Origin: Porticoccaceae bacterium
GTDB lineage: Bacteria > Pseudomonadota > Gammaproteobacteria > Pseudomonadales > Porticoccaceae
Length of the DNA stretch: 64,000 nucleotides
Assembly: GCA_049615065.1 (NCBI GenBank)
Contig: JBMZEV010000001.1
Location: 9,195 to 73,194, forward strand
Direction: 5' to 3'
Shown here: positions 1 through 64,000 of the stretch, one piece after another
Layout of the letters: each line of letters begins with the position of its first letter
Position numbering within the stretch: the first letter of the stretch is position 1
Translations under genes and position numbers: made by a program
Notes under the pieces: model-generated
What the model was told of the DNA's origin: nothing
Databases searched by the model: none
The model's input: only the letters and a program-made list of their open reading frames with translations

Positions 1-977
1 AAATCAACTAGCCCTTGGGTGATTGTCTCTATAGCCGCCTTATTGGCTTGATCAAAAGTTACCCCAGGCGCAATGGTTTTAATCGCCGCATCCTGTGCTG
101 CCAAAACAATATCGTATATAGCCGCCTGCTCGGGACTGTAACGTCCATTGACTGGGAAGGTTCGAGTAATATCTGCGGCATAATTTTGATACTCACAACC
201 GGCATCAATCAATACTAAATCGCCTGATTTTAGCGTTGCAGTATTTTCGATATAGTGCAGAACACAGGCATTGGAGCCACTGCCGACTATACTGGTATAG
301 GCAGGGCCGGAGGCACCTGACATCATAAACTCATGCTCGATTTCAGCCTGTAGTTGATATTCTTTCTGCCCCACTTTGCAGTGCTTCATAGCCCGACAAT
401 GAGCCTGTGCAGAAATATCTGCGGCTTTACGCATAAGCTTAATTTCCGCGGCTGATTTAATCAGTCGCAACTCACCTAACAGATGATCTAGATCGACAAA
501 CTCACAGGTTGAATGACCCTCAACGCTTCTATTATTTCTCACCTCGTCAACCCAGTGCATTAACCGGCTATCAAAAGACTTATCTTTGCCGGCTGAGTAA
601 TAAACGCGGCTTTTATCCTCTAATAAGCCCGGAAGAATATCTTCTATATCATCAATCGGAAAAGCATCTTGAACTCCTAGAGTATTTTTAGCCGCCAAAG
701 GCCCAAGACGATGGCCATCCCAGGTTTCGCGCAATGGATTTTTATCCCGGCAAAAAAGAAGAAATTCGCCCTGAGCGCGTTTTGGTATAAGTACCATCAC
801 CGCACTTGGCTCTGAGAACCCACATAGATAACTGAGATTTGTACTCTGTTTATAGGGATACAATGTGTCCTTAGAGCGCACTTTTTCCGATGCAGAGGCA
901 ATCACCGCGATGCTGTTATCTCCCATCATCGACATTAAATCTTTACGTCTGGCGGCATACTCTGTTTTTGAAATCAT
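1..977 (-). CDS. pepP: Xaa-Pro aminopeptidase (partial, runs off window start)
   Basis: Manual translation from ATG at 977: MISKTEYAARRKDLMSMMGDNSIAVIASA...YPYKQSTNLSYLCGFSEP...WDGHRLG...ELRLIKSAAEIKLMRKA. Follows ygfB as usual. Absent from the ORF track, consistent with its stop lying outside the window. Confidence 0.93.
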   Translation of the reverse strand, partial: MISKTEYAARRKDLMSMMGDNSIAVIASASEKVRSKDTLYPYKQSTNLSYLCGFSEPSAVMVLIPKRAQGEFLLFCRDKNPLRETWDGHRLGPLAAKNTLGVQDAFPIDDIEDILPGLLEDKSRVYYSAGKDKSFDSRLMHWVDEVRNNRSVEGHSTCEFVDLDHLLGELRLIKSAAEIKLMRKAADISAQAHCRAMKHCKVGQKEYQLQAEIEHEFMMSGASGPAYTSIVGSGSNACVLHYIENTATLKSGDLVLIDAGCEYQNYAADITRTFPVNGRYSPEQAAIYDIVLAAQDAAIKTIAPGVTFDQANKAAIETITQGLVD

Positions 978-1000
978 AGGAAATCGGTCTGATAGTCACC

Positions 1001-1555
1001 TTAGTGGATGGTTGGCTCAGGCTCAGCTTTAGCCATTGGATCCAAATCAGAAAAGATAAGTTGCACCGCTATGCGAACATATTCAACCAATTCAAGGTAA
1101 TCCTTTTCACCATCTTCTTCTGCTTCGTCAGAATCGAGATCAGTAGAAATTTGAGCAATTGCAGATATATCCTGCAATGCCTCTTTACCCTCTTCGGAAA
1201 CCTCAAATTCAGGCCCCATGCCCTCGCCTAAGCCTGAGAGGTAGTTGCTACACCATTCGCCCACCGAAATTAATCGCTCAGCCATAGGTAACTCGTCGTC
1301 GGGTAATAGCGCTTGAAACAAAAAACTAATGTCCTGAAGATCGCTTAAAGTTGCCTCATAAAAGCTTTCAAGATCGCTGGCTGCGGCGCCGGCTGTTTCG
1401 CCCTCTAAGCCCAGCCATGCTGTTGAGCTATTGACTAAATCTTCCATTTGCACGGTGCCACAACTGAGCCTGCCACAGAGAAAACCATGGAAGCCCGAGG
1501 GGCTGGCTTGAATTTTTAATTGATAAAAAAGATCTTCTAACTGCTCGTATGTCAC
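1001..1555 (-). CDS. ygfB: UPF0149 family protein YgfB
   Basis: SPSGFHGFLCGRLSCG, LLPDDE, W-C-x-x-Y-L-x-G-L-G and ELVEYVR motifs; upstream of pepP. Confidence 0.88.
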   Translation of the reverse strand: MTYEQLEDLFYQLKIQASPSGFHGFLCGRLSCGTVQMEDLVNSSTAWLGLEGETAGAAASDLESFYEATLSDLQDISFLFQALLPDDELPMAERLISVGEWCSNYLSGLGEGMGPEFEVSEEGKEALQDISAIAQISTDLDSDEAEEDGEKDYLELVEYVRIAVQLIFSDLDPMAKAEPEPTIH

Positions 1556-1709
1556 TGTGTCACCTCATAAATATTTAGGGTATCTTACCATTTAAAGGTA
1601 ATTTGCGCCTACGATTAGTGGCTTAGATTGAAAGTCTGAATTGACCCGACTGGCTGCAATGCCTATAGTTAACATTCTATCAAAACTGTTAAAGAACAAA
1701 GCGATACCC

Positions 1710-1910
1710 ATGACTGATACGGAAGAATTTGAACAAAAGCTCGATCAACTCATCGCTACCTGCCAGCAACTTAAGCGCGAGAACGCTTCATTGCGCGAGC
1801 GTGAGGCGGGTCTTGTGGGTGAACGCGGCACACTGCTAGAACAAAATGAAATGGCACGCAAAAAGATCAAAGATATGATTGATCGCCTGCGCAGCCTCAG
1901 TGCGGAGTAA
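1710..1910 (+). CDS. TIGR02449 family coiled-coil protein (ZapB-like)
   Basis: LDQLIATCQQLKRENASLR...NEMARKKIKDMIDRLRSL; directly before zapA. ATG at 1710 preferred over the longer TTG start. Confidence 0.8.
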   Translation: MTDTEEFEQKLDQLIATCQQLKRENASLREREAGLVGERGTLLEQNEMARKKIKDMIDRLRSLSAE

Positions 1911-1915
1911 TTTTA

Positions 1916-2212
1916 ATGTCTAATGTTTCACTAAAAATTTATATTCTCGGCAAAGAGTATCAAGTTAACTGTCCCCCAGAAGAACGTGAAGCGCTTGAGC
2001 GTTCTGCACAGTTATTAAACGAAAAAATGGAAGAGATCCGCACAAACTCACAAATTATTGGTCTTGAGCGTGTTGCCGTCATGGCAGCTCTTAATCTGGC
2101 CCATGATCTTATTCAAACCGAACAATCAGCGCAGCAACATTCTGTTGCCTCAGATGTTTTGCAGTCAATGAATTCTAAAATCGATTCAGCACTATTTGAA
2201 TTAACCAATTAA
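1916..2212 (+). CDS. zapA: Cell division protein ZapA
   Basis: ILGKEYQVNCP and ERVAVMAALNLAHDL motifs. Confidence 0.93.
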   Translation: MSNVSLKIYILGKEYQVNCPPEEREALERSAQLLNEKMEEIRTNSQIIGLERVAVMAALNLAHDLIQTEQSAQQHSVASDVLQSMNSKIDSALFELTN

Positions 2213-2274
2213 AAATCTCTGACCCGAAAGTCTAAAAAAGTTACCACAAAAACACCCTATCTCCACATCAGCTT

Positions 2275-2283
2275 TGGTATACT
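2275..2283 (+). promoter_or_regulatory. Extended -10 sigma70 promoter of 6S RNA
   Basis: TGgTATACT about 6 nt upstream of the 6S RNA 5' end. Confidence 0.65.
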
Positions 2284-2288
2284 AGTTA

Positions 2289-2457
2289 TCCCTGGAGTGT
2301 TTGCCAGTCAAGAAGTCCCTGAGCCGATACTATTTTTTAGGCAACTCTTTGATAACAATGTTGTGCCATGCCGCTAGCCGGACCGCCTGATTTGTTGCTT
2401 GGGTCGCCCCCTTGAACTCTTCGGTTCAAGGCCACGTTGACAGCGGCACTTTGGGCT
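2289..2457 (+). ncRNA. ssrS: 6S RNA
   Basis: Canonical zapA-ssrS-ygfA position; hallmark segments tccctgagccgata and ccttgaac(tcttcg)gttcaagg, with complementary ends. Ends approximate. Confidence 0.92.
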
Positions 2458-2497
2458 ACCAACTATTTGCATAAGTTTTTTTGCGCAAGACTATAAT

Positions 2498-3085
2498 ATG
2501 GCCGATGCTAGTATTCGCAAACAGTTACGCAGTCAGCGCAGATCCCTTTCCGCTGAACAGCAATATATTTTGTCTGAAAAAATTACCGCCATACTTTCCG
2601 TACAACCCTTTTTTCTTCGCGCCAAACGTCTAGGTATTTATCTGGCTAATGATGGTGAGGTCGATCCCTCAACTGTTGTAGGCATCTGTCAAAAGTCGTC
2701 TAAACAGTGTTTTTTACCCGTGATTCACCCACTAAAAACTCCTCGACTTCACTTTGCTCGCTATAGGCAAAACAGCCAGCTAATAGCCAACCGTTTTGGC
2801 ATTTTGGAGCCCAGTTTAAGAACTACAAAAATGGTTCCACCTTGGAGTTTAGATTTAATTTTAATGCCTTTGGTTGGGTTTGATCGTCGGGGAAATCGGC
2901 TGGGCATGGGCGGGGGATTTTATGATCGCACTCTGGCTTTTACCGCTCGAGGTCAACACCCAGCGCCGCAGCTTGTTGGGCTAGCATACAGCTTTCAAGA
3001 GCTTGAAAGCATTAGCCCACAGATATGGGATATTCCCGTTGACCATATTATTACTGAGCAAGAAATTATCGGTGCTCAAGGCTAA
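2498..3085 (+). CDS. ygfA: 5-formyltetrahydrofolate cyclo-ligase
   Basis: PLVGFDRRGNRLGMGGGFYDR and WDIPVD motifs; follows ssrS. Confidence 0.95.
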   Translation: MADASIRKQLRSQRRSLSAEQQYILSEKITAILSVQPFFLRAKRLGIYLANDGEVDPSTVVGICQKSSKQCFLPVIHPLKTPRLHFARYRQNSQLIANRFGILEPSLRTTKMVPPWSLDLILMPLVGFDRRGNRLGMGGGFYDRTLAFTARGQHPAPQLVGLAYSFQELESISPQIWDIPVDHIITEQEIIGAQG

Positions 3086-3089
3086 ATTT

Positions 3090-4601
3090 TTAGCCCAGAA
3101 AAAACTGATAAGCAGGGTTATCGGTTTCATCGGCGTATCGGTAACCCAAATTATCTAAAAATTGTTTTAACTCTGCTCGATCCTGCTTATTAACTTGCAA
3201 GCCGACCAGTACACGACCAAAAGCAGAACCATGATTTCGATAATGGAACATAGAAATATTAAAACGGCCACCTAACTGAGCCAAGAAGTTTAATAATGCG
3301 CCAGGGCGTTCAGGGAACTCAAAGCGATATACCTGCTCTTCAACAACCTTCACTGCTCGACCGCCGACCATATGGCGGATATGCAACTTGGCCATTTCAT
3401 TATCCGTTAAATCTGATAATTGGTAGCCCTTGGCTTTAAGCTCAGCGACCAGGTCATGTCGGTCTGGATCGCCATTGACCCGTACGCCAACAAAAATATG
3501 TGCCAGCTTCTCATCATTATATCTGTAGTTAAATTCTGAGATACCATGTCGACCTAGGGTGCTACAAAATGTTTGAAAACTACCGGGCTTTTCATCAATA
3601 GTTACCGCTAACACCGCTTCGCGCTTTTCACCTATCTGGGTGCGCTCCGAGATATATCTTAGGCGATCAAAATCAATGTTGGCGCCACATTGGACTGACA
3701 ACAATGTTTGATTCTCTACCCCATGTTGCTCAACATATTTTTTTAGCCCTGCTGTGCCCAGTGCCCCCGAAGGTTCGCAGATAGCGCGAGTATCGTTATA
3801 CACATCCTTAATTGCGGCGCAGATTTCGTCGGTGGTGACGGTAATAACTTCATCGACAAGGTCCCTTAATAGACGAAAAGTCTCCTCACCTATTTGCGCT
3901 ACCGCAGTGCCATCAGCAAAAATCCCCACCTGATCCAATACTACTCGCTCACCGGCTTTGATGGCAGCATCAAGGCAGGCGGCATCATCCGATTCAACCG
4001 CAATAATTTTTATTTCTGGACGCAACTGCTTCACATAGGCGGCGATACCTGCACATAGACCGCCGCCACCGACCGCAATAAAAATTGCATCTAACTGTTC
4101 GGGTATCTGATCAAGAATTTCCATGCCAATGGTGCCTTGACCGGCAATCACATCGGGATCATCAAAAGGGTGGATATAGGTAAGACCCTGCGCTTTGACT
4201 AACTCTGCGGCATGGGCGGCAGCTTCATCATAGCTATCGCCAATCAATACCACTTCGGCACCTCTTGAGCGCACTGCATCAACCTTAATTCGCGGCGTGG
4301 TGCGGGGCATTACAATGGTAGCCGCTATACCCAGTTTCTTGGCGGCAAGTGCTAGGCCCTGAGCATGATTGCCAGCCGATGCCGCCACAACACCTGTCGC
4401 TAACTGCTGTTCAGATAAACTCAACAACTTGTTGTAGGCGCCGCGCAATTTAAAAGAAAACACCGGCTGTAAATCTTCGCGCTTTAATAGTACGTGGTTA
4501 TTTAAACGCTGGGATAGTAAAGGCGCCTCATCCACGGGCGTCTTTAATGCAAGATCATAAATCTTAGCATCTTGAATTTTTTGCACATAATTTAGCGGCA
4601 T
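3090..4601 (-). CDS. ilvA: Biosynthetic threonine ammonia-lyase
   Basis: KREDLQPVFSFKLRGAYN, SAGNHAQG and C-terminal regulatory domains (FEFPERPGAL, FHYRNHG). Confidence 0.97.
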   Translation of the reverse strand: MPLNYVQKIQDAKIYDLALKTPVDEAPLLSQRLNNHVLLKREDLQPVFSFKLRGAYNKLLSLSEQQLATGVVAASAGNHAQGLALAAKKLGIAATIVMPRTTPRIKVDAVRSRGAEVVLIGDSYDEAAAHAAELVKAQGLTYIHPFDDPDVIAGQGTIGMEILDQIPEQLDAIFIAVGGGGLCAGIAAYVKQLRPEIKIIAVESDDAACLDAAIKAGERVVLDQVGIFADGTAVAQIGEETFRLLRDLVDEVITVTTDEICAAIKDVYNDTRAICEPSGALGTAGLKKYVEQHGVENQTLLSVQCGANIDFDRLRYISERTQIGEKREAVLAVTIDEKPGSFQTFCSTLGRHGISEFNYRYNDEKLAHIFVGVRVNGDPDRHDLVAELKAKGYQLSDLTDNEMAKLHIRHMVGGRAVKVVEEQVYRFEFPERPGALLNFLAQLGGRFNISMFHYRNHGSAFGRVLVGLQVNKQDRAELKQFLDNLGYRYADETDNPAYQFFLG

Positions 4602-4678
4602 GGCGTTTCCAATATGATTTAGCTAAGTCGTCATGTTAATATAAAACCAACAAAAATATTAGCTTATTGAGGTTATCC

Positions 4679-5353
4679 GTGGATCAAAATCAACTTAAAC
4701 AGGCTGTTGCTCAAGCGGCGGTGGAATATTGCCTTACAAAAATAGCCAGCGATAGCATTGTCGGTATAGGCACAGGGTCCACAGCCAACTGTTTTATTGA
4801 TCAAATTGCCGAACATAAACATCTATTTAATGGTACCGTGGCCAGTTCGGAAGGTTCAGCTGAACGCCTGCGTTCACACGGCATTCAAGTATTCGATCTC
4901 AATCAGGTTGATGAAATAACTATTTATATTGATGGTGCCGATGAAACTAACCCTCAGCTTGAGCTTATTAAAGGCGGCGGCGCGGCGCTTACAAGAGAAA
5001 AGATTGTTACTGCTGTGGCAAAAGAATTTGTCTGCATTGCCGATGAAAGCAAATGGGTAGATTCACTGGGTACCTTTCCTCTGCCGGTTGAAGTGATTCC
5101 TATGGCACGAAGCTATGTTGCCCGTGAGCTGGTTAAACTGGGTGGCGACCCAGTTTGGCGAGAGGGTGTAATCACTGATAATGGCAATATTATTCTCGAT
5201 GTCCACCACCTTTATCCTATGGTTTCAGCCTGTGATTTGGAGCAAAAAATCAACCAAATTACTGGTGTAGTGACCAATGGATTATTTGCTCTAAAGCCGG
5301 CTGATATTTTATTTTTGGCCACCCAAGACGGAATTGTTAGCCACAGGGGCTAA
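4679..5353 (+). CDS. rpiA: Ribose-5-phosphate isomerase A
   Basis: [13 protein letters not shown] and [12 protein letters not shown] motifs; GTG start at 4679 after a GAGG RBS. Confidence 0.96.
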
Positions 5354-6405
5354 CCTTTTGATAGCAGCTCACGCAAATCAATAATCGCGGCATTGGCGCG
5401 ACTGATATAAGAGGCCATTACCAGCGAGTGATTGGCAATCAACCCAAATCCGTCACCATTGGCAATAAACGGGCTGCGAATAGGTTGCTGCGTCATTTCT
5501 AATTCGCGAATAATTTGCTGAACACTGGTGATGGCATTTTTTCTTGCCAAAACATCGGCAAAATCAATCTCAATAGCTTTTAGAAAATGTAATAACGCCC
5601 AAGCCGACCCCCGCGCTTGATAAAAAACATCATCAATTTCAAACCAACCAGTTTTAACCATTAATTCTGATGGGGCTCGAGTAGATTGTGAGGCACCTGC
5701 GGCACCAGATAGATCGGTATTAATACGCTTTTGGCCAACACTGGCCGATAGGCGCTGAGATAAACTGCCCAGCCTGGTTTCTACGGTTCCCAGCCAATAG
5801 CGCAAATTGTCTGCCCGGGCATAAAACTGGCCATTGTAATTATCTTCGTCCACCAGCCTACTTTTATAGGATTCAAAATACTCACGGCCATCGGCATATT
5901 CAATTTCTGGCCACGGCACCGCCCAGCTTTGGTGATCTACATTGAATCGGGGTTCGGCCAGCGCTAGATCTGAGTCCTCAGTGGACTGAGACTGGGATCG
6001 ACTAAATGCCTCGCGCATGGCTTTGCTAAGATCCCTAACTTGCACCAAGACACCAAATTCCCAATTGGGCAAATTATCCAACCATAGGCTTGGCGGCATT
6101 ACATCATTGGCCAAATAGCCTCCCGGCTTGTCTAGAATAGTATCTACAACTTTAATAAGAGTATCGGTAGTTGTAACACCAATTATCAAAGGGCTTTCAG
6201 GCGTTTGCTTGGCATTGACGGCGAAAGATGCCGGTTCTTGACTCCAATACCAACCCAGAAGAACCAGAAAAACTAAGATACACAGCGCAGGGATAACAAT
6301 GACTCTTTTTCGCAGCGAGCCATATTCCGCCATATCTGCTGGGTTATTTATTAAACCCGAAGCAAACTGTCGAATTTTGCTAAATACCCCCAAAAAAACA
6401 TTCAT
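5350..6405 (-). CDS. DUF2333 family membrane-anchored protein
   Basis: [36 protein letters not shown] and [16 protein letters not shown] motifs. Confidence 0.82.
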
Positions 6406-6884
6406 TAATGATGCATTGCCTTCGCAGGTTGTGATTTTAGCGATTTAATTGGCGCCGAAAACTGTATCGCGCCGCAATTATCGGTGCTCAAAGTAATTTC
6501 TACAGATAACTCTTCGCTCGACTTCACACCAAATAACATCAAATGAAGTCCACCGGGCTTGAAGGCGACAGTTGAACCCGCCGGTACATCAACGTCTTTT
6601 ACCGGGCGCATCTTCATCATGCCATCGATGTGCTGATGGGTATGAAATTCTATTTTTTTAGCGTAGCTAGAGCTGGCCGCTATCAATTTACAGTTCTGCT
6701 CACCGCTATTAGAAATCATTAAAAATGCCGCTGTCATACTATGACCAGGCACCGGTGCGCGCACGTAGGGCATATCGATAGTAATATTGCCTTTTTTATG
6801 ATGACCCGCCATTGTGGGCATTACCCAGCATGCTGATACCACTAAAACTAAAAATAGCGATATTTTTTTCATAGTGTTCCTCAT
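6405..6884 (-). CDS. Periplasmic copper chaperone PCu(A)C
   Basis: Signal peptide; H...GMMKMR...GGLHLM copper-binding motif. Confidence 0.9.
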   Translation of the reverse strand: MRNTMKKISLFLVLVVSACWVMPTMAGHHKKGNITIDMPYVRAPVPGHSMTAAFLMISNSGEQNCKLIAASSSYAKKIEFHTHQHIDGMMKMRPVKDVDVPAGSTVAFKPGGLHLMLFGVKSSEELSVEITLSTDNCGAIQFSAPIKSLKSQPAKAMHH

Positions 6885-6987
6885 TTTAATTATTAGTACT
6901 CAAAATTAGTTTATCACTTAACTAAGGCAAAAATGTTAAAGTAACGTAAAAACTTACTTATGTTTTCGCATTTAACAGGCTAAAGAA

Positions 6988-8727
6988 ATGAAACTACTGC
7001 TTAAAGTTATGCTGCTTATAGGCCTTGCCATGGCCTCATCAGCTTATGCAACGTCCCTAACCGCCGCCTCTGCGGCCGGTAGTTTTTCATCCGCGACTAA
7101 ATCCAATAACGACTTAAGCAATACTCAGCCAGTATTTTTGCCAGTTCAACAGGCATTCCAAGTAGACGCCCTAGTAGAAAATCAATCATTAAAACTCAAT
7201 TGGACCATCGCTGATGGCTACTATCTATATCGCAAAAGCCTTAAGCTAAATTCCACCGATCATTCAGTGCAGGTTAGCACGCCAATATTTGCCGATGGGC
7301 TGCTAAAATGGGATGAATATTTTGAAGCCGATGTTGAAGTCTATTACGGTCAGACAAGCTTTGAGGTTCCTTTTTCTAGCGATAAAACACAGTTTCAATT
7401 ACAGCTAGAATCTCAAGGCTGTGCTGATGCCGGCCTATGCTATCCCCCTCGCAAGCAAATAATTGATATTGATCTCGCCACAGGCACCGCTGAAGTGAGT
7501 GAGCAACCGACCAAGTCATTAGATTCTGTGCCAGCGAAGACTATTGCATCAACCCCCCTTTGGCTAATGCTAATTTTCGCTTTGGTAGGTGGGCTTATCC
7601 TTAATTTGATGCCCTGTGTTTTTCCGGTGCTATCAATAAAAGTATTGAGTTTTACCCAGCAGCATCAAACTAACTTTGAAAGGCAACTTCACGGCGTGGC
7701 CTACACTGCGGGTGTAGTAGGGACCTTTGTTGCTATTGCAGCGATTATGCTATTTTTGCGTGCCGGTGGCGAAGCCATAGGCTGGGGCTTTCAGTTACAG
7801 TCACCCACTTTTGTTATATTTTTAGTCTTTCTATTTGTGTTACTAGGACTGAGCCTGTCGGGCTATATTCAGCTTTTTTCAGGGTTGATGTCCCTAGGTC
7901 AATCTTCGCAACCCAACAATGGTTTAGGCTCATCATTTTTGACGGGGGTTTTGGCGACAACCGTTGCTAGCCCTTGCACTGCACCCTTTATGGGTCCCGC
8001 ATTGGGCTTTACCATTTCTCAAACCAGTGCAGTAGCATTATTGGTATTTGCGTTTTTAGGACTGGGGATGGCTCTGCCGTTTGTAATTCTCAGTCTAGTG
8101 CCATCACTGACACAAAAACTGCCTAAGCCCGGACAATGGATGGATAATCTAAAACAATTTTTGGCCTTTCCCATTTACCTTACCGCTGCATGGCTGCTGT
8201 GGATTGTAGGCCAACAAACCAGCGTCGACATAGTCATTGCAATCTGTGTCGGTATTATTTTAATGGTTATGGCGATTTGGCTTTGGCAGCGAGCTAGCGG
8301 TAACAAATTAATTAAAGTACTCGCTATTATTCTGCTGATTGGCGCCTTTGTCTTTCCAATAGGCCAGTTAGAGGATAAATCAGAACCAAGATGGCAAGAC
8401 TATTCGGCTCAGCGCCTAGCTGAGCTTCGGCAGTCTGGTGAGGCGGTGTTTGTAAATCTATCTGCAGACTGGTGCATTACTTGCTTAGTTAATGAAAAAG
8501 TATCCATGGGTGAAAGCTTTTACCAAACGTTGCAGGACAACAATATCACTTATCTCAAGGGCGACTGGACGAACAAGGACCCTGAGATTACCCAGCTCCT
8601 AAATCAGTATAATCGCAATGGCGTTCCTCTGTATTTGGTATTCCCTAAGGGGTCGGGGTCAGCAGAAATTTTGCCACAGATCCTCAGCAAACGTGGTTTG
8701 ATTGAGGCGCTTAAAAGAGTTAATTAA
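6988..8727 (+). CDS. dsbD: Thiol:disulfide interchange protein DsbD (DipZ)
   Basis: GCADAGLCYPP N-domain, LMPCVFP and ASPCTAP membrane cysteines, C-terminal ADWCITC thioredoxin domain. Confidence 0.93.
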   Translation: MKLLLKVMLLIGLAMASSAYATSLTAASAAGSFSSATKSNNDLSNTQPVFLPVQQAFQVDALVENQSLKLNWTIADGYYLYRKSLKLNSTDHSVQVSTPIFADGLLKWDEYFEADVEVYYGQTSFEVPFSSDKTQFQLQLESQGCADAGLCYPPRKQIIDIDLATGTAEVSEQPTKSLDSVPAKTIASTPLWLMLIFALVGGLILNLMPCVFPVLSIKVLSFTQQHQTNFERQLHGVAYTAGVVGTFVAIAAIMLFLRAGGEAIGWGFQLQSPTFVIFLVFLFVLLGLSLSGYIQLFSGLMSLGQSSQPNNGLGSSFLTGVLATTVASPCTAPFMGPALGFTISQTSAVALLVFAFLGLGMALPFVILSLVPSLTQKLPKPGQWMDNLKQFLAFPIYLTAAWLLWIVGQQTSVDIVIAICVGIILMVMAIWLWQRASGNKLIKVLAIILLIGAFVFPIGQLEDKSEPRWQDYSAQRLAELRQSGEAVFVNLSADWCITCLVNEKVSMGESFYQTLQDNNITYLKGDWTNKDPEITQLLNQYNRNGVPLYLVFPKGSGSAEILPQILSKRGLIEALKRVN

Positions 8728-8744
8728 TTTTTTAAAATTATCGA

Positions 8745-9195
8745 CGAATTTCGCTGATTTTAGCCGCATTTTCGCTATTTTAACTTCTTTTACTATTTTA
8801 CCTGCCGCTTAGTCCGTTAGATAAAATCTACAAAATTCACTATAATCGCCTAACTATGGATAAAATATGCGCAAATTCGCTTAAAATTCATCAAAATCAC
8901 ATTATTAGCCATAAAACCTTAATCTAACTAGTTTCAAAATATCTCTAATTTTAGTCATTATACCTGCACATTGAGCGATAATTGTGAATTTTAGGAGAAT
9001 TTAGCCTTATTTTCCTGTAAATTGAGTCTAAATGCCGCAAAAGTTGCAAAACTGGTTTGGCAAATAAGTTTAAGTGCCGTAAAAATGTCGTTAAATATGC
9101 ATATTTTCTTCTAACTTCGCTTAAATCCTAATATTACATTTAAAATATAGACAGTTTGCGTTTTTTAGTGCAGACTAGGCGCAAATTGACCTTTT
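8745..9195. other. Helically phased A/T-tract region (predicted intrinsically curved DNA) upstream of aroQ-accBC
   Basis: A/T tracts recur about every 10-11 bp, e.g. starts at 8747, 8757, 8768, 8777, 8788; 8862, 8873, 8883, 8893; 8987, 8998, 9009, 9019, 9030, 9039. Confidence 0.75.
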
Positions 9196-9207
9196 GCTTG
9201 GGGATTT

Positions 9208-9642
9208 ATGTCAACAATACTTATTCTAAACGGCCCTAATCTCAACCTGCTCGGCACCCGCGAGCCAGAGAAGTATGGCTTAGAAACCCTTGAGCAAATT
9301 AATCAGCAATTGATTGCTGACGCAAGCGCGGCAGGCCACACAGCTCATTGCTTTCAAAGCAATGCTGAGCATGACCTTATTCAGCGCATTCATGACGCTA
9401 AGCAAGAAGATGTCAATTACATTATCTTTAATCCCGGAGCATTTACTCACACTAGTGTAGCTATTCGGGATGCCCTTTTAGGCGTGGCCATACCTTTTAT
9501 TGAAGTTCATCTCTCCAATGTGCATGCAAGAGAGGAATTTCGTCGTCATTCCTATTTTTCTGATATTGCCGATGGCGTTATTTGTGGATTCGGCGCAAAT
9601 AGCTACAACCTTGCCCTACAGGCAGTGGTTACTAAACTATAA
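9208..9642 (+). CDS. aroQ: Type II 3-dehydroquinate dehydratase
   Basis: [22 protein letters not shown] and EVHLSN motifs. Confidence 0.97.
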
Positions 9643-9670
9643 ACTAACTCCTAACTATTGAGAGCGCAGG

Positions 9671-10126
9671 ATGGATATTCGTAAAGTTAAAAAATTAATC
9701 GAATTATTAGAGCAATCTAATATTAATGAATTAGAAATTAATGAGGGTGATGAGTCTGTGCGCATCAGTCGTGGCGGCACTGCCGTTACCTATGCTGCCG
9801 CCCCTGCTCCAGCACCCGTAGCTGCAGCGCCTGCGCCTGCGGCCGCGCCCGCAGCAGCTGAAGCTGCTGCGCCGGAAGCCGCAGAGCCTGCCGGACACGC
9901 TGTTAAATCACCTATGGTAGGCACCTTTTATGCCTCACCTGCGCCTGGCTCACCAGCCTTTGTATCTGTCGGCCAAAAGGTCGCTGCTGGCGATGTGATA
10001 TGCATTATTGAGGCCATGAAAATGATGAACCAAATCGAAGCTGATAAAGCCGGAACTATTGGTGCCATTTTGGTTGAAGACGGTGAAGCGGTTGAGTTTG
10101 ACCAACCTATAGTCACTATTGTTTAA
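9671..10126 (+). CDS. accB: Acetyl-CoA carboxylase biotin carboxyl carrier protein
   Basis: [12 protein letters not shown], Ala/Pro linker, SPMVGTFY and EAMKM biotinylation motif. Confidence 0.98.
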
Positions 10127-10146
10127 TCGCTGCTAGGAACTGCAAT

Positions 10147-11487
10147 ATGCTGGATAAAGTGCTTATCGCCAACCGTGGCGAAATCGCCCTGAGAATACTT
10201 CGCGCCTGTAAGGAGCTTGGCATTCAAACAGTGGCTGTTCACTCCAAAGTCGATGCCGAACTAAAACATGTAAAGCTTGCGGATCAGGCAATCTGTATTG
10301 GACCTAACCCATCGCCACAAAGTTACCTCAACGTTCCGGCTATTATTAGCGCCATGGAAGTTACCGGGGCCCAGGCAGTTCATCCCGGCTATGGCTTTTT
10401 AGCTGAAAATGCTGACTTCGCCGAACAGGTTGAAGATAGTGGCTTCACCTTTATTGGCCCTAAAGCCGAAACCATTCGCACCATGGGCGACAAAGTTGCG
10501 GCTATTCAAGCGATGAAAGTCGCTGGTGTTCCCACCGTCCCCGGCTCAGATGGCCCGCTGTCAGAGGATCCAGATGAGTTGCGCGCTACCGCACAGCGGA
10601 TTGGCTATCCAGTGATCGTTAAGGCTGCTGCTGGTGGTGGCGGTCGTGGTATGCGTGTGGTTGAAAATGAAGAAAGTCTAATCAACTCTGTATCTATCAC
10701 CAAAACAGAGGCTGCGGCCGCTTTTGGCGATGGCACCGTTTATATGGAAAAATTCTTGCAAAACCCTCGCCATGTTGAGGTTCAGGTTCTGTCCGATGGT
10801 CAAGGTAATGCTATTCATCTGGGCGATCGCGATTGCTCATTGCAGCGTCGCCACCAAAAAGTCATTGAGGAAGCTCCTGCCCCTGGAATACCTGAAGAGG
10901 CTAGGCAGTCTGTGTTCGCAAGCTGTGTTGAAGCCTGTATACAGATGAATTATCGCGGTGCTGGGACGTTTGAATTCTTGTATGAAGATGGCCGCTACTA
11001 CTTTATTGAGATGAATACTCGTGTTCAAGTAGAGCATCCTGTTTCAGAGATGATTACTGGCGTTGATATTATTAAAGAGCAATTGACCATAGCCGGTGGT
11101 CAGCCGCTCAGCATCAAGCAGGAAGATATTGTATTCCGCGGTCATTCTTTTGAATGCCGTATCAATGCCGAAGATCCAAAATCTTTCTTGCCACAACCTG
11201 GCAAAATTGCCGCTTACCATGCGCCTGGCGGCAACGGCGTTAGGGTTGACTCTCATATTTACAATGGCTATACCGTTCCACCTAATTATGATTCTATGAT
11301 TGGTAAGGTTATTACCTACGGGCGCGATAGAAATTCTGCGCTTTCTCGTATGCGCAATGCACTGGATGAAATGCTTATTGATGGGATTAAAACCAATATT
11401 GAACTACATGCCGATCTTGTTCGCGATGAAGAGTTCAAAAAAGGCGGCGTTAATATCCATTATTTAGAGAAGAAACTCGGACTCTAG
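10147..11487 (+). CDS. accC: Biotin carboxylase
   Basis: [28 protein letters not shown] and [10 protein letters not shown] motifs. Confidence 0.98.
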
Positions 11488-11544
11488 CTGGCTTCCACAT
11501 TGTGCATAAATAATAGCTGCACAAACAAAAAGTGAGTGCTTACT

Positions 11545-12444
11545 ATGGATTCAAGCCAGTGGATACATCTAAATATTGAAGCAAGCCCCCAGCAAATAGA
11601 ACATATTGAAGACGCCGTTCTAGAGGCTGGGGCAGTTTCAGTGACGCTGCAAGATGCTGCAGACCAACCCATCTTGGAACCCGGCGTTGGCGAAACTCCA
11701 TTGTGGGATAGCTGTATTCTGACAGCGCTTTTCCCCGCCTCAATCGACACCCATACAACCGAACAGCAGATTCAGTCGAACCTGCCATTTTCAATGCGCT
11801 CATCTTGGGATTTGGTGGAAGATAAAGACTGGTCTCAAGAGTGGAAAAAGCACTTTAAGCCTATTGCCTGCAGTGATGGACGGTTGTGGATATGTCCAAG
11901 CTGGATCGATGCACCCGAACCAGATGCGGTTAATCTTCGTCTTGACCCGGGTTTAGCCTTCGGCACTGGCAGTCACCCCACCACCATGCTATGTCTTAAC
12001 TGGCTAGAAAAACAAACTGTTGAAGGAAAAACATTGATCGATTTTGGTTGTGGTTCAGGTATTTTGGGTATCGCCGCCCTGCTATTGGGGGCTGAAAAGG
12101 TCTGGGCTATAGACAATGATCCTCAAGCCCTGTTGGCTAGTCGGGATAATGCTCAGCGCAATGGTATTAAAGATAATCGACTAATTACATTGCTTCCCGA
12201 GCAGATTCCAGCCGAGGCTAAAGCAGATATTATGCTGGCCAATATTCTGGCAAAACCGCTAATTGATTTAGCACAGCAGATCAGCGAACTTACTCTAAGC
12301 CAAGGTCAGCTTTGTCTTTCAGGCATTCTTAGCCATCAAGTTGATCAGGTGTCAGGGGCTTACATTGATCAGTTTACTTTTGCTTCACCAGTGATTGATG
12401 ATAACTGGGTGCAACTATCGGCTGTAAAAGCCTTATCGCGCTAA
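11545..12444 (+). CDS. prmA: Ribosomal protein L11 methyltransferase
   Basis: DPGLAFGTGSHPTT, DFGCGSGIL and ANILA motifs; start may be 11536 (GTG) or 11545 (ATG). Confidence 0.96.
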   Translation: MDSSQWIHLNIEASPQQIEHIEDAVLEAGAVSVTLQDAADQPILEPGVGETPLWDSCILTALFPASIDTHTTEQQIQSNLPFSMRSSWDLVEDKDWSQEWKKHFKPIACSDGRLWICPSWIDAPEPDAVNLRLDPGLAFGTGSHPTTMLCLNWLEKQTVEGKTLIDFGCGSGILGIAALLLGAEKVWAIDNDPQALLASRDNAQRNGIKDNRLITLLPEQIPAEAKADIMLANILAKPLIDLAQQISELTLSQGQLCLSGILSHQVDQVSGAYIDQFTFASPVIDDNWVQLSAVKALSR

Positions 12445-12472
12445 TTCAAAAAGATTCACTTATTTTTTAATT

Positions 12473-12515
12473 GATCACTTTTTAATCAACTCGGTTAGGA
12501 GTATGATTGCACCCC
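12473..12515 (+). promoter_or_regulatory. dusB-fis promoter with overlapping Fis box
   Basis: GATCACTTTTTAATC (12473-12487) fits Fis consensus GNNYA-N5-TRNNC over the -35 zone; -10 TATGAT at 12502-12507 followed by GC-rich tgcacccc discriminator. Confidence 0.55.
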
Positions 12516-12591
12516 TCGCCAAATGGATCTTGGTTTTTTAACTTAAATACTTACTAACCCAGAATTTAACTAAAAATAGCGAAGATTTTAT

Positions 12592-13578
12592 TTGTTTACT
12601 ATTGGCCCCTATCAAATCAACGGAAAAACCATTCTGGCGCCTATGGCCGGAGTGACTGACCTGCCCTTTAGACAGCTATGTCGAGAGATGGGTGCAGGGC
12701 TTGTGGTTTCCGAAATGGTGGCCTCTGACCCAACTACCTGGTCAACTCGAAAATCCCGCCTACGTATTCAATTTGGCGATGAGCCTTCGCCTAAATCGGT
12801 TCAAATCGCTGGCTATGATCCGCAGATGATGGCTGAGGCAGCGCAGTTTAATGTGGCTCAGGGCGCCGAAATTATTGATATCAATATGGGCTGTCCAGCG
12901 AAAAAAGTGTGTAAGCGTGCAGCGGGCTCTGCGCTTTTGAGAGACCCTGAATTAGTTGAGCAAATCCTAACCGCGGTAGTAGCTGCGGTTGACGTTCCGG
13001 TTACTTTAAAAATTCGTACTGGCTGGGATCGTCAAAATCGCAATGCTACAGAAATTGCCAAAATTGCCGAGCAATCAGGTATTCAGGCGTTAGCTATCCA
13101 TGGACGCACTAAGGCCTGTCGATTTGTTGGCGAGGTTGAGTATGACAGTATCGCTAAGGTAGTTGATGCTATTTCTATTCCGGTATTTGCCAATGGTGAC
13201 ATCACCTCAGCCAATCAAGCTGAAGCGGTGTTGAATAAGACCGGTGCTAGCGCGGTGATGATTGGCCGCGGCGCTCAGGGAAATCCGTGGATTTTTCAAC
13301 AAATTAATCATTACCTTGAGCATGGCGAATTACTACCAGAGCCGACTCTTGAGCAGGTGGGCAAGGTTATGATTAGGCATCTCAGTGAACTGCATGAATT
13401 TTATGGTGAGGTTGGTGGCGTTCGCATTTCTAGAAAACATATCGGCTGGTATAGCCGCTGGCTAGATAATGGCAAAGCCTTTACTAAACTATTTAACCAA
13501 CACGAGACTCGATTGCAACAGCAACAACAGCTCTGTGAATTTTTCTCAAAATGTCCAACTCAGGAGCGAGCTGCATGA
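12592..13578 (+). CDS. dusB: tRNA-dihydrouridine synthase B
   Basis: LAPMAGVTD, DINMGCPAKKV and IHGRT motifs; upstream of fis; TTG start. Confidence 0.96.
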   Translation: MFTIGPYQINGKTILAPMAGVTDLPFRQLCREMGAGLVVSEMVASDPTTWSTRKSRLRIQFGDEPSPKSVQIAGYDPQMMAEAAQFNVAQGAEIIDINMGCPAKKVCKRAAGSALLRDPELVEQILTAVVAAVDVPVTLKIRTGWDRQNRNATEIAKIAEQSGIQALAIHGRTKACRFVGEVEYDSIAKVVDAISIPVFANGDITSANQAEAVLNKTGASAVMIGRGAQGNPWIFQQINHYLEHGELLPEPTLEQVGKVMIRHLSELHEFYGEVGGVRISRKHIGWYSRWLDNGKAFTKLFNQHETRLQQQQQLCEFFSKCPTQERAA

Positions 13579-13871
13579 TCTCAGAAATAAATGATACTGA
13601 TAATTTTGAAGAGCCTGCAGTAGAAATAACTGAAATTGCGCAACAACAGTCATTGCGCGATCATGTAGCCGATTCAATGCAGCGTTATTTTCACGATTTG
13701 GATGGCCAAGACACCAAGGAACTATACAACCTTGTTATGGCCGAAATAGAACCTCCTTTGCTTGAAGCTGCAATGAAATATACACGTAATAACCAGAGCA
13801 AAACTGCCGCACTACTTGGCCTTAACCGCGGCACTTTGCGCAAGAAATTAAAACAGTACAACCTTCTTTAA
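13575..13871 (+). CDS. fis: DNA-binding protein Fis
   Basis: TRNNQSKTAALLGLNRGTLRKKLKQY HTH; ATGA overlap with the dusB stop. Confidence 0.96.
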   Translation: MISEINDTDNFEEPAVEITEIAQQQSLRDHVADSMQRYFHDLDGQDTKELYNLVMAEIEPPLLEAAMKYTRNNQSKTAALLGLNRGTLRKKLKQYNLL

Positions 13872-13886
13872 ATATCCGAGGATTAA

Positions 13887-15461
13887 ATGAGCGAATTAAG
13901 AAAAATTTCCCGTGCCCTAATAAGCGTGTCAGATAAAACTGACATTGTTGAGTTTGCCCGCACACTCGATGGTCAAGGCGTAGAGATACTCTCTACCGGC
14001 GGTACTTTTAAACTGCTTAAAGAGCAGGGAATTCAGGTGGTTGAAGTTTCGCAATACACAGGCTTCCCAGAAATGATGGACGGTCGTGTAAAAACGCTTC
14101 ACCCTAAGGTTCATGGCGGCATTTTAGGGCGTCGAGGAACCGACGAGAAGGTGATGGATGAGCACGGCATCAAAGCCATTGATATGGTTGTGGTTAACCT
14201 TTATCCCTTTGCGGCAACAGTGGCTGACCCAAATTGTGAATTACCTACGGCTATTGAAAATATTGATATTGGCGGCCCTACCATGGTTCGCTCAGCGGCT
14301 AAAAATCATCGCGATGTAGCGATTGTGGTCAATGCTAGCGATTACCAAACTGTAACCGAAGAAATGCAAGCTAATCAGGGTCAATTGGGCTATGAAACTC
14401 GCTACCAACTTATGGTTAAAGCGTTTGAACATACCGCGGCTTACGATGGCATGATTGCTAACCATTTTGGTCGTCGAGACACTAGCAACCAAGCGCGTGA
14501 TTTTTCCAACACCTACAATGTGCAATATGTAAAAACCCAAGAGATGCGCTATGGCGAAAATCCGCATCAAAAGGCTGCTTTTTACACCGAAGAAAACCCA
14601 ACGGATGCCAGTGTTTCTACGGCAGTACAAATTCAAGGCAAAGAACTTTCCTTTAATAATATTGCCGATACAGATGCGGCCCTGGAAACAGTCAAACAAT
14701 TTGATGAGCCTGCCTGTGTCATTGTTAAGCATGCCAACCCCTGTGGCGTTGCTGTAGCTGTAGATATTGCAACAGCTTATGAGCTGGCTTTTGCCACAGA
14801 TCCAGAATCAGCATTTGGCGGCATTATTGCTTTTAACCGCGAATTGGACGCCACAGCTGCTGCCGCAATTTGCGATAAGCAATTTGTTGAGGTGATTATT
14901 GCGCCCTCTATTGCTGAAGATGCAAAAGCGGTTGTTAGTGCCAAGAAAAATGTGCGATTACTTGAATGTGGCATGTGGAGCGATCAACGTCCACAGGACT
15001 TTGATTACAAACGCGTGAATGGCGGCCTGTTAATTCAGGAGCGCGATAATGGCATGATTGATGCCGATGACTTAAAAGTGGTCAGTGAAAGAGTGCCTTC
15101 TGAGCAAGAAATGAAGGATATGTTGTTTGCTTGGAAAGTAGCGAAAATGGTTAAATCTAACGCCATTATCTATGCTAAAAATAATCAAACTATCGGCGTT
15201 GGTGCCGGCCAAATGAGCCGCATTAACAGTGCGCGAATTGCCGCTATCAAAGCTGAGCATGCCAACCTTGAAGTCAAGGGTGCAGTTATGGCTTCAGATG
15301 CTTTCTTCCCCTTCCGTGATGGTATAGACAATGCTGGCGAAGCCGGTATTAGCTGTATTATTCAGCCTGGCGGATCCATGCGCGATGACGAAGTCATTGC
15401 TGCGGCCAATGAGCACGGTATGGCAATGGTATTTACTGGTATGCGTCACTTCCGCCACTAA
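13887..15461 (+). CDS. purH: Bifunctional AICAR transformylase/IMP cyclohydrolase
   Basis: [25 protein letters not shown] and C-terminal TGMRHFRH. Confidence 0.98.
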
Positions 15462-15469
15462 AAATCGCT

Positions 15470-16921
15470 TTATACTGGCGCTTTAATAAGCTTAAACTCT
15501 TCCAATGCCAATTCACGAGATTGCTTGATATCTACAATTGGCATTGGATAATTTTCCCCAAGCTCAATTTTAGCCGCGTGTAAAACCTCTGCCGGCGCCA
15601 TCCAAGGCGCATGAATATATTTGGCCGGCAAACCCGCCAATTCGGGCACAAACTGACGAATATAGTCGCCCTGCTTATCAAACTTTTCACTTTGAGTAAT
15701 TGGATTAAATATCCTGAAAAATGGCGCCGCATCAGCGCCACAACCTGCCACCCATTGCCAGCTAGCGCTATTACTTGCTAAATCCGCATCGACTAAACAG
15801 TCCCAAAACCATCTAGCACCCTCACGCCAATGTATTAGTAGATTCTTGACTAAAAAAGAACCCACAACCATACGTACCCTGTTATGCATATAGCCGGTGC
15901 TATACAGCTCTCGCATACCAGCATCTATTAATGGATAACCTGTTTGCCCGGTCTGCCACGCGCTTAGCGATGGTCCACTATCGACCGCCCAGCCAAAATT
16001 ATCAAATTTTGCCTGTAAGTTTGTATCTGGGAGCTTTGGAAAGTGATACAGCAGATAGTATGAAAATTCACGCCAACCAAGTTCGCTTAAGAATACCCCA
16101 ATATTATCTTCATCTGCGGAGATAGGGCCTTGCTCCTTCGCTCTATGCCATGCGCTATTGGGAGATAGTAGACCAAAATGAAGGTATGGGGATAGTCGCG
16201 ACACATGCGCCTTACTTGGGAAGTTTCTTCCCTCTCGATAGTCGGCAATCCCCTGATTTAGAAAGCTATCTAAAGCGCTGTCTGCGGCTTTCTCATCAAC
16301 TGTCCAAATTTGCTGCATTGTACTGTCCCATTTTATTTTAGGCAGTAAATTTAGGTTATTTAATGTAAGTGAGCATTCACTTTTCTCAGGGGAAGCAATG
16401 TTTTTTGGGATCGATAATGGCTTTCTTGGCGGCGTATGACCTAGGCAGCCACGCCTATAATAGGGGGTAAATACCTTATAGGGGGTCTGGTCATTTTTTA
16501 AAATCTCCCAAGGCTCCCAAAGCAGTGAGCCATTAAAACTTTTAACCCCTAGCCCCAAATTTTTTAAATCGCTTTTAAGCTGAGTATCTCGCTTTAATCG
16601 CCAAGGCTCATAGCAGCGGTTCCAATACACTGCTTTAGCATTAAAAACCTCTGCTAAATGAGAAAGACACTCCAGCGGCTCGCCCGAAAAAATATTTAAT
16701 TTGTTATGCAGTGATTTATTCAATGATTCCAGTGCATGATGAAGCCACCAACGGCTAGCGCCGCCCATTGACCATTCGCCAGCAGAAGCATCATCTAAAA
16801 TATATACAGGAATTATGTTGCCCGACTCACAGGCATGCCAGAGTGCGGGATTGTCAGCAAGACGCAAGTCTTGCCTGAACCAAACGATTATTGGCGATGC
16901 TTGATTTACATTTGATTCCAT
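15470..16921 (-). CDS. phr: Deoxyribodipyrimidine photolyase (CPD photolyase, class I/III-like)
   Basis: [40 protein letters not shown] and [20 protein letters not shown] motifs. Confidence 0.94.
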
Positions 16922-16954
16922 GGACTTCTGCCTGTTCTAATCATCACCCAATGC

Positions 16955-16981
16955 TACGCACTCGGTTTTACGATTGGATTA
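16955..16981 (-). promoter_or_regulatory. Candidate RpoE/ChrR-type (ECF11) promoter for photolyase
   Basis: Minus strand TAATCC-N17-CGTA, close to the gammaproteobacterial TGATC(C)...CGTA motif; -10 lies about 33 nt upstream of the phr ATG. Confidence 0.5.
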
Positions 16982-17062
16982 ATCATGGTTTTTTATTCCA
17001 ATCACCTATTACTCTGCTACAATTCGGTGCTTAAAATTAACCTAACATTAAAGCTTGTCTAA

Positions 17063-18370
17063 ATGAATATATTAGTAATTGGCTCTGGCGGCCGTGAACA
17101 TGCATTAGCATGGAAAGCATCACAATCTTCAAAGGTAGAAACTGTATTCGTTGCTCCCGGTAATGCCGGCACAGCAATCGAAACAGGACTTGAAAATGTC
17201 GCCATTGGCGCGGATGATTTTGCAGCCCTGGCTGAGTTTGCTCAGGCTAATAATGTTGGTTTGACCATTGTTGGTCCTGAACAACCCTTAGTTGACGGCG
17301 TTGTAGATTTCTTTAACGACAAACAATTAGCCATTTTTGGCCCATCTTCTGGTGCCGCCCAACTCGAAGGCTCCAAGTCTTTTACTAAAGATTTTTTAGC
17401 GCGACACCATATACCCACTGCTGAATACGAAACCTTTACTGAAGTAGAGCCGGCACTGACTTATCTCAACCAAGTAGGCGCGCCCATTGTGGTTAAAGCC
17501 GATGGTTTAGCCGCTGGTAAAGGGGTTATTGTTGCTATGGATTTACAGCAGGCTGAAGAGGCTGTCCGCGATATGCTGGCAGGCAATGCCTTTGGCGAAG
17601 CCGGTCACCGAGTGGTTATTGAAGAATTTCTTGATGGTGAAGAAGCAAGCTTTATTGTTATGGCCGATGGAGTCAATATTCTACCTATGGCAACCAGCCA
17701 AGATCATAAGCGCGTGGGCGCTGGCGATACTGGCCCTAATACGGGCGGCATGGGGGCTTACTCTCCTGCTCCTGTGGTTGATGATGCTATCTATCAGCGC
17801 ATTATGGATGAAGTGATTTACCCAACGGTTAAGGGCATGGCAGATGAAGGAAATACCTATACTGGCTTTTTATATGCTGGCTTAATGATTATGGCCGATG
17901 GCACACCGAAGGTAATCGAATATAACTGCCGTTTTGGCGATCCAGAAACTCAACCCATTATGCTTCGCATGCAATCTGACTTAGTGGATCATTGCCTCGC
18001 AGCTATAAACGGTGAGCTCGACACCCAGCAAACAACATGGGACCCTCGCCCTTCTGTCGGCATTGTGCTTGCGGCTGGAGGCTACCCTAACGGTTACAAT
18101 AAGGGGGATATTATTTCTGGATTACCTGATCTAAGCCCAAGCGAATCTGACGCTTTAATCTCAGAAAAGGTTTTCCATGCGGGCACCCAAAAGATTGATT
18201 CAAATATCTGCACTAATGGCGGCCGCGTTCTTTGCGCTACGGCTCTAGGCGGCACAGTACTAGAGGCTCAGCAACAGGCATACAAGTTAGCCTCATCTAT
18301 TAGTTGGGATGGCATGTTTTTTCGCGATGATATTGCATGGCGTGCAATCCTTCGGGAACAAAAAAAATAA
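17063..18370 (+). CDS. purD: Phosphoribosylamine-glycine ligase
   Basis: [32 protein letters not shown] and RFGDPETQ motifs; own extended -10 TGcTACAAT at 17015-17023. Confidence 0.98.
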
Positions 18371-18396
18371 ACAGGGTCGCAATGCGATAAATATTT

Positions 18397-19122
18397 ATGT
18401 CTGATTTGGCTTTTTTTCGCAACGACCTTCCCTTTAGTGCCTACAGCACTAGCCATTCAGTAGTCATGCTTATCGCTGTTGCATTGATAGCTTTAATTTT
18501 TGTTGCAAATAAAAAGTTAAACTATCAGCAAAACCTATTAATTGGTCGCTCACTTTCACTACTTTTAGCGCTAACGGTAGTGGTCTATACGATTTTTGAA
18601 ATTGTTTTCGGGCGATTTACTATTGCCGAAGATCTGCCACTGTCCACCTGTAATCTTTTCTGTATTTTGGCGCCATGGCTATTTTGGCGGCCAAATTTTA
18701 AATTTTTTGTTGTGGTGTATTTTTTAGTCATGGCGGGCACCTTGCAGGCAGTTATAACGCCTGATCTTTATAGAGGTTTTCCAAGTTATGGCTTTTTTAA
18801 ATATTGGATAACCCATGTTGGATTAGTTCTTTTAGTGATCCATTATCTCGTTTGCTTCGAACTCTATCCAACAGCTAAAAGTATGTTATCGGCTTTTGCA
18901 TGGCTTAATATATATGTATTGGCACTACTTCCGATCAATTTTCTGTTAGGTGCCAATTATTTTTATTTGATGGCAAAACCCATTAACCCTTCTGTGTTGG
19001 ACTATTTTGGCCCCTGGCCGATTTATATCTTAGTAGCAGAATTATTGGTGATGGGATTTTTTGCTATCGCCATGTTGCCGGTTATACTAGTTAAGAGAAC
19101 AGCGACAAATAGTTTAAGCTAA
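18397..19122 (+). CDS. TIGR02206/YwaF (TMEM164-like) integral membrane protein
   Basis: Multi-TM; [26 protein letters not shown] and GPWPIY motifs. Confidence 0.8.
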
Positions 19123-19141
19123 ACCTTCAGGCAAAACATTA

Positions 19142-19786
19142 ATGGCTCAAAGACAACTTTCAATGCTCGATAGACTTCTGGAACAAATTGATTCTGGATT
19201 GCGCACCTCATTTGGCAATGCTCCGCAGCCAAATCGAGCATCCCCTGCTCAAAGCTTGGAAGAGCCTGAACTAACTGATCAACAGCGTCAGCACGCCATT
19301 GGGCTAATGCGCGTTAACCACGCCGGTGAGATATGTGCCCAAGCCCTTTACCAAGGTCAGGCATTGACTGCCAAGCTCCCACAAGTTGGCGACAAAATGC
19401 GTGCGTCGGCAGAAGAGGAAATTGATCATTTGGCTTGGTGCGAACAGCGCATTCATGAACTCGGCGGCAAAACTAGTGCCCTTAACCCTGCCTGGTATGC
19501 GATGTCATTTGCTCTGGGTGCAGGTGCAGGCCTTGTAAGCGATAAATTGAGTTTAGGCTTTGTCGCTGCAACAGAGGATCAAGTATGTAGCCATCTTGAA
19601 AAGCATCTTGATGAACTTCCCATCGAAGACAATAAGAGTCGCTCAATTGTTGAGAAGATGCTGGTAGATGAGGCCCAACATGCTGAGTCAGCCCTAGCCG
19701 CCGGCGGACATAGGTTCCCAAAACCTGTAAAAACACTGATGACCTTTGTTTCATCAGCCATGACTAAGAGTAGCTATAAACTATAG
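19142..19786 (+). CDS. coq7: Demethoxyubiquinone hydroxylase Coq7 (di-iron)
   Basis: [31 protein letters not shown] and DEAQH motifs. Confidence 0.94.
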
Positions 19787-19787
19787 C

Positions 19788-20774
19788 TTAGCTATTTTTA
19801 CTAGAGATACTCTCTCTGTCTGCATCAAGGTCTTGCTGCCAGCCATTTATTAATTGCACTATCTGGTTTGATACCCAGCTGTGAATAGGTGAACTGGCTG
19901 TTCTGTTATGCTGTAAAAGCGCCATTGGAATTGTGCCCACATGAGGTAATCCCGACGGGTAGCGCTTTCGAACAATGCGATACATTTCACGGTCTAATGC
20001 CATACCATACTTAGCCGCAACCATCAGGCAGTCAGTACCACAAACAGTTTCCATCGCAGTCATTAGCTGATTGGTGACCAACGCTTTTTTGCGCTTTCTT
20101 CCCAAGTCTCTTAGCGCCTTATCAAATCGTGCATCAGTTCGGGCACTAACCCGCTTGGCAATCAACAAGTAATACTGCACAAAGGGATATTCTAAGATTT
20201 CGTCGAGGGTCACCTGATCTTTTTGGGATAGGGGGTGTCCCTCTCTCATCCAAATAGAAGGGGTAAAAATAGCTAGTCTTTTAGAGGAAATGTCTTCACT
20301 AACGCCTCGCTCAACATCAATCGCAAAATCCAAAACGCCTTCAGCCAATTCACCCTCTACAGAATCAGTTTCACTGGATATTGATAATATGACATTGGGC
20401 GCGTGCTCGGTAAATACACGAGTCAGCTCTGAAACTAATGAAATTGCAACAAATTCTGGCACGGCAATATTAATTTCCCCCACATAGGTAGCAGGATCAA
20501 ATTCACCCTCACTGACCATTTCAAGCACCGTGTCTAGGAGGCTAGGAAGTCGGATTTGCAGCTCTCTCGCTCTTGGTGTTGGCACTAACTCGTTGCCAGT
20601 TCTGGTAAACAGCGGGTCCTCTAACTGATCTCGCAACCGCTGTAAAACTCTACTCATAGCAGGCTGCGTTATAAATAACCGCTCCGCTGCCTTAGTCACA
20701 CTTTTTTCTTCCAGTAGTGCCTGAAGGGAAACCAATAAATTTAAATCCAATCGAGATAGTCTTTGAAGATTCAT
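19788..20774 (-). CDS. LysR family transcriptional regulator (NodD/LeuO/YidZ-like branch)
   Basis: LDLNLLVSLQALLEEKSVTKAAERLFITQPAMSRVLQRLR HTH plus DPLFTR; strong AGGAGG RBS. Confidence 0.93.
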   Translation of the reverse strand: MNLQRLSRLDLNLLVSLQALLEEKSVTKAAERLFITQPAMSRVLQRLRDQLEDPLFTRTGNELVPTPRARELQIRLPSLLDTVLEMVSEGEFDPATYVGEINIAVPEFVAISLVSELTRVFTEHAPNVILSISSETDSVEGELAEGVLDFAIDVERGVSEDISSKRLAIFTPSIWMREGHPLSQKDQVTLDEILEYPFVQYYLLIAKRVSARTDARFDKALRDLGRKRKKALVTNQLMTAMETVCGTDCLMVAAKYGMALDREMYRIVRKRYPSGLPHVGTIPMALLQHNRTASSPIHSWVSNQIVQLINGWQQDLDADRESISSKNS

Positions 20775-20791
20775 AGTCGCCTCCTATGGTT

Positions 20792-20857
20792 ATTACCAAA
20801 ACGCATAATAATAATGCAAACAATGCATTAGAATTATGACATGAAGCGCCTTATAGT
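20792..20857 (+). promoter_or_regulatory. Promoter P1: two LysR-type boxes plus sigma70 -35/-10
   Basis: ATTACCAAAACGCAT (20792-806), 7 bp, ATGCAAACAATGCAT (20814-828), TAGAAT, 17 bp, TATAGT (20852-857). Confidence 0.7.
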
Positions 20858-20864
20858 ATCAACC

Positions 20865-21042
20865 ATAAAGCAATGGCAGATCAGCTTAAAGATTTAAACG
20901 TTTTGCGCTAAAAGCAAATAGCGAAAAACTTAAGGCAGTCTAAAAGTTAAGAACTAAGATGCCAAAGAATGCGGTATGAAACAAACCCCTCTTAATCCTT
21001 GCTAAAGGATTTTTTTAGGACCCTCCCAGGGTCCTTTTTTTT
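20865..21042 (+). ncRNA. Candidate small RNA 1 (about 178 nt) divergent from LysR
   Basis: Promoter P1 upstream; long 5' rod (ATA/TAT, TGGCA/TGCCA, CTTAA/TTAAG, GTTTT/AAAAC, CGCTA/TAGCG); CAAACCCCTCTT; hairpin AATCCTT/AAGGATT; U tract; terminator. Confidence 0.7.
21017..21042 (+). terminator. Intrinsic terminator of candidate sRNA1
   Basis: AGGACCCT-CCC-AGGGTCCT followed by a T run; no annotated + strand CDS upstream. Confidence 0.85.
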
Positions 21043-21057
21043 ACCCGCGAACAGGTC

Positions 21058-21123
21058 ATAACAAAATGTAATGGCTATTATGCGTTAAATGCATTGGATT
21101 AATATCAATCGCGACATTAAAGT
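21058..21123 (+). promoter_or_regulatory. Promoter P2: same architecture as P1
   Basis: ATAACAAAATGTAAT (21058-072), 7 bp, ATGCGTTAAATGCAT (21080-094), TGGATT, 17 bp, TAAAGT (21118-123). Confidence 0.7.
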
Positions 21124-21130
21124 GCTCGCC

Positions 21131-21227
21131 ATAGAGAGATAGCCGCTAGTCAGCGCTTTCTATCAAACCCCTCTTTGCGAATTATCCAAAGAATTTATCG
21201 GGGGCCAACCCTTGGCTCCCTTTTTTT
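21131..21227 (+). ncRNA. Candidate small RNA 2 (about 97 nt), paralog of sRNA1
   Basis: 5' hairpin ATAGAGAG/CTTTCTAT with apical CGCT/AGCG; CAAACCCCTCTT at 21164-175; terminator. Confidence 0.7.
21200..21227 (+). terminator. Intrinsic terminator of candidate sRNA2
   Basis: GGGGGCCAA-CCC-TTGGCTCCC plus T7; the U tail is on the + strand, not on the strand of the convergent yhfA. Confidence 0.85.
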
Positions 21228-21241
21228 GCCTGACATTTAGC

Positions 21242-21655
21242 CTACTGAATTTCGTAGCTGTGGCTCATTTCAACCCCAGCAGCACCGAGCATAATTGAAG
21301 CCGAGCAATATTTCTCTGCAGACAAGTCAACTGCGCGCTTTACTTGGTTTTCTTTTAAATTATTACCGCTAACAATAAATTTAATATGTATTTTGCTAAA
21401 TACAGCGGGCACTGCATCTACGCGCTCTGCCTCTACTTCTGCCTTACAATCAACAATGTCTTGACGCCCTTTTTTTAACATAGCAATAACATCGTAGGAT
21501 GCGCAGCCGCCAAGGCCTAGCAGCAGCATTTCCATTGGGCGTACTCCCATATTTCTTCCACCCTGCTCTGGCGCACCATCCATAACTACCGAATGTCCAC
21601 TGCCGGATTCACCGACAAACATTACGCCATCAACCCATTTTACTACTGCTTTCAT
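21242..21655 (-). CDS. yhfA: OsmC family protein YhfA
   Basis: RPMEMLLLGLGGC and SAEKYCSAS motifs; divergent from crp as in other gammaproteobacteria. Confidence 0.9.
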   Translation of the reverse strand: MKAVVKWVDGVMFVGESGSGHSVVMDGAPEQGGRNMGVRPMEMLLLGLGGCASYDVIAMLKKGRQDIVDCKAEVEAERVDAVPAVFSKIHIKFIVSGNNLKENQVKRAVDLSAEKYCSASIMLGAAGVEMSHSYEIQ

Positions 21656-21812
21656 ACAAATAACCTCAGATTCTTGGAAATACTTTCTTGTTAATACATT
21701 TTAACAGTGAAATCACGCAAGTAGCAGTATTGTTTACTAGTATAAAAATGCATCACTGGCCAGAGGCAATCAAACTCTAATATTTCCAAAACACAAGACT
21801 AGGGGATATCAC

Positions 21813-22489
21813 TTGAACAACCAGAAAATTACCTTTCCACTGCGCAATATAGGTCAGCTTCTTAAGCACTGCCGCAGGCGTAGCTATAAAGCCAGAGGTA
21901 TTATCATTCACCTTGGAGACTACAGCAGTTCTCTTTTTTATATTTTGAGCGGATCTGTTGCGGTTATTGGTGAAGATAGCGACGGCAAAGAAATAACCTT
22001 AGCCTATCTTAATCCGGGTGACTTTTTTGGCGAGATGGGTCTGTTTGAAAAAAAATGTCGCAGCGCACGCATAAGAGCTAAAACAAAATGTGAGGTTGGT
22101 GAAATTAGTTATAGTAATTTTTTTGCTCTCAGCGCCAAGCATCCGGAATTTATCTTTGCTGTAGCGCGACAAATTTCCATGCGCCTTGAGCATACATCAC
22201 GAAAAGCCTGCGATCTTGCCTTCCTTGATGTCAGCGGTCGCGTGGCAACAACAATTATCGACTTGTGCCATGAGCCAGATGCTCAAAAAAACCCAATGGA
22301 ATACATATTAGTATCACTCGCCAAGAATTAGCGAAACTCGCGGGATGTTCAAGAGAAATGGCGGGCAAGGTTCTCAAAAACTTGGCCGCTAGAAAGCTCG
22401 TATCACTCTATGGCAAAACAATTGTTATCCCTAACGGCAATCAACAGAAGCTATCTTTTATAAACGAAAGCCACAACTTTCCTAACTAA
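21813..22489 (+). pseudogene. crp: cAMP receptor protein Crp/Vfr split by a -1 frameshift at the A7 run 22285-22291
   Basis: Frame 0 (21813-22331) encodes the cNMP domain (GDFFGEMGLF, RSA, LAFLDVSGRV). The -1 frame continues PNGIHISITRQELAKLAGCSREMAGKVLKNL...GKTIVI to TAA at 22487-22489. Could be a true lesion, recoding or a sequencing error. Confidence 0.85.
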
Positions 22490-23282
22490 AGAAACGTTTA
22501 AGCTGCTGTCCAGGATTCTCACTGCGCATAAAAGCTTCCCCTACTAGGAAGGCATGAACATCATTATCCCGCATGACTTTGACATCATTGCTGCTGTGAA
22601 TACCGCTCTCAGTAATCACAATACGGTCTTGCGGAATCTGATCAAGCAGCTCAAAGGTATTATCAAGGGACACCTCAAAGGTATGCAGATTTCTATTATT
22701 GATGCCAATCATTGGGTTATCAACAGCAAGAGCAATATCTAACTCTCTCTGGTCATGAACCTCAACCAAGACATCTAGATCAAGTGACCTCGCAGTTGCG
22801 TGTAAACTGTATAGCTCATCTGGCTGTAACGCTGAAACGATTAACAGCACGCAATCTGCCCCGAGAACTCTTGATTCATAAAGCTGATAGTCATCGATAA
22901 TAAAGTCTTTTCGGATAATCGGCAGATTACATGCGGCTCTTGCATCCTGAAGATATTGATCTGCGCCCTGAAAAAAATCCACATCGGTAAGCACTGACAA
23001 ACAAGCAGCTCCACCAAGTTCATAGCTTTTTGCAATTTCAACTGGATCAAAATTTTCTCGGATCACACCTTTGCTGGGTGAAGCTTTCTTAATTTCTGCT
23101 ATCACCGCTGAGTCGCCCGCTGCAATTTTTGCCTGCAGAGCCTTGGCAAACCCACGCGGCGCAGAGGCCAAGTGGAGCTGCGACTTTAACTGCTCAATAC
23201 TGACCTTGGATTTTCGATCTAAAATTTCTTCAGACTTTCTGGTCAATATTTTCTTTAAAACTGTAGGTGTTTCAATACTCAT
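22482..23282 (-). CDS. trpC: Indole-3-glycerol phosphate synthase
   Basis: [24 protein letters not shown] and GINNRNL motifs. Confidence 0.97.
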
Positions 23283-23300
23283 AATCTTCTCGTTCAAGGC

Positions 23301-24338
23301 TCAGCTATCAGCCTGAGCTCTGGTAAACGCTGCAAAATCGCTAATTTTAGCTTTTGCCAGCCCCGACTCTATAGCGTCTTGCGCCATGGCTACGCCTTGC
23401 TGTAAATCCGCGGCACAGCCAGCCACATAAAGTGCTGCTCCGGCATTGATGGCAATAAGATCTGCGGCCTTGTCAGCGCAGTCCTTTTGCTTGTTGCCCA
23501 GCGCATCAGAAATAATGGCAAATGATTGTTTGGCATCATTTACTGATAGCCCCTCTAGGCTTTGCCGGCGGTTAAAAAAATCCTCGGGCTTAATTGTATA
23601 TTCAGAAATTTTGTCATTTTTAAATTCGGCAACATGGGTTTCATCGGCAATGCTAATTTCATCTAGACCGTCTGCAGAGTGGACCACCATAATATGTTTG
23701 GCTCCCAAGCGACCCAAAACCTCGGCCATAGGCCGGCAAAGGGCTTTGTCGTATACGCCGATCAACTGTTGGTCCACTCCAGCGGGGTTGGTCATTGGCC
23801 CGAGAATATTAAATATTGTGCGCAAACCCAACTCTCGCCTAGGACCAATAGCATGTTTCATTGCACTGTGATGGGCTGGCGCAAACATAAAGCCCACACC
23901 AAGCTGATCAACACATTGCGAGACCTGTTCTGGGCTTAGGCTAAGATTAACTCCCGCCGCTTCAAGAAGATCTGCCGCACCACTACTGCTACTAACCGAG
24001 CGATTGCCATGTTTTGCCACACGCCCACCAGAAGCGGCGACGACGAAACTTGAAGCTGTGGATACATTAAATAGGTTGGACTCATCACCGCCAGTGCCAA
24101 CTATATCGACTAAATAATCGCCAGAAACCTTAACCCCCGTTGCCAGTTCACGCATAACCTCTACGGCACCAGCGATTTCATCAATGGTTTCGCCTTTCAT
24201 GCGCAGGGCAACTAAAAACCCGCCAATTTGTGATGGCGTTGCCTGCCCGGTCATAATCTGTCGCATCACATCGCGCATATCTGCAGATTCGAGATGCTTA
24301 TTATTGACCACATTTTCTAATGCTTGAGTAATATCCAC
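23301..24338 (-). CDS. trpD: Anthranilate phosphoribosyltransferase
   Basis: [22 protein letters not shown] and GLDE motifs. Confidence 0.97.
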
Positions 24339-24341
24339 AAC

Positions 24342-24920
24342 TTAACCCTTTAAAAAGTTATTTAGCAGGTCATGGCCATGCTGAGTGAGAATAGATTCTG
24401 GATGAAATTGTACTCCTTCCACTGCTAGCTCTTTATGGCGTACGCCCATAATTTCGTCGATAGATCCATCATCATTTTGCGTCCAGGCTGTAACCTCAAG
24501 GCAATCTGGCAATGTATTCTGATTTATCACCAATGAGTGATAGCGAGTGGCCTCATAGGGATTGCCCAAATTGACAAAAACACCGCTATTATTATGGTGA
24601 ATCATGGATGTTTTTCCATGCATTACCTGCTTGGCTCTGACTATCTCACCACCAAAGGCCTGGCCTATACTTTGATGCCCCAAGCAAATACCTAGAATAG
24701 GAATTTTTCCGGCAAAATACTTAATCGTTTCAACCGATATACCCGCCTCATTAGGCGTACAGGGGCCTGGAGAAATAACAATTTTCTCTGGTGCCAGCTG
24801 CTCGATTTCCGCAATGGTAATTTGATCATTGCGATAGACCTGGACGTCCGCATTGAGTTCAGCTAAGTACTGCACTACGTTGTAGGTGAACGAATCATAG
24901 TTATCCACCATTAATATCAT
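24342..24920 (-). CDS. trpG: Anthranilate synthase component II
   Basis: DNYDSFT, ISPGP, GICLGHQ and QFHPES motifs. Confidence 0.95.
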
Positions 24921-26398
24921 TTTTTCACCTCGGCGTTGACCATGGCAGCAGCGCGCATTACTGCACGAGCTTTATTCATTGTTTCTTTCCACTCCAACTC
25001 AGGCTTTGAATCGGCAACAACCCCCGCCCCAGCTTGGACATGTAATACTTGGTCTTTAATCACCGCGGTGCGAATAGCAATTGCCGTATCCATATTGCCA
25101 TTCCAGCCAATATAGCCCACCGCGCCACCATAGATGCCGCGCTTAACCGGCTCTACTTCGTCAATAATTTCCATAGCGCGAATCTTTGGCGCACCACTCA
25201 AAGTCCCCGCTGGCAATGTTGCTTTTAGCACCTCAATGGGCCCCATATTATCGGTGACATCACCCACCACATTGGAAGTGATATGCATTACATGAGAATA
25301 GCGCTCAACTACCATTTTTTCTGTCACCTCTACCGAGCCAGACTGACTAATACGGCCCACATCGTTGCGCCCTAAGTCAATTAACATTAGATGCTCGGCA
25401 ATTTCTTTTGGATCATCGAGCATTTCTTGCTCTAAGGCTATGTCTTCTTCTGCGGTTTTTCCTCTGCGTCTAGTGCCAGCAATCGGCCGCACCGTCACCT
25501 GGCCATCTTCCAGTCGTGCAAGCACTTCAGGCGATGATCCAACAATATGAAAATCGTCCAAGTTTAAAAAAAACATATAAGGCGAAGGATTGAGGCGCCG
25601 CAAAGATCGATAAAGATTTAAAGGTGAAGCTGTAAATGGGGCAGATAGTCGCTGCGATGGAACAACCTGCATTGCATCACCAGCCATTATATAGTCTTTA
25701 ATCTTATCCACCGATTTAAGAAAGGCCTGCTCACCAAAACTAGACTTAAAATCATCTTCCGTTAATTGGTCTTCGGCATCACTGGCATCAGGCAACTGCG
25801 GCGCTGGCTTATCTAGCTTTTTTTGCAACTCATCCAACCGAGCGTTTGCCTGCTCAAGACCACCAGCCTGCTTGGCATCTACATGGACAACTAGCATTAA
25901 AGTGCCCGACAGATTATCAAAAATAGCGACTTCATCGGAGGCCATCAACAAAATATCTGGCGTACCTAGCTCATCTTTGGGTTGAGATTTTGCCAGCCTA
26001 GGCTCAACATAACGAACAGTATCATAACCAAAGTAACCCACTAGACCGCCCGTAAATCTCGGCAAATCTGGCAGGTCCGGCATACTAAAAAGCTGGCGAA
26101 AACGCTCGACTTCAGCCATAGGATCGTCTGTATGTCGATCGACCATAGGCTTGCCATCTCGAATAATCTCTAGGCGCTGACCATAAACTCTGAGCACAGT
26201 CGAGGTTTGTAAGCCGATCAGGGAATAGCGCCCCCACTTTTCTCCGCCCTGCATAGACTCAAAAAGGTAGGAGTTAGGACCATGAGCCAGCTTCAGGTAG
26301 ACACTTAATGGGGTTTCAAAGTCAGCCAGCACCTCACGAGTAACCGGAATACGGTTGAAGTCTTGGCCTGCGAGTTCAGCGAAATTTTCAGGGGTCAT
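24917..26398 (-). CDS. trpE: Anthranilate synthase component I
   Basis: [33 protein letters not shown] and GTLSGAPK motifs. Confidence 0.97.
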
Positions 26399-26463
26399 TT
26401 GTAATTCCTAGCATTAAAAGCGGGTTATTTTTGTAACGCTATGCGTCACTGGCGATACTATGA

Positions 26464-26520
26464 TTAGCATCGCCACCGCTGGCGGCAAGTCGCCTGCTGT
26501 ACAAAAAGATTATTCTTCAA
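26464..26520 (-). CDS. trpL: Candidate trp leader peptide (18 aa, MKNNLFVQQATCRQRWRC)
   Basis: AAGAGGAAGG RBS, TTG start, R-W-R near the stop; the Trp codon starts an 11-bp hairpin (26450-26475); a second hairpin lies at 26433-26449; directly upstream of trpE. Confidence 0.65.
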   Translation of the reverse strand: MKNNLFVQQATCRQRWRC

Positions 26521-26574
26521 GACCCTTCCTCTTAATTAGAGCTTTATTGTAGTCAATATTGCCTAATCAGTAAA

Positions 26575-27246
26575 TTATCCGACTTTGCTGAGCTCAGATC
26601 GCATTTCATCAATTACTTGTTTGTAGTTAGGTTGACTAAATATTGCCGACCCCGCCACAAAAGTATCAGCACCCGCTGCTGCGACTTCGCGAATATTGCC
26701 GACACCTACACCGCCATCAACCTCTAGGCGAATATCTAAGCCGCTGTCATCAATAATTTTGCGAGCCTGATTTAACTTTTCTAAGGTTGAAGGAATAAAT
26801 TTTTGCCCACCAAAACCTGGGTTGACTGACATCAACAGTAACATATCCATTCTATCAAGCACCCAGTCAATAGCATCAAGTCTGGTTGCAGGATTTAACA
26901 CTAGGCCAGCCTTACAACCCAAATCACGAACCAACTGTAAAGATCGGTCTATATGCTGTGATGCTTCTGGATGAAAGGTGATATATGTAGCTCCCGCATC
27001 GGCAAACATACGAATCAAATCGTCCACTGGCTGCACCATTAAATGGACATCAATTGGAGCTTTTACGCCGTAATCTCTGAGCGCCTTGCAAACCATTGGG
27101 CCAATTGTGAGATTAGGCACATAGTGATTATCCATAACATCAAAATGGACAATGTCGGCACCGGCGTCTAATACGGTTTCAACCTCTTCACCAAGTCGCG
27201 CAAAGTCAGCTGCCAATATGGATGGAGCAATTAAGAAATTTGTCAT
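26575..27246 (-). CDS. rpe: Ribulose-phosphate 3-epimerase
   Basis: [32 protein letters not shown] and VDGG motifs. Confidence 0.97.
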
Positions 27247-27448
27247 ACAGCACCCTATTTTATATGAGGTGTAATAATGCTAGAGAATGGTTTGAGGTGC
27301 AAATAATTTACTGCCTAATTAGCTTTTAATCCGCCAAACTAATAACAAATTAATCTCAGGCATCTAGAGTGCATGCAAAAATTGTTACTTTGCTTGCAAC
27401 CTATGTAACAATAAACTCTAACCCAGCAACTGAGCGCGTATAGTCATT

Positions 27449-28396
27449 ATGGAAAAATCTCTAGGGATTGTAATGGATCCAATTCAATCCATTAACTACT
27501 TAAAGGATACCAGCCTAAGCATTCTAATGGCTGCGCAGCGCCAGGGCTTCAGACTATTTTATATGGAGCAAAAGGATTTGTTTCTAGAAAATGGTCTGCC
27601 TTTCGCAGAGGTGCAGCCACTGAGTGTTTTTGACAACCCTGACTGCTGGTTCAAACTTGAGAGTAGAAGCGCTGTCCCGCTGGATGAATTGGATGTGTTG
27701 TTGATGCGTAAGGACCCACCTTTTGATAGCGAATTTATCTATTCTACCTATATCTTGGAAGCAGCTGAAAAACGCGGCACTCTGGTGGTTAACAAGCCCC
27801 AAAGCTTGCGTGACTGTAATGAAAAGGTCTTTGCGACTGAATTCCCTCAATGCACACCGCCATTGCTTGTTAGTCGGAGTTTGAAGCGCCTAAAAAGCTT
27901 TTTGCAGGAACACCGAGAAGTCGTTTACAAGCCTCTTGACGGCATGGGCGGCACATCGATTTTTCGAGTAAAAGATGGCGACCAAAATCTTAATGTTATT
28001 CTGGAAACTCTGACCAAATTTGGTAGTGAAACTATTATGGCGCAAAAATATTTGCCGGAAATTACCGATGGCGATAAGCGTGTGCTAGTGGTCGACGGCG
28101 AAGTTATCCCGTTTTGTTTGGCTAGGATTCCATCTGATAGTGACTTTCGCGGCAACCTAGCTGCGGGCGGCCAGGGTGAGGTGCGCCCTCTTTCAGACAG
28201 AGATCGCTGGATCGCTGAACAAGTTGCCCCTGTTTTAGTCGAGCGCGGCCTGTTCTTTGTTGGCCTAGATATTATTGGCGATTACCTGACTGAAATTAAT
28301 GTAACCAGTCCGACCTGCGTGCAAGAAATTGATAGAGCGAAAAATACCGCAATTGGCGACAAACTAATTACTGCAATTACAAGACACATAAGCTAA
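27449..28396 (+). CDS. gshB: Glutathione synthetase
   Basis: MRKDPPFD, KPLDGMGG, RGNLAAGG and EINVTSPT motifs. Confidence 0.97.
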   Translation: MEKSLGIVMDPIQSINYLKDTSLSILMAAQRQGFRLFYMEQKDLFLENGLPFAEVQPLSVFDNPDCWFKLESRSAVPLDELDVLLMRKDPPFDSEFIYSTYILEAAEKRGTLVVNKPQSLRDCNEKVFATEFPQCTPPLLVSRSLKRLKSFLQEHREVVYKPLDGMGGTSIFRVKDGDQNLNVILETLTKFGSETIMAQKYLPEITDGDKRVLVVDGEVIPFCLARIPSDSDFRGNLAAGGQGEVRPLSDRDRWIAEQVAPVLVERGLFFVGLDIIGDYLTEINVTSPTCVQEIDRAKNTAIGDKLITAITRHIS

Positions 28397-28458
28397 TTTG
28401 GTCATTTAGCATCGACTAATGCTTGTTTTTAGTGGCCGCAGAGGTCATATTATCAACC

Positions 28459-29037
28459 ATGGAATCTGCTTTGAAAAAAACCATTAACAGCCTTAAAAAT
28501 CACTTTCTTGTGGCCATGCCCAGCCTGGATGACGAAAACTTTTCTGGCAGCGTGGTCTATATTTGTGAACACAATGCAGAGGGCGCTATGGGGCTAATTG
28601 TTAATCAACAGTTAAATATCCCAGCAAAAGCGGTGTTTGACCGATTAAATTTGAAACAGAACAATAATCAAGGTGATGAGCTGATTTTTGATGGCGGCCC
28701 AATGCAACAGGATCGCGGCTTTATTTTACATAGCACGAGCGAAAAAAAGTGGGAGTCGACCATTCATATTGGCGGCGATGTCAGTTTGTCCACATCACAG
28801 GATATTCTTGGCGATATTGCCCTAGGAGGCGGCCCAAAAGACTCTCTAATTACCCTTGGTTACTCAAGCTGGGAAGCCGGGCAATTAGAGCAAGAATTGA
28901 AAGAGAATATATGGTTAACAATCCCTGCTGATTCTTCGATTATCTTTAATACTGACTGCGCGCAAAGAGCTCAAGCCGCGGCGCTTTCTATCGGTTTAAA
29001 TCTTGACAGCCTAGCACTAGACTCTGGACATGCCTGA
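28459..29037 (+). CDS. algH: YqgE/AlgH family protein
   Basis: HFLVAMP, CEHNAEGAMGLIVN, GGP and LGYSSWEAGQLEQE motifs; start uncertain. Confidence 0.92.
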   Translation: MESALKKTINSLKNHFLVAMPSLDDENFSGSVVYICEHNAEGAMGLIVNQQLNIPAKAVFDRLNLKQNNNQGDELIFDGGPMQQDRGFILHSTSEKKWESTIHIGGDVSLSTSQDILGDIALGGGPKDSLITLGYSSWEAGQLEQELKENIWLTIPADSSIIFNTDCAQRAQAAALSIGLNLDSLALDSGHA

Positions 29038-29485
29038 TTCTAAAAAACACCTAACGATTATGGCTTTTGATTTTGGGCTTCGCCAGATTGGCGTTGCTCA
29101 TGGTCAAACATTCACTGCAACGGCTGAAGGCATAGGCATTATCAAGGCCTCCGATGGGGTGCCAAACTGGGATGATATTAAGGCTGTGCTTAATGAATGG
29201 AGGCCTAATATGCTGTTAGTTGGCTTGCCGCTAAATATGGATGGGAGTGAAAGTGAGCTCAGCCGACTGTCTAGAAAATTTGCTCGAAGACTACAGGGTC
29301 GTTTTGATCTAGAGGTGCTAATGGTCGATGAAAGGCTAACCAGTCAAGATGCTAAGACATCGTTAAGAGATGCAGGCCACGGCAGTGAGGGCGGCAAAAT
29401 CGACCTAACTAAAGTCGATCACCTCGCCGCCGCACTTATTCTGCAAAGTTGGCTTGATCAACCAAGTCTTGGACAGCGACCCTAG
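29030..29485 (+). CDS. yqgF: Pre-16S rRNA nuclease YqgF (RuvX)
   Basis: AFDFG, VGLPLNMDG, VDERLTS and D-x-x-AA-x-LIL motifs. Confidence 0.94.
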   Translation: MPDSKKHLTIMAFDFGLRQIGVAHGQTFTATAEGIGIIKASDGVPNWDDIKAVLNEWRPNMLLVGLPLNMDGSESELSRLSRKFARRLQGRFDLEVLMVDERLTSQDAKTSLRDAGHGSEGGKIDLTKVDHLAAALILQSWLDQPSLGQRP

Positions 29486-30528
29486 TCGGCACTGCGCGAA
29501 TTTGTCGCTTTGGGCAGAAAGTCACGACTTATTACTCCCTTGCTAACCAGTCTACTTAAGCTTTGATCCATCGTCGTCATCCCGGATGCAGCCCCAGTTT
29601 GAAGAGCAGAGTAAATTTCTGACACTCGGTCACTGCGAATTAAATTTTTAATCGCCGATGTGGTTACCATAATTTCGCTTGCCGCTATTCGGCCGCTACT
29701 TTTACGCCGCAACAAAGTTTGTGAAGCCACCGCCTGCAGAGATTCTGCAAGCATTGATCGGACTAAATGCCTTTCTTCAGCGGGAAACATATCAATAAGT
29801 CGATTAATCGAGGTTGCCGCGCCAGAGGTATGCAATGTTGCCAACACCAGATGCCCTGTTTCGGCAGCCGAAAGCGCCATTCTAACAGTCTCTATATCGC
29901 GCATTTCGCCAACCATAATAACGTCTGGATCCTCGCGCATTGCAGACTTTAAAGCGCTGTCGAAACTAGACGCATGCTGGCCGATTTGACGCTGACTCAC
30001 CAAACTCCTATTGCTTGTGTGCACATACTCAATCGGGTCCTCTAGCGTAATAATATGCTTTCGACTTGAATCATTAATATGCTTAATCATCGCTGCCAAG
30101 GTGGTCGACTTTCCCGATCCGGATGCACCAGTAATTAATACTAGTCCCCGCGGTTTACTCGTTATCTTTTGATAGATGCCGCCTAATCCCAGCTCGGCGA
30201 GTGTTGGCACTGCCTCAGGAATGGCTCGAAATACAGCCCTAATGCCGCGATGCTGACGAAAAATATTTACCCTAAAGCACGCGCGCTTTGGTGTTTGCCA
30301 AGCAAGATCTATTTCAGCACCCTTTTCAAATTGGTCAATCTCTTTATCGCTCATAATCCCATAGACAAAATGCTTAATTTGAAACTGATCGAGTGGCGGC
30401 AATGTTGTAGTTTGAATTTCCCCATCAAGACGTAATATCGGCGGCAAGCCGGGGGAGAGATGCAAATCTGAAGCTCCTGCTTCAAGGGGTATTTCTAAAA
30501 CTTGTTCGATATCCATAATTATTTCCAA
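29482..30528 (-). CDS. pilT: Type IV pilus retraction ATPase PilT
   Basis: ASDLHL, GASGSGKSTT, EDPIEY, REDPD, AETGHLV and AIKNLIR motifs; divergent from yggS; start may be 30516. Confidence 0.9.
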   Translation of the reverse strand: MEIIMDIEQVLEIPLEAGASDLHLSPGLPPILRLDGEIQTTTLPPLDQFQIKHFVYGIMSDKEIDQFEKGAEIDLAWQTPKRACFRVNIFRQHRGIRAVFRAIPEAVPTLAELGLGGIYQKITSKPRGLVLITGASGSGKSTTLAAMIKHINDSSRKHIITLEDPIEYVHTSNRSLVSQRQIGQHASSFDSALKSAMREDPDVIMVGEMRDIETVRMALSAAETGHLVLATLHTSGAATSINRLIDMFPAEERHLVRSMLAESLQAVASQTLLRRKSSGRIAASEIMVTTSAIKNLIRSDRVSEIYSALQTGAASGMTTMDQSLSRLVSKGVISRDFLPKATNSRSAD

Positions 30529-30702
30529 TCCTTTGGCTGTTTAGTATATGACAATTACTGCAATGTATTGTTGGTCGCCATATGTTTGCTAAAACACTTC
30601 ATGCGTTACCCCTTAACATCCTCTCACAATGCATGGAGCCCTCACCTAAAAATTGCGTGCAAATTCATATCGTATTTTCCTAAACAACTGTAAACTTAAC
30701 TT

Positions 30703-31428
30703 ATGACATGCTTAGAAAAAAATATATCTTCAGTAAAAGCACGAATTGAGCAGTCTGCTGCCAGTGCCGGCCGCAATCTCAGCGCAATACAGCTTCTTGC
30801 CGTTAGTAAAACCCGAACGCCTGAGGAGATAGAGATCGCCTTATCTCAAGGGCTGAACGCGTTTGGCGAAAACTATGTTCAAGAAGCATTAGATAAAATA
30901 AATGTTTTGAAATCTCTACCCTTAGAGTGGCACTTTATAGGTCCTCTACAGTCTAATAAAACCAAGCAGGTGGCAGAAAATTTTAGCTGGGTTCACGCTG
31001 TGGATAGATTAAAAATTGCCAAGCGCCTCAATGATCAGCGCCCAGAGCATTTAGAGCCATTAAATATTTGCCTACAAATAAATATAGATAATGAGCCAAC
31101 TAAATCAGGCATTTTGCCCGACCAAGCCTGCGAATTAGCTATATCAATTAGCCAATTGCCCCATCTGCGTCTTCGCGGCCTTATGGCCATACCTATGGCA
31201 AGGCATGATATTGAAAGTCAGCGCCAACCTTTTAAAGCATTGCGCTTACTGCAAGAAGAAATTAATCAACAACTGGACAATTCTCAAAAACTAGATACTC
31301 TCTCCATGGGAATGTCCGGCGATATTGAGGCTGCTATTTGCGAGGGCGCGACAATTTTGCGCGTGGGCACAGATATTTTTGGACCAAGAACTGACAGAGC
31401 AATAAATAAGGAATATAAAACACCATGA
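30703..31428 (+). CDS. yggS: PLP homeostasis protein YggS
   Basis: LLAVSK, FGENYVQE, WHFIGPLQSNK and LSMGMSGD motifs. Confidence 0.96.
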   Translation: MTCLEKNISSVKARIEQSAASAGRNLSAIQLLAVSKTRTPEEIEIALSQGLNAFGENYVQEALDKINVLKSLPLEWHFIGPLQSNKTKQVAENFSWVHAVDRLKIAKRLNDQRPEHLEPLNICLQINIDNEPTKSGILPDQACELAISISQLPHLRLRGLMAIPMARHDIESQRQPFKALRLLQEEINQQLDNSQKLDTLSMGMSGDIEAAICEGATILRVGTDIFGPRTDRAINKEYKTP

Positions 31429-32240
31429 GCAAAATAGTCTTTATCGGTGGCGGCAATATGGCGTCTTGCCTAATTGGCGGGATGCTAGCCAATGGATTTT
31501 CTAGCCAAGATATAACCGTCAGCGAGCCCAATGAGGATTCGCGCAATCGAGTATCATCTTCATTTGGCGTATTAACCACAGATGACAATATAGCCGCTGT
31601 GTCTCAGGCCGATATTGTAGTTCTTGCGGTTAAGCCGCAAATTATGGCTACAGTAGCCTCTCCCCTTGCTCAGGCCCTAGAACATAAACCGATTATTGTT
31701 TCTATTGCCGCAGGGATTCCAGTTAATGCATTGCAAAATTGGATGGGGCAAGAATTAAAAATTGTCCGCGCCATGCCAAATACCCCCGCTATGGTGCAGT
31801 CAGGCGCAACTGGTCTTTTTGCCAATCAATCCCTAGGCAAAGATCAGCAAACAATTATTGAAAATATTTTTTCTGCCGTTGGCTATACCTGCTGGGTAAA
31901 TCAAGAATCTGATATTGATGCAGTTACTGCCGTTTCAGGCAGTGGCCCAGCCTATTTTTTTCTAATCTATGAAGCTATGCTAAAAGTTGCTAAAGAGTTG
32001 GGGCTAGACAGCGAAACTGCATCGCAACTGACTTTGCATACCGCAATGGGCGCGGCGCGATTGGCACTTGGATCCGACAGTGCCCCCGAGGAGCTTCGCA
32101 AACAGGTCACTTCTCCGGGCGGAACAACTCAGGCGGCTATCGAATCCTTCCAAGCACAAGGTTTGGAAGATGTTTTCCGCAAGGCGATGACTGCGGCTGA
32201 AGAGCGCGCCAAAGAAATGTCAGACGATTTTGCAGGCTAG
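31425..32240 (+). CDS. proC: Pyrroline-5-carboxylate reductase
   Basis: FIGGGNMA, RAMPNTP, SGSGPAY and VTSPGGTT motifs. Confidence 0.97.
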   Translation: MSKIVFIGGGNMASCLIGGMLANGFSSQDITVSEPNEDSRNRVSSSFGVLTTDDNIAAVSQADIVVLAVKPQIMATVASPLAQALEHKPIIVSIAAGIPVNALQNWMGQELKIVRAMPNTPAMVQSGATGLFANQSLGKDQQTIIENIFSAVGYTCWVNQESDIDAVTAVSGSGPAYFFLIYEAMLKVAKELGLDSETASQLTLHTAMGAARLALGSDSAPEELRKQVTSPGGTTQAAIESFQAQGLEDVFRKAMTAAEERAKEMSDDFAG

Positions 32241-32245
32241 ATCCC

Positions 32246-32809
32246 ATGAATGAAACCTTAATTTTTATTTTAAAATATGCCACTGATATCGTTGCTACGC
32301 TACTTCTAATTAGGTTTCTATTGCAATTACATCAGGCCGATTTTTATAATCCTGTGTCTCAGGGCATTGTTAAAATTTGTACACCAATTGCCTCTCCACT
32401 TGAAAAGCTAATTCCCTCTATGGGCCGCTTTAATTTGGCTGTTTTAGCTGCGGCAATACTCGCTAAATGGAGCTTTTTTGTCATAATAGCGGCGGCTAAT
32501 GGGCTGCTTTCTGTAGGCATTTTTTCTTATTTAGCACTGGCCGTATTCGAGCTATTGCGCACCCTGATTACCATTTATTTTTATGGCGTATTTATATTAG
32601 TTATTTTTAGCTGGGTTGGCACCCCGCCCCATCCGGCGGCTCGCCTAATCAATCAAGTGATTTTGCCCTATACCAATATTTTTAGGCGCTTTATACCGCC
32701 CCTAGGAATGATTGATATATCGCCGATGGTTGCGATTTTTACTCTGATGATTATTAGAGCCCAAATCCTGCCAATTATTGCTATGCAAATTCGCCCGCTA
32801 CTGATGTAG
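32246..32809 (+). CDS. yggT: YggT family membrane protein
   Basis: ADFYNPVSQ and PPLGMIDISP motifs; follows proC. Confidence 0.9.
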   Translation: MNETLIFILKYATDIVATLLLIRFLLQLHQADFYNPVSQGIVKICTPIASPLEKLIPSMGRFNLAVLAAAILAKWSFFVIIAAANGLLSVGIFSYLALAVFELLRTLITIYFYGVFILVIFSWVGTPPHPAARLINQVILPYTNIFRRFIPPLGMIDISPMVAIFTLMIIRAQILPIIAMQIRPLLM

Positions 32810-32829
32810 CACACTCTTTTTGAATAAAC

Positions 32830-33879
32830 TTATGGGGCTGGATCTGGATAACAATTATGAACAGCCTCTATTTCTGCTATGACTTGATCGCTCAGCGTTA
32901 TTTCGACAGCGTCAATATTTTCTTTTAGCTGCTCCATAGTAGTTGCGCCAATTAGACAGCTGGCAACAAAGGGTTGCTGGCAAACAAACGCTAGAGACAT
33001 TTGCGCAAGACTTATTCCCTGGTGCTCAGCGATCTCTGCATAGGCTTCTGTAGCCGCTAATGATTGCGGGCTATCATAGCGGGTAAAGCGATCAAAAAGC
33101 GTCAACCGCGCTGCCGAAGGTTTTTTGCCGCCAAGATATTTTCCACTCAGCATGCCAAAAGCCATAGGCGAATAAGCCAGTAATCCGATATTTTCTCTCA
33201 CAGACATCTCGGCTAGACCTGTTTCAAACTGACGGCTTAACAGGTTGTAGACATTTTGAATAGATGCCACTGTTGGCAGTCCTTTATTTTGTGCCAACCG
33301 CAGGTACTCCATTGTGCCCCAAGGGGTCTCATTGGAAATGCCAATATGCTTAATTAGCCCTTCATCTACAAGTTCAGCCAACGCCCTGAGGGTCTCCTCT
33401 ATGGCAATCCCGTCGTCATCGGGATTGTGACTATAGCCGCGAGCGCCAAAAAAATTGGTAGCTCGTTCTGGCCAGTGCACCTGATACAGATCTATATAAT
33501 CAGTTTGCATCCGCTCAAGCGAGCCTTCAATTGCCCGACGTATATGATCTCGACTAAGTCGAGCGCCGTCTCGAATATGAGCAAGCGCTGAATTCTTTTG
33601 GTCGGCGCGACCAGTTACCTTGGTCGCTAGAGTAATCTCTGCACGCCTGCCTGTTTGCGCCAACCATTCCCCCACGCAGCGCTCGGTCTCACCCACTGTT
33701 TCAGGGCGTGGCGGCACCGGGTACATTTCTGCCACATCAAATAGATTGACCCCCCGAGAAAGCGCATAGTCCATCTGCTCACAGGCTTGCTGAAGATTAT
33801 TTTGCTCACCCCATGTCATGGTACCCAGGCCAATCAATGGTACCTGTATTCCCGTTTCGCCTAATGGCCGATATTTCAT
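32830..33879 (-). CDS. tas: NADP(H)-dependent aldo-keto reductase (Tas-like)
   Basis: LGTMTWGEQN, AEMYPVPP, DLYQVHWPER and SNETPWG motifs. Confidence 0.9.
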   Translation of the reverse strand: MKYRPLGETGIQVPLIGLGTMTWGEQNNLQQACEQMDYALSRGVNLFDVAEMYPVPPRPETVGETERCVGEWLAQTGRRAEITLATKVTGRADQKNSALAHIRDGARLSRDHIRRAIEGSLERMQTDYIDLYQVHWPERATNFFGARGYSHNPDDDGIAIEETLRALAELVDEGLIKHIGISNETPWGTMEYLRLAQNKGLPTVASIQNVYNLLSRQFETGLAEMSVRENIGLLAYSPMAFGMLSGKYLGGKKPSAARLTLFDRFTRYDSPQSLAATEAYAEIAEHQGISLAQMSLAFVCQQPFVASCLIGATTMEQLKENIDAVEITLSDQVIAEIEAVHNCYPDPAP

Positions 33880-34071
33880 AACACCTTCTCGCCTAATCAA
33901 TTCAATTTAAGTCAACCCCGTTGACCATATCAGGTATAGTAGTAAAAATCAGCGGCTAACCGCTAGGTGTTTGCCGCTATTTGATATATAAATAATACTT
34001 TGAATCTATACTATTGCTTAAACGTCTGGGCGCTCTTAGACTTGTAAGCCAAATTTTAAATAAATTAGCCT

Positions 34072-35247
34072 ATGTCATTAGAAACATCAGATAAGCAAAA
34101 CGATCTTGACGGATCTGTGGGTCTAGTCAAGCCGCAAACGGTAGTTATAGAGCAGCCGCTCAAACTTGCCTGCGGTGTTATTTTGCCTAGCCATACATTA
34201 GTTTATGAAACCTATGGCACCCCCAATAAAGACAATACTAATGCCATCCTTATCTGCCATGCCCTTAGCGGCAATCATCATGCGGCTGGCATTTATGAGG
34301 GCGACGCCAAGCCCGGGTGGTGGGATCACTATATTGGCCCCGGCAAACCAATCGATAGCAATCGCTTCTTTATCGTATGCGTCAATAATATAGGCAGCTG
34401 CTTTGGTAGCACAGGTCCAACCTCAGAAAATCCTGAAACCGGTCAGCCTTTTGGCGCAGATTTTCCACCATTAAGAGCGCGCGATTGGGTAGCGTCACAA
34501 CAATTGTTAATGGAGCATCTCAATATTGACTGTTGGGCGGCAGTCGTAGGCGGTAGCCTTGGCGGCATGCAAGCTATGCGCTGGTCGCTTGAGCATCCAG
34601 ATAAGTTACAGCACGCTGTTGTTATCGCCTCATCTATGAAGCTAACGGCACAAAATATAGCCTTTAATGAAATTGCTCGAAAGGCGATAAAATCTGATAC
34701 AGATTTCTGCGATGGCAATTATCTGCTGCAGAACAAAATCCCACATCGCGGACTGGCATTGGCGCGCATGATCGGGCATGTGACCTATTTGTCGGATGAA
34801 TTAATGGGACAAAAATTTGGTCGGGATCTGAAAGCGGGCGATTTGCTACAGGGCAAAACAGAACCCGTTGAATTCCAAATTGAAAGCTATTTAAATTATC
34901 AGGGCGATAAGTTTTCTGATTTCTTTGACGCTAACTCTTACATTCTTATTACCAAGATGCTCGATTACTTTGATCTAGCCAGAGAGTACGACCACGACCC
35001 TGTAGCTGCATTTAGTCACGCCCAATGTAAATTCCTAGTGGTGTCATTTAGTAGCGATTGGCGTTTTTCTCCAGCCAGATCCAGAGAAATTACCGATGCG
35101 CTAATAGCCGCAGGCAAAGATGTTTCATATATTGCCATTGACTCAGATCATGGTCATGACGCATTTTTACTGCCAAATCAACGCTATCAAGAAGCGCTTA
35201 GAAGCTATCTAGCTAAGCTGGCAGACCACCTAGAGGGCGAACAATGA
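34072..35247 (+). CDS. metX: Homoserine O-acyltransferase MetX (succinyl or acetyl)
   Basis: [21 protein letters not shown] and HGHDAFL motifs; followed by metW. Confidence 0.95.
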
Positions 35248-35834
35248 GTCACAATATCGACCTTATAAAACAGTGGATTGAGCCCCAGTCTCGCGTTTTG
35301 GATGTTGGCTGTGGAGATGGCTCGCTATTGGCAAGCCTTAGAGATCAGCGCAACGTTAAGGGCTATGGATTAGAAATCGACCCTACGTCCATCGCTAGCT
35401 GCGTCGAAAAAGGCGTTAATGTTATTGAGCAAGATCTTAACAAAGGTCTTAAAAACTTTGCTGACCAGAGCTTTGATACGGTTTTAATGACTCATACACT
35501 ACAGGCTCTTCGCTATCCTCATTTGGTATTAGATGAAATTTTACGTATTGGAAGTAAAGGTATCGTCACTTTCCCTAATTTTGGCAATTGGCGCACCAGG
35601 GCTTATCTAAGTTTTCGCGGCAGAATGCCAGTAACTAAACAACTAGCCTATCAATGGTATGACACGCCTAACATTCATTTTTTTACCTATGCTGATTTTG
35701 AAGCACTGTGCAAAGAAAGAAATATTACTATTTTGCATCGCCAGTTTTTAGCCCATGGCTTCCCCGATTCTATGCTTAAATCCGTGTGGCCAAATCTATT
35801 TACCGAAACTGCGGTTTATCACCTAAGCCGTTAA
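35244..35834 (+). CDS. metW: Methionine biosynthesis protein MetW
   Basis: [14 protein letters not shown] and WYDTPNIH motifs. Confidence 0.95.
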
Positions 35835-35868
35835 TTGATTGCCTGCAATAACCAGGGAGAAATTTTTA

Positions 35869-36297
35869 ATGAAGTACCTGATACTACTATCAATGCTTCT
35901 AACCTCTTCGCTATCCGCAGAGGCCGTAAAGCAAAGCCACTATAAACAGCATGGCGATAGAAAAATTTTCTACAGCGCTTTTGATAGCTCGTTTATCGCG
36001 CCCGAAGTGGCTGTAGCCTATAATTTTGTCCGCGGAAAAGATAAGGGGCTAGTTAATATTGCTGTAGTAAAAACCCTAGGCCAAGGTGAACCGGCAAAAA
36101 TTTCTGGTCAGGTTTTAAATATTTTTCAGCAATCACAGCAGCTTGAATTTGTGGCTATAAAAGAACAAAACAGTATCTACTACTTAGCACCTTTTGAATT
36201 TGAAAATGAGGACCTTTTAACCTTCAAAATAAGTGTTGATGATCTTGATCAAGGGCCCTACAGCTTTAAATTTCAAAAGAAAATGTACCATAACTAA
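35869..36297 (+). CDS. DUF4426 family exported protein
   Basis: Signal peptide; YSAFDSSFIAPEVA and IYYLA motifs; metW-DUF4426-rdgB order. Confidence 0.8.
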   Translation: MKYLILLSMLLTSSLSAEAVKQSHYKQHGDRKIFYSAFDSSFIAPEVAVAYNFVRGKDKGLVNIAVVKTLGQGEPAKISGQVLNIFQQSQQLEFVAIKEQNSIYYLAPFEFENEDLLTFKISVDDLDQGPYSFKFQKKMYHN

Positions 36298-36321
36298 ACC
36301 GTGCTAAACGAGGCTTAAAAA

Positions 36322-36930
36322 GTGATAGCGATAAAAGATTTAGTTTTAGCCAGCGCCAACAAAGGCAAAATTAAAGAGCTACAAGACATGTTAGGAGGGC
36401 TGGGTATCAATATAATCCCTCAGCAGCAACTTGGCATTGAAGACACCGAAGAAACAGGCCTCACCTTTGTGGAAAACGCCATTCTAAAAGCGCGTCATGC
36501 GGCGCAAATATCTGGCCTGCCTGCCATTGCCGATGATTCGGGACTTGAAGTGGATTATTTAAAGGGCGCACCGGGCATCTATTCAGCGCGCTTTTCTGGC
36601 AAGGGCGCAACCGATCAAAGCAACCTCGATAAGCTAATGACCGAAATGCAAGATGCCCCCATTGGTAAGCGAAGCGCCAGATATCAGACGGTAATTGCCA
36701 TTATGATGCATGGCACAGACCCCACACCCATCTTATGCCAAGGCACTTGGGAGGGGGAAATTGCCTTTGAAGAAAAAGGCAACGGGGGCTTTGGTTACGA
36801 CCCCGTATTTAAGCCAATGGATGCCGACTGTCATGCCGCCGAGTTAGAAAAATCGGTAAAAAATACCATTAGCCATCGCGGCAAAGCCATTCATCAACTG
36901 CTCAAAACGCTTAGGTCACAAACCGCATAA
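36322..36930 (+). CDS. rdgB: dITP/XTP pyrophosphatase
   Basis: ADDSGL, APGIYSAR, GFGYDP and SHRG motifs. Confidence 0.96.
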   Translation: MIAIKDLVLASANKGKIKELQDMLGGLGINIIPQQQLGIEDTEETGLTFVENAILKARHAAQISGLPAIADDSGLEVDYLKGAPGIYSARFSGKGATDQSNLDKLMTEMQDAPIGKRSARYQTVIAIMMHGTDPTPILCQGTWEGEIAFEEKGNGGFGYDPVFKPMDADCHAAELEKSVKNTISHRGKAIHQLLKTLRSQTA

Positions 36931-38069
36931 TGCTGGAACTACCGCCGCTATCACTGTATGTACATATTCCTTGGTGTATTAGAAAATGTCCTTATTGTGA
37001 CTTCAACTCCCACGAAAGTGCGGACAAAATCCCCGAAAATGCTTATTTAGAGGCTCTTTTTCAGGATCTTAAAAATGACCTTCCGTGGGCGCAAAATAGA
37101 AAACTACATTCGATTTTCTTTGGCGGCGGCACACCCAGCCTGTTCTCTGCTGGCGCTATAGAAAAAATTATTCAGCAAGCTGAAACTCTGTTCGGCTTTG
37201 AAGATCAGATTGAAATCACATTAGAAGCCAATCCCGGCACCGCTGAGCAACAAAAATTTGCCGACTTTAACTCAGCGGGGGTCAATCGCCTCTCTATAGG
37301 CGTGCAAAGTTTTAATAATGATCACCTAAAAACTCTGGGGCGTATTCATGACGGAGACAATGCCCTAAGGGCAATTGAGATGGCTTATAACTCAGGGTTT
37401 GAGCGCTTTAACATTGATTTAATGCATGGATTGCCTGATCAGTCGCGCGAGGATGCAATAAGCGATCTAGACATAGCCATTAGAACAGGCGCAACCCATA
37501 TATCTTGGTATCAATTGACCATTGAACCCAATACCGCTTTTTACTCCAAACCCCCGATTTTGCCGATTGAGGACCAACTTGCGGACATACAAGACCTAGG
37601 GCTGAAAACCTTAACGGATGCCGGCTTTTGTCAATATGAGATCTCCGCTTATGCGCGAAATGCCGAGTACTGCAAACACAACATTAATTATTGGCAGTTT
37701 GGAGACTATATTGGCATTGGAGCAGGCGCTCACGGCAAGATCAGCCTGCCTGATCAAAATCAAATTATTCGACCAGTAAAAACACGCCAACCCAAACATT
37801 ATCTCAACCGTGAAATCACAGTATTAACATCAAACAATCCCATTGCCGAAGATCAATTAGCCCTGGAGTTTATGATGAATGGCTTACGACTTACTTCTGG
37901 CATAGGTAAAGACTTATTTGCCCGCCGCACTGGCCTTTCGCCAGAAGATATTTCTGCCAAAATAGCGCTATTAGTGCAAGAGGGATTGTTAAAACAACAC
38001 CCCTCAGATTTCTGCACCACAGCTTTAGGCGCGCGCTTTCTAGATACCATATTGCAGAGGTTTTCTTAA
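36930..38069 (+). CDS. hemW: Radical SAM heme chaperone HemW
   Basis: YVHIPWCIRKCPYCDFNSH, FFGGGTPS and HNINYW motifs; follows rdgB. Confidence 0.93.
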   Translation: MLELPPLSLYVHIPWCIRKCPYCDFNSHESADKIPENAYLEALFQDLKNDLPWAQNRKLHSIFFGGGTPSLFSAGAIEKIIQQAETLFGFEDQIEITLEANPGTAEQQKFADFNSAGVNRLSIGVQSFNNDHLKTLGRIHDGDNALRAIEMAYNSGFERFNIDLMHGLPDQSREDAISDLDIAIRTGATHISWYQLTIEPNTAFYSKPPILPIEDQLADIQDLGLKTLTDAGFCQYEISAYARNAEYCKHNINYWQFGDYIGIGAGAHGKISLPDQNQIIRPVKTRQPKHYLNREITVLTSNNPIAEDQLALEFMMNGLRLTSGIGKDLFARRTGLSPEDISAKIALLVQEGLLKQHPSDFCTTALGARFLDTILQRFS

Positions 38070-38137
38070 ATTTCTAACTTTAGGCGCTGTATTTTTTTGC
38101 TACAATAGAAAATTATTAATAAGAAATTAAATTCCCA

Positions 38138-39064
38138 TTGGATATCAATAGCTCAAAAAACTCAGTGCCTGCGGAAACCGCAAAATTATTGCGACTGGCC
38201 ACCTATGCCTCTGTCAGCGTGGCTGTATTTTTAATCACGGTAAAGCTAATTGCCTGGGGCCGCTCTGACTCGGTCAGCCTATTGGCCACGCTGGTAGACT
38301 CTGTGCTAGATGCCTTCGCCTCAATAATTAACTTAATTGCTGTTAGGCATGCCCTGACGCCAGCGGACAAAGAACACCGATTCGGTCATGGTAAAGCTGA
38401 AGCCCTTGCCGGCTTAAGCCAATCGCTCTTTATTGCTGGGTCTTCATTCTTTTTATTATTTGAGGCCGCACAGACATTTTTCAATCCAACGGAAATTAAA
38501 CACGCCTTTGACGGAATTGTGGTTATGGTTATTTCAATTATTGCGACGCTAATATTAGTTAGCTTCCAGCAATATGTGATTAAAAAAACCCAATCTGTAG
38601 CCATTAGTGCCGATGCTCTTCATTATAAGTCTGATATTCTAATGAATATTGCTGTGATAATGGCCTTATGGCTTGCAACCATGGGCCTCAATATTTTTGA
38701 TCCTATTATTGGGGCTCTTATTGCCTGTTATATTTTATACAGTGTTTGGAGTATCGTTAGCATCTCACTTGACCAACTGATGGATAGAGAGCTTAGCGAT
38801 GATCTAAGAGCGAATATCAAGCAGACTGTTTTGGCTCACCCCCAGGCGCAGGGTATGCATGATTTGCGAACCCGACATTCTGGAACTATGACGTTTATTC
38901 AGTTTCACCTCGAAATTGAAGATGATCTAACGCTGGTTCAGGCGCACAATGTATCTGATGAAATAGAGCTTGAACTATTAAAAACCTACCCCGGTTCAGA
39001 GATTATTATTCATATTGATCCCAAATCAGTTGTAGGAAAAGAAACTGTCGCAACTTTTGAATAA
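38138..39064 (+). CDS. fieF: Cation diffusion facilitator FieF/YiiP
   Basis: DSVLD, HRFGHGKAE, ADALHYKSD and HDLRTR motifs. Confidence 0.9.
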   Translation: MDINSSKNSVPAETAKLLRLATYASVSVAVFLITVKLIAWGRSDSVSLLATLVDSVLDAFASIINLIAVRHALTPADKEHRFGHGKAEALAGLSQSLFIAGSSFFLLFEAAQTFFNPTEIKHAFDGIVVMVISIIATLILVSFQQYVIKKTQSVAISADALHYKSDILMNIAVIMALWLATMGLNIFDPIIGALIACYILYSVWSIVSISLDQLMDRELSDDLRANIKQTVLAHPQAQGMHDLRTRHSGTMTFIQFHLEIEDDLTLVQAHNVSDEIELELLKTYPGSEIIIHIDPKSVVGKETVATFE

Positions 39065-39183
39065 TGCGTTACCAATTAGTAGAAAATAAGGCACAGTATT
39101 ATTTGGTGCAAGCTGGCGCCTAATGATATTATTGCGGCTATAAACAACAATGATTAATCCCCTGTTATTGGAGAAATTCCCAA

Positions 39184-39510
39184 ATGAGTGACTCAATTGT
39201 CCATACAACCGATGCCAGCTTTGAAGCTGACGTACTTCAATCCGACTTGCCCACATTAGTAGATTTCTGGGCGCCCTGGTGCGGCCCGTGCAAAATGATT
39301 GCACCTATTCTTGATGAATTGGCTATTGAATATGCCGGCAAAATCAAAATTTGCAAAGTTGATGTAGATGGCAACCCAGAAAGCGCCGCTAAATTTAACG
39401 TTCGCGGTATACCGACTCTTCTAGTGTTTAAAAATGGCGCTGTGGAAGCGACTAAAGTAGGCGCTTTGTCTAAAGGACAGCTAACAGAGTTTGTAGACGG
39501 TCTTATCTAA
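39184..39510 (+). CDS. trxA: Thioredoxin 1
   Basis: WCGPC active site; upstream of rho. Confidence 0.97.
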
Positions 39511-39515
39511 GTGAC

Positions 39516-39539
39516 TTGCGGCTCTCTCTGGAGCCGCAA
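39516..39539 (+). terminator. Stem-loop after trxA (no clear U tail)
   Basis: TTGCGGCTC-tctctg-GAGCCGCAA perfect 9-bp stem. Confidence 0.5.
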
Positions 39540-39720
39540 AATTCAGCTTGCGTTTACAATCACAACCCTATAATCTTGTCTATGTTCCTTATCTAAGCCC
39601 TGTATTGCAAATAAAAAAACCAAGTGCCTACTGCGGCAATAGACTACACTCAAACACAATCAATCCTTGGCAAAGTCCGAGACAAAAATTTCTCCGAATT
39701 AAATATCCTAAGAACTTCCT

Positions 39721-40980
39721 ATGAACCTATCAGAACTAAAGCAAAAACCCATTGATGAACTACTAGAAATGACTGCCTCCATGGGGCTAGACAACCTGGC
39801 GAGATCCCGTAAACAAGATATTATCTTTGCCCTACTCAAGCGTCATGCTAAAGGCGGCGAAGACATTTATGGTGATGGGGTACTTGAAATCTTGCCTGAT
39901 GGCTTTGGCTTTTTGCGTTCTGCAGGTGCTTCTTATCTGGCGGGCCCGGATGATATTTATGTCTCCCCAAGCCAAATTAGACGCTTTAATCTGCGCACTG
40001 GTGACCGTATTGCTGGAAAAATTCGTCCACCTAAAGATGGTGAACGTTACTTTGCCATGCTTAAAGTCGACGAAATCAATTTTGATGCCCCAGAAAATGC
40101 TCGCAACAAAATCCTTTTTGAAAATCTAACGCCTCTTTTCCCTGATGAGCCACTCTTACTCGAAGCGGGCAATGGTTCGACGGAAGATCTTACGGGGCGT
40201 GTTATCGATCTCGTATCCCCTATTGGCAAGGGTCAACGCGGTCTAATTGTTGCACCGCCAAAAGCCGGCAAAACCATTATGATGCAGAATATTGCGCAAT
40301 CAATTATTCGCAATAACCCAGAATGCTACATTATTGTTTTGCTAATTGATGAGCGCCCTGAAGAAGTAACAGAAATGCAGCGCACTGTGCGCGGCGAAGT
40401 CATTGCATCTACTTTTGATGAGCCGCCCAACCGCCACGTTCAAGTTGCTGAGATGGTTATCGAAAAAGCTAAACGTCTTGTAGAGCATAAAAAAGATGTG
40501 GTTATCTTGCTTGACTCAATTACCCGTCTTGCCCGAGCCTACAACACCGTTATCCCGTCTTCAGGCAAAGTATTGACCGGTGGTGTTGATGCCCATGCTC
40601 TGGAGAAGCCAAAACGATTCTTTGGTGCAGCGCGTAATATCGAAAATGGTGGCAGCTTGAGTATTATTGCTACGGCCCTGGTTGAAACCGGCTCAAAAAT
40701 GGACGAAGTAATCTATGAAGAATTTAAGGGCACGGGTAATTTGGAGCTGATTCTCGATCGTAAAATTGCAGAAAAACGCGTTTATCCAGCTATCAATGTT
40801 CGCCGCTCAGGCACGCGTCGTGAAGACTTGCTAATGGATGAAGCTGAACTGCAGAGAGTTTGGATACTGCGTAAACTACTGCATGATATGGAAGATCTAC
40901 CTGCTATCGAGTTTATGATAGAAAAACTCAAAGGTTTCAAAAGCAACGGTGAATTTTTTGGTGCAATGAAACGTAAATAG
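39721..40980 (+). CDS. rho: Transcription termination factor Rho
   Basis: [29 protein letters not shown] and [11 protein letters not shown] motifs. Confidence 0.99.
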
Positions 40981-41025
40981 TTGGCAACCAGTTACTAATG
41001 TACTGACAATTATTGAGCCAGCCAC

Positions 41026-42501
41026 ATGAAACATTCTGATCTACGCAGTTTTATCTCATTCCTTGAGCAACAGGGTGAGCTGGTTCGTATCACACAAGAA
41101 GTAGACCCTGATCTCGAAATGACAGAGATCAGCGACCGCACCTTGCGCGCCAAGGGCCCCGCTCTTCTATTCGAAAACCCCAAAGGCTATTCAATGCCTG
41201 TTTTATGCAATCTTTTTGGTACGCCAAAACGAGTTGCTATGGGCATGGGGCAAGACTCCGTCTCCGCTCTTCGCGACGTTGGCGAGCTGTTAGCTTTTTT
41301 AAAACAGCCCGAGCCACCCAAAGACCTTCGCGACCTTTGGGATAAGCGCCATGATTTTAAGCAGGTGCTAAATATGCCTGTTAAAGTTGTCAAAAAAGCG
41401 CCCTGCCAAGAAGTTATTTTAGAGGGTGAACAGGTTGATTTAGGGCAGATACCTATACAAACTTGCTGGCCAGGGGATGCTGCACCTCTAATAACATGGC
41501 CTCTAGTGATTACTCGCGGGCCGGACAAAGCGCGACAAAACTTGGGCATCTACCGTATGCAAAAGCTAGCCAAAAATAAGCTGATTATGCGCTGGCTGGC
41601 GCACCGTGGTGGCGCCCTAGACTATAGGGATTGGCAGATAAAGCACCCAGGCAAGCCCTACCCGGTGGCGATTGCTCTCGGAGCAGACCCAGCGACCACC
41701 TTAGGCGCGGTTACACCAGTTCCCGATAGCCTGTCTGAATACGCTTTTGCCGGCCTTTTGCGCGGCGAGAAAACCGCAGTTGTAAACTGTATTGGCAGCG
41801 ATCTTCAGGTGCCTGCAACGGCAGAAATTATTCTCGAAGGCTATTTACAGCCAGGCGAAGAAGCTGATGAGGGTCCTTTTGGCGACCACACCGGCTATTA
41901 CAACGAGGTTGAACGCTTTCCAGTGCTTACCGTTGAGCGCATCACCCACCGCAAACAACCCATATACCACAGTACCTATACCGGGAGACCGCCCGATGAG
42001 CCAGCTATTTTAGGCGTTGCGCTAAACGAGGTATTTGTGCCTATTTTGCAAAAGCAATTTCCTGAAATTACCGATTTTTATCTTCCTGCTGAGGGCTGCT
42101 CTTACCGCATGGCTGTGGTTAGCATGAAGAAGCAATTCCCAGGACATGCTAAACGTGTAATGATGGGTGTTTGGTCTTTTTTGCGCCAATTTATGTACAC
42201 CAAATTTATTATTGTTACCGATGAAGATATAGATATTCGCAATTGGGAAGATGTGATCTGGGCCATCACTACTCGCATGGACCCCACCCGCGACACGGTA
42301 ATGATTGATAATACGCCAATAGACTACCTCGATTTTGCCTCCCCAGTATCTGGCCTAGGTTCAAAAATGGGATTAGATGCAACCAACAAAATGCCTGGCG
42401 AAACCCATCGTGAATGGGGCGAGCCTATACAAATGGATAAACAGATTAAGCAGCGTATTGATGCGCTATGGAGCGAGCTAGGAATTAGCTCTACGGAATA
42501 A
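41026..42501 (+). CDS. ubiD: 3-polyprenyl-4-hydroxybenzoate decarboxylase
   Basis: [11 protein letters not shown] and [19 protein letters not shown] motifs. Confidence 0.97.
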
Positions 42502-42579
42502 CCCTGCTTTAAACTTGCATCCCACGAGCGAGAAGATTAAGTTGTCAGTGTTTAGGCAACATTGTCTTAGAGGCTATAA

Positions 42580-43923
42580 GTGAATAATAATAATCGCGGG
42601 CAGTTTTATCTTTTTACCCAACGTCGTTTTTTGCCGTTTTTTATTACCCAATTTCTTGGCGCACTAAATGACAATTTATTTAAAAATGCCCTATTGGTCA
42701 TCGTGGTTAGCACAGCGATTAAAGCCACCGACAGCAGTACAAACTTTGTAACCAACCTTGCCGCCGGCTTATTTATTTTGCCGTTTTTCTTATTTTCCAC
42801 TTTGGCTGGCCATCTCGCGGACCGCTTTGACAAAGCCTATTTAATTCGACGCATTAAATTTGCTGAAATTATATTGATGCTGGCCGGTTGCTTTTCCCTA
42901 TGGCAGGCCAATATAAACCTGATGCTGGGGGTGCTATTTCTATTAGGAACCCAATCAGCGTTTTTTGGTCCGATAAAATATGCCATTATTCCGCAACATG
43001 TTGATAGCAACGAATTACTCGCTGCTAATGCCCAGGTGGGCATGGGAACCTTTGTATCCATATTACTTGGCACCCTGATTGGAGGCTGGCTGGTAACTGT
43101 CCCTCATGGCACAATGCAGTTAGGTGCATTAATTATATTAGTCGCTATTATTGGCTGGATCAGCAGCTGCCAAATACCAAAAGCACCACCGGAGAAAATA
43201 ACTTCTGAGATTAGGATTTCATTTAACCCTTTGCGCGAAACGGCTTTTAACTATAGCTTAGCAAAGCAGAATAAAACTGTAATTTACTGCATTTTTTCTA
43301 GCTCATGGTTTTGGCTATATGGTGCATGCTTTTTAACTCAGGTACCCAATTTTTCAGTGGCCATTTTAGGTGGCGACCCCAAATTAATATCGATTTTGCT
43401 TGGTAGCTTTATTATTGGTGTAGCTATTGGCTCCCTATGCTGTAACCGACTTTCACGAGGGCAAGTTGAACCCGGATTAGTGCCAATCGGTGCATTAGGC
43501 CTGAGTCTTTTTGCTATTGATCTGTATTTTTCCTCTAACTACTATGCCGCTATAAATCCTAGCGACAACAGCATAGCGCCTATAGCCTTTTTATCCATGA
43601 TGTCAGGCCTGAGAATACTGGCTGATTTATTATTTATTGGGCTTTTTGGCGGCTTATTTATCGTGCCTATTTATGCCATGATACAGCGCAATACTGACGG
43701 CAAAATCCGAGCCAGAGTGCTTTCTGTAAACAACATTTTTAATGCGTTATTTATGGTGGCCGGCAGCCTTTTAGGCATGCTGTTTTTAAGCCAACTGGGC
43801 TGGACTATTCCCCAGTTCTTTTTACTTCTGGCATGCTTCAATCTCACTTATATGGCAGCCATCTTCTATTTCGAGCCGGCCTTTATCCAAGCCCTTAAGC
43901 TATGGGCAAAACCCAAGCCATAG
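42580..43923 (+). CDS. MFS transporter, LplT/Aas-associated lysophospholipid transporter type
   Basis: RRFLPFFITQFLGALNDNLFKNAL and SAFFGPIKY motifs; about 12 TM segments. Confidence 0.8.
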   Translation: MNNNNRGQFYLFTQRRFLPFFITQFLGALNDNLFKNALLVIVVSTAIKATDSSTNFVTNLAAGLFILPFFLFSTLAGHLADRFDKAYLIRRIKFAEIILMLAGCFSLWQANINLMLGVLFLLGTQSAFFGPIKYAIIPQHVDSNELLAANAQVGMGTFVSILLGTLIGGWLVTVPHGTMQLGALIILVAIIGWISSCQIPKAPPEKITSEIRISFNPLRETAFNYSLAKQNKTVIYCIFSSSWFWLYGACFLTQVPNFSVAILGGDPKLISILLGSFIIGVAIGSLCCNRLSRGQVEPGLVPIGALGLSLFAIDLYFSSNYYAAINPSDNSIAPIAFLSMMSGLRILADLLFIGLFGGLFIVPIYAMIQRNTDGKIRARVLSVNNIFNALFMVAGSLLGMLFLSQLGWTIPQFFLLLACFNLTYMAAIFYFEPAFIQALKLWAKPKP

Positions 43924-44039
43924 GTAAAGAGTAAATAAAACTTATAAGCCCGACAATAACTGGTAATAATTAACTTTTTATCATTACAGCGTATGGGTTA
44001 AACTAACTGCTAAATCAAAGGTTTTGTCACGGCTAACTC

Positions 44040-44264
44040 ATGGTTCAATATATTTTACAAAGGTCGGACGGCCTCTATCTTGGCAAAGATTTAAGCTGGG
44101 CCGATAATAATAATTCGCTTTTTCATTCCGAGCATCAAGATGTTGCATTGAATAAACTTATTGAGCTCAACGCAAAGGATATAGCGCTTAGGGCCAAGGT
44201 AATAGCCTGTAACCTTGACGCCAGTGGCAACATTATTTGTGACAATTCATTAGAAATAGCCTAG
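44040..44264 (+). CDS. Hypothetical protein (74 aa)
   Basis: ATG ORF filling the gap, 11 nt before gshA, same strand. Confidence 0.6.
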   Translation: MVQYILQRSDGLYLGKDLSWADNNNSLFHSEHQDVALNKLIELNAKDIALRAKVIACNLDASGNIICDNSLEIA

Positions 44265-44275
44265 TTGAGAGCAAT

Positions 44276-45862
44276 ATGGCATCTTTAACTGATCGCTTAG
44301 CAATATTTGACAGTCCGAAAACAAGAAAATATTTGCGCGATATTGTTCGCGGTATCGAAAAGGAGAGCCTTCGAGTTTCGCCAAGTGGACATATTGCCAA
44401 TACGCAACACCCGAAAGCACTGGGTTCAGCCCTGAAACACCCTTCAATCACTACCGATTATTCCGAGGCTTTATTGGAGTTTATTACTGCACCTTCCTGC
44501 TCTATAGAACAGGTGCTAAACGAGCTTAATGATATTCACCGATTTACCTATCGCCAGATTGGCGACGAGCTACTCTGGGCTAGCAGCATGCCCTGCCAGC
44601 TTGGGGCTGATGACCAAATCCCAATAGCTAAGTATGGCTCTTCAAATATAGCCACCATGAAGCAAGTATACCGACTGGGTCTTGGCCATAGATATGGTCG
44701 CGCTATGCAAACTATTGCAGGGATTCACTATAATTTTTCTGTGCCTGACAAACTTTGGCTAGAATTACAGAGCCAACAGCAAAATACCCAATCATTACAA
44801 GATTTTAAATCTGCGGGTTATTTTCACCTTATTCGTAATTTTCGCCGCTATGCATGGTTGCTGCTCTATCTTTTGGGCGCCGCACCCGCCGTCTGCCGGA
44901 GTTTTGTCGCTAATCGTGATCACAAGTTAGCCCCTGTGGGACAAGACGATCACAGTCTGCACCAGCCCTATGCCACCTCACTGCGCATGGGCGATCTCGG
45001 CTATCAAAGTCAGGCGCAAAGCTGTGTGGATATTTCCTACAATAGCTTAACAGAATATGTCACATCTCTTAAAAGGGCATTAGTACAGCCCTACAAAGCC
45101 TATGACGATATTGGGCTGAAAGATGAGCAGGGTAACTATAAGCAGCTCAATACGCACCTGTTACAAATTGAAAATGAGTTTTATAGCTCTATAAGACCCA
45201 AGCGTACTGCAACCTCTGGAGAAACTCCTTTGCAAGCCCTGCAACAGGGCGGAGTAGAATATATTGAGGTTCGCTGCCTTGATGTAAACCCTCTTCTTGC
45301 ATGCGGTATTGATGCGCAAACAATTCGATTCTTGGATACCTTTCTTTTATTCTGCCTTTTAGCTGAAAGCGGCCCAAATACAAGTTGCGAATCAGCAGAA
45401 ATAGCTGAAAATATGTTACGTGTTGTTTATCAGGGTCGCGACCCTGAGCTGAAGCTTGAACGAAATAAGTCCAAACTCAAACTGTCGGACTGGGGTGGTG
45501 ATTTACTCTCGAAAATGCAACCAGTGGCTGAACAATTGAATATAGCCCATGGTAATCAGCACTACCTTGAGGCACTCAATACTATGCAGTCCGCTCTATT
45601 AGATTCAAGCATTACCCCTTCGGCATCTATGTTAACTGAGATGCAGGACAATAATGAAACATACTACCGCATGGCCATGCGCAAGGCACAAGAGCATAGA
45701 GAGTTCTTTCTAAGTGGCGAGCTTGATACAGCCATAACAGAACATTACCGTCATCTTGCGGCGGTGTCTCAGAAGCAACAAGCCAGCGAAGAAAAAAAAG
45801 ATCAACTTTCATTTGATAAGTATTTAGCTGATTATTGGAAGGCCTCAAAAACTACGCCGTAA
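44276..45862 (+). CDS. gshA: Glutamate-cysteine ligase
   Basis: RGIEKESLRV, ITTDYSEALLEFIT, LLQIENEFY and GVEYIEVR motifs. Confidence 0.97.
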   Translation: MASLTDRLAIFDSPKTRKYLRDIVRGIEKESLRVSPSGHIANTQHPKALGSALKHPSITTDYSEALLEFITAPSCSIEQVLNELNDIHRFTYRQIGDELLWASSMPCQLGADDQIPIAKYGSSNIATMKQVYRLGLGHRYGRAMQTIAGIHYNFSVPDKLWLELQSQQQNTQSLQDFKSAGYFHLIRNFRRYAWLLLYLLGAAPAVCRSFVANRDHKLAPVGQDDHSLHQPYATSLRMGDLGYQSQAQSCVDISYNSLTEYVTSLKRALVQPYKAYDDIGLKDEQGNYKQLNTHLLQIENEFYSSIRPKRTATSGETPLQALQQGGVEYIEVRCLDVNPLLACGIDAQTIRFLDTFLLFCLLAESGPNTSCESAEIAENMLRVVYQGRDPELKLERNKSKLKLSDWGGDLLSKMQPVAEQLNIAHGNQHYLEALNTMQSALLDSSITPSASMLTEMQDNNETYYRMAMRKAQEHREFFLSGELDTAITEHYRHLAAVSQKQQASEEKKDQLSFDKYLADYWKASKTTP

Positions 45863-45911
45863 ATTGATCAAATGATATACAATTGCCGAATCACAATTCT
45901 GGGAAATACCT

Positions 45912-46406
45912 ATGCAGCTACCAAGCCATAGAGCTTTAAACGCGCTCCAAGCCCTTACAGGAATTCTTTTAATTTTTGTTGCTGTGTTTTATTTTCAAAA
46001 TCATTTACAGCTAGAACCCTGCTATCTATGTATTACCCAGCGTGTATTTGTGATTGCAATCGCTCTCGTTTGCGCCTTTGCCGTATGGCACAACCCGGGA
46101 CAGCGCGGACAAAAAACCTACGCTAGCATATCCACAATACTGGCAGTTATTGGCAGTTATTTCTCGCTGAAACAACTTTGGCTACAGGGCTTACCTGAAG
46201 ATCAGGTGCCAGCATGTGGCGTTCCAGTTGATTACTTGTTCGACGTTTTCTCCTTATCCGAAGCATTATCACACCTACTTAAAGGCGATGGAAACTGTGC
46301 TGAAGTGCAGTGGCAATTGCTTGGCCTTAGCATGCCTGGCTGGGTTCTTGTTGCCTTTGTTGGCTATGCGCTCTTAGGTATTTTTCAGCTTATTCGCAAG
46401 GCATAA
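45912..46406 (+). CDS. dsbB: Disulfide bond formation protein DsbB
   Basis: LEPCYLCITQR, PACG, GNCAEVQW and LGLSMP motifs. Confidence 0.95.
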   Translation: MQLPSHRALNALQALTGILLIFVAVFYFQNHLQLEPCYLCITQRVFVIAIALVCAFAVWHNPGQRGQKTYASISTILAVIGSYFSLKQLWLQGLPEDQVPACGVPVDYLFDVFSLSEALSHLLKGDGNCAEVQWQLLGLSMPGWVLVAFVGYALLGIFQLIRKA

Positions 46407-46477
46407 AGCTATAGGCTATTAAATAAAACTTTTCCATTTCCAGTATTAAGAGTAAGCTATTAAAGAAAAAATGGACT

Positions 46478-46978
46478 ATGGAAACTTTTATGGAAGACAA
46501 AAATTTAAAGCCCAATGAATTTTGGCCCTGGGTACACGAACGCATAAAACACTGGCTTGAAGCTCGTCGCATGCTTCTTGTTACCTTTTGTGAACTCAGT
46601 AACATCGAAGATTTTCATGATGATGACCTTGCTCAAGGTCGTCTATTGCAAACCTTTTGCCAGCAACTTGTTGATTATATTTCAGAGGGACACTTTGAAA
46701 TTTTTGAGCAGCTTATAAACGAAGGGCATTTATTTAATGATGCCGAAGCCTTAGCTTCAGGAAAAAAACTTCTGCCCGCTATCTACGCTCTTACTGATCT
46801 TATATTGGACTTCAATGATAAGTATTTGGCCACCGATGACCTATCTTCTGTGGCTATTGATCTATCAAATCTAGGAGAGCATATGGCTCAAAGGTTTGAA
46901 ATAGAGGACAATATGGTGAATATCTTGCACAGTGCCCACTATCAACAGGTACTAATCTCTAAAAAGCCTATTAATTAA
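46478..46978 (+). CDS. rsd: Anti-sigma70 factor Rsd/AlgQ
   Basis: FCQQLVDYISEGHFEIF, FNDKY and RFEIED motifs. Confidence 0.93.
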   Translation: METFMEDKNLKPNEFWPWVHERIKHWLEARRMLLVTFCELSNIEDFHDDDLAQGRLLQTFCQQLVDYISEGHFEIFEQLINEGHLFNDAEALASGKKLLPAIYALTDLILDFNDKYLATDDLSSVAIDLSNLGEHMAQRFEIEDNMVNILHSAHYQQVLISKKPIN

Positions 46979-46987
46979 AATCGTCAC

Positions 46988-47017
46988 AAAAAAAGCCTCG
47001 CTAAAGAACGAGGCTTT
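46988..47017. terminator. Bidirectional intrinsic terminator between rsd and FKBP gene
   Basis: A7-GCCTCG-ctaaagaa-CGAGGC-TTT. Confidence 0.8.
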
Positions 47018-47036
47018 CAGTAAAGCTTGAACAATG

Positions 47037-47777
47037 TTAACCCTTTTCAGGCTTTTTCACATCCGCTTGCAGTAATTCAACCTCAAAAATCAACACTGCA
47101 TTTGGCCCTATAGGTCCCTGACCACCGGCACCGTAACCCAAATCTGCAGGAATATATAGCTCCCACTTAGAACCCTCAGGCATTAACTGCAAAGCCTCTG
47201 TCCAGCCAGGAATAACCTGTGTCACACCAAATTTAACTGGAGCGCCGCGCTTGATAGAGCTATCAAACTCAGTGCCATCTAAAAGCTTGCCCGCATAATG
47301 CACTTCAACAGTACTTTTATCGCCCGGTTTAGGCCCAGTCCCTGCAGTAATTACTTTATATTGAAGCCCAGATTCAGTTGTTACAACACCCTCTTTGGCA
47401 CCATTTGCCTCAAGGAAGGCCGCCCCTTCTTTTAAATTAGCTGCTGACTCAAGTTCAGCGGCTTCCTGCTCTACTTTTTGCATTTCTTCTCGCTTAGCCA
47501 TCATTTGTTTTTGAAATTCTTGGATAACCTTGGTGGTCTCCTCGTCATCAAGCTTAGACTCCAGCTTATCAAAACCGTCAGAAAAACCCTGCTGATAAGC
47601 CGCAAGATCTAGATCTATACCTGTAGACCCTATACCTTTTCCATTTTCTATACCCATTAGATAACTGACTTTTTGATCTTGAGTCTCTATTACAGCCATT
47701 TCAGGCTCCACTACTTTGTCATGACCACAGGCGGTAATTCCCAGTGCAATCATTGAAACCAGGCTAATTTTTTTCAT
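47037..47777 (-). CDS. FKBP-type peptidyl-prolyl isomerase (FkpA/Mip family), predicted lipoprotein
   Basis: Lipobox ITAC; SGLQYKV, VHYAG, FDSS, VIPGWTEAL and LIFEVEL motifs. Confidence 0.93.
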   Translation of the reverse strand: MKKISLVSMIALGITACGHDKVVEPEMAVIETQDQKVSYLMGIENGKGIGSTGIDLDLAAYQQGFSDGFDKLESKLDDEETTKVIQEFQKQMMAKREEMQKVEQEAAELESAANLKEGAAFLEANGAKEGVVTTESGLQYKVITAGTGPKPGDKSTVEVHYAGKLLDGTEFDSSIKRGAPVKFGVTQVIPGWTEALQLMPEGSKWELYIPADLGYGAGGQGPIGPNAVLIFEVELLQADVKKPEKG

Positions 47778-47832
47778 CTTGTATTCCTAATAAATTAAGT
47801 TAAATTTTCTATTAAATAGTTTAGGCTATTTT

Positions 47833-47859
47833 TTAGACTAAACAACCTTTAAATAGTTC
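47833..47859 (-). promoter_or_regulatory. Candidate RpoE/AlgU (sigmaE) promoter for FKBP gene
   Basis: Minus strand GAACTA-N16-TCTAA; fkpA is a known sigmaE regulon member in enterobacteria. Confidence 0.6.
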
Positions 47860-47891
47860 GTTACCACTATAATTGTGTTCTCAATAGTCAC

Positions 47892-48581
47892 TTAAAGCAC
47901 TCTCTGTGCCATAAGATCCCATACGCCATGACCGAGCTTTTCTCCACGCCGCTCAAATTTAGTCAGCGGTCTAAAGTCAGGTCTCGGCATATAATCTTCT
48001 GCCAAATTTTCAAAGCCCTCGGCCTCGCTGATTAGTTCCAGCATCTGCTCGGCATAGGGTTGCCAATCTGTTGCCATATGCAGAACCCCGCTTAATTGCA
48101 GTTTTTGACGGATTAATTGTAAAAATTTAGGCTGAATAATGCGTCGTTTATTATGCTTCTTTTTATGCCAGGGGTCTGGAAAATATATCTGCACCCTATC
48201 CAAACTATTATCTGCAAAGCATTCATTTAGAACATCAGTTGCATCGGCAAGATAAACTTTTAAGTTGGTTAACTGTTTTTCTTCAGCAGCATTTATTAGG
48301 CTTCCTACACCCGGCGGATGAACCTCTATTCCAATAAAATCGGTTTCCGGCTGTGCTTCTACCATTTCAAGCAACGAGCCGCCCATGCCAAAACCTATTT
48401 CAACAACCTTGGGGTTATCCCGACCAAATAGTGCATTTATATCTACCATGCCATCGGCTAAATGCAGGCCATAGGAGTCCCAACCCGACTCAAACGCTGT
48501 TCGCTGCGCCTTGGTCATACGGCCGGCTCTTACCACAAAGCTACGAATAGTTTTATCGCGATATTCTGGTTTAATTTCCAT
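47892..48581 (-). CDS. trmB: tRNA (guanine-N7)-methyltransferase
   Basis: EIGFGMG, FPDPWHK, ATDW and TKFE motifs. Confidence 0.97.
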
Positions 48582-48959
48582 CTAATTTTCTCTTATTGCA
48601 GCTAGCAGTAACATTATCCAGCCAATCATAAATGATAACCCGCCCAACGGGGTAATTATGGCTAACTTTGAAATATTCGTCGCAATAAGCACGTACAGAG
48701 AGCCGCAAAAAAGAATAATTCCTAGGAGGAAAAAGCCTGCAGCATATTTTTTCCAGCGCGGCGCTAATAACTTATCATCGATACAGATAAGGCCAAATAA
48801 TGCGAGAGTATGAAATATGTGGTACTCGACCGCAGTATTGAAGGTTTCAATGCGTTGGGCTGTTAAAATGCCCTCCAACACATGGGCAGTAAAAGCGCCT
48901 AGAAGAACTGACAGCAGCCCATTAACTGCTATAACTTTTATCCAAAATAATTTATTCAT
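48582..48959 (-). CDS. DUF423 (YgdD/TMEM256) membrane protein
   Basis: GAFTAH, YHIFH, LFCGSLY and ITPLGG motifs. Confidence 0.9.
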   Translation of the reverse strand: MNKLFWIKVIAVNGLLSVLLGAFTAHVLEGILTAQRIETFNTAVEYHIFHTLALFGLICIDDKLLAPRWKKYAAGFFLLGIILFCGSLYVLIATNISKLAIITPLGGLSFMIGWIMLLLAAIREN

Positions 48960-48965
48960 AGGTAT

Positions 48966-49003
48966 AAAAAAACCGCACAGTTACAACTCTAGAGTGCGGT
49001 TTT
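48966..49003 (-). terminator. Intrinsic terminator after rpoH
   Basis: AAAACCGCAC...GTGCGGTTTT inverted repeat, with T7 on the minus strand. Confidence 0.75.
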
Positions 49004-49020
49004 ATCAATTTCTTAGTTGA

Positions 49021-49878
49021 TTAGGCTTCCATAGCGGCGCGAACTTTTGTCATAGCATTTTTTTCAAGTTGGCGAATTCTTTCTGCTGAGACACCATACT
49101 CATCCGCCAGCTGGTGGAGTGTCGCCTTATTATCGTCAAGCCAGCGTCGTTGGAGTATATCCTGGCTTCTCTGATCTAGCGCTTTAACGGCCGATCCAAG
49201 ACGCAAGTTACTATCACTTTCAAAATTCTGCTTTTCAATTTGCTCTGCCGGATCTGCGCTTTTATCTTCAAGGTACAGCGCCGGAGCATAAACCGGCTTG
49301 TTATCATCATCTTCATCGTCGGGCGCATCAAAACAAGCATCATGAGCTGAAAGGCGCATTTCCATTTCCATGACATCTTTGACTTCAACGCCTAAATCAT
49401 CGGCAACCGCCTGCGCTTCGTCAGCAGAAAGCCATTGCAGCTGCTTTTTGGCACTGCGAAGATTAAAGAATAATTTGCGTTGAGACTTAGTGGTAGCAAC
49501 CTTAACGATTCTCCAGTTGCGAAGAATAAATTCATGAATCTCGGCCTTAATCCAGTGCACTGCAAAGGACACCAGACGGGCTCCCTTTTCTGGGTTAAAC
49601 CGCTTAACCGCCTTCATTAACCCCACATTGCCCTCTTGGATTAGGTCGCCTAGTGGTAGGCCATAACCGTTGTAAGATCGGGCAATATGAACAACGAATC
49701 GCAGATGGGACATAACGAGTCGTCGTGCAGCATCAAGATCATCCTGGTAGTACAGCGCTTCGCCAAGCTCGCGCTCTTCATCCAAGGTTAAGATTGGCAC
49801 AGTAGCAGTCCCCTGAATGTAGGCATTCAGGTTAGCGCCAGGACTCATCCAATCCATTGTTTGTAGCGAATTGCTCAT
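49021..49878 (-). CDS. rpoH: RNA polymerase sigma-32
   Basis: [14 protein letters not shown] and RpoH box QRKLFFNLR; downstream of ftsX; TGcTATAAT on the minus strand at 49908-49916. Confidence 0.97.
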
Positions 49879-49981
49879 ACTAAAATAATCTCAGGTCTCA
49901 GCCACCCATTATAGCATTATTATTCAAATAGTGCCTAATTCGGAGAAATTCAAGTCTATAACCAAGTTTACGACTCTATTT

Positions 49982-50983
49982 CTATCTTGGTTTGATATCT
50001 TTAAGATGTTTTCCCACCGCCAGCCATGAACCACAAAGTCCGAGCCCAGCACCTACTGCAATCAATGCCATAGAGCCTTTTAATCCAGGACCTAGCAGCC
50101 TAAATTGTCCGCCATAAAGATCGCTAAGCTGAGCGACAGAAGCTCCCAGCCACCAAAAGCCAATCACTAAAACAAATACAGCACCCATGGCGCCGATTAG
50201 ACCCATCAGCATACCAGAATACAAAAAAGGTCTTCTAACATAGGCATCGGTGCCGCCGACCAACTTAACCACAATAATTTCTTCGCGGCGATTGTGAATC
50301 GCTAATCTAATGCTATTGCCAATAATCACTAACACCCCTAAGCCTAATGCAGCACCCAGCGCCAATACAATTTTTTGCCCTATTTGCGCCAAGCTTCTTA
50401 ATCGCTGCAGCCACAACATGTCAATATGCACGTCTTCGAGGCGGTCTATTTGACTTATTTTTGCCAACAGCTGTTGCACTTGATCAGTCATCATTGGCTC
50501 AGAAATTTGCGGATCAATTACAAATACCGGTGGCAATGGATTGCTTTCTAAGTGATTAAGCGCCGCGCCAAAACCAGAGTTTTGAGTAAATTCCTGCATA
50601 GCCTGCTCGGGTGAAATATAAACCAACGAGGCAACTTCTGGCATCAATTGCAGCTGACCTTGAATACTGGCAATCTGTTCGTTGCTGGCATTAATATCTA
50701 CATAGGCGGTGATTTGAGAAAAGGATTCAAAACTATTCTCAAATTGTCGCGTATTTTCAAGCGCTAAGAAAAGCGTCGCTGGCAGTGATAACGCAATGGC
50801 TATCACTAAACTGGTCAGTATTGTTTGCAATGGGTCCTGAAAAAGCCTTTTAAAACTGTCTTGAAAGGCATGTGAATGGTGACCTAGACTAGCTTTTACA
50901 ACAACTCCAACCCCAACCCTTGCTCCGATAGCACCACGCCGATTTTTTGCGCTAGATGACTGAGCCATAGGTGCCTCCATCAT
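49982..50983 (-). CDS. ftsX: Cell division permease FtsX
   Basis: NPLP, IGNSIRL and LVGGTDAYVRRPFLY motifs. Confidence 0.95.
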   Translation of the reverse strand: MMEAPMAQSSSAKNRRGAIGARVGVGVVVKASLGHHSHAFQDSFKRLFQDPLQTILTSLVIAIALSLPATLFLALENTRQFENSFESFSQITAYVDINASNEQIASIQGQLQLMPEVASLVYISPEQAMQEFTQNSGFGAALNHLESNPLPPVFVIDPQISEPMMTDQVQQLLAKISQIDRLEDVHIDMLWLQRLRSLAQIGQKIVLALGAALGLGVLVIIGNSIRLAIHNRREEIIVVKLVGGTDAYVRRPFLYSGMLMGLIGAMGAVFVLVIGFWWLGASVAQLSDLYGGQFRLLGPGLKGSMALIAVGAGLGLCGSWLAVGKHLKDIKPR

Positions 50984-51632
50984 CCGCCACCATCCCCTGA
51001 TGCAAACGAATTATTCTACAATTCATTTGATTGATTAGTTCAATATCATGGGTAGCAATTAATACCGTAACCCCTACGTCCTGAAAGCGTCTGAACAGCG
51101 CCATAATCTCCGCCGATAATGCTGGATCAAGATTTCCCGTTGGCTCATCCGCTAACAGTATTCGAGGCTTGTGAACCACCGCCCGAGCAATGCCCACTCG
51201 CTGTTGCTCGCCCCCGGAAAGCATCGTCGGGCTATGTCGCTCTTTCGACAACAAGCCCACAGCGTCCAATGCCGCGCGAACTCGACGACCAATTTCTTTG
51301 CGCGGCTGCCCCGCGACTTGCAGCGGCAATGCCACATTGTCGTAGACACTGCGATCCATTAATAATTGGTGGTCTTGAAAAACAACGCCTAACTGGCGAC
51401 GATAACTGGGAATTTTACTATTAGCCAAGCGATTTATATTTTTGCCATTAATTAGCAAAGTGCCTGAACTGGGGCGTTCCAGAAGCATTAACAGCTTGAG
51501 TAATGTGCTTTTTCCGGCACCAGAATGGCCGGTTAAAAAGGCAAGTTCGCCGGCATCCATATGCAAATTGATACTCTTGAGCACTTCGTCACCCCCTGAG
51601 TAACGCTTGCTGAGATTATCAAAATGAATCAT
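50952..51632 (-). CDS. ftsE: Cell division ATP-binding protein FtsE
   Basis: GHSGAGKSTL, LSGGEQQRV and ADEPTGNLD motifs. Confidence 0.96.
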   Translation of the reverse strand: MIHFDNLSKRYSGGDEVLKSINLHMDAGELAFLTGHSGAGKSTLLKLLMLLERPSSGTLLINGKNINRLANSKIPSYRRQLGVVFQDHQLLMDRSVYDNVALPLQVAGQPRKEIGRRVRAALDAVGLLSKERHSPTMLSGGEQQRVGIARAVVHKPRILLADEPTGNLDPALSAEIMALFRRFQDVGVTVLIATHDIELINQMNCRIIRLHQGMVADDGGTYGSVI

Positions 51633-51635
51633 CGC

Positions 51636-52673
51636 TTATTCGCCTTCCTCAGCGCCCATTAATGCTTCTATAAAATCACTGGCAACAAACGATTGAAGAT
51701 CATCCTGCCCCTCCCCGACACCAATATAACGTATGGGTGTTGCAAACTGCTCGGCAAGTGCAAAAATAACACCGCCCTTGGCGGTGCCATCTAATTTGGT
51801 TAGCGCAATACCAGATACGCCAACGGACTGAGTAAATTGGCTCATTTGAGCAACGGCATTTTGACCCGTGCCTGCATCAAGCACCAATAACACTTCATGC
51901 GGCGCGGCACTATCAAGCTTTCCAGCCACGCGTTTAACTTTTTCTAGCTCTTCCATAAGGTTACTTTTGTTATGCAGCCTTCCCGCCGTATCTGCAATAA
52001 CCACATCAATACCGCGATGTTTAGCGGCCTGAATCGCATCAAAGATAACCGAGGCACTATCCGCACCCGTATGTTGCGCCACAACAGGTATCTGGTTGCG
52101 CTCTCCCCATGCTTGAAGCTGCTCCACAGCGGCGGCTCTAAAGGTGTCACCGGCGGCCAAAAGCACCGATTTGCCCTGCTGTTTTAAGCGATTGGCTATT
52201 TTTCCAATCGTCGTTGTTTTACCTACACCATTTACCCCAACCACCAAAATCACATAGGGACCATTGTCTGACTCTGGACTCAGGGCCATTTCACAGGGCT
52301 GGAGCTTGGCATGTAATAATTTCTTAAGCGCGGAATGAAGTGCTGCGCCATCTTGGAGCTGATTTCGTTTAACTTGCTCGGTAAGTTGTTTAATTATGGA
52401 CTCCGTAACCTCAATGCCGACATCGGCGACTAGTAACAGGGTTTCCAGCTCTTCTAGAATGTCTGCATCTATAACTTTTTTGCCAAGAAATAAACTGCCA
52501 AAACCACTGCTGGTTCGCGCCAACGCCTTGCGCATTCGCCCGATAAATGTCTGAGTTGTTTTTTTCTCGCCAGAAGCCTGTTGGTCTTCGCCTTCCAGCA
52601 AATCGTTACTTTCAGTCTCTGAATTATTGCGTTTAAAGCGATCAAAAAAAGATTTTTTCTGCGGCTGCTCCAT
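51636..52673 (-). CDS. ftsY: SRP receptor FtsY
   Basis: GVNGVGKTTT, DTFRAAA, DTAGR and TKLDGTAKGG motifs. Confidence 0.97.
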   Translation of the reverse strand: MEQPQKKSFFDRFKRNNSETESNDLLEGEDQQASGEKKTTQTFIGRMRKALARTSSGFGSLFLGKKVIDADILEELETLLLVADVGIEVTESIIKQLTEQVKRNQLQDGAALHSALKKLLHAKLQPCEMALSPESDNGPYVILVVGVNGVGKTTTIGKIANRLKQQGKSVLLAAGDTFRAAAVEQLQAWGERNQIPVVAQHTGADSASVIFDAIQAAKHRGIDVVIADTAGRLHNKSNLMEELEKVKRVAGKLDSAAPHEVLLVLDAGTGQNAVAQMSQFTQSVGVSGIALTKLDGTAKGGVIFALAEQFATPIRYIGVGEGQDDLQSFVASDFIEALMGAEEGE

Positions 52674-52796
52674 TGATTCAAAAACTCCAATTACAAAAAG
52701 GTGGGTTTACAGAGTGGTTAGTATCTAGTGTATCCTATCCCTGACAGCAGTCCCATAAAAATGGGCGTAAATAATTATTCTATATGAGGCTTTTCA

Positions 52797-53396
52797 TTGG
52801 CGAGAAAACTATCTGCCCAAAAATCGCCGTTGGTGCGGCTTATTGGCGGTAAATGGCGTAGTAGGCAGCTAAAATTTACTGCTACTAATGGCTTGCGTCC
52901 AACCGGAAGCCGTATTAGGGAAACTCTATTCAACTGGCTGGCATCTTATATAGAGGGTGCTAGATGCCTCGATCTATTTGCCGGCTCGGGAGCCCTGTGT
53001 TTTGAAGCCCTGTCTAGAGGGGCGCAAAACTGTACTGCTCTTGAAAACAATAGGTCTGCCATTGAACATCTAAACGCCAACAAAACTCTGCTCGATGCTA
53101 TTAACCTTGAGGTTATCGCCACAGACACCCGCAATTTTCTAAAGGCTAATACAGCACCCCATCAATATGATGTGGTTTTTTTGGATCCTCCTTTCGAGCA
53201 AAAATTACACGCTGTGATTGCGCAGCTATTAACTGAAGGCAACTGGCTGGCATCAAATGCACTAATATACTGTGAACTGCCGGCAACAGCGCCTCACTTT
53301 ATGCCGCCAAACTGGCAACTTTTGAAAGACAAAACTGCAGGAAACGTGCGCTTTTGCCTTTTTACATACATTGAGCAAAGTGATTTTATTCAGTAA
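52797..53396 (+). CDS. rsmD: 16S rRNA m2G966 methyltransferase
   Basis: LRPT, RETLFNWL, DLFAGSG and DPPF motifs. Confidence 0.95.
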   Translation: MARKLSAQKSPLVRLIGGKWRSRQLKFTATNGLRPTGSRIRETLFNWLASYIEGARCLDLFAGSGALCFEALSRGAQNCTALENNRSAIEHLNANKTLLDAINLEVIATDTRNFLKANTAPHQYDVVFLDPPFEQKLHAVIAQLLTEGNWLASNALIYCELPATAPHFMPPNWQLLKDKTAGNVRFCLFTYIEQSDFIQ

Positions 53397-53423
53397 TATG
53401 CTGACCCTTAATCTAGCAGCTAG

Positions 53424-53918
<495 letters not shown>

Positions 53919-53927
53919 ATTTCAATC

Positions 53928-54734
53928 TTAGCTTTGACATTTGGGGCAAAAAACTGAACTTCGCTGCCCTAGGCGAAGCTCCTTAAGAATAGCTTTACAC
54001 CGATTGCAGGACTCTCCCGCCCTGCCATAAACATCAAGTGATTGCTGAAAGTAGCCCGGCTGGCCTTCACTGTTTACAAAGTCACGCAATGTTGTGCCTC
54101 CCTGAAAAATGGCTGCTGCTAGCACCTGTTTAATATTCTCTGCCAGCAAGCTATAGCGTTTTTTTGAGATATTGCCGGCCGCTCGATCGGGCCTGATACC
54201 ACTGCGAAAAAGGGCCTCAGACGCATAAATATTGCCCACACCCACAACCACTGAATTAGTCATAATAAAGGGCTTAACTGCCATTTTGCGGTTGCGCGAG
54301 TGACTGTACAATCGATCACCATCAAACTCATTAGATAGGGGTTCAGGTCCTAGATTAGCCAATTGTGGATGCTCGGATGACGCCCAAAGCCAGCAACCAA
54401 ATCGACGAGGATCGTGATAACGAAGTGCTTTGTGGTTTGCGAGTTTCATTTCAATATGGTCGTGCTTGCGCCATGGCGTCGATGGATCGACAACTCTCAG
54501 GCTGCCACTCATTCCCAGATGGATTAAAATCGATCCCCTATCTAAATGCAGAATGATATATTTTGCTCGTCGCGTTAACTGCCTTACCCTTTGCCCAGCC
54601 GCTATCTGTTGGATATTATCGGTAACAGGCCAGCGTAAGCTAGGCTGACGAACTGTTAAATCAATGATTTTGTGACCCTTTACATGGGGCGCTACTCCCT
54701 GGAGTGTGGTCTCTACTTCTGGCAATTCAGGCAT
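53928..54734 (-). CDS. mutM: Formamidopyrimidine-DNA glycosylase
   Basis: MPELPEVE N-terminus fixes the start at 54734; HLGMSG, GVGNIYA and C-terminal zinc finger. Confidence 0.97.
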   Translation of the reverse strand: MPELPEVETTLQGVAPHVKGHKIIDLTVRQPSLRWPVTDNIQQIAAGQRVRQLTRRAKYIILHLDRGSILIHLGMSGSLRVVDPSTPWRKHDHIEMKLANHKALRYHDPRRFGCWLWASSEHPQLANLGPEPLSNEFDGDRLYSHSRNRKMAVKPFIMTNSVVVGVGNIYASEALFRSGIRPDRAAGNISKKRYSLLAENIKQVLAAAIFQGGTTLRDFVNSEGQPGYFQQSLDVYGRAGESCNRCKAILKELRLGQRSSVFCPKCQS

Positions 54735-54893
54735 ATTATTAAAAGTCACTGAAAGTGAAATGCTGTGGCTAAGAAGTCTAGAATAGCATATAAAATAAGC
54801 AATCTTCACACAGGAATAACTAGTAATTTTTTTAAATTAAAGTAGAATCCTCAGCAGTATTAAAGACAGACTGATAGGGGCTTGAATAAAAAA

Positions 54894-55298
54894 ATGGCTT
54901 TAGGAAAAAGACGCAAAGGAGAAGATGATTCTCAAATTGATCTAACACCCATGTTGGATGTGGTGTTTATCATGCTTATTTTCTTTATTGTGACTGCTTC
55001 TTTCGTCAATGAAACCGGCCTTAATGTTGATCGTCCACCTACCACAGACCAGCCACCGCCCGACTCGGCAAATACTAATATTGTATTTCGTGTCTCTGAG
55101 AGTAACGAAATTATTCTTGAGGGTCGCAGAATCGATATACGTTCAGTGCGCGCCAATGTCGAGCGCTTACATGCTGAAAAGCCTGAAGCCAAAGTGGTAA
55201 TTAACTCCCATCCTAAAGCTAAAACTGAAATCTTTGTGATGATTTCTGATCAGGCTAGAGAAGCGGGCGTTTACAATATTTCACTCTCTACCGATTAG
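54894..55298 (+). CDS. exbD: Biopolymer transport protein ExbD/TolR family
   Basis: IDLTPMLDVVFIMLIFFIVTASF motif. Confidence 0.9.
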   Translation: MALGKRRKGEDDSQIDLTPMLDVVFIMLIFFIVTASFVNETGLNVDRPPTTDQPPPDSANTNIVFRVSESNEIILEGRRIDIRSVRANVERLHAEKPEAKVVINSHPKAKTEIFVMISDQAREAGVYNISLSTD

Positions 55299-55433
55299 CT
55301 ATTTCGCCCTAGCTGGCAATAAACCTAACTCTATATCAAGCGCCCTAAAGCCTTGCTTTTAAATGTGGCTGTGCGATTATAAGTCTAGAATAACAAAACA
55401 ACTTATAAACATAGCTGTCAATTAGAGCAAAGC

Positions 55434-56381
55434 ATGACCAAGCTAGCTGGTAACTCTGTCTTACACATTAAACAAAGCCTTCCTGCATTTGGCAAGATTA
55501 CCGAGCAGTCACCTCCTTTGGACTGGCTTGAATCCTATTTATCCCTATACAAACTTCCAATTCCAACCAGTGCATTAGATTTTTACTGTGGCGCTATAGA
55601 AGTAAACCAGCAATCTATATTTACTGCCGCTTGGGAGCCCTCTCGTGCCGAGGGTACGGCAATTATTGTGCATGGCTACTTAGATAATTTGGGTCTATTT
55701 GGTCATCTTATAGACTATCTATTGGCGCAAAATTTGACGGTGGTCTGTTTTGACTTGCCTGGCCTTGGCCTTTCTGCGGGAGAGAGCGCCTTTATTGACG
55801 ACTTTTCGGACTACACCTCTGTACTAGACGCCATACTTTCACTTTGTAACCAGCAATTTACTGCGCCCTTTTATGGTTTTGGCCAAAGCACTGGGGGCGC
55901 TATCTTATTAAAGCATTTGCTGGATAATGAGTCTGCTGGCGATTATCCATTCCACTCCCTCAATTTGCTTGCCCCTCTGCTTCACCCAAAAGGATGGTGG
56001 CTTAATCGACATTTTTTGCCATTTGTTAAGCCATTTAGAAAATCATTGAAGCGTCGTTTTGGCCTCAGCTCACACGACGAGAAATTCTTAGCCTTTATTC
56101 GTCAACAGGATGTTTTTCAACCTAAGACTATGCCAATACCCTGGTTTATTGCTGCGGATAAATGGGCTCGAGAGTTTGAAACCTGTAATGGTAGCAACTT
56201 TGCGGTTAATGTGATTCAGGGTACTGGCGATACTACCCTTGACTGGAAATACAATCTTAGGGTGTTTAAGCAAAAACTGCCCAATATGAAAGTAAGTATT
56301 ATTGATGGGGCCTACCATCATATGGCAAATGAAATTTCGGACATCCGGCGGCATATTTTTAATGCCATAGACCTTAGATAA
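55434..56381 (+). CDS. Alpha/beta hydrolase (lysophospholipase-like)
   Basis: VHGYLD, DLPGLG, GQSTGG nucleophile, D-x-T-L and H-H-M-A-N-E motifs. Confidence 0.85.
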   Translation: MTKLAGNSVLHIKQSLPAFGKITEQSPPLDWLESYLSLYKLPIPTSALDFYCGAIEVNQQSIFTAAWEPSRAEGTAIIVHGYLDNLGLFGHLIDYLLAQNLTVVCFDLPGLGLSAGESAFIDDFSDYTSVLDAILSLCNQQFTAPFYGFGQSTGGAILLKHLLDNESAGDYPFHSLNLLAPLLHPKGWWLNRHFLPFVKPFRKSLKRRFGLSSHDEKFLAFIRQQDVFQPKTMPIPWFIAADKWAREFETCNGSNFAVNVIQGTGDTTLDWKYNLRVFKQKLPNMKVSIIDGAYHHMANEISDIRRHIFNAIDLR

Positions 56382-56391
56382 CAGATATCTT

Positions 56392-57765
56392 CTAGCGTCC
56401 GTATACCAGCTCCGGCAACCATGTTGCTATCTGCGGCCAAATTGCCAACATTATCATTAATACGAGCTGCATAAAGATAAATGGGATTACCCCGCGATAC
56501 ATAGCTGTAGTTTCCACTGTCGCAGGAGCTACGCCACGCAAATAAAATAACGCAAAGCCAAAGGGAGGGGTCAAAAATGAGGTTTGTAAATTAATCGCTA
56601 TCATCACCCCAAGCCAAATGGGATCAAGCCCCATGGCTAAAAGAACTGGGCCGACAATGGGCACTACTACAAAGGTAATCTCAATAAAATCAAGTATAAA
56701 GCCCAATAAGAAAATAACTAGCATCACCAAAATAGTGGCAGAGACAACGCCGCCAGGAAGGCTGGCAAAAAATTGCTCAACAATTTCTTCGCCGCCAAAC
56801 CCGCGAAATACCAGAGAAAATACCGCTGCACCCATTAAAATCAAAAATACCATTGAGGTGACCTGTGCCGTACCCTGAGCTACTTCTCGCAATCGAGACA
56901 GGTTTAAGCGGCCCTTGAATGCAGCCAATACAATAGCACCAAATGCACCTACTCCGGCCGCCTCTGTGGGCGTGGCTGCACCGGCAAGGATTGATCCCAA
57001 CACAGCAATAATCAAGCACACCGGCGGCAGTAAATCCTGCAGTAGCTTTAAAAATTGAGCTTTATCATGACTGCTTGTTTTAGTCTGCGGGATTTCCAGT
57101 TTAGGCCGCGCCATTAAAACTACATAGCTAATATAAAAAATAACCAGTATTAATCCTGGAATAATCGCACCCACAAATAGGTCGCCAATGGATACAGTTT
57201 TTGGCGTGAAGATCCCCATATTTAACTGCGCCTGCTGATAGGCACTGGACAGGGTATCACCCAACAAAACTAGGGCTATAGAGGGCGGAATAATTTGCCC
57301 GAGGGTTCCTGTGGCAGCAATAATGCCTGTGGCCTGAGAGGATGAATAGCCCCTATTCAACATAGTTGGCAATGACATAAGACCCATAGTCACCACAGTG
57401 GCACCAACAATACCGGTGCTGGCTGCCAACAGAGCACCAACCAAAACTACCGAAACACCTAAGCCACTGCGAAATCTGCCAAATAAGGCAGCCATACTCC
57501 CCAATAAATCTTCTGCTAAGCGGGATTTTTCTAGCATAATGCCCATAAGAACAAACAGCGGCACCGCAATCAGGGTGCCATTTTGCATTATGCCAAACAG
57601 ACGATTGGGCAAAGCCTGTAAATATGCTGGATCAAAATGCCCCGCGAACATACCGGCAAAAGCAAATAACAAGGCTATGCCGGCTAGGGAAAATGCCACA
57701 GGGTAGCCTGCCATCAAAACCGCGCAAACGGTTAAAAACATAATAAAGGGAATCCATTCAGCCAT
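56392..57765 (-). CDS. TRAP transporter large permease DctM
   Basis: GTLGQIIPPS, ATPTEAAG and SFLTPPFGFALFYL motifs. Confidence 0.93.
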   Translation of the reverse strand: MAEWIPFIMFLTVCAVLMAGYPVAFSLAGIALLFAFAGMFAGHFDPAYLQALPNRLFGIMQNGTLIAVPLFVLMGIMLEKSRLAEDLLGSMAALFGRFRSGLGVSVVLVGALLAASTGIVGATVVTMGLMSLPTMLNRGYSSSQATGIIAATGTLGQIIPPSIALVLLGDTLSSAYQQAQLNMGIFTPKTVSIGDLFVGAIIPGLILVIFYISYVVLMARPKLEIPQTKTSSHDKAQFLKLLQDLLPPVCLIIAVLGSILAGAATPTEAAGVGAFGAIVLAAFKGRLNLSRLREVAQGTAQVTSMVFLILMGAAVFSLVFRGFGGEEIVEQFFASLPGGVVSATILVMLVIFLLGFILDFIEITFVVVPIVGPVLLAMGLDPIWLGVMIAINLQTSFLTPPFGFALFYLRGVAPATVETTAMYRGVIPFIFMQLVLMIMLAIWPQIATWLPELVYGR

Positions 57766-58301
57766 TAATTTGCTCCCTCAGTGGCTGTGCTAATTTTCGC
57801 TTTTTTTAGTACTGCAATACTTTCTATAATTTGCGCTACACCCTGTAATCCCAGAGTAACTGGCATAATAACCATTAGGGTTTTTAGCAGGTACACCGCC
57901 GCTATGCCGCCAGTTTCAGATGAGGTCTCTTTAATTGACCAGCTGGCCATAACATAGTCCCAGCTACCCAATAGAATTAAGCCGCAAAAAGGTAAAAGAA
58001 ATAAAGTCGCACCGATCAGATCAATTAATGCCTTGCGCCGTGGTGAAAATTCACGGTAAAAAATATCTACCCGAACATGGCCGCCACGCTGCAGTGTAAA
58101 AGCCAAGCCAAGCATAAAGATAATGGCGTGAACATAGCTTACGGACTCTTGAATAGCGATTGAACCAATGCCCAATAAATATCGGGATAGCACCACTGTG
58201 ATAACTAGCGCAACCAACAGTAGGGTTAACCATGAAATCATTTGTCCAACTCTATCATTTAGTTGGTTAATGCACTTTGCAATTTTTAATAATAAGCTCA
58301 T
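57765..58301 (-). CDS. TRAP transporter small permease DctQ
   Basis: 4 TM segments; HVRVDIFY motif; overlaps the dctM start. Confidence 0.92.
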   Translation of the reverse strand: MSLLLKIAKCINQLNDRVGQMISWLTLLLVALVITVVLSRYLLGIGSIAIQESVSYVHAIIFMLGLAFTLQRGGHVRVDIFYREFSPRRKALIDLIGATLFLLPFCGLILLGSWDYVMASWSIKETSSETGGIAAVYLLKTLMVIMPVTLGLQGVAQIIESIAVLKKAKISTATEGAN

Positions 58302-58476
58302 TTGCCTATTCTACCTGATAATTTTTAATCTGCTGTAGCTTAGGTAAATTCATTTTAAATTTTTTATGCGATTAGCTTAAAATAGCGGTCTATTTTTAAA
58401 TAAGACCAAAAATAACTTTTTGCAGTAATATAGATAGCGATACTTATACAGAAATCTCAACAGGGCGATTATCCAT

Positions 58477-59253
58477 ATGATGCTGACTATTATTTCTCCA
58501 GCTAAAAAATTAGATTACAGCCAGCTTTCAGAGGATCGGGCACACACTCAGCCACTTCTTCTAGAGCACTCTGAACAGCTTTTAAAAGACTTGCGACTGT
58601 TGTCGCCAAAAGATATCTGCTCACTAATGGGCCTAAGTGACAAGCTGGGAGCGCTAAATTATGAACGCTTTCAAGAGTGGCAGACGCCATTTTCTACCGA
58701 TAATGCCAAGCAAGCAATCCTTGCCTTTAAAGGTGATGTGTATCAGGGATTAGATGCTGATAATATGAATGCCGATGAACTGAACTGGGCGCAAGATAAT
58801 TTGCGTATTTTGTCCGGACTTTACGGGCTGCTGCGCCCTCTTGATTTAATGCAACCCTACCGTCTTGAAATGGGCACTAAATTTGCCAACCAGCGCGGCG
58901 CAAATCTCTATCAATTTTGGGGTGATATTATTACCAATCAGCTCAATAAGCTGCTTTCAGCTTCACCTAAGTCTGTGTTAATTAATTTGGCATCCAATGA
59001 ATACTTTAAATCTGTTCAAGCAAATAATCTTAACGCAGAAATTATCACACCGGTATTTATGGATCAAAAAGGCGATAAATATAAGATTATTAGTTTCTTT
59101 GCCAAGCGTGCGCGTGGACTGATGAGTGCATTTATTATTAAAAATAAAATCACTGACGCACAGCAATTAAAAACCTTCAATGTCGATGGCTACAGTTTTA
59201 ATTCCGCTATGAGTGACGGCAACAAGTGGGTATTTTGCCGAGCTGAATCCTAG
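58477..59253 (+). CDS. yaaA: Peroxide stress protein YaaA
   Basis: ISPAKKLD, LSGLYGLLRPLD, YRLEMG and NLASNEY motifs. Confidence 0.96.
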   Translation: MMLTIISPAKKLDYSQLSEDRAHTQPLLLEHSEQLLKDLRLLSPKDICSLMGLSDKLGALNYERFQEWQTPFSTDNAKQAILAFKGDVYQGLDADNMNADELNWAQDNLRILSGLYGLLRPLDLMQPYRLEMGTKFANQRGANLYQFWGDIITNQLNKLLSASPKSVLINLASNEYFKSVQANNLNAEIITPVFMDQKGDKYKIISFFAKRARGLMSAFIIKNKITDAQQLKTFNVDGYSFNSAMSDGNKWVFCRAES

Positions 59254-60122
59254 TGTTGCAAGCTGAAGTCTAAAGCCAGAGCGAGAAATATTGCCATGCC
59301 CACGCGATGGTTATTTAAGAATGCCTTAAAACAGCCCTCGGTTTGACGCGTTCGCGCCAGCAGATGCTGTGAAATAAAATAGCCCGCAGCAATAATTAAG
59401 CCCAAGCTATAAATCCAGCCGCGTTGAAAATAACTGCCCGCTAGGGTCAAGAGAATCAGCGCCAATATTTGCAAAATAGCAATAATCAAAAGGTCTTGTT
59501 TGCCAAACAATATCGCTGTCGATTTAATCCCTATGGTTAAATCATCTTCACGATCAACCATTGCATAATAGGTATCAAAAGCTATGGTCCACAGCACAAT
59601 AGCTGCAGAAATTAACCATAGTCCCGCTGGCAGTGCTTGCTGTTCCGCGGCAAATGCCATGGGTACCGCCCAAGCCCAAGCAATACCTAAACCCAGCTGC
59701 GGCAAATTGGTCAATCGCTTTAAAAATGGATATACAACCGCTAAAAGCAAACCGATTATGGCAAGCATAATCGTCAGCGGGTTAGTTTGTAACACCAGTA
59801 TTAATGCGCCAACGAGTAGTACTAAAAAAAGCACTAATGCCTGTTTTGGGGCAATTTCGCCAGCGGGGATGGGTCTACTTTTCGTTCTCTCTACACTACC
59901 ATCCACATCGCGATCCGCATAATCATTGATAACACAGCCCGCGGCTCGCATAACTAAAACCCCAAGGGTAAATACTATAAAATTTTTTAATGTTGGCTGA
60001 CCATTGGATGCAAACCATAGCCCCCAATAGGTTGGCCATAGTAAAAGATAGATGCCAATAGGCTTATCAAAACGCATTAGCCGCACCCATGGATTGCTCC
60101 AAAAGGCGTCTGTATATTTCAT
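59250..60122 (-). CDS. ubiA: 4-hydroxybenzoate polyprenyltransferase
   Basis: RFDKPIG, INDYADRDVD and YAMVDREDD motifs. Confidence 0.96.
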   Translation of the reverse strand: MKYTDAFWSNPWVRLMRFDKPIGIYLLLWPTYWGLWFASNGQPTLKNFIVFTLGVLVMRAAGCVINDYADRDVDGSVERTKSRPIPAGEIAPKQALVLFLVLLVGALILVLQTNPLTIMLAIIGLLLAVVYPFLKRLTNLPQLGLGIAWAWAVPMAFAAEQQALPAGLWLISAAIVLWTIAFDTYYAMVDREDDLTIGIKSTAILFGKQDLLIIAILQILALILLTLAGSYFQRGWIYSLGLIIAAGYFISQHLLARTRQTEGCFKAFLNNHRVGMAIFLALALDFSLQH

Positions 60123-60145
60123 ATGTATCTCACTAGCTTTTTAAC

Positions 60146-60712
60146 CTAATTATAGGGATTGAAGTCTGGCAAGAAAACTTCAGCCACTAGTAGCGGTTTA
60201 TTATCTAACCTAAAAACCGATCGCCTGCCCCAACTTGATTGATTGGTATTTGTCGCCGAGTCCGGAAGTAATGGGCTACCTGAGAAAAAGCGCGCGAATT
60301 GAACGGGCTCGCGGCGCATACTTGGATCTTTAAATAACAGCTCACCCAGCGGCTGATCGCTCAACTGTCTGAGCTTCCTTAACCTGCCCGTCAGAGTTGT
60401 CAGTGGCAATATACTGCGAGCAAATACCCAGGGTTGCGCATTTCCATACAGCACTACCTCCCTAACCATGGCTGTTCGTCTATCACCCAAACCCAATAAC
60501 TGCCTTTCTGAAAACCTGGGAACCTCTAGGCTCTGTTTTAGAACACTAACCGATAAGTTGCCATCGCTGGCATTCATTAAGCGCTCGGTTAAGGATCCAG
60601 AATCTGCGAGCCAATCTCGCCATATTTTTGGCACTCTGCTATCTGCCTTTGACAGCATAGAGCGCCAATCGGGCTCGGCAGCATTTAAATCATGAAATCG
60701 TTGTGGTAGCAA
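60146..60712 (-). CDS. ubiC: Chorismate pyruvate-lyase
   Basis: GSLTERL, VREVVL, PLGELLF, WGRRS and EVFLP motifs. Confidence 0.92.
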   Translation of the reverse strand: MLPQRFHDLNAAEPDWRSMLSKADSRVPKIWRDWLADSGSLTERLMNASDGNLSVSVLKQSLEVPRFSERQLLGLGDRRTAMVREVVLYGNAQPWVFARSILPLTTLTGRLRKLRQLSDQPLGELLFKDPSMRREPVQFARFFSGSPLLPDSATNTNQSSWGRRSVFRLDNKPLLVAEVFLPDFNPYN

Positions 60713-60724
60713 AACTCTCTTTCT

Positions 60725-61600
60725 CTATGTATAAATTTTCGGCGCACCCTCAGGCTGGGCGCGAAAACGTTTATATTCCCATTGATACTGTTCTGGAGCT
60801 AGCGCTGCAATGGATTCAACACCCGCATTCATAGCCTGGAGACTTGTAGCTTGATCGGCACTGTAAATAGACTGAGCTGCCGGTGCGAAATGCAATCGCC
60901 ACCCCCCTGCCTCACGCAGGGCGCTACAAAAAATAGCCTGAGCATTAGAACGATTTAATAAATTATGGGTGAGGGTCATTGTCAGCGCCTGCACCCCAAA
61001 CAGAGGAGCAAAATCACCACCGGATTTAAGCGGTTGCTGATCCGGTAAAATAGCCACAGTTTCAGCTTTTTTTAGCGCTTTCAGTAGTGCCGCTACACCG
61101 CTGATATTGGTTGGCACTAAATGCGCCCCGGCTTTTTCACGAGAATGCTTAATCCACTGATCAAGTGCTGGCAACTTAGGGGGCTGATACAATGAAGTCA
61201 TTGCAGTTTGGGCAGAAATCCACAGCCCAATAACTTCCCAATTACCTTGGTGGGGGATCAATAAAATAGTTCCCCTATCATTGTCTAACGCCTCACGCAG
61301 ACAGCTTTCGCCTTCAACAGCAATAATTTTGCTTTGCAACCAACTTGATGATCTACGCCACAATACCGGGGTTTCAAAAAAAGCCTGGCCTAAATGACAC
61401 ATTCTATTTTTTGCTAGTTGCTTATTCGCCTGCGGTGATCGCTGGGGATAGCAAAGGGATAGATTGCGCTGGCTAATGTTAAAGGACTTAGCCCTGACGG
61501 CCACCATTAAAAAACCCATAGCTTTGCCTAACAATCTCGCCGCACTCAGAGGTAGCAGCGAGATAATTTTCATTAGACCAAGCGCTAAGGCTGACTTCAT
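60725..61600 (-). CDS. Lipid A late acyltransferase (LpxL/HtrB family)
   Basis: PHQGNWE, LPDQ and PEQYQWEYKRFR motifs. Confidence 0.88.
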   Translation of the reverse strand: MKSALALGLMKIISLLPLSAARLLGKAMGFLMVAVRAKSFNISQRNLSLCYPQRSPQANKQLAKNRMCHLGQAFFETPVLWRRSSSWLQSKIIAVEGESCLREALDNDRGTILLIPHQGNWEVIGLWISAQTAMTSLYQPPKLPALDQWIKHSREKAGAHLVPTNISGVAALLKALKKAETVAILPDQQPLKSGGDFAPLFGVQALTMTLTHNLLNRSNAQAIFCSALREAGGWRLHFAPAAQSIYSADQATSLQAMNAGVESIAALAPEQYQWEYKRFRAQPEGAPKIYT

Positions 61601-62493
61601 AGTTTAGTAGGCAGCTCATTCGCTAGGTATTGTCGCAGCTCATCGCCAATCTCGCTGTGCTCTAGGCCCAATTCAATATTAGCTTTGAGAAGGCCCATTT
61701 TACTACCACAGTCATAGCGAATGCCCTGATATTCATAGGCCAACACCTGCTCTGCTTTTAATAGTGTTTGAATGGCATCAGTAAGTTGTAACTCGCCGCC
61801 GGCACCAGGTTTTAGTTTAGCCAAGTGCTCAAAGATTTGTGGTGTGAATACATAGCGACCGGTAACACCCATATCGGAGGGTGCATCTTCAAATGCTGGT
61901 TTTTCAACAATATTATCAATTAGATGGACATGATCAGACTGCTTATTGCCGCTAATCACCCCATAGGAAGATATTTCTGGGCCTTCAACCTTCTGCACCG
62001 CAATGACAGAGCTTTTATAATAATCAAACACCTCCACCATTTGCTTGACGGCACCCTTTTTATGGTGAATCAGGTCATCGGCTAAAATAACCGCAAAGGG
62101 TTCATCGCCAACCAAATGTGAGGTAACTGCTACCGCATGCCCAAGCCCCAAGGCTTCATTTTGTCGGATATAGGTACAGCTTACGCCTTTGGGAACAACA
62201 TTTTGTGCGATGTCTAATAACTTCTTTTTGCCTCTCTGTTCCAGCTGATGCTCCAGCTCATAGGCCTTATCGAAATGATCAGCAATGCTACGCTTGGTAC
62301 GGCCAGTGACAAAAATCATTTCGGTAATGCCCGCTTCAACCGCTTCTTCTACAGCATACTGGATTAATGGTTTATCAACTACAGGCATCATTTCTTTTGG
62401 ATTAGCTTTCGTTGCCGGCAAAAATCGCGATCCCATTCCCGCAACCGGGAATACTGCTTTGCGAACCTTATCGCCGCGTTTGATATGTTTCAT
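61597..62493 (-). CDS. galU: UTP-glucose-1-phosphate uridylyltransferase
   Basis: PVAGMGSRFLPATKANPKEM, LGLGHAV, VEKP and GELQLTDA motifs. Confidence 0.97.
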   Translation of the reverse strand: MKHIKRGDKVRKAVFPVAGMGSRFLPATKANPKEMMPVVDKPLIQYAVEEAVEAGITEMIFVTGRTKRSIADHFDKAYELEHQLEQRGKKKLLDIAQNVVPKGVSCTYIRQNEALGLGHAVAVTSHLVGDEPFAVILADDLIHHKKGAVKQMVEVFDYYKSSVIAVQKVEGPEISSYGVISGNKQSDHVHLIDNIVEKPAFEDAPSDMGVTGRYVFTPQIFEHLAKLKPGAGGELQLTDAIQTLLKAEQVLAYEYQGIRYDCGSKMGLLKANIELGLEHSEIGDELRQYLANELPTKL

Positions 62494-62670
62494 TTAAAAC
62501 TCCATCGAGACAAATTTATGCATATTAACAACATTATATATTGATCTAAGCCTTTAAGGGGCTCAAATTATCAGTTTTAAAGCTTTTTTGCCCCTATCTT
62601 TATCAGTCTGCACGTTTATAATTGCGCTCTTATAGATGAAGTTAACAATTTGGTGATTTTTGTGGGAAAT

Positions 62671-63609
62671 ATGACGGCTGCTCCTCAAACCTTTCAGGAG
62701 CTTATTGCGACACTACAGGACTTTTGGGCCAAACAGGGCTGTGTAATTATGCAACCACTGGATATGGAAGTGGGGGCTGGAACCTTTCATCCGGCGACTT
62801 TCCTGCGTTCCATTGGGCCTGAAGTTTGGAATTGCGCCTATGTTCAGCCTTCGCGCCGACCAACTGATGGGCGTTATGGCGAAAACCCAAATCGTCTACA
62901 GCACTATTACCAGTTTCAAGTAGCGCTCAAGCCATCGCCAGATAATATTCAGGATATTTATCTGGATTCGTTGCGTCACTTGGGTATAGATACGGCTATT
63001 CATGACATAAGATTTGTTGAGGATAACTGGGAATCACCTACCCTTGGGGCCTGGGGTCTGGGCTGGGAAGTTTGGTTAAACGGCATGGAAGTCACCCAAT
63101 TTACCTACTTTCAACAGGTAGGTGGTATTGAATGCTACCCAGTGACGGGTGAAATAACCTATGGCCTTGAGCGTATTGCTATGTATCTTCAAGGGGTCGA
63201 CAGTATTTATGATCTGGTATGGTCAAAAGGGCCTGCTGGCACCGTAACCTATGGCGATGTTTTCCTGCAAAATGAGCGCGAATTATCCGCCTTTAACTTT
63301 GAACATGCGGATACGGATTTCTTATTTAAAGCCTTTGATCAATACGAAAAAGATGGCGAGCATCTGATCGATCAAAAGCTTCCACTACCAGCCTATGAGA
63401 TGGTGATGAAAGCCTCACATACCTTTAATTTATTGGATGCACGCAAAGCAATTTCAGTGACCGAGCGTCAACGCTATATTTTACGCGTTAGAACCCTTGC
63501 TCGCGGTGTAGCCCAAAGTTATTTTAATTCTCGACTTGAAGCCGGCTTCCCTCTAGCGGATAAAGTTATTGCCAAAGAAGTTATAGCCAAACATCAGGGA
63601 GAGTCATAA
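62671..63609 (+). CDS. glyQ: Glycine-tRNA ligase alpha subunit
   Basis: [24 protein letters not shown] and [10 protein letters not shown] motifs. Confidence 0.98.
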
Positions 63610-64000
63610 TGAGCGCTGACTTTCTGATTGAATTAGGAACTGAAGAGCTTCCTCCCAAGGCTTTAAAATCACTCTCTAGTGCTTTTACCGATGGTGTTGT
63701 TGCGGGTTTACGCGATCTTGGCCTAAATTTTGACCGCGTAGTTTCTTATGCTGCACCACGACGTTTAGCGATTACTATTAGTGCCTTAGAGACACAGACT
63801 CCCGATAAGGATCTTGTGATTTGGGGGCCGCCAACTAAGGTTGCCTTTGCAGAAGATGGTACCCCATCGCGTGCAGCTGAAGCTTTTGCCAGCAAGAACG
63901 GCGTAAGCGTAGATCAATTGTCCTCACTGGTTGAAAACGATGGCCAGCAAGACAAACTCTGTATTAGACGCACAGAGCATGGCATAGCAACAAAATCACT
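63609..64000 (+). CDS. glyS: Glycine-tRNA ligase beta subunit (partial)
   Basis: TAATG overlap with glyQ; [19 protein letters not shown]...APRRLA...GPP. Confidence 0.96.
   Translation, partial: MSADFLIELGTEELPPKALKSLSSAFTDGVVAGLRDLGLNFDRVVSYAAPRRLAITISALETQTPDKDLVIWGPPTKVAFAEDGTPSRAAEAFASKNGVSVDQLSSLVENDGQQDKLCIRRTEHGIATKS

Follow-up and report, generated by a model that had tools for sequence, protein, structure and literature searches.

The locus and its LysR-type gene

What does a LysR-type regulator control when the DNA in front of it holds no recognisable gene? The question is raised by a 467-bp intergenic gap (20775–21241) in the genome of a marine, genome-streamlined bacterium of the SAR92/HTCC2207 clade (Porticoccaceae), seen in a window of 64,000 nucleotides, the whole stretch of DNA that was analysed. 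The gap lies between two genes on the minus strand, lysR (19788–20774) and a gene of the OsmC/YhfA family (21242–21655), and the ORF list contains no frame of at least 30 aa on its plus strand. The preliminary description had placed two plus-strand units in it, at 20865–21042 and 21131–21227, and these are borne out by the terminators, the shared 12-mer and the paralogous promoters described below. It had also read them as sibling base-pairing sRNAs governed by a ligand-sensing LysR, a reading that gains support from comparative tests (conserved operators, conserved seeds, covariation and restriction of the operator to the locus), with transcription, binding, ligand and targets remaining putative. 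Going by these comparisons, we consider it moderately likely that a dedicated LysR drives two Hfq-type sibling sRNAs, which would pair with Shine-Dalgarno-like sites.

The regulator gene encodes a predicted protein of 328 aa with the Pfam domains HTH_1 and LysR_substrate, and its transcription is directed away from the RNA units, so that the two are divergent. Of 151 Porticoccaceae genomes, 141 yielded one ortholog each. Against NCBIfam no equivalog scored above its cut-off (the nearest were BsrA, CitR, LelA, YidZ and LeuO); the best model, BsrA, reached 108 bits (cut-off 480), the GcvA model gave 45.2 bits against 288, and no VtlR-specific model was among the matches. The gene on the other flank matches Pfam OsmC and NCBIfam PRK10738 (160 bits, cut-off 138). 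Synteny marks it as a conserved flank, convergent with the RNAs, which is not in itself membership of the system; the gene order within the genus is coq7, lysR, RNA units, osmC, crp. The host assembly is 87% complete, so operator sites or targets beyond those seen could be missing from it, and the streamlined SAR92 subclade to which it belongs has genomes of 1.3–1.5 Mb.

Two RNA units share an invariant seed

The first unit, sRNA1 (type A), is predicted from the sequence to run for about 178 nt on the plus strand (20865–21042), and the model CM R1 scores 77.8 bits at 20973–21042. Its 5′ body of about 105 nt, which has no conserved ORF, is followed by seed 1, CAAACCCCUCUU (20982–20993), the complement of which, AAGAGGGGUUUG, is Shine-Dalgarno-like. 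A small hairpin, AAUCCUUGCUAAAGGAUU, and a U-run come next in the consensus fold (20994–21011), and the terminator scan found an intrinsic terminator with an 8-bp stem and then U8 at 21017–21042 (stem 21017–21035). The second unit, sRNA2 (type B), is shorter, with putative ends about 97 nt apart on the plus strand (21131–21227). By an alignment of 16 orthologs, it opens with a 5′ stem-loop, continues with a single-stranded seed and a hairpin, and ends, after an AU-rich stretch, in an intrinsic terminator with a 9-bp stem and then U7 (21200–21227, stem 21200–21220). Sequence comparison showed seed 2 (21164–21175, plus strand) to be identical to seed 1, the 12-mer CAAACCCCTCTT recurring in both units without a change.

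Among the aligned copies the seed showed far less variation than the loops and spacers beside it: ACCCCTCTT is invariant in 20 aligned type-A sequences save for one position in one of them, and CCCTCTTTG is invariant across 16 type-B sequences. In the type-A consensus structure seed 1 is unpaired. The structures around it covary. Compensatory changes were seen at all 6 pairs of the hairpin AAUCCUUGCUAAAGGAUU (111 distinct sequences), the sRNA1 terminator stem alternates between GGGACC/GGTCCC, GGGGCCC/GGGCCCC and GGGACT/AGTCCC, and the sRNA2 terminator has covarying pairs among the 16 orthologs (AU/UA/CG and GC/AU). All 12 model pairs carried compensatory changes, with 96.8% of cells paired as against 35–71% when the partners were slid, in an alignment that was fitted to the model and is therefore biased towards structure. 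Folding of sRNA2 gave −30.2 kcal/mol (z = −3.6), a value that none of 200 shuffles equalled.

Both units thus show a trait of the sRNA class, a U-tailed intrinsic terminator preceded by a conserved unpaired seed. Their C-rich seed, unpaired and invariant, is followed by a small hairpin, then by a U/A-rich stretch and last by the U-tailed terminator; in this order of parts the two RNAs appear to be built like Hfq-dependent trans-acting sRNAs. The host genome has an hfq gene (104 bits, above the cut-off). The lack of a known family anticipated by the preliminary description was confirmed, as Rfam cmscan of 19000–22500 with E up to 10 returned only noise far below the gathering scores (Esr41, ncS54, suhB, mir-3 and ceN109).

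Paired operators at weak promoters

The upstream regions of the two units align without a gap over about 90 nt, and the elements common to both are ATGC(A/G)..AATGCATT(A/G)GA(A/T)T(A/T)AT, then TA(T/A)AGT, then CCATA(A/G)AG. Operator 1 (20789–20839, not assigned to a strand), at about −76 to −26 relative to sRNA1, shares sequence with the lysR promoter region. ATGC/GCAT half-sites recur along it; one dyad among them, ATGCAAACAATGCAT at 20814–20828, has a T-N11-A motif, and the region of the operator also holds an inverted repeat with 15-nt arms. Operator 2 (21055–21105, likewise without strand) is a paralog in the same register relative to the −10 box. The −10 boxes are TATAGT for sRNA1 (20852–20857, plus strand), conserved as TAta.T in relatives, and TAAAGT for sRNA2 (21118–21123, plus strand), placed by sequence and by alignment with the first promoter. 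In the 127 distinct promoters of relatives from which the operator consensus was drawn, the spacing between operator and −10 box is constant. The −35 region of sRNA1, TAGAAT, is poor, as expected of an activator-dependent promoter, and because their −35 elements are poor both plus-strand sRNA promoters were missed by a generic sigma-70 scan.

A position weight matrix built from promoters of SAR92 relatives scored 70.0 bits at operator 1 and 32.7 bits at operator 2, and the best site outside the locus in the host assembly, at its 87% completeness, reached 8.7 bits. The T-N11-A dyad, the block at about −76 to −26, the weak −35 and the control region shared with lysR match the divergent layout predicted for LysR-type operators and promoters. 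We infer from adjacency, from this architecture and from the distribution of the operators that they serve the LysR. The protein would bind both paralogous sites and, on some signal, activate the tandem sibling sRNAs at their weak −35 promoters. It probably also controls its own divergent promoter: a putative sigma-70-like promoter for lysR (TTGATA, 18-nt spacer, TG-CATAAT; 20833–20862, minus strand; 10 of 12 matches in the promoter scan) lies over both operator 1 and the sRNA1 promoter, an overlap suggestive of autoregulation.

SAR92/HTCC2207 bacteria are abundant in coastal and polar bacterioplankton. A regulator in a streamlined genome with two sRNA promoters as its only recognisable operator sites would be a compact form of post-transcriptional control in oligotrophs.

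Distribution of the cassette

DNA similarity to the gap was detected in 35 of 36 same-genus genomes, and CM R1 matched in 30 of 31 genomes of genus g1, 5 of 5 of g43 and 13 of 16 of g39. A search of 185,579 species genomes for the motif ACCCCTCTTAATCCT-N4-8-AGGATT returned 74 records; the titles of 73 name SAR92, HTCC2207, Porticoccaceae or a wider group that includes these, and the exception was a Bacteroidales MAG. Records titled HTCC2207, H921, H231, MOLA455 and nBUS_09, which bear no MAG label, also have the motif, and the cassette thus appears to be present in cultured strains.

The upstream regions of orthologous lysR genes, which the preliminary description had singled out as informative, show the units and their operator-like promoters conserved through the genus, the family and beyond. 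Units of operator, C-rich RNA and terminator lie divergent from a LysR ortholog in 12 loci from remote genera of the same family. Diverged units also adjoin LysR homologs of 36–40% identity in two other families, where the SAR92-trained matrix gave 13–33 bits exactly at the lysR-proximal site. The units of genus g39 are located away from lysR, elsewhere in the genome, and most g39 genomes examined have a lysR without an adjacent unit, so linkage is not obligatory. The g39 units keep operators of 26–32 bits in 6 of 8 loci examined, in keeping with a site on which a factor acts in trans.

These g39 genomes bear on whether the RNAs might be functional but controlled by some other transcription factor, such as a Fur-like or AT-rich-site binder, with the LysR as a conserved neighbor only. 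Besides the separation of units from lysR there, and a lysR upstream region that lacks a unit, such control would be consistent with the AT-richness of the operator and its NATWAT-like hexamers (CATAAT, AATAAT), which we take to resemble Fur boxes. We nevertheless judge it unlikely. The operator is found only twice in the host genome (70 and 33 bits, against at most 8.7 elsewhere), too few for a global regulator such as Fur. It accompanies even the distant LysR homologs of the other families, overlaps the promoter-like site of lysR itself, and forms a block of about 50 bp at about −76 to −26 with GCAT/ATGC dyads beside a weak −35. Dyads so placed are the usual layout of LysR-type sites.

With the LysR as the preferred regulator, the cassette of LysR, operator and RNA might tentatively be seen as a signalling module of ancient origin in marine Pseudomonadales, spread over the Porticoccaceae and two or more other families, although we hold this wider proposal to be doubtful. 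One regulator would here control only short transcripts, mixing a membrane micropeptide with an anti-Shine-Dalgarno riboregulator in varying numbers. If this is true, streamlined SAR92 genomes would show the riboregulator, and not the peptide, to be the indispensable output, and an abundant ocean bacterium would have an RNA-only regulon with one input.

A membrane peptide on the first unit in relatives

The preliminary description had stated that the LysR has no divergent protein-coding target. This holds for the streamlined subclade, but not for most SAR92 genomes, the larger ones, in which unit 1 also encodes a membrane peptide of 34–40 residues. There the peptide mRNA has the seed and terminator as its 3′ UTR, and a small ORF would share a transcript with the conserved pairing region; in the window no such ORF accompanies the RNA. 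A peptide profile matched 5 of 5 larger SAR92 genomes and 0 of 5 streamlined genomes (91–97% complete), and its search of the host genome gave no match. The sRNA1 5′ body of the streamlined subclade has no conserved reading frame, while promoter, seed and terminator are intact in these genomes. In most relatives, then, the first RNA would be the 3′ part of a short membrane-peptide mRNA, and in the streamlined subclade the ORF would have gone and the RNA part alone would remain. Local alignments of the sRNA1 5′ body to the ORFs of nine relatives were no better than shuffles (z −0.6 to 1.0), and a remnant of the peptide ORF was rejected.

Type B had no ORF in any SAR92 sequence examined, and ORF-less units were the only form beside lysR where loci of five other genera were examined. 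Outside the Porticoccaceae, where five genomes from two families were searched, the peptide profile matched nothing significantly; for this reason homology of the small ORFs there is unproven, although the operator is still recognisable. The peptide family has no name in the Pfam-like and NCBIfam libraries, and source annotations give only ‘hypothetical protein’. Relatives with and without the ORF offer a natural experiment that separates the coding from the regulatory role of a dual-function RNA.

Since the seed and terminator belong to a peptide mRNA in relatives, and since the host has neither the ORF nor a target that our genome scans could find, unit 1 might be a decayed micropeptide gene and unit 2 its degenerate duplicate, the 3′ elements being terminators or mRNA-stability elements with no trans-acting RNA function. 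This too seems unlikely. A lineage streamlined to 1.3–1.5 Mb has retained both full units, operators and −10 boxes included, at 79–85% identity, and the seed has changed much less than its neighboring loops and spacers. Units without an ORF are moreover the rule for type B and in the five other genera, and a bare terminator needs no invariant unpaired 12-mer upstream. We therefore keep to the reading of both units as sibling sRNAs.

Candidate targets and mode of action

The likeliest partners of the seeds would be Shine-Dalgarno-like sequences of the AAGAGGGG type, and translation of the target mRNAs would then be repressed. Seed-complement scans and RNAduplex, run against crudely called gene starts of the 87%-complete host genome, found no coherent or conserved mRNA target. 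The candidates were ccmB, spoT, dnaA, folE and an HlyD-family gene, which form no coherent set. One clean AGAGGGGU ribosome-binding site was present in the host genome, upstream of ccmB; it was rejected as a target because the site is not conserved in 29 same-genus orthologs, the nearest relatives included.

Public RNA runs showed small word shares only. Contigs of relatives (<95% alike) from four RNA-type runs, the label of one being guessed, cover about 20948–21143 and cross terminator 1 and promoter 2; contigs do not reveal where an RNA starts or stops, and DNA carry-over is possible, so that they speak neither for nor against discrete transcripts.

The RNAs could also act otherwise than by pairing at ribosome-binding sites, either as C-rich titrators of an RNA-binding protein or through local interference with the 3′ end of osmC/yhfA. 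The scans for mRNA targets are compatible with this, and so is the closeness of the sRNA2 3′ end to osmC, whose stop codon on the other strand is 15 nt away, in a locus where osmC is the neighbor in most genomes examined. However, the units persist in SAR92 genomes that lack osmC at the locus (L010, L011, L015, L016 and L027), the g39 units are located elsewhere in the genome, and seed, hairpin and U-tail together have the architecture of an Hfq-type pairing sRNA whose seed is complementary to a Shine-Dalgarno-like sequence; we regard these other modes as quite improbable. That unit 1 of the streamlined subclade still encodes a peptide of 9–16 residues, for example MADQLKDLNVLR from 20874, is very improbable indeed, given that the short ATG frames with (F/L)KDL (L001, L002, L004, L006 and L007; FIDL in L005) have no Shine-Dalgarno sequence, differ in frame and length among close relatives and lack a start codon in L003.

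Relation to known regulator–sRNA systems

The RNA family is conserved yet undescribed, and a literature search found no publication on sRNAs of SAR92/HTCC2207; other bacteria already provide examples of the regulatory logic. The novelty proposed in the preliminary description consequently stands for the RNA family, which has no Rfam match, and not for the kind of system, as VtlR/LsrB with AbcR1/AbcR2 is a closer precedent than the analogies it named (PMC5461406). The gene for VtlR/LsrB, a LysR-type regulator of Rhizobiales, adjoins the tandem sibling sRNAs AbcR1 and AbcR2; the regulator activates their transcription, and short exposed C-rich motifs of the AbcR sRNAs (CUCCCA, GUUCCC) pair with mRNAs (PMC5461406). 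SAR92 likewise has a LysR-type gene beside tandem sibling sRNAs, a likeness of organisation only and not of homology. Its RNAs lack sequence or structure homology to AbcR (alpha-r15; Rfam, E up to 10); they point away from lysR, while published descriptions place the AbcR genes downstream of their regulator. The SAR92 regulator matches no named LysR equivalog in NCBIfam, and in most relatives the first unit is a micropeptide mRNA that ends in the sRNA. VtlR reportedly also activates small hypothetical proteins.

In the enterobacterial pairs GcvA-GcvB and OxyR-OxyS, a LysR-type regulator is divergent from the sRNA that it controls, with a shared control region. The SAR92 lysR is divergent in the same way, but those systems have a single sRNA where SAR92 has siblings, and the SAR92 RNAs have no GcvB or OxyS match in Rfam. 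SgrR-SgrS/SgrT and other dual-function sRNAs resemble the larger SAR92 transcript in carrying a regulator-linked small ORF and conserved pairing region; they differ in that the window has no ORF, the regulator is of another family, the pairing region is 3′ of the ORF and there is no sequence similarity. PrrF1 and PrrF2 of Pseudomonas are tandem paralogous sRNAs, each with a promoter, operator and terminator, repressed by Fur. The SAR92 RNAs are also tandem paralogs with a promoter, operator and terminator each, yet they match neither PrrF nor RyhB in Rfam, and whereas Fur sites are many per genome, the SAR92 operator occurs at a single locus.

The lysR–osmC intergenic region

The gene encoding the LysR-type regulator (19788-20774, minus strand; HTH_1 and LysR_substrate domains) is separated by a 467-bp gap from an OsmC/YhfA-family gene on the far side (21242-21655, minus strand; assigned by domain and family matches). 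The preliminary description had proposed that this gap lacks a gene and holds two plus-strand units, each with its own promoter, an identical 12-nt segment and a strong terminator. An ORF scan confirmed that no plus-strand ORF of at least 30 aa is present, and we agree with the coordinates of the two units, sRNA1 (20865-21042) and sRNA2 (21131-21227), whose ends were placed from the sequence. The shared 12-mer, CAAACCCCTCTT, hereafter the seed, was found at 20982-20993 and at 21164-21175, and a terminator scan gave each unit a strong plus-strand intrinsic terminator (21017-21035, followed by T8, and 21200-21220, followed by T7). We judge it very probable that both RNA genes are genuine and conserved.

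Predicted promoters and operator

The upstream regions of the two units are paralogous, aligning without gaps over ~90 nt, and share an ATGC...AATGCATT..GA.T.AT block, a -10 box TA(T/A)AGT and, where transcription is predicted to start, CCATA(A/G)AG. A generic sigma-70 scan picked up neither sRNA promoter because their -35 elements are weak, as expected of activator-dependent promoters. The conserved block, a predicted operator at about -76 to -26, holds GCAT/ATGC dyads, one of them a T-N11-A, and overlaps a promoter-like site of lysR itself. Dyads, a T-N11-A and overlap with the regulator's own promoter are the usual layout of a LysR-type control region.

An operator matrix built from the SAR92 promoters of relatives, trained without the window genome, scored 70.0 bits at the sRNA1 promoter and 32.7 bits at that of sRNA2, with the next best site outside the locus at 8.7 bits in the 1.3-Mb assembly. 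High scores at these two promoters alone argue for a dedicated, local regulator rather than a global one such as Fur, and the predicted operators would make up a two-site regulon in the window genome.

RNA types, conservation and structure

The RNAs had not been recognized as GcvB, PrrF1/PrrF2 or OmrA/OmrB, and the Rfam search bore this out, with no match even at E up to 10. Conservation beside orthologous lysR genes was also found: 35 of 36 same-genus genomes showed DNA similarity to the gap, and the genus retains the order coq7, lysR, units, osmC, crp. The motif ACCCCTCTTAATCCT-N4-8-AGGATT was scanned for in 185,579 species, with one genome per species, and gave 74 records, against an estimated chance expectation of about one match for a motif of such length. 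The titles of 73 named SAR92, HTCC2207, Porticoccaceae or a broader containing group, the other being a Bacteroidales MAG, which shows the predicted RNA to be clade-specific.

In type A (sRNA1) the seed is followed by a hairpin AAUCCU..AGGAUU, a U-run and the terminator. Type B (sRNA2) has a 5' stem-loop ahead of the seed and, after it, a hairpin UCUUUG..CAAAGA, an AU-rich stretch and the terminator. In alignments the seed and small hairpin are nearly invariant and the terminator stems and 5' stem-loop vary with compensation; at the sequence level this is the conservation profile of a pairing sRNA. Alignment of 149 matches (111 distinct) to a covariance model, R1, gave compensatory changes at 12/12 model pairs and 96.8% paired cells, versus 35-71% with partners slid, figures that lean towards the structure because the alignment was fitted to the model. 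R1 matched 30/31, 5/5 and 13/16 genomes of the Porticoccaceae genera g1, g43 and g39, respectively, and weakly matched genera g31 and g33. Public RNA data held only relatives' contigs, which span terminator 1 and promoter 2 and are uninformative on transcript ends.

Link to the LysR-type regulator

Of 151 Porticoccaceae genomes, 141 had a single LysR ortholog. Inspection by eye of twelve loci in more distant genera showed, at every one, between one and four similarly built units divergent from this ortholog, each made up of an operator (AATRCATT..TTAT), a -10 box, a single-stranded C-rich motif (for example CCUCCUAACCCCCUG) and a terminator. Two further families of the order have LysR homologs (36-40% identity) with the same arrangement beside them, and there the matrix trained on SAR92 promoters alone scored 13-33 bits at exactly the lysR-proximal site. 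The units of genus g39 are located apart from lysR; at six of the eight loci examined the operator scored 26-32 bits, which fits a predicted trans-acting factor with a small regulon. The g39 loci with units unlinked from lysR were L105-L108, L112-L114 and L118; diverged peptide ORFs were seen in two units (L106 and L118), and four genomes had two copies at separate places.

A micropeptide ORF in larger genomes

The lysR gene had been described as lacking a divergent protein-coding target. This holds in the window genome, where unit 1 has no conserved ORF and the peptide profile finds no match, but not in the larger SAR92 genomes. Their unit 1 includes a 34-40-residue ORF (MTLVYLxIGFTGLAGAAIAKDxF...) that is strongly conserved and has an AAGGAG ribosome-binding site, the seed and terminator forming its 3' UTR. 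The peptide profile matched 5/5 larger SAR92 genomes, once each and at the LysR locus, and 0/5 genomes of the streamlined 1.4-1.5 Mb subclade (91-97% complete), to which the window genome belongs. Across this subclade the 5' body of sRNA1 showed no conserved frame and no detectable ORF remnant; the operator, -10 box, 5' leader, seed, hairpin and terminator are kept. At the loci examined in five other genera, too, every unit seen next to lysR lacked the ORF, so that sequence comparison suggests selection on the RNA part independently of the peptide. With 74 clusters among 1.84 billion representatives, the peptide family is small, and no name was found for it.

Next to the LysR ortholog, some Porticoccaceae genera have paralogous micropeptide genes arrayed in tandem, two to four at a locus (L127:1097-2114 of genus g40, L129 and L135), with a common GLLGSAIAxDDL motif. 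In L127, L129 and L132, at least the first unit seen is followed by a C-rich tail and a terminator. L027, from the relative's genome G009, has an apparent three-unit array whose peptide-ORF parts contain stretches of N, and such stretches occur at loci of other relatives as well. At five loci of the two other families (L141, L143 and L145-L147) the operator (13-33 bits) was accompanied by a divergent hydrophobic ORF of 27-29 residues, for example MISSAVLAIMVPVTLGLLAMIAYDECH, and then a terminator; the Porticoccaceae peptide profile did not detect these ORFs. L142 had an operator (17 bits) and a terminator, and no ORF was read there.

Proposed mechanism and comparison with known systems

We consider it more likely than not that the locus comprises a LysR regulator driving two sibling pairing sRNAs, and infer five steps. 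The LysR protein would sense a signal, bind both operators and activate both promoters, probably with autoregulation; both RNAs, presumably with Hfq, would pair via CAAACCCCUCUU with AAGAGGGG-type Shine-Dalgarno-like sites, and pairing would block translation. An hfq gene is present in the window genome. Target scans of this genome identified no targets, returning a scattered list (ccmB, spoT, dnaA, folE and an HlyD-family gene); ccmB was rejected, as its ribosome-binding site, the one clean match, lacks conservation among relatives.

The closest known system is VtlR/LsrB, in which a LysR-type regulator adjoins the tandem sibling sRNAs AbcR1/AbcR2 with short C-rich motifs (PMC5461406), as in the arrangement seen here. 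By analogy the locus would work like VtlR-AbcR1/AbcR2, but it is not a member: the Rfam search gave no RNA homology, and the regulator reached the cut-off of no named LysR family model. GcvA-GcvB and OxyR-OxyS share the divergent layout, but their RNAs are single and unrelated. PrrF1/PrrF2 are likewise arranged in tandem, but Fur controls them, and SgrS/SgrT resembles the ORF-bearing relatives rather than the window locus. No literature on SAR92 or HTCC2207 sRNAs was found, and the RNA family, peptide family and LysR subgroup appear to be undescribed; the regulatory logic itself is already known.

Neighboring genes

The crp/vfr-like gene (21813-22489) is interrupted by a frameshift located in a run of seven A (22285-22291). 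Frame 0 stops at 22331, past the cNMP-binding domain, and a different frame carries the HTH part (..TRQELAKLAGCSREMAGKVLK..); in the close relatives L004 and L005 the gene is one intact frame. Possible explanations are an assembly error in the homopolymer, a genuine pseudogene and programmed slippage. Upstream of coq7, at 18397-19122, lies a TMEM164-family gene (PF14808, E = 3e-40), a family named after a eukaryotic membrane protein and hence an unusual annotation for a bacterium.

What the first reader, a model, noticed from the sequence alone, without database searches (positions are those of the whole stretch)
20865..21227. Shared RNA architecture and an anti-Shine-Dalgarno-like seed CAAACCCCUCUU
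Seen: both RNAs start with AUA that pairs with UAU closing a 5' hairpin whose apical stem is CGCU/AGCG (a long rod in RNA1, a short one in RNA2). The exact 12-mer CAAACCCCUCUU follows (20982-20993, 21164-21175), then a small hairpin, an A/U-rich linker and a terminator with a CCC triloop in both. The terminator stems differ in sequence but stay paired. Inference: the 12-mer is the seed and pairs with GAGG/AGGGG-type ribosome-binding sites; the U-rich 3' module resembles an Hfq-binding module.
Basis: partly seen in the sequence, partly recalled or inferred. Interest (0 to 1): 0.75.

Follow-up and report, generated by a model that had tools for sequence, protein, structure and literature searches.

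The report
LysR-linked sibling small RNAs, SAR92
Two small regulatory RNA genes beside a LysR-type regulator in a marine SAR92 bacterium belong to an undescribed RNA family with a conserved, exposed C-rich pairing site; its best candidate target is the messenger RNA of the light-driven proton pump proteorhodopsin.

Summary
Two terminated transcription units (about 20865-21042 and 21131-21227, + strand) lie between a divergent LysR-type gene and a convergent OsmC gene. They share the 12-mer CAAACCCCUCUU, which occurs nowhere else in the genome.

Both units have superimposable promoters: an ATGC-N7-GCAT LysR box centred at -44, then a -10 hexamer, 7 nt and the start A.

The RNA1 'long rod' closed by AUA/UAU is not supported. 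The CCC triloop and CGCU/AGCG stem are lineage-specific.

No Rfam family matches. The 3' module (single-stranded ACCCCUCU, small hairpin, U-rich spacer, terminator) is conserved in SAR92 and three allied Porticoccaceae genera, while the stems covary.

In most relatives the first unit also encodes a conserved 35-46 aa membrane peptide. That makes it a dual-function RNA of the SgrS type. The window's streamlined lineage has lost this ORF.

A general anti-Shine-Dalgarno role is not statistically supported. The proteorhodopsin ribosome-binding site is complementary to the seed across the whole clade: it ranks 3rd of 1267 sites here and has lineage-specific extensions elsewhere.

No experiment has tested function. 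This scan already reported the same family on another SAR92 genome (e1-5137111). The peptide and the proteorhodopsin lead are new here.

The parts
19788..20774 (-). LysR-type transcriptional regulator gene (328 aa), divergent from RNA1. Presumed activator of both RNA promoters.
   Evidence: Pfam HTH_1 plus LysR_substrate. Nearest NCBIfam models are BsrA, CitR, LelA, YidZ and LeuO, all far below their cut-offs. Orthologues sit next to the RNA genes in 80 loci.
20814..20842 (+). LysR box of the RNA1 promoter: palindrome ATGC-N7-GCAT (20814-20828, centred at -44) plus an overlapping proximal half-site reaching the -35 region.
   Evidence: The same box at the same distance precedes nearly every unit in the 80 loci.
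20852..20857 (+). -10 hexamer TATAGT of RNA1; 7 nt further on is the start A at 20865.
   Evidence: conserved TATAnT-N7-CATA geometry.
20865..21042 (+). RNA1, about 175 nt. It has a variable 5' domain of local hairpins (conserved apical hairpin about 20900-20929) and the conserved 3' module.
   Evidence: No conserved ORF.
20985..20993 (+). Seed core ACCCCUCUU of RNA1, inside the 12-mer 20982-20993.
20994..21011 (+). Hairpin 2 of RNA1 (AAUCCUU/AAGGAUU). Its 5' arm is invariant in sequence and may extend the seed.
   Evidence: It covaries to UAUCCC/GGGAUA in genus g31. In some lineages the proteorhodopsin start region is complementary to UCUUAAUC.
21017..21042 (+). Intrinsic terminator of RNA1: 8-bp stem, CCC loop, U8 tail.
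21080..21108 (+). LysR box of the RNA2 promoter (palindrome 21080-21094, centred at -44), with the same geometry as at RNA1.
21118..21123 (+). -10 hexamer TAAAGT of RNA2; 7 nt further on is the start A at 21131.
21131..21227 (+). RNA2, about 95 nt: 5' hairpin (21131-21164), exposed CAAACCCC, hairpin 2 (21172-21192), terminator.
21167..21175 (+). Seed core ACCCCUCUU of RNA2, inside the 12-mer 21164-21175. The UCUU part is paired within hairpin 2.
21200..21227 (+). Intrinsic terminator of RNA2: 9-bp stem, CCC loop, U7 tail.
21242..21655 (-). OsmC-family gene, convergent with the RNAs. It is therefore not a downstream gene that the RNAs could control in cis.

Best explanation
WHAT IT IS
The stretch holds two sibling trans-acting small RNAs. 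Each has its own promoter, activated (inferred) by the divergently encoded LysR-type regulator through an ATGC-N7-GCAT box at -44. Each ends at an intrinsic terminator.

The RNAs belong to an undescribed family confined to SAR92 and three allied Porticoccaceae genera. The functional core of the family is its 3' module: a single-stranded C-rich seed (A)ACCCCUCU(U), a small hairpin, a U-rich spacer and a U-tailed terminator of the Hfq-binding type.

In most relatives the first unit is a dual-function RNA that also encodes a 35-46 aa single-pass membrane peptide upstream of the seed. The window's streamlined lineage has lost that ORF and keeps two purely non-coding siblings.

HOW IT LIKELY WORKS (inferred)
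When the regulator is activated by an unknown signal, the RNAs accumulate. The exposed C-run pairs with G-rich AGGGG-type ribosome-binding sites and blocks translation initiation.

The best candidate target is proteorhodopsin mRNA, whose site would be covered from about -23 to -6. Other AGGGG-type starts are weaker candidates: a TonB-dependent receptor, a GH16 glucanase, an aldehyde dehydrogenase and GDPD.

SHOWN
Gene anatomy, conservation, covariation, predicted accessibility, the coding signature of the peptide, and complementarity.

INFERRED
Transcription, LysR dependence, Hfq binding, and the target and direction of regulation.
For: ANATOMY
- Two terminators and no Rfam family.
- The two promoters align base for base. 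The same LysR box and -10 geometry precede nearly every unit found in 80 loci.

CONSERVATION
- 94 distinct 3' modules keep ACCCCUCUU.
- 57 distinct terminator hairpins all form 7-11 bp.
- Hairpin 2 covaries between genera.
- A covariance model finds the module in g1 16/16, g35 5/5, g31 13/16 and g25 2/4 genomes. Two weak hits in g23 lack the seed; the other 15 Porticoccaceae genera sampled have none.
- The C-run is predicted unpaired, and hfq is present.

NOT A CIS ELEMENT
- The downstream gene is convergent in the window and in two of three other loci checked.

PEPTIDE ORF
- It is present in 43 of the 80 loci behind a strong SD. Variable columns by codon position are 9/3/25.
- It is absent from the window genome.
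- Homologous ORFs accompany the RNA in g25 and g31.

PROTEORHODOPSIN
- Its start region gives -15.9 kcal/mol and ranks 3rd of 1267 with the 16-nt core.
- The AGGGG(U) SD is kept in 25 of 27 SAR92 genomes.
- GAUUAAGAAGGGU is a 12-of-13 complement in G007, G015 and g35.
- In g31 the RNA flank UAUACCC faces GGGUAUA.
- Shuffled seeds reach the real energy in only 0-6% of trials.
- The CcmB control is not conserved.
- Rhodopsin-bearing g23 genomes without the RNA use a canonical AAGGAG SD.
- Genus distributions of the RNA and of rhodopsin largely coincide.
Against: - There is no transcript evidence. The only RNA-library contigs that lay on the stretch (two, depth about 3) run across terminator 1 into the RNA2 promoter, and could be DNA or read-through.
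- The seed gives fewer strong pairings with start regions than shuffled seeds.
- Exact complements are not enriched and give no recurrent orthologous start site.
- The proteorhodopsin lead was found post hoc among about 10 candidates.
- In many SAR92 genomes the pairing is only the 7-8 bp that also serve as the SD, so SD conservation alone could explain it.
- The co-occurrence of RNA and rhodopsin probably reflects one clade, that is, one or two evolutionary events.
- Three genomes at least 90% complete (G023, G042, G050) have the RNA but no rhodopsin gene was found.
- In RNA2 half of the 12-mer is buried.
Confidence: 0.6

Rival explanations
1. The C-rich motif is a protein-binding site rather than a base-pairing seed. 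The RNAs would act by titrating or recruiting an RNA-binding protein, in the way sponge RNAs do.
For: The motif is invariant and single-stranded. No statistically enriched mRNA complement set was found. RNA1 has an A-rich 5' domain with ARN-like runs.
Against: There are no repeated GGA or CA-type motifs of the known sponge RNAs. There is only one copy of the motif per RNA. The extended, lineage-specific complementarity to the proteorhodopsin start region is not expected for a protein site.
Confidence: 0.12
2. The conserved module is a 3'-UTR and terminator element that serves the small-peptide mRNA, for stability or termination. On this reading the window's two ORF-less units are decaying remnants with no function of their own.
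For: In most relatives, and in g25 and g31, the module lies downstream of the peptide ORF. The window lineage lost the ORF.
Against: ORF-less units (type B, short type A, and both window units) keep their own LysR-box promoter and an almost invariant seed, while their 5' parts diverge freely. This holds across loci whose LysR protein is only about 70% identical. That pattern is purifying selection on the RNA itself. All 14 genomes of the ORF-less subclade with complete loci keep both units.
Confidence: 0.1
3. The element is a cis-acting leader, attenuator or riboswitch controlling a downstream gene.
For: The layout is promoter, structured RNA, terminator. The C-run could pair with the G-run of the terminator's 5' arm.
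Against: The next gene is convergent in the window (OsmC) and in HTCC2207-type loci. No co-directional downstream gene is conserved. The terminators are strong, at -12 to -19 kcal/mol with 7-8 U.
Confidence: 0.02
4. It is a type I toxin-antitoxin locus: hydrophobic peptide as toxin, sibling RNA as antitoxin.
For: A small hydrophobic peptide is encoded next to a small RNA in relatives.
Against: The sibling RNAs share the same sequence as the peptide mRNA's 3' part rather than being complementary to it. The window has no peptide gene at all.
Confidence: 0.02

Closest known systems
SgrS/SgrT with the divergent activator SgrR (enterobacteria; from general knowledge)
   Same: A regulator gene is transcribed divergently from a 200-300 nt RNA. 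That RNA carries a small ORF of about 40 aa in its 5' half and a base-pairing region just upstream of the terminator. Some lineages keep only the riboregulator, as the window does.
   Different: There is no sequence or Rfam similarity. The regulator is LysR-type, not SgrR-type. The peptide is a new single-pass membrane protein with no family. The RNA is duplicated into siblings. The seed is C-rich.
AbcR1/AbcR2 with the LysR-type regulator VtlR/LsrB
   Same: Tandem sibling sRNAs sit next to, and are presumably activated by, a LysR-type regulator. Their pairing motifs resemble an anti-Shine-Dalgarno sequence.
   Different: A different phylum-level group (Gammaproteobacteria, Porticoccaceae). No homology (no Rfam hit). 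The seed lies in a linear segment before hairpin 2 rather than in loops. Relatives carry a peptide ORF.
CcsR1-4 ('cuckoo' RNAs) downstream of the small ORF ccaF1 in Rhodobacter; also RsaE/RoxS and sX13 (C-rich-motif sRNAs; from general knowledge)
   Same: These are repeated sRNAs with C-rich motifs that pair with G-rich ribosome-binding regions. The CcsR RNAs lie on the same transcript as a small ORF. C-rich terminator loops also occur here.
   Different: Here the motif is ACCCCUCU in a single-stranded linker, not CCUCCUCCC or UCCC in loops. Control is LysR-type rather than by a stress sigma factor. No homology was detected.
OxyS/OxyR and GcvB/GcvA (from general knowledge)
   Same: An sRNA gene is divergent from the LysR-type regulator that activates it, with overlapping promoters.
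   Different: The regulator is not an OxyR or GcvA equivalog. The seed chemistry differs, since GcvB's is G/U-rich. Here there are two siblings.

Membership tests
Any curated Rfam family | Covariance-model score at or above the family's gathering threshold | tested here: not met
   In the whole window only 6S RNA (2286-2461) passes. In 20700-21350 the best hits are ncS54 at 20.2 bits against 43 and mmgR at 19 against 41, which match only the terminators. The same holds for a long-form homologue.
Hfq-type trans-acting sRNA (class) | Free-standing gene with its own promoter and an intrinsic terminator with a U tail | tested here: met
   The flanking genes are divergent and convergent.
Hfq-type trans-acting sRNA (class) | Conserved, accessible seed | tested here: met
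   The core ACCCCUC(U) is conserved across four genera. The C-run has unpaired probability 0.81-0.92. In RNA2 only the 5' two-thirds is exposed.
Hfq-type trans-acting sRNA (class) | Hfq present and bound; target regulation through pairing | not testable with these tools
   An hfq gene is present. Binding and regulation need experiments.
LysR-regulator-controlled divergent sRNA (OxyS, GcvB, AbcR type) | Adjacent divergent LysR-type gene and a T-N11-A box in the sRNA promoter | tested here: met
   Boxes are centred at -44 in both units and conserved in 80 loci.
LysR-regulator-controlled divergent sRNA (OxyS, GcvB, AbcR type) | Transcription depends on the regulator | not testable with these tools
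   Inference from adjacency and the box only.
Dual-function sRNA (SgrS/SgrT type) | A translated small ORF under purifying selection on the same transcript as the seed | tested here: not met
   Not met in the window: tblastn finds no copy (best E 1.9), and RNA1 has only non-conserved 12-aa ORFs without an SD. Met in relatives: 43 of the 80 loci, with codon-position variability 9/3/25.
Type I toxin-antitoxin | Antitoxin RNA complementary to the toxin mRNA | tested here: not met
   The siblings share sequence with the peptide mRNA and are not complementary to it.
Cis-regulatory leader or attenuator | A conserved co-directional downstream gene | tested here: not met
   Searches show convergent neighbours. 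One locus has a co-directional gene after a strong terminator.

The most novel reading that the evidence does not exclude
A LysR-controlled, dual-function RNA family (a new membrane peptide plus a C-rich seed) sets the synthesis of proteorhodopsin post-transcriptionally in SAR92-type marine bacteria, by pairing with its unusual AGGGG-type ribosome-binding site. Streamlined lineages such as the window's have kept only the riboregulator, as two siblings. This would be the first RNA regulator of proteorhodopsin phototrophy.
Probability: 0.3. Interest if true: 0.8.

Novelty: new member of a known kind. Interest (0 to 1): 0.55.

Why it matters
SAR92 and related Porticoccaceae are abundant coastal bacterioplankton, and almost nothing is known about their post-transcriptional regulation. 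No paper in the library searched links SAR92 to sRNAs, and none describes sRNA control of proteorhodopsin.

This locus offers a compact, testable regulatory module: one LysR regulator, one to three sibling RNAs and an optional membrane peptide. It has a clear evolutionary series from a dual-function RNA to a pure riboregulator during genome streamlining.

If the proteorhodopsin link holds, it would show how photoheterotrophs tune the cost of their light-driven pump. It would also give a handle, the regulator's unknown signal, on when they do so. Cultured strains carrying the locus exist (HTCC2207, H921, H231, nBUS_09, MOLA455), so the tests are feasible.

Tried and rejected
1. RNA-library runs. 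Four metatranscriptome runs held only 4-6% of the words. Two contigs of 151 and 172 nt, depth about 3 and 90-95% identical, lie on 20975-21122 and cross terminator 1. This is no evidence for or against transcription.

2. General anti-SD test. The real seed gives fewer strong duplexes with about 1150 start regions than each of 20 shuffled seeds.

3. Exact-complement hunts across 41 genus genomes. AGAGGGGT followed by ATG gave recurrent strings that turned out to lie inside unrelated genes. TAAGAGGGGT was no more frequent than its reversed control once the RNA genes' own antisense matches are removed. The other hits were terminators or the antisense of coding sequence.

4. CcmB and GH16 as conserved targets. 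Complementarity at CcmB is not conserved (mean -8.7, 6 of 30 at -12 or below). A full-length GH16 orthologue exists only in two close relatives.

5. Two top-ranked small ORFs (C53, C20) have no Pfam family and may not be genes.

6. The OsmC and lysR start regions show no seed complementarity.

7. Intramolecular pairing of the seed with the peptide's SD: only a 4-bp long-range helix in one minimum-free-energy fold, absent from the centroid.

8. The peptide has no Pfam or NCBIfam family. All sequence relatives are hypothetical proteins, and the only taxon named for any of them is Porticoccaceae.

9. Complex prediction of the peptide with proteorhodopsin returned no verdict (score 0.00). This is not evidence either way.

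10. MAFFT-based consensus folding of mixed units under-called the terminator because stems are out of register. Per-sequence folding was used instead.

11. Weak covariance-model hits in genus g23 are terminators of protein genes without the seed.

Full report
ORGANISM AND SETTING

The window is contig C1:9195-73194 of a 1.3 Mb, 87%-complete assembly. Orthologues of the neighbouring LysR gene are found almost only in records named SAR92 clade, Porticoccaceae or HTCC2207.

The finding lies in a 467-bp gap. On one side is a LysR-type gene (19788-20774, minus strand; Pfam HTH_1 plus LysR_substrate). On the other is an OsmC-family gene (21242-21655, minus strand). The gap is therefore flanked by one divergent and one convergent gene. 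Any plus-strand transcript made there is free-standing.

CHECKING THE OBSERVATION

The 12-mer occurs exactly twice in the genome, at 20982-20993 and 21164-21175, and its reversed control never occurs.

Two terminator-like hairpins with CCC triloops and U7-8 tails lie at 21017-21035 and 21200-21220. A small hairpin follows each 12-mer.

The upstream regions of the two units align base for base. Each has an ATGC-N7-GCAT palindrome (20814-20828 and 21080-21094) and a second half-site reaching the -35 region. A -10 hexamer follows (TATAGT 20852-20857, TAAAGT 21118-21123), then 7 nt, then the A of AUA (20865 and 21131). The proposed 5' ends are therefore reasonable.

RNA2's 5' hairpin is the minimum-free-energy fold (z = -3.6). 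It is kept in relatives through compensatory changes.

The long rod proposed for RNA1 is not supported:
- The closing AUA/UAU pairs have probability 0.003, and enforcing them costs 1.4 kcal/mol.
- The UAU is not conserved, and the consensus fold of 15 clade members keeps only the apical hairpin.

In RNA2 the UCUU part of the 12-mer is paired inside the next hairpin.

A CONSERVED, UNDESCRIBED FAMILY

No Rfam model reaches its threshold, for the window or for a long homologue.

In the 80 loci fetched through the LysR protein I found 94 distinct 3' modules. They are of two kinds:
- Type A: ACCCCUCUU, then AAUCCU...AGGAUU, U-run, terminator.
- Type B: ACCCCUCUUUG...CAAAGA, spacer, terminator.

The core is nearly invariant. 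The terminators come in 57 different versions, all forming 7-11 bp. Nearly every unit found is preceded by the same LysR box and -10 geometry.

A covariance model of the type A module finds it in g1 (SAR92) 16/16, g35 5/5, g31 13/16 and g25 2/4 genomes. Two weak hits in g23 lack the seed, and the 15 other Porticoccaceae genera sampled have none.

In those other genera the seed core ACCCCUC persists while hairpin 2 changes by compensatory substitutions: UAUCCC/GGGAUA in g31 and CCUUG/CAAGG in g25.

The C-run is predicted unpaired (0.81 for type A, 0.92 for type B, against 0.47 for whole RNAs). An hfq gene is present. Downstream genes are mostly convergent, which rules out a leader function.

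AN UNEXPECTED PEPTIDE IN RELATIVES

In 43 of the 80 loci the unit is 240-306 nt long. It carries a strong SD (AAGGAGAUA) and a conserved ORF, MTLVYILIGFTGLAGAAIAKDDF..., of 34-44 aa. The ORF ends 15-93 nt before the seed.

The ORF shows a clear coding signature. Over 28 codons the variable columns by codon position are 9, 3 and 25.

The peptide has no Pfam or NCBIfam family. All its sequence relatives are hypothetical proteins, and the only taxon named for any of them is Porticoccaceae. Homologous ORFs accompany the RNA in g25 (MALVYIMMSFAGLTGAAIARDE...) and g31 (MEIVYGAMIFSCVLLAAIATQDF...).

The window genome has no copy (tblastn, best E 1.9). RNA1 and its 14 closest homologues have only short, non-conserved ORFs without an SD.

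The family therefore resembles SgrS/SgrT: a divergent regulator, a 5' small ORF and a 3' seed. As with SgrS, some lineages retain only the riboregulator. ORF-less units keep their promoter and seed under obvious constraint, so the RNA module has a function of its own.

WHAT THE SEED MIGHT PAIR WITH

- The seed makes fewer strong duplexes with start regions than shuffled seeds.
- Exact complements are neither enriched nor recurrent at orthologous starts in 41 genomes.
- Only about 3% of start regions contain AGGGG.

Those few AGGGG-type starts include hallmark genes: proteorhodopsin, a TonB-dependent receptor, a GH16/CBM6 glucanase, an aldehyde dehydrogenase, GDPD and CcmB.

Proteorhodopsin stands out:
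- With the conserved 16-nt core, its start region ranks 3rd of 1267, at -15.9 kcal/mol and z = -3.7. The duplex is 7 bp (AACCCCU/AGGGGUU) plus 5 bp after a one-base bulge, and covers the SD.
- The AGGGG(U) SD is kept in 25 of 27 SAR92 genomes.
- In G007, G015 and genus g35 the site reads GAUUAAGAAGGGU. That is a 12-of-13 complement reaching into the invariant 5' arm of hairpin 2, at -16 to -17 kcal/mol.
- In g31 the RNA flank UAUACCC faces GGGUAUA, and the cognate pair is the most stable in a cross-matrix.
- Shuffled seeds reach the real energy in only 0-6% of trials in RNA-bearing lineages, but in 53% for g23. The g23 genomes have rhodopsin, no RNA and a canonical AAGGAG SD.
- A control gene, CcmB, loses its complementarity outside the closest relatives.
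- The genus distributions of the RNA and of rhodopsin largely coincide.

CAVEATS

- The proteorhodopsin lead is post hoc, from about ten candidates.
- In many genomes the pairing is no longer than the SD itself.
- The co-occurrence probably reflects a single clade.
- Three genomes at least 90% complete have the RNA but no rhodopsin gene was found.
- No transcript evidence was obtained.

I put about 0.85-0.9 on 'real LysR-linked sRNA family', about 0.6 on 'acts by pairing through the C-run', and about 0.35-0.4 on 'proteorhodopsin mRNA is a direct target'.

COMPARISON WITH WHAT IS KNOWN, AND NOVELTY

The kind is known: LysR-controlled divergent sRNAs (OxyS, GcvB, AbcR1/2), sibling sRNAs, C-rich-motif sRNAs (RsaE, sX13, CcsR) and dual-function sRNAs (SgrS). 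Membership in any of those families fails on homology.

The family itself is new to Rfam. It is also new to the literature library searched.

This scan had already reported the family on another SAR92 genome, reading it as LysR-linked sibling sRNAs closest to AbcR/VtlR (note e1-5137111). My independent tests agree with that reading. They add the peptide ORF and its loss, the genus distribution, the failure of the general anti-SD statistic, and the proteorhodopsin candidate.

Noticed in passing
L075:2749-2871 (minus strand) and homologous positions in 43 of loci L038-L090; also L166, L102, L159, L167, L163: A conserved small ORF (34-46 aa; one hydrophobic helix plus a charged tail; MTLVYILIGFTGLAGAAIAKDDF...) lies on the same transcription unit as the seed module. 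It has no known family and a clear coding signature. It is absent from the window genome.
   Followed up: yes
G000:C27:5626-6315 (outside the window; locus L176/L184): The proteorhodopsin gene has an unusual, genus-wide conserved SD, UAGGGGUU, complementary to the seed. Rhodopsin-bearing genomes of a sister genus without the RNA use AAGGAG instead.
   Followed up: yes
window 2286-2461 (+): 6S RNA (SsrS), Rfam 84.4 bits. It is the only curated RNA family detected in the window.
   Followed up: no
window 21813-22331 (+) and 22358-22489 (+): The ORF after OsmC has only a cyclic-nucleotide-binding domain (172 aa), and a short ORF follows it. Another first-stage note (e1-5457884) reads this as a crp/vfr gene split before its HTH. 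I did not examine it.
   Followed up: no
window 20833-20862 (minus strand): A promoter-like site, TTGATA-18-CATAAT with an extended TG, probably serves the LysR gene. It overlaps the RNA1 -10 and start region, so the two divergent promoters would share the LysR box, as in autoregulated LysR loci.
   Followed up: partly
L166 and L102 (genus g25): Here the peptide ORF ends directly at the LysR box of the next unit, with no terminator of its own. The peptide mRNA must read through into the sRNA unit, so the sRNA may arise both from an internal promoter and from the 3' end of the longer mRNA.
   Followed up: partly
Terminator loops of the family (window 21025-21027, 21209-21211; relatives): Terminator loops are C-rich in most lineages (CCC, GCCA, ACCA, CCCCU, UCCCC). 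They could offer a second C-rich pairing site, as in C-rich-loop sRNAs. Not tested.
   Followed up: no
L156, L162, L168 (genus g31): Units with the LysR box and seed module sit at loci where no divergent LysR-sized ORF lies within about 1.5 kb (flanking ORFs were not identified). There are two unlinked copies per genome. The regulator would have to act in trans there.
   Followed up: partly
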